Shown: in pieces, positions 1-64,000 of the stretch
Layout: each line of letters begins with the position of its first letter
Position numbering within the stretch: position 1 is the stretch's first letter
NCBI RefSeq assembly: GCF_001677475.2
Contig: NZ_CP015229.1
DNA: 64,000 bases
Source of the DNA: Escherichia coli
Lineage (GTDB): Bacteria; Pseudomonadota; Gammaproteobacteria; Enterobacterales; Enterobacteriaceae
Reading direction: 5' to 3' (one strand)
The notes under the pieces: model-generated
The model's database searches: none
Seen by the model: the letters and a program-made list of their open reading frames with translations, nothing else
Told to the model about the DNA's origin: nothing
Translations under genes and position numbers: made by a program

Positions 1-1311
1 ATCGATATTCTGGTGGTGGATGATGACATTAGCCACTGCACTATTTTGCAGGCTTTACTGCGCGGCTGGGGCTATAACGTCGCGCTGGCGAACAGCGGGC
101 GACAGGCGCTGGAGCAGGTGCGGGAGCGAGTTTTTGATCTTGTGCTTTGCGATGTGCGAATGGCAGAGATGGATGGCATCGCCACGCTGAAAGAGATCAA
201 AACATTAAACCCCGCGATTCCGGTGCTGATTATGACCGCGTACTCCAGCGTCGAGACGGCGGTAGAGGCGTTGAAAACCGGGGCGCTGGATTATCTCATC
301 AAGCCGCTGGATTTCGATAACCTGCAGGCGACGCTGGAAAAGGCGCTCGCACATACGCACAGTGTTGACGCTGAAACGCCTGCGGTGTCTGCCAGCCAGT
401 TCGGTATGGTCGGTAAAAGCCCGGCGATGCAACACCTGCTCAGTGAAATCGCCCTCGTCGCGCCATCGGAAGCCACGGTGCTGATCCACGGCGATTCCGG
501 CACCGGTAAAGAGTTGGTCGCCAGGGCGATTCACGCCAGTAGCGCACGGAGTGAAAAACCACTGGTAACGCTCAACTGTGCGGCACTCAACGAATCCTTG
601 CTGGAATCTGAATTGTTCGGTCACGAAAAAGGGGCGTTTACTGGAGCTGATAAACGCCGGGAAGGGCGCTTTGTTGAGGCGGATGGCGGCACGTTGTTTC
701 TCGATGAAATTGGCGATATCTCGCCGATGATGCAGGTGCGTCTGCTACGTGCGATTCAGGAGCGCGAAGTTCAGCGTGTCGGTAGCAACCAGACTATTTC
801 GGTTGATGTCCGGCTGATTGCGGCGACTCATCGCGATCTTGCCGCAGAGGTGAATGCCGGGCGTTTTCGCCAGGATCTCTACTATCGCCTGAATGTGGTG
901 GCGATTGAAGTACCGTCGCTGCGGCAACGGCGGGAAGATATTCCTCTGCTGGCTGGTCATTTTCTTCAGCGCTTTGCCGAACGTAATCGCAAGGCGGTAA
1001 AAGGTTTTACGCCCCAGGCGATGGATCTGCTGATTCATTACGACTGGCCGGGCAATATTCGTGAGCTGGAAAATGCGGTGGAACGGGCAGTGGTGCTGCT
1101 GACCGGGGAATATATTTCCGAACGCGAGCTGCCGCTGGCGATTGCCAGTACGCCGATCCCGCTGGTACAAAGTCAGGATATTCAGCCGCTGGTGGAAGTC
1201 GAAAAAGAAGTGATTCTGGCGGCACTGGAGAAAACGGGCGGCAACAAAACCGAAGCCGCCCGTCAGTTAGGGATCACGCGCAAAACGCTATTGGCAAAAC
1301 TGTCGCGTTAG
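1..1311 (+). CDS. zraR: Sigma-54-dependent response regulator ZraR (HydG); 5' end truncated by the window edge
   Basis: ORF 13..1311 in frame from position 1; receiver domain, AAA+ sigma-54 activator motifs ([14 protein letters not shown]) and C-terminal HTH; synteny upstream of purD. Confidence 0.9.
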
Positions 1312-2597
1312 TTCTGCTCGCGTTCGATAGCGCGCCAGCCGATATCTTTCCGGCAGAAGCAGTCATCCCAGTGGATATCAGTCATTAAGTCATAGGCGCG
1401 TTTCTGCGCTTCTGCCACGGTATGACCCAGCGCGGTGACGCACAGTACGCGCCCGCCGCTGGTCACCACCTGCTCGTCATCTGCCAGTTTTGTGCCCGCG
1501 TGGAACACTTTGCCGCCTTCGACTTCTTCCAGGGGCAGGCCGTGGATCACATCGCCAGTGCGATAATCGCCCGGATATCCACCCGCAGCCATCACCACGC
1601 CGAGAGAAGCGCGTTCATCCCACTCGGACGTTTTCTCGTCCAGCTTGCCTTCACAGGCCGCCAGGCAAAGCTCAACCAGATCGGACTTCATGCGCAGCAT
1701 AATCGGCTGGGTTTCCGGATCGCCAAAGCGGCAGTTAAATTCAATAACCTTCGGATTGCCCTGTTTGTCGATCATCAGGCCCGCGTAGAGAAAACCAGTG
1801 TAGGTGTTGCCTTCTGCCGCCATGCCTTTCACGGTTGGCCAGATAATTCGTTCCATCGTGCGCTGATGAACCTCATCGGTCACTACTGGCGCAGGGGAGT
1901 AAGCGCCCATCCCGCCGGTGTTCGGCCCGGTATCTTTATCGCCTACGCGTTTGTGATCCTGGCTGGTGGCCATCGGCAGCACATGCTCACCGTCCACCAT
2001 CACGATAAAGCTCGCTTCTTCGCCGTCGAGGAACTCTTCGATAACGATGCGATGCCCCGCGTCGCCAAAAGCGTTGCCCGCCAGCATATCGTGAACAGCC
2101 GCTTCCGCTTCTTCCTGCGTCATCGCCACGATAACGCCTTTCCCGGCAGCCAGACCGTCAGCTTTAATGACGATTGGCGCGCCTTTCTCACGCAGATACG
2201 CCAGCGCAGGTTCTACCTCGGTGAAGTTCTGGTATTCCGCCGTAGGGATCTGATGGCGGGCCAGGAAATCCTTGGTAAACGCTTTCGAGCCTTCCAGCTG
2301 CGCGGCACCTGCGGTTGGGCCGAAGATTTTCAGCCCGGCGGCGCGGAAGGTATCCACCACGCCTTTCACCAGTGGCGCTTCCGGGCCGACGATGGTTAGA
2401 TCGATCTTTTCGTTTTGCGCGAAATCCAGCAGCGCCGGGATATCGGTTACGCCGATAGCGACGTTTTGCAGTGCAGGCTCCAGCGCAGTGCCTGCGTTAC
2501 CCGGAGCAACAAAAACAGTTTCAACCAGCGGCGACTGGGCCGCTTTCCAGGCCAGCGCGTGCTCGCGCCCGCCGTTACCAATCACTAATACTTTCAT
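1308..2597 (-). CDS. purD: Phosphoribosylamine-glycine ligase
   Basis: 429-aa ORF recognised as PurD (ATP-grasp); overlaps zraR stop; forms purHD operon. Confidence 0.95.
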   Translation of the reverse strand: MKVLVIGNGGREHALAWKAAQSPLVETVFVAPGNAGTALEPALQNVAIGVTDIPALLDFAQNEKIDLTIVGPEAPLVKGVVDTFRAAGLKIFGPTAGAAQLEGSKAFTKDFLARHQIPTAEYQNFTEVEPALAYLREKGAPIVIKADGLAAGKGVIVAMTQEEAEAAVHDMLAGNAFGDAGHRIVIEEFLDGEEASFIVMVDGEHVLPMATSQDHKRVGDKDTGPNTGGMGAYSPAPVVTDEVHQRTMERIIWPTVKGMAAEGNTYTGFLYAGLMIDKQGNPKVIEFNCRFGDPETQPIMLRMKSDLVELCLAACEGKLDEKTSEWDERASLGVVMAAGGYPGDYRTGDVIHGLPLEEVEGGKVFHAGTKLADDEQVVTSGGRVLCVTALGHTVAEAQKRAYDLMTDIHWDDCFCRKDIGWRAIEREQN

Positions 2598-2608
2598 CTA
2601 TTGCTCCA

Positions 2609-4198
2609 TTAATGGCGGAAGTGGCGCATGTCGGTGAAGAGCATTGCAATACCGTGTTCATCGGCGGCGGCAATCACTTCGTCATCACGGATAGAACCGC
2701 CAGGCTGGATTACGCAGGTCACGCCCGCAGCGGCGGCGGCATCAATACCGTCGCGGAACGGGAAGAACGCGTCAGAAGCCATCGAGGAACCTTTCACTTC
2801 CAGACCTTCATCGGCCGCTTTAATACCGGCGATTTTCGCGGAGTACACGCGGCTCATCTGGCCCGCGCCAATGCCGATGGTCATATTGTTTTTGGCATAG
2901 ACGATGGCGTTGGATTTCACGAACTTCGCCACCTTCCAGCAGAACAGCGCATCACGCAGTTCCTGTTCGCTCGGCTGGCGTTTGGTGACGACGCGCAGTT
3001 CTTCCGCACCGACCATGCCCAGATCGCGATCCTGAACCAGCAGACCGCCGTTCACGCGTTTGAAATCAAGACCCGGAACACGCTCGCCCCACTGACTGCA
3101 GGTCAGGACGCGTACGTTCTGTTTGGTGGCGGTGATTTTCAGGGCTTCTTCGCTGGCGGACGGCGCAATAATCACTTCAACAAACTGACGAGAAATGATG
3201 GCCTGCGCGGTTTCCGCATCCAGCTCGCGGTTAAAGGCGATAATGCCGCCGAATGCGGAGGTCGGGTCGGTTTTGTACGCGCGATCGTAAGCATCAAGAA
3301 TGGAATTGCCGATAGCCACGCCGCAAGGGTTGGCGTGCTTCACAATCACACATGCCGGCTCGGCGAACTCTTTCACGCACTCCAGCGCCGCATCGGTATC
3401 GGCGATGTTGTTATAAGAGAGGGCTTTACCCTGAACCTGGATTGCGGTAGCAACGGAGGCTTCTTTCACATTCTCTTCTATATAGAAGGCAGCCTGCTGG
3501 TGGCTGTTCTCGCCGTAACGCATATCCTGCTTCTTAATGAAGTTCAGGTTCAGCGTGCGTGGGAAGCGACCGGCGGCTTCTTTGCTTTCACCGTGATAGG
3601 CTGGGACCATGCTGCCGAAGTAGTTGGCAATCATGCTGTCGTAGGCGGCGGTATGTTCAAAGGCTTTGATAGCGAGATCGAAACGGGTTGCAAGCAGAAG
3701 CGATCCTTCGTTGGCATCCATCTCTTTAATGATGGCGTCGTAGTCGCTGCTCTTCACCACGATGGCGACATCTTTATGGTTCTTGGCGGCGGAGCGCACC
3801 ATCGTTGGGCCGCCGATATCGATGTTCTCAACCGCATCTTCCAGCGAGCAACCTTCACGGGCAACGGTCTGGGCGAACGGATACAGGTTAACAACCACCA
3901 TATCGATAGGCTGGATCTGATGTTCTTCCATAATGGCATCGTCCTGGCCGCGACGGCCCAGAATGCCACCATGTACTTTCGGATGCAGGGTCTTCACGCG
4001 TCCATCCATCATCTCCGGGAAACCGGTGTAATCGGAAACTTCGGTTACCGGCAGACCTTTTTCTGCTAACAGACGGGCAGTGCCCCCTGTAGACAGCAGC
4101 TCCACACCGCGTGCGGAAAGTGCCTGGGCGAATTCGACGATACCGGCTTTGTCAGAAACACTGAGCAGAGCGCGGCGGACTGGACGACGTTGTTGCAT
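2609..4198 (-). CDS. purH: Bifunctional AICAR transformylase / IMP cyclohydrolase
   Basis: 529-aa ORF recognised as PurH; immediately upstream of purD on the same strand. Confidence 0.95.
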
Positions 4199-4306
4199 GG
4201 TAAATCCCCTGGATTTGACTATTACAGAGAGCGTTAGCTGAATTTTTCGCGAAAAACTCAGCTAACGCCCCTAACGGGGCATCCTTATTTTTCGCCCGCA
4301 TTGTAA

Positions 4307-4322
4307 CGAAAACGTTTGCGCA
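4307..4322. promoter_or_regulatory. PurR operator (PUR box) in purHD promoter region
   Basis: Near-palindrome acgaaaacgtttgcg about 110 bp upstream of the purH start, matching the PurR box consensus ACGCAAACGTTTTCGT. Confidence 0.55.
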
Positions 4323-4469
4323 ACGCTCGCGAATTTTTCTCTTTCAATGGTGATCACAATTTTGACAGTGTTTACCGTGGGAAAAATACAGAAATTACAT
4401 TGATGATTGTGGATAACTCTGTGCGTAAAAAGGTATAAAGCGGGGTTTTGCTGGGGAATGCAGCAGTCA

Positions 4470-4635
4470 GTCATTTTTCTGCAATTTTTCTATTGCGGCC
4501 TGCGGAGAACTCCCTATAATGCGCCTCCATCGACACGGCGGATGTGAATCACTTCACACAAGCAGTCGGTTCGGTTGAAGAGAAAAATCCTGAAATTCAG
4601 GGTTGACTCTGAAAGAGGAAAGCGTAATATACGCC
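4470..4635 (+). promoter_or_regulatory. rrnE tandem promoters P1 and P2 with AT-rich upstream region
   Basis: P1: -35 ttgcgg (4493-4498), 16-nt spacer, -10 tataat (4515-4520). P2: -35 ttgact (4603-4608), -10 taatat (4625-4630). AT-rich UP/Fis-type region upstream. Confidence 0.75.
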
Positions 4636-4670
4636 ACCTCGCGACAGTGAGCTGAAAGCCGCGTCGCAAC

Positions 4671-4690
4671 TGCTCTTTAACAATTTATCA
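4671..4690 (+). promoter_or_regulatory. rrn leader boxA antitermination element
   Basis: tgctctttaacaatttatca matches the rrn boxA (TGCTCTTTAACAA) in the 16S leader. Confidence 0.8.
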
Positions 4691-4814
4691 GACAATCTGT
4701 GTGGGCACTCGAAGATACGGATTCTTAACGTCGCAAGACGAAAAATGAATACCAAGTCTCAAGAGTGAACACGTAATTCATTACGAAGTTTAATTCTTTG
4801 AGCATCAAACTTTT

Positions 4815-6356
<1,542 letters not shown>

Positions 6357-6441
6357 CCTTAAAGAACTGTGCTTTGCAGTGCTCACACAGATTGTCTGAT
6401 AGAAAGTGAAAAGCAAGGCGTCTTGCGAAGCAGACTGATAC

Positions 6442-6517
6442 GTCCCCTTCGTCTAGAGGCCCAGGACACCGCCCTTTCACGGCGGTAACAGGGGTTCGAA
6501 TCCCCTAGGGGACGCCA
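6442..6517 (+). tRNA. gltV: tRNA-Glu (anticodon UUC) in the 16S-23S spacer
   Basis: gtccccttcgtctagaggcccaggacaccgccctttcacggcggtaacaggggttcgaatcccctaggggacgcca; 76 nt, cloverleaf with UUC anticodon. Confidence 0.95.
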
Positions 6518-6710
6518 CTTGCTGGTTTGTGAGTGAAAGTCACCTGCCTTAATATCTCAAAATTCATCTTCGGGTGATGTTTGAGATATTTGCTCTTTAA
6601 AAATCTGGATCAAGCTGAAAATTGAAACACTGAACAACGAAAGTTGTTCGTGAGTCTCTCAAATTTTCGCAACACGATGATGAATCGAAAGAAACATCTT
6701 CGGGTTGTGA

Positions 6711-9612
<2,902 letters not shown>

Positions 9613-9709
9613 ACAACGCCGAAGCTGTTTTGGCGGATGAGAGAAGATTTTCAGCCTGATACAGATTAAATCGACAGGTCAGAACATGACGTGTTGATAA
9701 AACAGAATT

Positions 9710-9829
9710 TGCCTGGCGGCCGTAGCGCGGTGGTCCCACCTGACCCCATGCCGAACTCAGAAGTGAAACGCCGTAGCGCCGATGGTAGTGTGGGGTCTCC
9801 CCATGCGAGAGTAGGGAACTGCCAGGCAT
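9710..9829 (+). rRNA. rrfE: 5S ribosomal RNA (rrnE operon)
   Basis: tgcctggcggccgtagcgcggtgg...gggaactgccaggcat; 120 nt. Confidence 0.97.
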
Positions 9830-9831
9830 CA

Positions 9832-9878
9832 AATAAAACGAAAGGCTCAGTCGAAAGACTGGGCCTTTCGTTTTATCT
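9832..9878 (+). terminator. rrn terminator T1
   Basis: aaaacgaaaggctcagtcgaaagactgggcctttcgttttat hairpin followed by a T-run. Confidence 0.85.
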
Positions 9879-9975
9879 GTTGTTTGTCGGTGAACGCTCT
9901 CCTGAGTAGGACAAATCCGCCGGGAGCGGATTTGAACGTTGCGAAGCAACGGCCCGGAGGGTGCCAGGCATCAAA

Positions 9976-10013
9976 TTAAGCAGAAGGCTCAGTCGGAAGA
10001 CTGGGCCTTTTTG
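9976..10013 (+). terminator. rrn terminator T2-like hairpin
   Basis: agcagaaggctcagtcggaagactgggccttttt; second hairpin plus T-run after a short 5S-3'-like fragment. Confidence 0.7.
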
Positions 10014-10030
10014 CATTGGCGCAGAAAATA

Positions 10031-10056
10031 ATGCCGGATGCGACGCTGGCGCGTCT
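10031..10056. repeat. REP (repetitive extragenic palindromic) element
   Basis: atgccggatgcgacgctggcgcgtc matches the REP consensus core GCCGGATGCG. Confidence 0.6.
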
Positions 10057-10089
10057 GCTCCAGCTTACGCAGGCACGATAGGGGGCAGC

Positions 10090-10533
10090 TTATTCCCCCA
10101 CATATGCCAGATTCAGCAATGGATACGGTTTCCCCAAATCGTCCACCTCAGAGCGTCCCGTAACCTTAAAACCCACCTTCTTATAGAACCCAACCGCCTG
10201 CTCATTTTGCTCATTAACATTGGTTGTCAGTTCCGGGGCCATTGAGAGCGCATGCTCCACCAGCATCCGACCCACGCCGCAGCCGCACACATCAGGATCG
10301 ATAAACAGCGCATCCATATGCTGCCCACTTAACAACATAAACCCAACCGGCTGATCCCGTTCATTAACCGCGACCCACAACGGTGCTTCCGGCAGAAAGG
10401 AACGCACCAGCTCTTCCAGCTCGGCCCGATACTCCGCTGATAAAAAATCGTGGGTGGCATCGACAGATCGACACCAAATCGCAACGAGTTCTTCCCCTTC
10501 CTCATGCCGCGAGCGGCGAATACTAATAACCAT
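10090..10533 (-). CDS. yjaB: GNAT family N-acetyltransferase YjaB
   Basis: 147-aa ORF recognised as YjaB; acetyl-CoA-binding motif (Q/RxxGxG/A-like: CGCGVGRMLVEHAL). Confidence 0.9.
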   Translation of the reverse strand: MVISIRRSRHEEGEELVAIWCRSVDATHDFLSAEYRAELEELVRSFLPEAPLWVAVNERDQPVGFMLLSGQHMDALFIDPDVCGCGVGRMLVEHALSMAPELTTNVNEQNEQAVGFYKKVGFKVTGRSEVDDLGKPYPLLNLAYVGE

Positions 10534-10599
10534 TTTCTCTCCTTTTCGTCATTCTTATATTCTAACGTAGCCTTTTCCTTGAAACTTTCTCACCTTCAA

Positions 10600-10665
10600 C
10601 ATGCAGGCTCGACATTGGCAAATTTTCTGGTTATCTTCAGCTATCTGGATGTCTAAACGTATAAG
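10600..10665 (+). promoter_or_regulatory. metA promoter region with MetJ-box-like repeats
   Basis: agctatctggatgtctaaacgtataagcgtat upstream of metA resembles tandem 8-bp met boxes (AGACGTCT-like); position approximate. Confidence 0.45.
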
Positions 10666-10689
10666 CGTATGTAGTGAGGTAATCAGGTT

Positions 10690-11619
10690 ATGCCGATTCG
10701 TGTGCCGGACGAGCTACCCGCCGTCAATTTCTTGCGTGAAGAAAACGTCTTTGTGATGACAACTTCTCGTGCGTCTGGTCAGGAAATTCGTCCACTTAAG
10801 GTTCTGATCCTTAACCTGATGCCGAAGAAGATTGAAACTGAAAATCAGTTTCTGCGCCTGCTTTCAAACTCACCTTTGCAGGTCGATATTCAGCTGTTGC
10901 GCATCGATTCCCGTGAATCGCGCAACACGCCCGCAGAGCATCTGAACAACTTCTACTGTAACTTTGAAGATATTCAGGAACAGAACTTTGACGGTCTGAT
11001 TGTAACCGGTGCGCCGCTGGGCCTAGTGGAGTTTAATGATGTCGCTTACTGGCCGCAGATCAAACAGGTGCTGGAGTGGTCGAAAGATCACGTCACCTCG
11101 ACGCTGTTTGTCTGCTGGGCGGTACAGGCCGCGCTCAATATCCTCTACGGCATTCCTAAGCAAACCCGCACCGACAAACTCTCTGGCGTTTACGAGCATC
11201 ATATTCTCCATCCTCATGCGCTTCTGACGCGTGGTTTCGATGATTCATTCCTGGCACCACATTCGCGCTATGCTGACTTTCCGGCAGCGTTGATTCGTGA
11301 TTACACCGATCTGGAAATTCTGGCAGAGACGGAAGAAGGGGATGCATATCTGTTTGCCAGCAAAGATAAGCGCATTGCCTTTGTGACGGGCCATCCCGAA
11401 TATGATGCGCAAACGCTGGCGCAGGAATTTTTCCGCGATGTGGAAGCCGGACTAGACCCGGATGTACCGTATAACTATTTCCCGCACAATGATCCGCAAA
11501 ATACACCGCGAGCGAGCTGGCGTAGTCACGGTAATTTGCTATTTACCAACTGGCTCAACTATTACGTCTACCAGATCACGCCATACGATCTACGGCACAT
11601 GAATCCAACGCTGGATTAA
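10690..11619 (+). CDS. metA: Homoserine O-succinyltransferase
   Basis: 309-aa ORF beginning [15 protein letters not shown], recognised as MetA. Confidence 0.95.
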
Positions 11620-11664
11620 TCTTCTGTGATAGTCGATCGTTAAGCGATTCAGCACCTTACCTCA

Positions 11665-11687
11665 GGCACCTTAGGGTGCCTTTTTTA
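11665..11687 (+). terminator. Rho-independent terminator after metA
   Basis: aggcaccttagggtgcc hairpin followed by ttttttattt. Confidence 0.7.
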
Positions 11688-11887
11688 TTTCCGAAACGCA
11701 CCTCAGCAGGTGAATAAATTTTATTCATATTGTTATCAATAAGTTATCAAGTATTTTTAATTAAAATGGAAATTGTTTTTGATTTTGATTTTTAAATGAG
11801 TAGTCTTAGTTGTGCTGAACGAAAAGCGCACAACGATCCTTCGTTCACAATGGGGAAGTTTTCGGATCCATGACGAGGAGCTGCACG

Positions 11888-13489
11888 ATGACTGAACAGG
11901 CAACAACAACCGATGAACTGGCTTTCACAAGGCCGTATGGCGAGCAGGAGAAGCAAATTCTTACTGCCGAAGCGGTAGAATTTCTGACTGAGCTGGTGAC
12001 GCATTTTACGCCACAACGCAATAAACTTCTGGCAGCGCGCATTCAGCAGCAGCAGGATATCGATAACGGAACGTTGCCTGATTTTATTTCGGAAACAGCT
12101 TCCATTCGTGATGCTGACTGGAAAATTCGCGGGATTCCTGCGGACTTAGAAGATCGTCGGGTAGAGATTACCGGCCCGGTTGAGCGCAAGATGGTGATCA
12201 ACGCGCTCAACGCCAATGTGAAAGTCTTTATGGCCGATTTCGAAGATTCACTGGCACCAGACTGGAACAAAGTGATCGACGGGCAAATTAACCTGCGCGA
12301 TGCGGTTAACGGCACCATCAGCTATACCAATGAAGCAGGCAAAATTTATCAGCTCAAGCCCAATCCAGCGGTGTTGATTTGTCGGGTACGCGGTCTGCAC
12401 TTGCCGGAAAAACATGTCACCTGGCGTGGTGAGGCAATCCCCGGTAGCCTGTTTGATTTTGCGCTCTATTTCTTCCACAACTATCAGGCACTGTTGGCAA
12501 AGGGCAGTGGTCCCTATTTCTATCTGCCGAAAACCCAGTCCTGGCAGGAAGCGGCCTGGTGGAGCGAAGTCTTCAGCTATGCAGAAGATCGCTTTAATCT
12601 GGCGCGCGGTACCATCAAGGCGACGTTGCTGATTGAAACGCTGCCCGCCGTGTTCCAGATGGATGAAATCCTTCACGCGCTGCGTGACCATATTGTTGGT
12701 CTGAACTGCGGTCGTTGGGATTATATTTTCAGCTATATCAAAACGTTGAAAAACTATCCCGATCGCGTCCTGCCAGACAGACAAGCAGTGACGATGGATA
12801 AACCCTTCCTGAATGCTTACTCACGCCTGTTGATTAAAACCTGCCATAAACGCGGTGCTTTTGCGATGGGCGGCATGGCGGCGTTTATTCCGAGCAAAGA
12901 TGAAGAGCGCAATAACCAGGTGCTCAACAAAGTAAAAGCGGATAAATCGCTGGAAGCCAATAACGGTCACGATGGCACATGGATCGCTCACCCAGGCCTT
13001 GCGGACACGGCAATGGCGGTATTCAACGACATTCTCGGCTCCCGTAAAAATCAGCTTGAAGTGATGCGCGAACAAGACGCGCCGATTACTGCCGATCAGC
13101 TGCTGGCACCTTGTGATGGTGAACGCACCGAAGAAGGTATGCGCGCCAACATTCGCGTGGCTGTGCAGTACATCGAAGCATGGATCTCCGGCAACGGCTG
13201 CGTGCCGATTTATGGCCTGATGGAAGATGCGGCGACGGCTGAAATTTCCCGTACCTCAATCTGGCAGTGGATCCATCATCAAAAAACGTTGAGCAATGGC
13301 AAACCGGTGACCAAAGCCTTGTTCCGCCAGATGCTGGGTGAAGAGATGAAAGTCATTGCCAGCGAACTGGGCGAAGAACGTTTCTCCCAGGGGCGTTTTG
13401 ACGATGCCGCACGCTTGATGGAACAGATCACCACTTCCGATGAGTTAATTGATTTCCTGACCCTGCCAGGCTACCGCCTGTTAGCGTAA
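11888..13489 (+). CDS. aceB: Malate synthase A
   Basis: ORF 11870..13489; known protein begins at the internal ATG ([13 protein letters not shown]), giving 533 aa. Confidence 0.93.
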
Positions 13490-13518
13490 ACCACCACATA
13501 ACTATGGAGCATCTGCAC

Positions 13519-14823
13519 ATGAAAAACCGTACACAACAAATTGAAGAATTACAGAAAGAGTGGACTCAACCGCGTTGGGAAGGCATTACTCGCCCATACA
13601 GCGCGGAAGATGTGGTGAAATTACGCGGTTCAGTCAATCCTGAATGCACGCTGGCGCAACTGGGCGCGGCGAAAATGTGGCGTCTGCTGCATGGCGAGTC
13701 GAAAAAAGGCTACATCAACAGCCTCGGTGCACTGACTGGCGGTCAGGCGCTGCAACAGGCGAAAGCGGGTATTGAAGCAGTCTATCTGTCGGGATGGCAG
13801 GTAGCGGCGGACGCTAACCTGGCGGCCAGCATGTATCCGGATCAGTCGCTCTATCCGGCAAACTCGGTGCCAGCTGTGGTGGAGCGGATCAACAATACTT
13901 TCCGCCGTGCGGATCAGATCCAATGGTCCGCGGGCATTGAGCCGGGCGATCCGCGCTATGTGGATTACTTCCTGCCGATCGTTGCCGATGCGGAAGCCGG
14001 TTTTGGCGGTGTCCTGAATGCCTTTGAACTGATGAAAGCGATGATTGAAGCCGGTGCAGCGGCAGTTCACTTCGAAGATCAGCTGGCGTCAGTGAAGAAA
14101 TGCGGTCACATGGGCGGCAAAGTTTTGGTGCCAACTCAAGAAGCTATTCAGAAACTGGTCGCGGCGCGTCTGGCAGCTGACGTGACGGGCGTTCCAACCA
14201 TACTGGTTGCTCGTACCGATGCCGATGCAGCGGATCTGATTACCTCCGATTGCGACCCGTATGACAGCGAATTTATTACCGGCGAGCGTACCAGTGAAGG
14301 CTTCTTCCGTACTCATGCGGGCATTGAGCAAGCGATCAGCCGTGGCCTGGCGTATGCGCCATATGCTGACCTGGTCTGGTGTGAAACCTCCACGCCAGAC
14401 CTGGAACTGGCGCGTCGCTTTGCACAAGCTATCCACGCGAAATATCCGGGCAAACTGCTGGCTTATAACTGCTCGCCGTCGTTCAACTGGCAGAAAAACC
14501 TCGACGACAAAACTATTGCCAGCTTCCAGCAGCAGCTGTCGGATATGGGCTACAAGTTCCAGTTCATCACCCTGGCAGGCATCCACAGCATGTGGTTTAA
14601 CATGTTCGACCTGGCAAATGCCTATGCCCAGGGCGAAGGCATGAAGCATTACGTTGAGAAAGTGCAGCAGCCGGAATTTGCCGCTGCGAAAGATGGCTAT
14701 ACCTTCGTATCTCACCAGCAGGAAGTGGGTACAGGTTATTTCGATAAAGTGACGACCATTATTCAGGGCGGCACGTCTTCAGTCACCGCGCTGACCGGCT
14801 CCACCGAAGAATCGCAGTTCTAA
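13519..14823 (+). CDS. aceA: Isocitrate lyase
   Basis: ORF 13504..14823; start set at internal ATG ([12 protein letters not shown]), giving 434 aa; KKCGH active-site motif. Confidence 0.93.
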
Positions 14824-14862
14824 CAACCAACGCCCCTTTCCGTAAGGCGAGGGGCGAATTAA

Positions 14863-18763
<3,901 letters not shown>

Positions 18764-19079
18764 TTAAATATCTCATTGTTTATTGATGTCTTGAATTTTA
18801 ACTATCAGAACAGTGAAAAAATTTAATATGATTACAACTAAAGAAATATCATAAATCGCTCAATCTCATAATGCAGCCGTAAAAGTTTCGGTGGAATGAG
18901 ATCTTGCGATTTTGTTAATGATTAAGTGGTTTGATGTTTAAATATAATGCTGAGTTAATAAAAGTGTGTGAAGTGTATGACATTAAGTTATTTTGGCGTC
19001 AATGCGATTAACAGACACCCTTATTCTATTGCCACTCAGGTATGATGGGCAGAATATTGCCTCTGCCCGCCAGAAAAAG

Positions 19080-19904
19080 TCAGCGCATTCCACCGTACGC
19101 CAGCGTCACTTCCTTCGCCGCTTTAATCACCATCGCGCCAAACTCGGTCACGCGGTCATCGGTAATACGTGAAATCGGTCCGGAAATAGAAATTGCGGCA
19201 AACGGTTCACGGTGCTCATCGAAAATACACGCTGCAAGGCAACGTAGCCCCAGCGCATGTTCCTCATCGTCAAATGAATAACCCCGTTTGCGCGTTTGGG
19301 CGAGATCTTCTTTTAAATGCACAGGAGACACCAGCGTTGCGTGGGTATAGGCATGTAACCCTTTGCGGTGCAGCAGCTTCGTCACCTGTTCTTCGCTCAG
19401 TTGGGCTAAAAAGGCTTTACCCGCACCGGAAGCGTGCATAGGTAATTTACCGCCGATAGGCGCGGACATTCGCATCAGGTGGGTACACTGTACCTGGTCG
19501 ATAATAATCGCTTCATGATCGCTTTGATCAAGCACCGCCATATTGACCGTTTCGCCAGACTCTTCCATTAGATTGCGCAGGATAGGGTGAACAATTGCTA
19601 ACAAATTACGGCTCTGGAGAAAGCTGCTGCCGACCATAAAGGCATGTGCGCCGATTGCCCAGTGTCCCAGTTCGCCAACCTGACGCACGAAACCCTGCTG
19701 TTGCATCGTGGTTAGCAGGCGGTGGGTCGTGGAATTGGGTAACCCGGCTTGTTGCGCCAGTTCCGTGAGTGCCACACTGCCATTGGATTCGGCAATCCAC
19801 TCCAGTAATTTCAGGCCACGCGTTAAAGACTGAACCTGTCCAGTTGCTGGTGCGGTGGCAACGGCGGGTTTTCTGCCGCGTTTCGCGGGAATGGGTGCGA
19901 CCAT
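19080..19904 (-). CDS. iclR: Glyoxylate-shunt transcriptional repressor IclR
   Basis: ORF 19080..19943; known protein begins at internal ATG (MVAPIPAKRGRKPA), giving 274 aa. Confidence 0.93.
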   Translation of the reverse strand: MVAPIPAKRGRKPAVATAPATGQVQSLTRGLKLLEWIAESNGSVALTELAQQAGLPNSTTHRLLTTMQQQGFVRQVGELGHWAIGAHAFMVGSSFLQSRNLLAIVHPILRNLMEESGETVNMAVLDQSDHEAIIIDQVQCTHLMRMSAPIGGKLPMHASGAGKAFLAQLSEEQVTKLLHRKGLHAYTHATLVSPVHLKEDLAQTRKRGYSFDDEEHALGLRCLAACIFDEHREPFAAISISGPISRITDDRVTEFGAMVIKAAKEVTLAYGGMR

Positions 19905-20103
19905 GACAGTCTCCTTTTTCTGTATCGTGGAAATCATTTTCATTTTTATTGTTAGCTAATGCAATAGTTGCTGAACTGATCCGATGAGTTAATGTTGAAC
20001 AAATCTCATGTTGCGTGGTGGTCGCTTTTACCACAGATGCGTTTATGCCAGTATGGTTTGTTGAATTTTTATTAAATCTGGGTTGAGCGTGTCGGGAGCA
20101 AGT

Positions 20104-23787
<3,684 letters not shown>

Positions 23788-23818
23788 TTCACAAATCTGT
23801 CACTTTTCCTTACAACAA

Positions 23819-23850
23819 ACAGGGCGCTCAATGAGTGCCCTGTCTCTTTA
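23819..23850 (+). terminator. Rho-independent terminator after metH
   Basis: agggcgctcaatgagtgccct hairpin followed by gtctctttatt. Confidence 0.6.
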
Positions 23851-24006
23851 TTAATATGAAACACTTATACTGGAAACAGGCTGGAATAATCTTAGCCGGA
23901 AAAACGAATGTCAAAAGGCACAGTAAAGATGCCAGTCAGCGTGTTTCCGGTCCTTTGGTCATTCAATTGCTTCAGGAACATATAACGATAAGGAGAACCT
24001 GAACTC

Positions 24007-25638
24007 GTGTTAACGCTGCTTCACCTGCTTTCTGCCGTCGCCCTGCTGGTCTGGGGGACTCATATTGTTCGAACCGGCGTAATGCGCGTCTTCGGCGCGC
24101 GTTTGCGTACTGTCCTTAGCCGGAGCGTCGAAAAAAAGCCGCTCGCCTTTTGCGCGGGGATCGGCGTTACCGCACTGGTGCAGAGCAGTAATGCCACCAC
24201 CATGCTGGTGACCTCGTTCGTCGCTCAGGATCTGGTAGCCCTCGCACCGGCTCTGGTGATTGTGCTGGGTGCAGATGTCGGGACGGCGCTAATGGCGCGT
24301 ATTCTCACCTTCGACTTATCCTGGCTGTCACCATTACTTATTTTTATCGGCGTGATTTTTTTCCTCGGACGCAAACAGTCACGCGCCGGGCAACTGGGCC
24401 GCGTCGGTATTGGTCTTGGGCTGATTTTACTGGCGCTGGAGTTGATTGTGCAGGCCGTAACGCCGATCACTCAGGCAAACGGCGTTCAGGTGATCTTTGC
24501 CTCGCTGACTGGCGACATTTTGCTGGATGCGCTGATTGGTGCGATGTTCGCCATTATCAGCTACTCCAGCCTTGCTGCTGTACTGCTGACCGCGACTTTG
24601 ACCGCCGCAGGCATTATCTCTTTCCCAGTGGCGCTTTGTCTGGTGATTGGGGCAAACCTCGGTTCCGGCCTGCTGGCGATGCTCAACAACAGTGCCGCCA
24701 ATGCCGCAGCCCGCCGTGTCGCGCTGGGTAGTCTGCTGTTTAAGCTGGTGGGTAGCCTGATTATCCTGCCGTTTGTCCATTTGCTGGCAGAGACAATGGG
24801 GAAGTTGTCATTGCCAAAAGCGGAACTGGTGATCTATTTCCACGTCTTCTACAACCTTGTACGTTGCCTGGTCATGCTGCCATTTGTTGACCCGATGGCA
24901 CGGTTTTGCAAAACGATTATTCGCGATGAACCGGAACTGGATACCCAGCTACGGCCTAAACATCTGGATGTCAGCGCGCTGGATACGCCCACGCTTGCTC
25001 TGGCGAACGCCGCGCGCGAAACCCTGCGCATTGGCGACGCCATGGAACAGATGATGGAAGGGTTGAATAAAGTGATGCACGGCGAGCCACGGCAGGAGAA
25101 AGAGCTGCGTAAGCTGGCAGATGATATCAACGTTCTCTATACCGCCATTAAGCTGTATCTGGCGCGGATGCCAAAAGAAGAGCTGGCGGAGGAAGAGTCG
25201 CGCCGCTGGGCGGAGATCATCGAAATGTCGCTCAACCTTGAACAGGCCTCCGATATCGTCGAGCGCATGGGGAGTGAAATTGCCGACAAATCACTGGCAG
25301 CACGGCGGGCATTTTCGCTTGATGGGTTGAAGGAACTGGATGCGCTCTATGAGCAATTGCTCAGTAATTTAAAGCTGGCAATGTCGGTGTTCTTCTCTGG
25401 CGATGTCACCAGCGCTCGTCGTTTGCGCCGCAGCAAGCATCGCTTTCGCATTCTTAATCGCCGCTATTCCCACGCCCACGTCGATCGCCTGCATCAGCAA
25501 AACGTGCAAAGCATTGAAACCAGTTCGCTACATTTAGGCTTACTGGGAGATATGCAGCGTCTGAACTCGCTGTTTTGTTCGGTGGCTTACAGTGTGCTGG
25601 AACAGCCGGATGAAGATGAAGGACGGGACGAGTATTAA
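24007..25638 (+). CDS. yjbB: Na+/phosphate cotransporter family protein YjbB
   Basis: 543-aa ORF with GTG start; multi-pass membrane N-terminus plus PhoU-like C-terminal region. Confidence 0.88.
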   Translation: MLTLLHLLSAVALLVWGTHIVRTGVMRVFGARLRTVLSRSVEKKPLAFCAGIGVTALVQSSNATTMLVTSFVAQDLVALAPALVIVLGADVGTALMARILTFDLSWLSPLLIFIGVIFFLGRKQSRAGQLGRVGIGLGLILLALELIVQAVTPITQANGVQVIFASLTGDILLDALIGAMFAIISYSSLAAVLLTATLTAAGIISFPVALCLVIGANLGSGLLAMLNNSAANAAARRVALGSLLFKLVGSLIILPFVHLLAETMGKLSLPKAELVIYFHVFYNLVRCLVMLPFVDPMARFCKTIIRDEPELDTQLRPKHLDVSALDTPTLALANAARETLRIGDAMEQMMEGLNKVMHGEPRQEKELRKLADDINVLYTAIKLYLARMPKEELAEEESRRWAEIIEMSLNLEQASDIVERMGSEIADKSLAARRAFSLDGLKELDALYEQLLSNLKLAMSVFFSGDVTSARRLRRSKHRFRILNRRYSHAHVDRLHQQNVQSIETSSLHLGLLGDMQRLNSLFCSVAYSVLEQPDEDEGRDEY

Positions 25639-25651
25639 TATTGTGAATCCT

Positions 25652-25725
25652 GTAGGCCTGATAAGACGCGTCAAGCGTCGCATCAGGCACTATGAACAAG
25701 ATGCCGGATCATGCATCCGGCAATT
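25652..25725. repeat. REP element plus perfect hairpin between convergent yjbB and pepE
   Basis: taggcctgataagacgcgtcaagcgtcgcatcaggc (REP) and gccggatcatgcatccggc (palindrome). Confidence 0.7.
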
Positions 25726-25728
25726 CAC

Positions 25729-26418
25729 TTAAAAACGGTGACCTGCTTCCAGCGGCACCGCTTCTTCACCAGCTTTAAACACATAAGTGGTGTTCGGGCC
25801 ACCCAGCGTAGCGTGACCTTTACTCACCGTGATCCAGTTACCTTCCGGTAGACCAATAATTGTGAGTTCTGGCGCGACGACCAGCAGTTCGCGAATACGC
25901 TGCTCACGGGTTTCACCTTTATGGCCTTCCGGCAGCGCGTTGGTGAAGTGCGGGTTGATTTGCAGCGGGAACAGATTCAGCGCATCGAAACCTTGCGGAT
26001 CGACAATCGGCATATCGTTGGTGGTACGAATGGTTGGGCAAGCAAGGTTAGCGCCTGCGCTCCAGCCAACATACAGCGCGCCACGTTTAACCACGTCAGT
26101 AATTGGTGCCAGCAGCCCGCGCTCGCGGCACTGTTTCAGCAACTGGAAAGTATTACCGCCGCCGACAATCACGATCTCAGCATTTTCAATCGCGGCAACG
26201 GGATCGACAACGCTATGAATACCGGTGACAGAAACACCCAGCGGAGCGAGAACCGCAGCCGTTTTCGCTGTGTAATCATCCCAGGTCTGCGTTACGCCCG
26301 CGAAAGGAATAAATACCGCTGAACGGCGACCCTGCAACTGTTCAGCAATTAGCGGCAGTGCATGTTCCAGCCAGGCTTTACCCGGCAGCGTCGAGTTACT
26401 CAATAAAAGCAGTTCCAT
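25729..26418 (-). CDS. pepE: Peptidase E (alpha-aspartyl dipeptidase)
   Basis: 229-aa ORF recognised as PepE. Confidence 0.93.
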
Positions 26419-26540
26419 TACTTCTCCGGTTAGTAAGAAATCACGGAAGGAATGCTACCACTGCGAATTTAACCACTTACTGACATGGCTCACGATGTCA
26501 CGTATTGCACCGGGCGCTGAGACTGATGACAAACACAGCA

Positions 26541-26642
26541 TTGCCTGATGCGCTACGCTTACCAGGCCTACCAGATAACTGCAATATATTGAATTTTCGA
26601 GATTATGTATGCCGAATAAGGCTTCATTCCGCATCCGGCATA
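26541..26642. repeat. Pair of REP elements (BIME-like) in the pepE-sorE junction
   Basis: ttgcctgatgcgctacgcttaccaggcctac and atgccgaataaggcttcattccgcatccggcat, both REP-type palindromic units. Confidence 0.7.
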
Positions 26643-26799
26643 AACAATGTGCACTTTGCCACCAATTTGAGCGCCCCTTAAGGCGCTGATGTTTTTTATC
26701 CTTCTCGTGCAAATTGTGCTGCTTCAGCAATCAGCCGCACATCAGGTCGCGAAGTTGCCGCGGCGACCAGCCAGCGACATGCAGAGTTAAGTAGCGCGA

Positions 26800-28029
26800 T
26801 TAATCATGGGAAATTGCCTCTGCATGGGCGAGCAGGTATTGCTCCGCCTCACCGGACCAGATCCCCTGATGACGCGCCAGAATCGCCGCCAGTGCTTGAT
26901 CCTGAATCTGCGTGAGTGACGTCAGCGGCAGGTATTTCCCGGTATACACCAGCTTTTTGCCGCCGCCGACGGCAGGCAATTCAAGCGTGGTTTCGCCCGC
27001 GGCATTCAGCCCAAGAATATGTGTTACCACTTTTGCGGCCTGCACTTTTTTCTCTTCAATCAATTTGACCGCTGCGCGCATGTCGTCGGTATTGCCGCCT
27101 GACGTGCCCACGTAGTGGGTAAATGCATAATGCACATCGTAGAAATTAATTGGCGCGCTGAAATGTTTATCCTGCGGTCCGGCGAAGAAATTCAGGCAAC
27201 CATCCGTCGCCAGCAAGGAAGAGGCGAGAGTCACCAGTCCTTCATTAGGCACAAAGACGAAAATATCATCGAAGCCGTGACCGCCACTCAGCGCCATTAA
27301 CGTATCAAATGCTGCATCGGTGGCATTGAGATAATGAATCAGTGTTTGCGGTTCTGATGGATAGTGCTTCCGCGCATAACTCAATTTATCGTTGTCGGTA
27401 TCGGTAATGACGAGCAGCGACGGGTTAACGGGTCCATGTAGCGCATAATCAATCGCCAACAGTCCCATTGGTCCGGTGCCGCCGAGGATCAGCGTGCGCC
27501 CTTGCGGGCGAATCCCCATCGTGTGGTTATAACTACCTTCCTGAAGATGATAGTTGGCGTTGAACGCGCCAATCACGCAGGAAAGCGGTTCAACCAGCGA
27601 GCCTTCAAAATAGGTTTCGCCGTCGTATGCCAGCAGGCAATCTTGTTCCATGACCTCGTTGGGAATAACTACATGCGTGGCTTCGCCGCCTACCCACGGG
27701 AAGGAGTAGCCGGGGCAGTCCGGGCGGTCGGGGAGTTGCAGGTTGGCCTGAATCACATAACGCTGACCCGGCTGGAATTTGTGCTGCCACTTTTTACCCA
27801 CGGCCAGAATATCGCCGCAAAACTCGTGGCCGATGATGATTGGGTTGGTCGCCACATCGTCGGGTACTTTTTTATGGTTTTCACCCAGATTGGCCTCTTT
27901 CCAGGAAGAGAGGCACAGGCTGTCAGTGACCACCGTCGCGAGGATTTCATCCTCCTGCATTTCAGGAAGATCAAAGGTTTCCAGGCGTAAATCACGTTTA
28001 CCATAAAGACGCAGAGCTGTTGTTTTCAT
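26800..28029 (-). CDS. sorE: L-sorbose-1-phosphate reductase (zinc-dependent alcohol dehydrogenase family)
   Basis: ORF 26800..28041; start set at second ATG (MKTTALRLYG), which has a GAGGTG Shine-Dalgarno; last gene of sor operon. Confidence 0.85.
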   Translation of the reverse strand: MKTTALRLYGKRDLRLETFDLPEMQEDEILATVVTDSLCLSSWKEANLGENHKKVPDDVATNPIIIGHEFCGDILAVGKKWQHKFQPGQRYVIQANLQLPDRPDCPGYSFPWVGGEATHVVIPNEVMEQDCLLAYDGETYFEGSLVEPLSCVIGAFNANYHLQEGSYNHTMGIRPQGRTLILGGTGPMGLLAIDYALHGPVNPSLLVITDTDNDKLSYARKHYPSEPQTLIHYLNATDAAFDTLMALSGGHGFDDIFVFVPNEGLVTLASSLLATDGCLNFFAGPQDKHFSAPINFYDVHYAFTHYVGTSGGNTDDMRAAVKLIEEKKVQAAKVVTHILGLNAAGETTLELPAVGGGKKLVYTGKYLPLTSLTQIQDQALAAILARHQGIWSGEAEQYLLAHAEAISHD

Positions 28030-28080
28030 AAACCACCTCATGTTGAGCTATGGCCCCGGCAGTCGTGCCGGGGCGAAGAA

Positions 28081-28905
28081 TCAGGACAGGAAGCCCAGCG
28101 CATTGCCGATAATCCCTAAGCCAAACAGGGCGAAAATCAGCCATACCGGGTTAATTTTTTTGTTAAGCAGACGAACCATCAGTAGCGTCAGACCGAGCGC
28201 CAGCAAACCAGGGCAAAGTTGGTCGAGAATGTTCTGCACGGTCATGGTGACGGTGGAGCCATCGGCGGCATGCGTTTGTGAAACCACCAACGGTACGTTG
28301 ATTGACGTCCATTTGGTGACCAGCACGCCCATCACAAACAGTCCGAGAATCGACGCGCCTTCGGTGAGTTTTTGCAGCACATTCCCGCCCATATCGCTGA
28401 CGATATTCACCCCTTTGCGAAAGCCGAGCTGTAGGCCATACCACTTCATCGCCAGACGCACCGCATTGAAAATAAAGAAAAACAAAAGCGGGCCGAGGAT
28501 GTTGCCCGAAAGTGCCAGAGATGCGCCGAGCGCAGCGGTAATCGGGCGCAGCGTTCCCCAGACCAGTGGATCGCCAACTCCTGCCAATGGTCCCATCAGA
28601 CCGACTTTGATGCCGTTAATGGTACCGTCATCAATTTCCGCGCCGTTGGCCCGCGCCTCTTCCATGGCGGCAGTGACGCCGATGACCGGGCCACATACGG
28701 CTGGCGTGGTATTGAAGAACACCAGGTGTCGCCTGAGCGCCGCAACCTGATCCTCTTTTAATGGGTAAAGTCGCTTGATGGCGGGGATCATGTCGTAGCA
28801 AAAAACCAGCCCGTGAATACGTTCAAAGTTAAAGGACGCCTGTTGCAGGTTGGAGCGCAGAAACATGCTCACCAGATCGCTGCGTGTAATTTTTCTCTGT
28901 TCCAT
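28081..28905 (-). CDS. sorM: PTS sorbose-specific EIID component (mannose family)
   Basis: ORF track begins at a TTG (28935); first ATG at 28905 (MEQRKITRSDL) has a GGAG Shine-Dalgarno and lies 10 nt after the sorA stop; ManZ-like membrane protein. Confidence 0.85.
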   Translation of the reverse strand: MEQRKITRSDLVSMFLRSNLQQASFNFERIHGLVFCYDMIPAIKRLYPLKEDQVAALRRHLVFFNTTPAVCGPVIGVTAAMEEARANGAEIDDGTINGIKVGLMGPLAGVGDPLVWGTLRPITAALGASLALSGNILGPLLFFFIFNAVRLAMKWYGLQLGFRKGVNIVSDMGGNVLQKLTEGASILGLFVMGVLVTKWTSINVPLVVSQTHAADGSTVTMTVQNILDQLCPGLLALGLTLLMVRLLNKKINPVWLIFALFGLGIIGNALGFLS

Positions 28906-28915
28906 GATGGCTCCG

Positions 28916-29713
28916 TTAATCGTCAAGTTGGTCAAGGGCGGTGGAGGCGGTGGCCTGGAGTTGAGGTTCAGCTTTACGCCACTGTGGATTTAGCTGGATG
29001 TAGACCAGGGCCATGATCACGCCGACGCCACCGAACGCCAGCAGACTGAGATCGAGGTAGCCACCTGCGAGGAAACCGAGGAAAAAGAAAGGCATCAAAT
29101 ATTTCACGCCCATCATACGTAGCACCATGGCGTAACCGACCACCACGATAAAACCGCCAGCAATTTGCAGACCTCGGGTCACAAATTCGGGAATGGCGTT
29201 TAACATATTGCTGACCATATCGGCGCTGACGAACAGCGAGACAATCAGTGCCGGAATGGCGACGCGCAGCGCCTGCACGCCAAGCGCGGAGACATGCAGA
29301 ATATCGAGAGTGCGAAACCGCGCCTCTTCTGCTGCTTTATCCGCCGCGTGCTGGAACACTACGGTGATGGTACGGGCAAACACAGTCAGCACCTGGCCTG
29401 CCGCAGCCACAGGCAACGCGATGGCGATTCCGGTGGCGATGCTTTGCTGACCAACGATAACCAGAATGGCGGAGATTATGCTGGCGAGTGCAGAATCTGG
29501 AGATTGCGCCGCGCCGACGTTCATCCAGCCGAGAGCTATCAATTCCAGCGTACCGCCGAGTATTATTCCGGTTTTTAAATCACCGAGAATTAAACCAATC
29601 ACCGTACAGGCAATTAACGGGCGATGAGTCTGAAATTCATCCAGCACGCTGCCCATTCCGGCAATACAGGAAAAAAGAAATATAGCAATAATTTGTAGGG
29701 TACTTATTTCCAT
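28916..29713 (-). CDS. sorA: PTS sorbose-specific EIIC component (mannose family)
   Basis: 265-aa polytopic membrane ORF, ManY-like. Confidence 0.88.
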   Translation of the reverse strand: MEISTLQIIAIFLFSCIAGMGSVLDEFQTHRPLIACTVIGLILGDLKTGIILGGTLELIALGWMNVGAAQSPDSALASIISAILVIVGQQSIATGIAIALPVAAAGQVLTVFARTITVVFQHAADKAAEEARFRTLDILHVSALGVQALRVAIPALIVSLFVSADMVSNMLNAIPEFVTRGLQIAGGFIVVVGYAMVLRMMGVKYLMPFFFLGFLAGGYLDLSLLAFGGVGVIMALVYIQLNPQWRKAEPQLQATASTALDQLDD

Positions 29714-29778
29714 GATTTGTCACCTTTTAAGTGTCGTCATCCCTGCCTGTTAAAGCATATGTACACAGGCGCTATTAT

Positions 29779-30273
29779 TTAATTTGCGATTAACTGTTCG
29801 TTTATTTTGTCGATAATATTGATTGAGGGATCTGACGCTACGACGCGTAAATCCAGTATGACGCCAAGATTATTTAACTCATGAAATGCGTTAATATCAT
29901 CATCATCTAATGAAACCGCTTTGGTTAACTGTTTTTTACCGGGCCGCCAGGCCATGCCGCCAATATTCAGGGTGTCTATTTTTACCCCCTGGCGAACCAT
30001 CGCTAAGGCATCCTGTGGGCGAGTGAAAAGATAAAAAACGGTTTCGTCCTGATATTGCGGGTTGTGATAAACCGCGACGGCTTTTTCAATATTGACCACG
30101 TTAACCTTCATTCCCGGTGGCGCAGCCTGACGCAATAATGTCCGGCGCACTTCATCGTTATAAACTTCGTCATTGCAGATAATAATGCGCTGGGCGTTAG
30201 CCACTTTCGACCAGACGGTAGTGACCTGGCCGTGGATCAGGCGGTCATCAATGCGGGCGAGCGTAATGTTCAT
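29779..30273 (-). CDS. sorB: PTS sorbose-specific EIIB component (mannose family)
   Basis: 164-aa ORF with N-terminal LARIDDRLIHGQV motif (phosphorylatable His of mannose-family EIIB). Confidence 0.88.
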   Translation of the reverse strand: MNITLARIDDRLIHGQVTTVWSKVANAQRIIICNDEVYNDEVRRTLLRQAAPPGMKVNVVNIEKAVAVYHNPQYQDETVFYLFTRPQDALAMVRQGVKIDTLNIGGMAWRPGKKQLTKAVSLDDDDINAFHELNNLGVILDLRVVASDPSINIIDKINEQLIAN

Positions 30274-30680
30274 CAGAAATCCTCCTCTGCTGTTGCCACC
30301 TGTCTCCAGACGACGCAGGTTTGCTTTGCGATTTGCGTCAGGTGTTCACACAGTTCATCAACATTCATGCTGTCCTGGTTATCAACCAGTTCGAGCGCCA
30401 GCGGCAGAGAAAGGCCGCTGATTACCCGCAGACGAGGATTGCGCATCGCAAGCATCGCTGCCGCATTCCACGGGCTGCCGCACTGTAAATCCACGGCGAT
30501 TAGCCACTCGTCATGATTGTGAATGCTCACTAACTTCTCCAGCTTTGCCACAATGTCTCCGGCGTTCTCGCCGGGCACAAATTCAACGGCTTCAACATTG
30601 GCGTTGCCGTAAACCATCTGAACCGATTCCAGCATGGCGCAAGCTAATTTGCCGTGGGCACAAAAAATGGCGTTGACCAT
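30273..30680 (-). CDS. sorF: PTS sorbose-specific EIIA component (mannose family)
   Basis: 135-aa ORF, mannose-family EIIA-like (MVNAIFCAHGKLA); stop overlaps the sorB start. Confidence 0.85.
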   Translation of the reverse strand: MVNAIFCAHGKLACAMLESVQMVYGNANVEAVEFVPGENAGDIVAKLEKLVSIHNHDEWLIAVDLQCGSPWNAAAMLAMRNPRLRVISGLSLPLALELVDNQDSMNVDELCEHLTQIAKQTCVVWRQVATAEEDF

Positions 30681-30689
30681 AAAGCCTCC

Positions 30690-31496
30690 TTATCCGCGTG
30701 TTTTGCCGCCCGCAATGTTAGTGGTTACTCCGGTGATGTAGCTGGCGCGTTCAGACAGCAGATAACAAACAAAATCAGCGACTTCTGCTAATCTTCCGGC
30801 GCGCCCAATAGGAATGGCGTTTTTGGTATAGCCTTCACGCAGCTGCTCGACGGTGATATTGCGCGTCCACGCCAGCGCTTCTTCATATTCCGGCGTGCGC
30901 AGTCCTGTTTTTTCCAGAATCCCCGGCGCGATACCGACCACACGGATACCGTGCTTACCCAGCTCTTTCGACCAGGAACGAGTGAAGCTATTGAGCGCAG
31001 CTTTAGTGGCGGCGTAGCAGCTCTGGCCTTCTGAGCCTTCCAGCCCACTTTCTGAGGAAACATTCACAATCACGCCATCGTGTTGTTTGACCATCTGTCG
31101 CGCCACCGCCTGCGACATCAGAAAAACGCCTTTCTGGTTGATATTGACCATTTTTTCGAATGCAGCTTCGTTGAGTTCATACTGCCCGGCAGGCGCTTTC
31201 TCATCGACCAGCAGACGCGGGAAATTGACCCCGGCGTTATTGACCAGACCGTCGATGCGATCAAAACGCTGGATAATTTCCGCTACCGTATGATTTACCT
31301 CTTTGGCGCTGGAAATATCGGTCGGCCAAAACTGATAGCCTTTATGACCTTCATATTGTCCATCGCCACCGTGAATATCGACCATCTGTACATTCGCGCC
31401 TTGTGCTAATAATTCCTCTACAATCGCCAGACCAATACCGGATGCGCCGCCGGTGACGATAATGATTTTATCCTGCAAATTTAACCACGTTTGCAT
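30690..31496 (-). CDS. sorD: Sorbitol-6-phosphate (D-glucitol-6-P) dehydrogenase, short-chain dehydrogenase/reductase
   Basis: 268-aa ORF with TGGASGIG Rossmann motif and YxxxK catalytic motif. Confidence 0.85.
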   Translation of the reverse strand: MQTWLNLQDKIIIVTGGASGIGLAIVEELLAQGANVQMVDIHGGDGQYEGHKGYQFWPTDISSAKEVNHTVAEIIQRFDRIDGLVNNAGVNFPRLLVDEKAPAGQYELNEAAFEKMVNINQKGVFLMSQAVARQMVKQHDGVIVNVSSESGLEGSEGQSCYAATKAALNSFTRSWSKELGKHGIRVVGIAPGILEKTGLRTPEYEEALAWTRNITVEQLREGYTKNAIPIGRAGRLAEVADFVCYLLSERASYITGVTTNIAGGKTRG

Positions 31497-31565
31497 AACA
31501 GACTCCTGATTTTAGATAATAGGGACCCGCCGTAATTTTTATTACGGTAAACATCGGGAAGATTT

Positions 31566-32516
31566 TTATTTCAGTAATAGTTCAGCTGTGCTGCTATTCG
31601 TTACCAGACAATTAATATATTTTCCACGCAGTGCACCAACAATTCCGCTGTATTTTTCTTCACTCATGGCAATGCCAATGGAATATCGTGCCTGCTTTAA
31701 TTTATTCATTTCGATAGAGAGTGTTTTTTCGCTCATATTCGTTTCAACCATTGCGCCGTGAATATCAAAAAAGCGCGAGCAAATATCGCCAGCAACCTGG
31801 CGGGCATTCAGGTCGTCACTCTCTTCACCACCATAAAACGCATGCCAGTTAGCGCCGTCGCGAATGGCCGGTGAGCCAATTCCCACCAGGGCGACATCCA
31901 GATTATCCCAGTAGGCAGAGATGGTTTTAAAGTGCTGAGACTGCATGATCCCATTACGAATTAATGGGTTATCCAGCAGAGCCGGAAAATCCGCGAGATG
32001 CGATTCCCCTTTCAGCTTCGCTGCCGCGCTGTAGGTTAATGTGTTTACATGATAGCGGCTTTCGAGTTTACCGGACGGTCCGCCAATAATTGGTACGCAG
32101 ATTAACTGCCGCGATTGCCCCGCCTGCGGTAAGTTTTCAACCAGTGCGCTCACCGCGCGACCCCAGGAAAAACCGACAATATCGCCAGGCTCCAGCAAGC
32201 GATCCAGCAGTTGCGCGCCGTGTAACCCCATCATCGCCAGTTGAGTCTCTTCATCCTCATCATTTCCCGACACCACCACAACGTCTTTCAGGCCAAACTT
32301 TTGCTTCAGTTGCTGCTCCAGCCAGAGATTTTCGTTGTAGTCATAGTTGATGGCGATGGTGACAATTCCCTGATCGCGGCCTCGTTTAAGCAAGCGGCTG
32401 ATGGTGGTGCGGTAAATACCCAGTTCGCGCGCAATTTGCGCCTGCGTCATATCCTGTTCGTAATAGAGTTGGGCAATCTTCACAATCAAACGGATATCGT
32501 CACTGTTTTCCATTGC
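31566..32516 (-). CDS. sorC: SorC-family transcriptional regulator of the sorbose operon
   Basis: ORF 31566..32597; start set at internal ATG (MENSDDIRLIVKIAQLYY), preceded by an AGGAGG Shine-Dalgarno; N-terminal HTH plus sugar-binding domain. Confidence 0.85.
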   Translation of the reverse strand, partial: AMENSDDIRLIVKIAQLYYEQDMTQAQIARELGIYRTTISRLLKRGRDQGIVTIAINYDYNENLWLEQQLKQKFGLKDVVVVSGNDEDEETQLAMMGLHGAQLLDRLLEPGDIVGFSWGRAVSALVENLPQAGQSRQLICVPIIGGPSGKLESRYHVNTLTYSAAAKLKGESHLADFPALLDNPLIRNGIMQSQHFKTISAYWDNLDVALVGIGSPAIRDGANWHAFYGGEESDDLNARQVAGDICSRFFDIHGAMVETNMSEKTLSIEMNKLKQARYSIGIAMSEEKYSGIVGALRGKYINCLVTNSSTAELLLK

Positions 32517-32529
32517 CGCCTCCTGGTTC

Positions 32530-32543
32530 TGCACATTTGTGCA
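32530..32543. promoter_or_regulatory. Palindromic operator-like site in the sorC 5' leader
   Basis: tgcacatttgtgca, a perfect 6-bp inverted repeat around a central tt, just upstream of the sorC ribosome-binding site; related copy tgcacatttgt at 32642-32652. Confidence 0.4.
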
Positions 32544-32860
32544 AATACGCTTTCTCACCGCTTGATCTGATATAACCCCATCATGATGGCCTTTCAAAGC
32601 GATTTTTCACTCTTTGCATGGGGAGAAATAGCGCTTTCTCTTGCACATTTGTTTCTCTGCGTAGTAGTCATCAGCACAGGTGTGCAGCGATTCGTAATAT
32701 GTTGATTATCTTTATTTTGCCAGGCAAATTTGCATCGTACTTCCGGAGACACTTTTGTGATAAAAGGCGTGGCAGATCACATTTAATTTCGACGTTGCCG
32801 CATAACCCTGTTTTTCCCCGCTAAGAGGTACGGTATATTCCGCGTTTTACAGGAGAATTT

Positions 32861-33733
32861 ATGCTGCCCGACTCATCAGTCCGTTTAAATAAATACATCA
32901 GCGAAAGCGGAATTTGCTCACGCCGCGAAGCGGATCGCTATATCGAGCAAGGCAATGTGTTCCTTAATGGCAAGCGAGCCACCATTGGCGATCAGGTGAA
33001 ACCCGGCGACGTTGTGAAAGTAAACGGTCAGTTGATTGAGCCTCGGGAAGCCGAAGATTTGGTACTTATCGCCCTGAACAAGCCCGTCGGTATTGTCAGC
33101 ACCACCGAAGATGGCGAGCGCGATAACATTGTCGATTTCGTTAACCACAGCAAACGCGTGTTCCCGATTGGCCGCCTGGATAAAGACTCCCAGGGGCTGA
33201 TTTTCCTCACCAATCACGGCGATCTGGTGAATAAGATCCTCCGTGCGGGTAACGATCATGAGAAAGAGTATCTGGTGACGGTCGATAAACCGATTACCGA
33301 TGAATTTATTCGTGGTATGGGGGCGGGGGTGCCAATCCTCGGGACAGTGACTAAAAAGTGTAAAGTCAAAAAAGAAGCGCCGTTTGTCTTCCGCATTACC
33401 CTGGTGCAGGGGCTGAACCGTCAGATCCGTCGCATGTGCGAACACTTTGGTTACGAAGTGAAAAAGCTGGAACGTACGCGCATTATGAACGTCAGTTTAA
33501 GCGGCATTCCACTGGGTGAGTGGCGCGATTTAACTGACGATGAGTTAATCGACCTGTTTAAACTCATCGAAAATTCCTCTTCCGAGGCAAAACCTAAAGC
33601 GAAGGCCAAGCCGAAAACGGTAGGCATCAAACGTCCAGTCGTTAAGATGGAAAAAACGGCGGAAAAAGGCGGTCGCCCGGCAACCAACGGTAAGCGTTTT
33701 ACCTCGCCGGGGCGTAAAAAGAAGGGGCGCTGA
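32861..33733 (+). CDS. rluF: 23S rRNA pseudouridine synthase F
   Basis: 290-aa ORF with S4 domain and RluA/RsuA-type catalytic region (RLDKDSQGL); lysine-rich C-terminal tail. Confidence 0.92.
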
Positions 33734-33865
33734 TTAACGCCTCAGACTGATGAAAACGTCCAAAAAGTGCTCGGACAGTCCCCTCGCCCCTTCGGGGAGA
33801 GGGTTAGGGTGAGGGGAAGATTGTGTCCACACAGACGAGTGAAAATCTCAGGCGTTGATTGTTCA

Positions 33866-34138
33866 TTAGCGCCTGCCGCGCGTCGACGTATTTGCTGACC
33901 AGCTAAATGACGCTTCAGGATCCGGTTTATAAGCCTGCTTTTTCTTCAATTGGCGGGCTTTTTTCGCTTCAGCCTCACGCTCGACCATTAATTTATCGAT
34001 GTACTCTTTCTTAATGCTGTTGGTTTCGGAGTTGGTCAGTACGCGACCATGCGCAATCCGCGCCCGATCCAGCAGTGTTTTAAGTTCACGCTGCTCGCGT
34101 TCAGTCATCTCTTTTTGGGTAATACGCGGGAGTGCCAT
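33866..34138 (-). CDS. yjbD: Uncharacterised small protein YjbD
   Basis: 90-aa ORF between rluF and lysC, as in K-12. Confidence 0.8.
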   Translation of the reverse strand: MALPRITQKEMTEREQRELKTLLDRARIAHGRVLTNSETNSIKKEYIDKLMVEREAEAKKARQLKKKQAYKPDPEASFSWSANTSTRGRR

Positions 34139-34390
34139 GATGTTGCCCTCAGTGAGCCAGAGAGTTCAGTGTACGGGAATTCGTTTGCGAGCAGAACTGA
34201 TAATATTCATTTTGCCTTCTCTTAACTATTTATCTCTTTCGATAATTAATTAGAGATGCAGATAAAAAAATTAAAGGCAATTATTCTCCGATAAAGACGC
34301 TGGTTAACAGAGTACAGGCTCGTTTATTGATGAGCATAGTGACAAGAAAATCAATACGGCCCGAAATATAGCTTCCAGGCCATACAGTAT

Positions 34391-35740
34391 TTACTCAAAC
34401 AAATTAAAATGCAGCTTCTGCACCACCTGCTCGGCATCTTCGCCGGGCACCAGGAAGCACAGGTTATGGCTGGATGCGCCGTAACAAATCATGCGAATGT
34501 TGAACGGTTCCAGTACGCCGAATACCTCTTTGCCAACGCCGCAGGCTTTTGACAGGTCATTGCCAATCAACGCGACCAGTGCCAGACCTTCTTCCACCTC
34601 CACCCGGCACAGTGCGGAAAGCTCCATCAGCAGAGATTGCGTCAGCAACGTATCGCCAGTGGAGGTTGAACCGGTGGTATCAAGGGTTAATGCCACGCTC
34701 ACTTCTGACGTGGTGATTAAGTCTACCGAAATATTATGCCGCGCGAGGATGCCGAAAACTTCTGCGAGGAAGCCGCGAGAATGCAGCATATTCAGGCTGT
34801 GCAAAGTGAGCAGAGTCTGATTGCGACGAAGCGCCAGCGCGCGGAACAGCGGCGGATTTTCAGTTTTATTGCACACCAGCGTACCACCTGCGCGTGGGTC
34901 TTTGCTGGAGCCGACAAAGACCGGGATATCGCTGCGTACTGCGGGTAGCAACGTTGCCGGATGCAGTACTTTTGCACCAAAAGTTGCCATCTCTGCCGCT
35001 TCGGCAAACGCGATTTCATCAATGCGTTTTGCTGCGGAAACTACGCGTGGATCGGTGGTGTAGATGCCCGGGACGTCGGTCCAGATATCAACACGAGATG
35101 CGTGTAAAGCCTCCGCCAGCAAGGCTGCCGTATAATCGCTGCCGCCACGGCCAAGCGTCGTTGTACGACCTTTATTTTCGCTACCGATAAATCCCTGGGT
35201 GATCACTAAGCCTTCATTGAGGCGTGGGAGCAGCTGCAGAGCGGCCAGTTCCGCCAGCGCGGCTACATCTGGCTCTGCACGACCAAATCGGTCGTTGGTA
35301 CGCATCACTTTACGTACATCAAACCACTGTGCCTGAACATCGCGTTCGCGCAGGATCTCAACAAACAGCAGGGTCGACATCAGCTCGCCGTGGCTGACCA
35401 GTTCATCTGTCAGCGCCGGAGACGTTGCCAGCGCCGCTGCTTCTGCCAGAACAGTAATGTTCTCCAGCAGACGTTCAATCTCTTCACGGATAACGTTCGG
35501 GTAACGCAGACGTTCCAGAATGGCAAACTGGATGTTGCGGATAGCGTCGAGTTTTTCGAATCGCTCGCCAGGTTCCAGCCCTTCCGCTAAAGCGACCAGC
35601 AGATTAGTGATACCAGCAGAAGCCGAGAGGACTACTAAACGCACGTTGGCATCAGAAAGCACAATATCAGCGCTGCGGTTCATGGCGTCAAAATCAGCTA
35701 CGCTGGTACCGCCAAATTTGGAGACAACAATTTCAGACAT
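34391..35740 (-). CDS. lysC: Lysine-sensitive aspartokinase III
   Basis: 449-aa ORF recognised as LysC (amino-acid kinase domain plus ACT domains). Confidence 0.95.
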   Translation of the reverse strand: MSEIVVSKFGGTSVADFDAMNRSADIVLSDANVRLVVLSASAGITNLLVALAEGLEPGERFEKLDAIRNIQFAILERLRYPNVIREEIERLLENITVLAEAAALATSPALTDELVSHGELMSTLLFVEILRERDVQAQWFDVRKVMRTNDRFGRAEPDVAALAELAALQLLPRLNEGLVITQGFIGSENKGRTTTLGRGGSDYTAALLAEALHASRVDIWTDVPGIYTTDPRVVSAAKRIDEIAFAEAAEMATFGAKVLHPATLLPAVRSDIPVFVGSSKDPRAGGTLVCNKTENPPLFRALALRRNQTLLTLHSLNMLHSRGFLAEVFGILARHNISVDLITTSEVSVALTLDTTGSTSTGDTLLTQSLLMELSALCRVEVEEGLALVALIGNDLSKACGVGKEVFGVLEPFNIRMICYGASSHNLCFLVPGEDAEQVVQKLHFNLFE

Positions 35741-36050
35741 AACTACCTCGTGTCAGGGGATCCATTTTCAGCCTTGGCACAAGGGAAGAGCGGAAGACGG
35801 GTGGGCGCAGAGCGATACTTCGCTACTATTTTCACCCAGAAGTGCTCCACCACTTGCGAAACGCCCGACTGCGAACGCTTCTGGTGACAACCCAGGGGAT
35901 TCAGCCCCTGTAGCCGATGATGAACGTGGCCAGCCGTTCAATCACCTCGGCGATGCACCCCCTCAGGTGTTATCACAGGACTGGCTCCTCCAACACCGTT
36001 ACTTGGGCAACGCGCCTCTTCTGGCCTGCGCTAGCGCAGGTAGTACATTT
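35741..36050 (-). ncRNA. Lysine riboswitch (L-box) in the lysC 5' leader
   Basis: Roughly 300-nt untranslated leader upstream of lysC, whose reverse complement matches the known E. coli lysC leader; boundaries approximate. Confidence 0.8.
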
Positions 36051-36264
36051 ATAAATAAAGGGTGAGCGGGGCGGTTGTCAACGATGGGGTCATGCGGATT
36101 TTTCATCCACTCCTGGCGGTCAGTAGTTCAGCTAATAAATGCTTCACTGCGCTAAGGGTTTACACTCAACATTACGCTAACGGCACTAAAACCATCACAT
36201 TTTTCTGTGACTGGCGCTACAATCTTCCAAAGTCACAATTCTCAAAATCAGAAGAGTATTGCTA

Positions 36265-37914
36265 ATGAAAAACATCAATCCAACGCAGACCGCTGCCTGG
36301 CAGGCACTACAGAAACACTTCGATGAAATGAAAGACGTTACGATCGCCGATCTTTTTGCTAAAGACGGCGATCGTTTTTCTAAGTTCTCCGCAACATTCG
36401 ACGATCAGATGCTGGTGGATTACTCCAAAAACCGCATCACTGAAGAGACGCTGGCGAAATTACAGGATCTGGCGAAAGAGTGCGATCTGGCGGGCGCGAT
36501 TAAGTCGATGTTCTCTGGCGAGAAGATCAACCGCACTGAAAACCGCGCCGTGCTGCACGTAGCGCTGCGTAATCGTAGCAATACCCCGATTCTGGTTGAT
36601 GGCAAAGACGTAATGCCAGAAGTCAACGCGGTGCTGGAGAAGATGAAAACCTTCTCGGAAGCGATTATTTCCGGTGAGTGGAAAGGTTATACCGGCAAAG
36701 CAATCACTGACGTAGTGAACATCGGGATCGGCGGTTCTGACCTCGGCCCATACATGGTGACCGAAGCACTGCGTCCGTACAAAAATCACCTGAACATGCA
36801 CTTTGTTTCTAACGTCGATGGCACCCACATCGCGGAAGTGCTGAAAAAAGTAAACCCGGAAACCACGCTGTTCCTGGTAGCATCTAAAACCTTCACCACT
36901 CAGGAAACCATGACCAACGCCCATAGTGCGCGTGACTGGTTCCTGAAAGCGGCAGGTGATGAAAAACACGTTGCGAAACATTTTGCGGCGCTCTCCACCA
37001 ATGCCAAAGCCGTTGGCGAGTTTGGTATTGATACTGCCAACATGTTCGAGTTCTGGGACTGGGTCGGCGGCCGTTACTCTTTGTGGTCAGCGATTGGCCT
37101 GTCGATTGTTCTCTCCATCGGCTTTGATAACTTCGTTGAACTGCTTTCTGGCGCACACGCGATGGACAAGCATTTCTCCACCACGCCTGCCGAGAAAAAC
37201 CTGCCTGTCCTGCTGGCGCTGATTGGCATCTGGTACAACAATTTCTTTGGCGCGGAAACTGAAGCGATTCTGCCGTATGACCAGTATATGCACCGTTTCG
37301 CGGCGTACTTCCAGCAGGGCAATATGGAGTCTAATGGTAAGTATGTTGACCGTAACGGTAACGTCGTGGATTACCAGACTGGTCCGATTATCTGGGGTGA
37401 ACCAGGTACTAACGGTCAGCACGCGTTCTACCAGCTGATCCACCAGGGAACTAAAATGGTACCGTGCGATTTCATCGCCCCGGCTATCACCCATAACCCG
37501 CTCTCTGATCACCACCAGAAACTGCTGTCTAACTTCTTTGCTCAGACCGAAGCGCTGGCGTTTGGTAAATCCCGCGAAGTGGTTGAGCAGGAATATCGCG
37601 ATCAGGGTAAAGATCCGGCAACGCTTGACTATGTAGTGCCGTTTAAAGTGTTCGAAGGTAACCGCCCGACCAACTCCATCCTGCTGCGCGAAATCACCCC
37701 GTTCAGCCTGGGGGCGTTGATTGCGCTGTATGAGCACAAAATCTTTACTCAGGGCGTGATCCTGAACATCTTCACCTTCGACCAGTGGGGCGTTGAGCTG
37801 GGTAAACAGCTGGCGAACCGTATTCTGCCGGAACTGAAAGATGACAAAGAAATCAGCAGCCACGATAGCTCGACCAATGGTCTGATTAACCGCTATAAAG
37901 CGTGGCGCGGTTAA
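36265..37914 (+). CDS. pgi: Glucose-6-phosphate isomerase
   Basis: ORF 36259..37914 begins at a TTG; first ATG at 36265 ([13 protein letters not shown]) gives 549 aa. Confidence 0.95.
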
Positions 37915-37934
37915 TTTAAAAACCTTAATAACAA

Positions 37935-37960
37935 TGCCGACGTTATGTCGGCATTTTTTT
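37935..37960 (+). terminator. Rho-independent terminator after pgi
   Basis: tgccgacgttatgtcggca hairpin followed by ttttttt. Confidence 0.85.
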
Positions 37961-38268
37961 ATCAGATAAATCCCCTTGTCTGTGATTTAACGGAAATCAT
38001 ACCGTGAGGTTAATCCTAAAATAGATTTTTAATCGTTGTTTATTTCGGAAAATACGCAGATTAATTACTTTTGTTTTTATTTTAAGTTTATGATTTTTAT
38101 TGTTATTTAAATATAAGTTGAAACTTATATTTGATATTCATTCCAATTATCCTAAAACGCCATCGCTAATTCCCCGCGCCGTAATTCGCATGCTTTAGTT
38201 GTGTATACTCGATCCCGCCCGAAATGTTTTTGGGTAAATCTCCATTCATTCAATGAAGGGAAATTGTT

Positions 38269-38511
38269 ATGAAAAAAGTTCTGTATGGCATTTTTGCCAT
38301 ATCTGCGCTTGCGGCGACTTCTGCGTGGGCTGCACCTGTACAGGTGGGCGAAGCGGCAGGGTCGGCAGCAACGTCGGTTTCGGCGGGTAGTTCCTCCGCG
38401 ACCAGCGTCAGCACCGTAAGCTCGGCGGTGGGTGTCGCGCTCGCGGCAACCGGTGGCGGTGATGGTTCTAATACCGGGACCACAACAACCACAACCACCA
38501 GTACCCAGTAA
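38269..38511 (+). CDS. yjbE: Small secreted low-complexity protein YjbE
   Basis: 80-aa ORF with signal peptide and Ser/Ala/Thr-rich tail ending in a poly-Thr run; first gene of yjbEFGH. Confidence 0.85.
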
Positions 38512-38697
38512 TAAAGTATGTATCCCCAAAATAATTCGAGTTGCAGGAAGGCGACAAGCGAGTGAGTCCCCGGGAGCATAGATAACTATGTGACCGGGGT
38601 GAACGAGTGCGGTCACCGCATCTGCAGCTTGAAGTATGAAGGGGATTAACCATAACCACACTCCGGTGTGGTTATTCTGCCCCTCTGGAGAAGAGTC

Positions 38698-39333
38698 GTG
38701 AAGCGACCTGCACTCATTCTTATCTGTCTGCTATTACAGGCCTGTTCAGCCACGACTAAAGAGCTGGGCAATTCACTGTGGGACAGTCTGTTCGGCACGC
38801 CAGGCGTACAGCTGACGGATGATGATATTCAAAATATGCCCTACGCCAGCCAGTACATGCAGCTTAATGGCGGGCCGCAATTGTTTGTGGTGCTGGCCTT
38901 CGCTGAAGACGGACAACAAAAATGGGTCACTCAGGATCAGGCCACTCTCGTCACACAACATGGTCGTCTGGTGAAGACTTTGCTTGGTGGCGACAACCTG
39001 ATTGAAGTGAATAACCTTGCCACTGACCCGCTGATTAAACCCGCACAAATTGTTGATGGTGCAACATGGACGCGCACGATGGGCTGGACCGAGTACCAGC
39101 AGGTACGCTACGCCACCGCACGCTCAGTCTTCAAATGGGATGGCACCGATACCGTCAAAGTCGGCAGCGATGAAACCCCGGTTCGCGTGCTGGACGAAGA
39201 AGTCTCCACCGACCAGGCGCGCTGGCATAACCGCTATTGGATCGACAGCGAAGGGCAAATTCGCCAGTCGGAACAGTATCTCGGCGCGGATTATTTCCCG
39301 GTGAAAACCACTCTCATCAAGGCGGCAAAATAA
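38698..39333 (+). CDS. yjbF: Lipoprotein YjbF
   Basis: ORF 38668..39333; likely GTG start at 38698 preceded by GGAG; lipobox LLQAC. Confidence 0.8.
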   Translation: MKRPALILICLLLQACSATTKELGNSLWDSLFGTPGVQLTDDDIQNMPYASQYMQLNGGPQLFVVLAFAEDGQQKWVTQDQATLVTQHGRLVKTLLGGDNLIEVNNLATDPLIKPAQIVDGATWTRTMGWTEYQQVRYATARSVFKWDGTDTVKVGSDETPVRVLDEEVSTDQARWHNRYWIDSEGQIRQSEQYLGADYFPVKTTLIKAAK

Positions 39334-40070
39334 TGATTAAACAAACTATTGTCGCGTTGCTTTTGAGTGTGGGAGCGTCATCGGTCTTCGCGGCAGGAAC
39401 CGTCAAGGTGTTCAGCAATGGCAGCAGTGAGGCCAAAACGCTAACGGGCGCAGAGCATTTAATCGATCTGGTAGGCCAACCGCGGCTGGCAAACAGCTGG
39501 TGGCCTGGTGCGGTGATTAGCGAAGAGCTGGCAACGGCGGCAGCATTGCGTCAGCAGCAGGCGTTGCTGACACGGCTGGCAGAACAGGGCGCAGATTCCA
39601 GCGCCGACGATGCCGCTGCGATTAACGCCTTACGCCAGCAAATTCAGGCGTTGAAAGTGACGGGCAGGCAAAAAATCAATTTTGATCCCGATATCGTCCG
39701 CGTTGCCGAACGCGGTAACCCGCCGTTGCAGGGCAACTACACGCTGTGGGTCGGACCACCGCCGTCCACGGTCACGCTGTTCGGGCTTATCAGCCGTCCT
39801 GGCAAGCAGTCATTCACTCCAGGTCGCGACGTGGCGAGCTATCTCTCTGACCAGAGCCTGCTCAGCGGTGCGGATCGCAGCTACGCATGGGTGGTTTACC
39901 CGGACGGACGCACGCAAAAAGCGCCGGTGGCTTACTGGAACAAGCGTCACGTAGAGCCGATGCCCGGCAGCATTATTTATGTTGGCCTCGCGGACTCCGT
40001 CTGGAGTGAGACGCCTGATGCCCTTAACGCCGACATTCTTCAGACTCTGACGCAGCGGATACCTCAATAA
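39333..40070 (+). CDS. yjbG: Periplasmic protein YjbG
   Basis: ORF 39237..40070; start at internal ATG ([20 protein letters not shown]) overlapping the yjbF stop in a TAATG junction; 245 aa with signal peptide. Confidence 0.85.
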
Positions 40071-42166
40071 TGAAAAAAAGACATCTGCTTAGCTTACTGG
40101 CGCTGGGCATTAGCACAGCTTGCTACGGCGAAACATATCCTGCGCCCATTGGTCCGTCGCAGTCGGATTTCGGTGGCGTAGGATTATTACAAACGCCCAC
40201 CGCGCGCATGGCGCGGGAAGGGGAGTTAAGCCTGAACTATCGAGATAACGATCAGTACCGTTATTACTCAGCTTCAGTGCAACTCTTCCCGTGGCTGGAA
40301 ACAACGCTGCGTTACACCGACGTGCGCACCCGGCAGTACAGCAGCGTCGAAGCGTTCTCTGGCGATCAAACGTATAAAGATAAAGCCTTCGATCTCAAAC
40401 TGCGTTTGTGGGAAGAGAGTTATTGGCTGCCGCAAGTGGCGGTTGGTGCGCGGGATATCGGCGGTACGGGGCTGTTTGATGCGGAATATCTTGTTGCCAG
40501 CAAAGCCTGGGGGCCGTTCGATTTTACACTCGGCCTGGGCTGGGGATATCTGGGCACCAGCGGTAACGTGAAAAATCCGCTCTGTTCAGCCAGTGATAAA
40601 TATTGCTATCGCGATAACAGCTACAAACAGGCGGGATCTATCGACGGTAGCCAGATGTTCCACGGTCCTGCCTCACTGTTTGGCGGCGTGGAATACCAGA
40701 CATCCTGGCAGCCGCTGCGCCTGAAACTGGAGTATGAAGGCAATAATTATCAGCAGGATTTTGCCGGGAAGCTGGAGCAAAAAAGTAAGTTTAACGTCGG
40801 GGCGATTTATCGCGTTACCGATTGGGCCGACGTTAACCTTAGCTATGAACGTGGCAACACCTTTATGTTTGGCGTCACGCTGCGCACCAACTTTAACGAT
40901 CTGCGCCCTTCTTACAACGATAACGCCCGCCCGCAATATCAACCGCAGCCGCAGGATGCCATTTTGCAGCATTCGGTGGTGGCGAATCAGTTAACGCTGT
41001 TGAAATACAATGCCGGACTTGCCGATCCGCAGATCCAGGCGAAAGGCGATACGCTGTATGTTACCGGCGAGCAGGTGAAATATCGTGATTCGCGTGAAGG
41101 GATCATCCGTGCTAATCGGATCGTGATGAACGATCTGCCGGATGGGATCAAAACGATCCGCATTACGGAAAACCGCCTTAACATGCCGCAGGTGACGACG
41201 GAAACCGATGTCGCCAGCCTGAAAAATCATCTCGCCGGAGAGCCGTTGGGCCACGAAACGACGCTGGCGCAAAAACGCGTCGAGCCAGTGGTTCCGAAGT
41301 CCACCGAGCAGGGCTGGTATATCGACAAATCACGCTATGATTTCCATATCGATCCGGTGCTGAACCAGTCGGTCGGTGGCCCGGAAAACTTTTACATGTA
41401 TCAGCTGGGCGTGATGGGAACGGCAGATTTGTGGCTGACGGACCATCTGCTGACCACCGGCAGCCTGTTTGCAAATCTTGCCAACAACTACGACAAGTTT
41501 AACTACACCAATCCGCCGCAGGACTCGCACTTACCGCGCGTTCGTACCCATGTGCGCGAGTATGTGCAGAACGATGTCTATGTGAATAACCTGCAAGCCA
41601 ACTACTTCCAGCATCTGGGCAACGGCTTCTACGGTCAGGTCTATGGAGGTTATCTCGAAACCATGTTTGGCGGTGCGGGGGCAGAAGTGTTGTATCGTCC
41701 GCTGGACAGCAACTGGGCGTTTGGTCTGGATGCCAACTACGTTAAACAGCGCGACTGGCGTAGTGCAAAAGATATGATGAAATTCACCGACTACAGCGTG
41801 AAAACCGGACATCTGACCGCCTACTGGACGCCATCTTTCGCTCAGGATGTGTTAGTGAAAGCCAGCGTCGGGCAGTATCTGGCAGGGGATAAAGGCGGCA
41901 CGCTGGAGATCGCTAAACGCTTTGACAGCGGCGTGGTGGTTGGCGGCTATGCCACGATCACCAACGTTTCGAAAGAGGAGTACGGCGAAGGGGACTTCAC
42001 CAAAGGCGTGTATGTCTCTGTACCGTTGGATCTCTTCTCGTCTGGCCCGACACGCAGCCGTGCGGCGATTGGCTGGACGCCGCTGACGCATGACGGTGGT
42101 CAGCAACTTGGGCGTAAGTTCCAGTTGTATGATATGACCAGCGACCGTAGCGTCAATTTCCGCTAA
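40070..42166 (+). CDS. yjbH: Outer-membrane beta-barrel protein YjbH
   Basis: 698-aa ORF with signal peptide; start overlaps the yjbG stop (TAATG). Confidence 0.88.
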
Positions 42167-42212
42167 GTCATGGGAAAGGTGCCAGTTTTCGCAATCACTG
42201 GCACCCTCATTC

Positions 42213-42491
42213 TTAATGGCCTGTTGAGCCATCAGGAACGCAGTTCACCCCCGGTTTGCGATCTGGTGTGTAAAGGCGAAAACATTCTGTCTTCCTGTCC
42301 GTCGATATCGGTTGCAGGTCTGGTTGCCTGAGCGACTGGGCCATCATTGGGCTGGAGACATTGCTTTGCGGTAGGTCGGCTTTATCAGCAGTACCGAACG
42401 GACCAGCATAAGCAGGAAGAACAGAGACTGATAACATCAAAGCAGCAAAATAAGGCTTCATTTTTACCACCTTTATCAGGTTACGTTTCAT
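42213..42491 (-). CDS. yjbT: Small secreted protein YjbT
   Basis: 92-aa ORF with signal-peptide-like segment (MKPYFAALMLSVSVLPAYA); the start could instead be the internal ATG at 42461. Confidence 0.6.
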   Translation of the reverse strand: MKRNLIKVVKMKPYFAALMLSVSVLPAYAGPFGTADKADLPQSNVSSPMMAQSLRQPDLQPISTDRKTECFRLYTPDRKPGVNCVPDGSTGH

Positions 42492-42592
42492 TTGTTCCAG
42501 AGGAACATTGTCGATTTTTCGCGCATTGCTGGTGGCTGGGAATCACCTGAATGGGTGATTTTTGCAGTACAGGCTATGGTGCGGTTTGTCTT

Positions 42593-42666
42593 GCCGGATG
42601 CGCCGCCAGGCGCGGCTTATCCGGCCTACGGGTAGGACGGATAAGGCGTTCACGCCGCATCCGGCG
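42593..42666. repeat. Tandem REP elements (BIME)
   Basis: gccggatgcgccgccaggcgcggcttatccggcctac followed by ggtaggacggataaggcgttcacgccgcatccggcg. Confidence 0.8.
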
Positions 42667-42780
42667 CTGGCGGGAGGCACCATCTAACACCAGGTTGAAC
42701 AAAACATACACAAAAAATATAGATCTCCGTCACATTTTTGCGTTATACAGGAAGCTCGCCACTGTGAAGGAGGTACTGCT

Positions 42781-43191
42781 ATGACGTCACTCTCTCGTCC
42801 GCGCGTGGAGTTTATCTCCACCATTTTGCAGACCGTACTCAATCTTGGCCTGTTGTGCCTCGGCCTGATTTTGGTTGTCTTCCTCGGCAAAGAAACGGTG
42901 CATCTGGCTGATGTGCTGTTCGCGCCAGAACAAACCAGCAAATATGAGCTGGTAGAAGGACTGGTGGTTTACTTTCTCTATTTCGAATTTATCGCGCTGA
43001 TTGTGAAGTACTTTCAGTCCGGTTTTCACTTCCCGCTACGTTACTTTGTCTATATTGGGATCACCGCCATTGTGCGCTTGATCATCGTCGATCATAAATC
43101 GCCACTGGATGTGTTGATCTACTCGGCTGCGATCCTGTTACTGGTAATCACCCTGTGGCTGTGTAATTCGAAACGGCTGAAGCGGGAGTAA
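42781..43191 (+). CDS. psiE: Phosphate-starvation-inducible inner-membrane protein PsiE
   Basis: 136-aa hydrophobic ORF recognised as PsiE. Confidence 0.9.
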
Positions 43192-43196
43192 AAAGA

Positions 43197-43226
43197 CAGC
43201 ACGCCGAACTGGCGCGGCGTGCTGGA
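43197..43226. terminator. Bidirectional hairpin between convergent psiE and xylE
   Basis: agcacgccgaactggcgcggcgtgct, a 9-bp perfect stem. Confidence 0.6.
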
Positions 43227-43234
43227 CAGGAAGA

Positions 43235-44710
43235 TTACAGCGTAGCAGTTTGTTGTGTTTTCTTCGTTTCCGGTTCCCAGAGCGCTTCCAGCTCCTCAAG
43301 GGTTTTTCCTTTGGTTTCCGGGACAAATTTCCACATAAACAGTGCTGCCAGAACGCCCATACAACCGTAAATCCAGTAGGAGAAACCGTTGTGGAAATGG
43401 GCCACCAGCCAGGAGTTTTTGTCCATCATCGGGAAGGTCCAGGAGACGAAGTAGTTCGCCAGCCACTGGGCCGCCACCGCGATTGCCAGCGCTTTACCAC
43501 GAATGGCATTCGGGAAGATTTCCGACAGCAGTACCCAGCATACCGGACCCCAGGACATGGCAAAGGCGGCAACATAGAACAGCATCGACAGTAGCGCCAC
43601 AATACCCGGTGCCTGAGTGTAAAACGCGGTACCGAGGCTAAACATACCGATTGCCATTCCGAGTGCGCCGATAATTTGCAGTGGCTTACGACCAAATTTA
43701 TCCACCGTCATAATTGCCAGAACGGTGAAGGTGAGGTTGATAACTCCGACAATAATGGTCTGCAACAGCGCGATATCCGTGCTGGCCCCCAGCGTTTTGA
43801 ACACTTCCGGCGCGTAGTACAACACCACATTGATGCCGACAAATTGCTGGAAGATGGAGAGCATAACGCCGATTACAATCACGCCCACGCCAAACATCAG
43901 CAGACGACCACCGGTTTTGCGGCCATGATCCAGGGAGTGTTTAATTTCCTGTACTGCCTGAGTTGCAAGCGTGTTGCCCATAATTTTGCGCAGGATACCT
44001 TCCGCCTGTTCTTGCTTGCCGCGCGACATCAGCCAGCGAGGACTTTCTGGCACGGTATACAACAGCATTAAGAAGAGTAGTGCAGGGATACATTCCGAGG
44101 CAAACATATAACGCCAGCCGTCAGTATTCAGCCAGGTGGCATCACCGGAACGCGCAATAAAATAGTTTACGCAGTAAACTAAAAGTTGCCCGAAAATAAT
44201 CGCAAACTGGTTAAAAGAGACCAGTTTCCCGCGAATATGAGCTGGAGCCAGTTCCGCAATATACATTGGCGAGAGCATTGAGGCTAAACCAACGCCAATA
44301 CCGCCAATAATGCGATAAATAACAAATTCCGGGACATAACCTGCCAGATAAACAGGCACTGTGTTGTCCGGGTTTATAGAGGTAAAACCAAGTTCTGGCC
44401 AGGCAGAACCTACACCAGAAATAAAAAACAGGACAGCAGCAATCTTAAGTGAATCACGACGACCGAAGCGGTTACTGCAATAACCACCGAGGGCACCGCC
44501 GATGATGCAACCAATCAGAGCGCTGGCTACGCAAAACCCTAACAGGGAGTTGGCAGCGGATTCACTTAAGTTTTGTGGAGCAACAAAGACGGTATTGAGT
44601 GACTCAACAGTACCGGAAATAACGGCGGTGTCGTAGCCAAATAATAAACCACCTAATGTAGCGACTAAGGTAATCGAAAATATATAACTGGAATTATATT
44701 GGATATTCAT
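43235..44710 (-). CDS. xylE: D-xylose:H+ symporter (MFS sugar porter)
   Basis: 491-aa ORF recognised as XylE; 12-TM sugar-porter signatures (GRR, PESPRWL). Confidence 0.95.
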   Translation of the reverse strand: MNIQYNSSYIFSITLVATLGGLLFGYDTAVISGTVESLNTVFVAPQNLSESAANSLLGFCVASALIGCIIGGALGGYCSNRFGRRDSLKIAAVLFFISGVGSAWPELGFTSINPDNTVPVYLAGYVPEFVIYRIIGGIGVGLASMLSPMYIAELAPAHIRGKLVSFNQFAIIFGQLLVYCVNYFIARSGDATWLNTDGWRYMFASECIPALLFLMLLYTVPESPRWLMSRGKQEQAEGILRKIMGNTLATQAVQEIKHSLDHGRKTGGRLLMFGVGVIVIGVMLSIFQQFVGINVVLYYAPEVFKTLGASTDIALLQTIIVGVINLTFTVLAIMTVDKFGRKPLQIIGALGMAIGMFSLGTAFYTQAPGIVALLSMLFYVAAFAMSWGPVCWVLLSEIFPNAIRGKALAIAVAAQWLANYFVSWTFPMMDKNSWLVAHFHNGFSYWIYGCMGVLAALFMWKFVPETKGKTLEELEALWEPETKKTQQTATL

Positions 44711-44984
44711 TCAGACCTGCCTTAGACCATTCTGATCTTTTATCAGTGCATTGATGTTGGAATTGTCAGGCAGTTAAGGCAATTATCATTTTTTACAATG
44801 CGTTTACGTAATGTCTTTTCTGTGATCTTAATTGTGATAATTATCTAAAATTGATGAAAACAATACTATTGCCGTGACTCAGAGCACGAAAGAGAATTAT
44901 CGTAAGTGGGAAAACAAATAACGTAAAAATAATAAGCTCTATGATGGAAATATTAACCGGCGAACGATTCAGATTGCAGACGAA

Positions 44985-45011
44985 AGAAAAAAAGGCGCTC
45001 CGTGGAGCGCC
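44985..45011 (-). terminator. Rho-independent terminator of the malEFG operon
   Basis: Minus strand reads ggcgctccacggagcgcc followed by ttttttt, immediately downstream of malG. Confidence 0.8.
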
Positions 45012-45081
45012 GAATAACAGTCACAAGTTGGGATAACGTAAGTTGAGGGTGCAGCGGCATAACATTGGCAGAACAACATCT

Positions 45082-64000: not shown

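Follow-up and report, generated by a model that had tools for sequence, protein, structure and literature searches.

Conserved stop/start overlaps at the yjbF-yjbG-yjbH junctions of Escherichia coli and their bearing on translational coupling

Gene content and start codons of the yjbEFGH locus

The analyzed DNA (64,000 nucleotides; here called the window) was identified as the pgi-yjbEFGH-psiE region of E. coli. All features described below lie on the plus strand. The first gene of the operon, yjbE (38269 to 38511), encodes a protein of 80 amino acids with a Thr-rich C terminus and was recognized from its open reading frame (ORF), its match to Pfam family PF11106 (YjbE; E = 5e-33), and the annotation of the corresponding RefSeq locus. 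With 186 nt between it and yjbF, it takes no part in overlap coupling. The lipoprotein gene yjbF (38698 to 39333) begins with a GTG codon at 38698, where the anti-SD duplex reaches -6.4 kcal/mol, and encodes 211 amino acids in this strain, including the lipobox LLQAC (PF11102; E = 5e-64). It is followed by yjbG (39333 to 40070), encoding a periplasmic GfcC-family protein of 245 amino acids with an N-terminal signal peptide (PF20616 and PF06251), and by yjbH (40070 to 42166), encoding a 698-amino-acid homologue (PF06082; E = 2e-267) of the two-barrel outer-membrane protein GfcD, for which data are available (PMC8592465, PMC11494523). All of these Pfam matches were far above the cut-offs. The names yjbF, yjbG, and yjbH given in the first-pass annotation were thus upheld by Pfam (YjbF, GfcC N- and C-terminal domains, and YjbH, respectively) and agree with RefSeq.

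A small Thr-rich protein, a lipoprotein, a GfcC-family periplasmic protein, and a barrel protein follow one another in the order of a yjbEFGH/gfcABCD-type exopolysaccharide operon, the same order as in K-12 and in the gfc operon. The operon status of yjb goes back to Ferrieres et al. (2007), as cited in PMC11494523, and published work counts the operon as belonging to the Rcs response. Consensus scans, which provide weak evidence, located no promoter-like or terminator-like sites on the plus strand inside yjbF-yjbH.

Direct reading of the sequence and the ORF listing both place TAATG at 39331-39335 and again at 40068-40072, as initially described. At the yjbF/yjbG (F/G) junction (TAATGA, 39331-39336), the yjbF stop codon TAA (39331-39333) overlaps the yjbG start codon ATG (39333-39335), and TGA at 39334-39336 is the stop codon that yjbF used ancestrally. 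At the yjbG/yjbH (G/H) junction (TAATG, 40068-40072), the yjbG stop codon TAA (40068-40070) shares 1 nt with the yjbH start codon ATG (40070-40072), which is followed by AAA AAA AGA. As yjbF ends at 39333, where the yjbG ATG begins, and yjbG ends at 40070, where the yjbH ATG begins, both junctions have a spacing of -1 and belong to the class of 1-nt and 4-nt co-directional stop/start overlaps. The TAATG 5-mer is meaningless by itself; what counts is that it falls on ORF boundaries and is conserved. Only three same-strand overlapping gene pairs occur in the surrounding 44 kb, two of which are the F/G and G/H pairs. The arrangement is an ordinary one and was already known: Larson et al. (2021; PMC8592465) noted overlaps of 1 to 4 bp in gfc "and homologous operons" and proposed coupling and a role in stoichiometry.

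No stop/start overlap would exist if the annotated starts were wrong and yjbG or yjbH began at another codon, which we consider very improbable. Upstream, no stop interrupts the yjbG frame as far as a TTG at 39237, and codons +8, +10, and +12 are TTG or GTG. However, initiation at the upstream TTG would place 32 extra, nonconserved residues before the signal peptide, read in another frame of the conserved yjbF coding sequence, while the downstream candidates would delete the charged n-region (Lys3) and truncate the signal peptide. The ATG at 39333 opens the signal peptide and is aligned with the start in more than 70 orthologues, the start column containing 70 ATG and 1 GTG codons while the downstream codons vary. 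For yjbH, the ATG at 40070 is the sole ATG, GTG, or TTG codon between an in-frame stop at 40025 and codon +20. RefSeq and the K-12 annotation have identical starts. Initiation elsewhere, the point on which the overlaps could have been refuted, was thus rejected after the alternatives had been enumerated. The practical result is that both start codons are confirmed, which is relevant mainly to annotation quality. The A-run behind the yjbH ATG was also considered as a frameshift site and ruled out, because the yjbG stop codon lies upstream of this run.

Conservation of the junctions and a rare yjbF allele

The TAATG at the F/G junction results from a T at position 39331 in place of the usual C, which converts Gln212 of YjbF to a stop codon; this base generates TAA and leaves the old in-frame TGA as a back-up stop. 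In K-12 and strain CFSAN004176, the junction reads CAATGA, YjbF comprises 212 amino acids and terminates at TGA, and the overlap is the 4-nt ATGA. The window therefore encodes a YjbF one codon shorter than that of K-12 (211 versus 212 amino acids), with an F/G spacing of -1 instead of -4. When 5,426 complete RefSeq E. coli genomes were searched by megablast with a 55-nt query centered on 39331, requiring a match at the central base, the T allele was detected in 0 of 5,426 and the C allele in at least 5,376. The 211-amino-acid YjbF is nevertheless encoded by about 35 publicly available contigs, with exact protein matches such as ANO91982.1. The T allele is real but rare. Hence, the initial description of both junctions as TAATG is correct for the window, but at F/G the species-typical state is ATGA; the G/H TAATG and its flanking sequence are identical in K-12. 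Loss of one YjbF residue is probably without consequence. A review (PMC12548453) cites work by Osterman et al. in which coupling was equally efficient at spacings between -4 and +3.

Across 78 other Enterobacteriaceae species, which are phylogenetically related and so do not represent independent events, the F/G spacing was -4 (ATGA or GTGA) in 66 and -1 (TAATG) in 4, while the G/H spacing was -1 (TAATG or TGATG) in 74, -4 in 3, and 0 in 1 (an Enterobacter). Among the eight F/G outliers produced by automatic start picking, six retain ATGA or TAATG in frame, with insertions behind it, and two are frame-disrupted assemblies, such that the motif is physically there in 76 of the 78 species. Insertions directly after the F/G junction were observed in several Buttiauxella, Cedecea, and Dryocola genomes. 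The flanking bases diverge in these species while the junction overlaps are kept. Spacings switched between -4 and -1, with stop and start still touching, are seen in the window, Huaxiibacter, Lelliottia, one metagenome-assembled genome (MAG), and Buttiauxella; these switches appear to be independent and repeated, and never opened a gap. In eight distant homologues (27 to 47% identity), an overlap was found at 14 of 16 junctions, the exceptions being one homologue with a spacing of +3 at F/G and another with +11 at G/H. The layout is thus strongly conserved, yet not indispensable. That stop and start touch in the F-G-H triad from E. coli down to homologues with 27% identity agrees with the published view of the three proteins as acting together, as a single unit, at the outer membrane.

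An SD-like motif inside the upstream gene is clear for yjbG and weak for yjbH. The motif preceding yjbG (AAGGCGG, 39319-39325) lies 7 nt before the yjbG ATG, in the terminal part of yjbF; its anti-SD duplex of -6.9 kcal/mol ranks in the top 3.5% of operon positions. The candidate preceding yjbH (CGGATA, 40056-40061) lies within the 3' end of yjbG, 8 to 10 nt before the yjbH ATG, where it forms the codons Arg CGG and Ile ATA, and its duplex of -3.3 kcal/mol is no better than 37% of operon positions. As the codons of both motifs also encode conserved residues (KAAK and QRIP), constraint at the RNA level can be read from their synonymous positions only. In AAGGCGG, the synonymous third positions are nearly fixed (Lys AAG in 70 of 71 and Ala GCG in 64 of 71 sequences), and flanking third positions have entropies of 1.1 to 1.7 bits. 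The rare codons of CGGATA are likewise conserved (CGG in 73 of 79; ATA or AGA in 64 of 79), and a CGG codon is found 11 to 16 nt ahead of the start in seven of the eight distant homologues. In these alignments, the synonymous sites of both motifs are unusually conserved, far above neighboring third positions.

Comparison with the gfc operon and other overlapping gene pairs

The closest comparison is offered by the paralogous gfcB-gfcC-gfcD genes of the E. coli group 4 capsule operon, which encode the same three protein families as yjbFGH in identical order. The GfcC of K-12 shares 42% identity with the YjbG encoded in the window. The gfc junctions consist of ATGA (-4) at B/C and TGATG (-1) at C/D, a layout matching that of K-12 yjbFGH, although the stop codon at gfc C/D is TGA whereas that at yjb G/H is TAA. 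Furthermore, the gfc triad is followed by gfcE-etp-etk, encoding homologues of Wza, Wzb, and Wzc, whereas yjb is a stand-alone operon. A heterodimer of GfcB and GfcC, with a KD of approximately 100 nM, binds GfcD, and the three proteins assemble at the outer membrane (PMC8592465). For YjbF, YjbG, and YjbH, outer-membrane assembly is assumed by homology. Given this site of assembly in the homologues, the earlier notion of an envelope-spanning export assembly finds no support.

Coupling has been examined experimentally in native E. coli gene pairs. Strict coupling was reported for four of five overlapping pairs, and removal of the SD lowered reinitiation in four of five (PMC6728339). The coupled pairs hyfH-hyfI, astD-astB, ydbH-ynbE, and menD-menH resemble yjbFGH in that both genes run in one direction, their stop and start codons overlap, and the coding region of the first gene contains an SD motif (PMC6728339, PMC10666635). 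They differ in that their overlaps are -4 and their coupling was demonstrated with premature-stop and SD-removal reporters, whereas both junctions in the window are -1 and are known from sequence. Coupling declines steeply with distance, and heteromeric complexes are 4.5-fold enriched among short-distance pairs (PMC10666635). A full-text search for ribosome-profiling papers on yjbG or yjbH returned unrelated papers only, and neither profiling nor reporter results for yjbFGH came to light.

Probable translational coupling and alternative explanations

We infer that a single mRNA probably serves for the coupled, successive translation of yjbF, yjbG, and yjbH, by termination and reinitiation. A ribosome completing yjbF would stop at TAA (39331-39333; TGA at 39334-39336 in most strains), right on the yjbG AUG, and the ribosome or its 30S subunit would reinitiate there, aided by the AAGGCGG motif 7 nt upstream. 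The same hand-over would take place at TAATG (40068-40072), and since the SD-like element at yjbH is weak, this gene should rely more on the upstream ribosome. Synthesis of the lipoprotein, the periplasmic protein, and the outer-membrane barrel would thereby be tied together, and the three proteins might meet at the outer membrane in matched amounts, as may be the case for GfcB, GfcC, and GfcD. The classic translational coupling asserted in the first-pass annotation is thus the best-supported reading, suggested by the conserved -4/-1 overlaps, the synonymous-site conservation of the SD-like motifs, and the native coupled pairs (PMC6728339). Fixed stoichiometry, which had been presented as an implication of coupling, does not follow from it; it is a hypothesis to which the tight GfcB-GfcC heterodimer lends plausibility.

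Alternatively, the overlaps could be by-products of a compact genome, with ribosomes starting de novo on each gene, at a binding site of its own, regardless of upstream translation. The conservation of the protein ends, together with the ease with which NNA TGA mutates to TAA TGA, would then account for the conserved overlaps, with no selection for coupling. This is an unlikely explanation, though the main rival. The layout is common, as 707 of 2,987 unidirectional E. coli gene pairs (24%) have spacings of -8 to +6 (PMC10666635), and exceptions with spacings of +3, +11, and 0 or with insertions exist among the orthologues and distant homologues. The nearby malF and malG, which encode heteromeric partners, are spaced at +14 with no overlap. 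As the yjbG SD is reasonably good (-6.9 kcal/mol), de novo initiation could dominate at this gene, as it does at bioB-bioF. In that pair, stop and start overlap by 4 nt and the SD is weak, like that of yjbH, yet a reporter system showed no coupling because bioF is initiated de novo (PMC6728339). However, the -1 overlap at G/H is the most conserved feature (74 of 78 species) in spite of the weak yjbH SD (-3.3 kcal/mol), overlaps are retained in gfcBCD as well as in homologues whose proteins share as little as 27% identity, and the repeated changes from -4 to -1 never opened a gap.

Coupling might also operate through RNA unfolding, in which a hairpin would pair the SD region of yjbG (and yjbH) with downstream codons 5 to 8 and only a ribosome at the end of the upstream gene would melt it, allowing a new 30S subunit to bind. 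In the minimum-energy folds of both 90-nt junctions, the SD-like segment lies in a stem opposite early downstream codons, with the stop/start in the loop. The fold z-scores are -2.5 and -2.0, with 4 of 200 shuffled sequences folding as well, and the unpaired probability of the E. coli F/G SD and AUG is 0.16, compared with 0.41 when the downstream sequence is codon shuffled. These single-sequence folds are suggestive, but RNAalifold applied to 72 (F/G) or 80 (G/H) orthologous junctions returned neither a consensus structure nor compensatory pairs, and thus no conserved inhibitory structure masking the downstream SD and start. Accessibility of the SD and AUG in the orthologues likewise showed no systematic effect relative to codon-shuffled controls (0.344 versus 0.381 at F/G, lower in 40 of 71; 0.428 versus 0.410 at G/H). 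A conserved masking hairpin was therefore rejected as a general mechanism. As touching stop and start codons constitute the geometry of most efficient reinitiation (PMC10666635, PMC12548453), unfolding is an improbable basis for coupling here.

Termination-reinitiation, if it occurs, could also serve a purpose other than amounts. As YjbF, YjbG, and YjbH are Sec exported and cannot assemble in the cytoplasm, the conserved hand-over might serve spatial co-delivery: the three chains would emerge from one mRNA at one inner-membrane patch, such that YjbF and YjbG meet at once in the periplasm and find YjbH locally. This further reading is speculative, and we regard it as doubtful. Were it true, the rare C-to-T allele at 39331 would offer a natural experiment on whether the F:G ratio responds to the geometry of the overlap. 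Ribosomes might also pause at the conserved rare codons CGG-ATA near the yjbG 3' end, and such a pause could favor reinitiation.

Stop/start overlaps and the rare yjbF allele

The region was identified as E. coli pgi-yjbE-yjbF-yjbG-yjbH-yjbT-psiE-xylE by ORF listing, megablast and RefSeq annotation, and a megablast match was present in 5425 of 5426 complete E. coli genomes. YjbE, YjbF, GfcC (N and C domains) and YjbH were assigned by Pfam with very high scores, and the three proteins of the window are exact matches of ANO91982-ANO91984 (GenBank). Across window positions 38200-42400 (4.2 kb), identity to any of the 5426 complete RefSeq E. coli genomes did not exceed 98.5%, and exact copies of the three proteins occur in one GenBank genome and a few dozen draft contigs. 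The source therefore belongs to a sparsely represented E. coli lineage.

Direct reading of the sequence confirmed the TAATG motifs that the first-pass annotation had placed at both junctions, each a 1-nt stop/start overlap. On the plus strand, the yjbF stop TAA (39331-39333) shares a base with the yjbG ATG (39333), and the yjbG stop TAA (40068-40070) shares one with the yjbH ATG (40070). The surrounding 44 kb contain only three overlapping same-strand pairs, two of them being these junctions; 24% of E. coli unidirectional gene pairs are spaced between -8 and +6 (PMC10666635). The sole other stop/start overlap in this neighbourhood, also of 1 nt, joins sorbose-type PTS IIB/IIA genes ~8 kb upstream of pgi (L092:11437-12338, the CFSAN004176 locus). 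The genes of malF/malG, known complex partners, are spaced by +14.

The yjbG-yjbH TAATG is identical in K-12. At the yjbF-yjbG junction, K-12 and CFSAN004176 carry CAATGA, with a 212-aa YjbF whose TGA stop overlaps the yjbG ATG by 4 nt. In the window, a C-to-T change at 39331 converts Gln212 (CAA) to TAA, and the former TGA stop remains in frame behind it as a back-up. To determine allele frequency, megablast was run with 55 nt of sequence that had position 39331 at its centre; such a query matches only if the central base agrees, as every 28-mer seed spans it. The C allele was found in 5376 of 5426 complete RefSeq E. coli genomes, and the T allele gave 0 matches among them. The 211-aa YjbF is real, being present on about 35 contigs, and the TAATG at this junction is thus a rare allele.

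Start codons were examined by enumerating candidates and by aligning orthologues, and neither approach placed the start of yjbG or yjbH elsewhere. For yjbH, the ATG at 40070 is the sole ATG, GTG or TTG in the interval from the in-frame stop at 40025 to codon +20. The yjbG ATG at 39333 begins a typical signal peptide, and the start column of 71 orthologues contains 70 ATG and 1 GTG. The exception, Escherichia whittamii (L004:3501; CAGTGA), keeps the 4-nt overlap. Starting at the TTG at 39237, upstream of the ATG, would lengthen YjbG by 32 residues taken from yjbF in another frame, and downstream TTG/GTG starts would remove the charged n-region of the signal peptide; both were rejected.

Conservation of the junctions

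A scan of species-representative genomes yielded 80 Enterobacteriaceae loci (YjbG identity, 53-94%), and junctions were counted in the 78 non-E. coli loci with all three genes. At yjbF-yjbG, 66 loci have a 4-nt overlap (one as GTGA), 4 have the 1-nt TAATG and 8 were flagged; two of the latter are frame-disrupted, and six retain an in-frame ATGA/TAATG followed by inserted sequence. At yjbG-yjbH, the 1-nt overlap (TAATG or TGATG) predominates (74 loci), with 3 loci at 4 nt and 1 at a spacing of 0. The 1-nt form at yjbF-yjbG occurs in the scattered lineages of the window, Huaxiibacter, Lelliottia, a metagenome-assembled genome and Buttiauxella, so the switch from 4 to 1 nt occurred repeatedly. 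One change in the final yjbF codon, which is variable, suffices for it, and no gap ever opened.

In several Buttiauxella, Cedecea and Dryocola loci (L066, L071, L072, L076, L077 and L083, at ~3390-3500 in each), in-frame insertions of 5-30 codons separate the ATGA/TAATG from the signal peptide. Some look REP-derived (translating as RSDKRSVIRR), and the real yjbG start in the insertion-bearing loci may lie downstream, uncoupled.

The E. coli paralogue gfcB-gfcC-gfcD likewise has ATGA at its first junction and TGATG at its second. Among eight distant GfcC homologues (27-47% identity) from a 50%-clustered library, the first junction is a 4-nt overlap in seven and a gap of 3 nt in one; the second overlaps by 1 nt in four and by 4 nt in three, and has a gap of 11 nt in one.

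Ribosome-binding signals and translational coupling

The motif upstream of yjbG, AAGGCGG (39319-39325), has a pairing energy of -6.9 kcal/mol with the 16S tail, within the top 3.5% of operon positions. Nothing upstream of yjbH is stronger than CGGATA (40056-40061), an unremarkable -3.3 kcal/mol. Because both motifs fall in codons of conserved C-terminal residues, synonymous positions were analysed. Before yjbG, Lys AAG is kept in 70 of 71 and Ala GCG in 64 of 71 orthologues, with neighbouring third positions at 1.1-1.7 bits of entropy. Before yjbH, the rare codons CGG (73/79) and ATA/AGA (64/79) are retained, and a CGG codon lies 11-16 nt ahead of the start in 7 of the 8 distant homologues. 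This synonymous-site conservation argues for an RNA-level constraint added to the protein constraint.

Termination-reinitiation is the best-supported reading for yjbFGH, given the overlap anatomy, its conservation and published results on other E. coli pairs. A ribosome terminating on the upstream gene would be positioned at the next AUG and restart there, helped at yjbG by the embedded Shine-Dalgarno (SD) motif and relying more on ribosome hand-over at yjbH. Four of five tested E. coli pairs were coupled, bioB-bioF being the one without coupling, and SD removal reduced re-initiation in four of five (PMC6728339). Coupling is also steeply distance-dependent, and short-distance pairs show a 4.5-fold enrichment for heteromeric complexes (PMC10666635). 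A literature search for direct data on yjb coupling, such as ribosome profiling, found none, so this reading is rated somewhat better than even. An alternative model in which coupling depends on unfolding of the junctions draws on single-sequence folds, in which each SD-like segment lies in a stem formed with early codons of the downstream gene (z = -2.5 and -2.0). Across orthologues, no consensus structure or covariation was detected at the junctions, and accessibility of the SD and AUG showed no consistent departure from a codon-shuffled control; unfolding is therefore not supported as the general mechanism.

The protein roles initially named (lipoprotein, periplasmic protein and outer-membrane barrel) were broadly right. 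The fixed stoichiometry proposed with them is a reasonable hypothesis, as a GfcB-GfcC heterodimer (KD ~100 nM) binds GfcD (PMC8592465), but it is not implied by the overlap alone. No support was found for an envelope-spanning assembly: the Gfc homologues assemble at the outer membrane, and GfcD is an outer-membrane protein shown to be no lipoprotein (PMC8592465); the model proposed for it has two barrels exporting lipid-anchored polysaccharide (PMC11494523). The overlaps themselves, and the proposal that they couple translation, are already known from Larson et al. (PMC8592465); added here are the rarity of the yjbF-yjbG TAATG allele, counts of how well each junction is conserved, the signal at synonymous sites within the SD-like motifs and the negative result on a conserved masking hairpin.

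Repeats and RNA matches near the operon

The yjbE-yjbF spacer contains a 124-nt ERIC-like repeat (38520-38643), an imperfect palindrome with sub-threshold Rfam matches to V_AS5, Ysr49 and CssrA. K-12 has the same element minus 72 nt internally (spacer, 113 nt versus 186 nt in the window), and the element probably explains some extra megablast places per genome. The enterobacterial sRNA STnc430 (Rfam) matched the minus strand at 37923-38072 with 77.7 bits (gathering threshold, 47), just downstream of pgi and antisense to the pgi terminator hairpin (37933-37955). Between yjbT and psiE, three sub-threshold matches to the REP-type naRNA4 on both strands (42534-42678) suggest a REP cluster.
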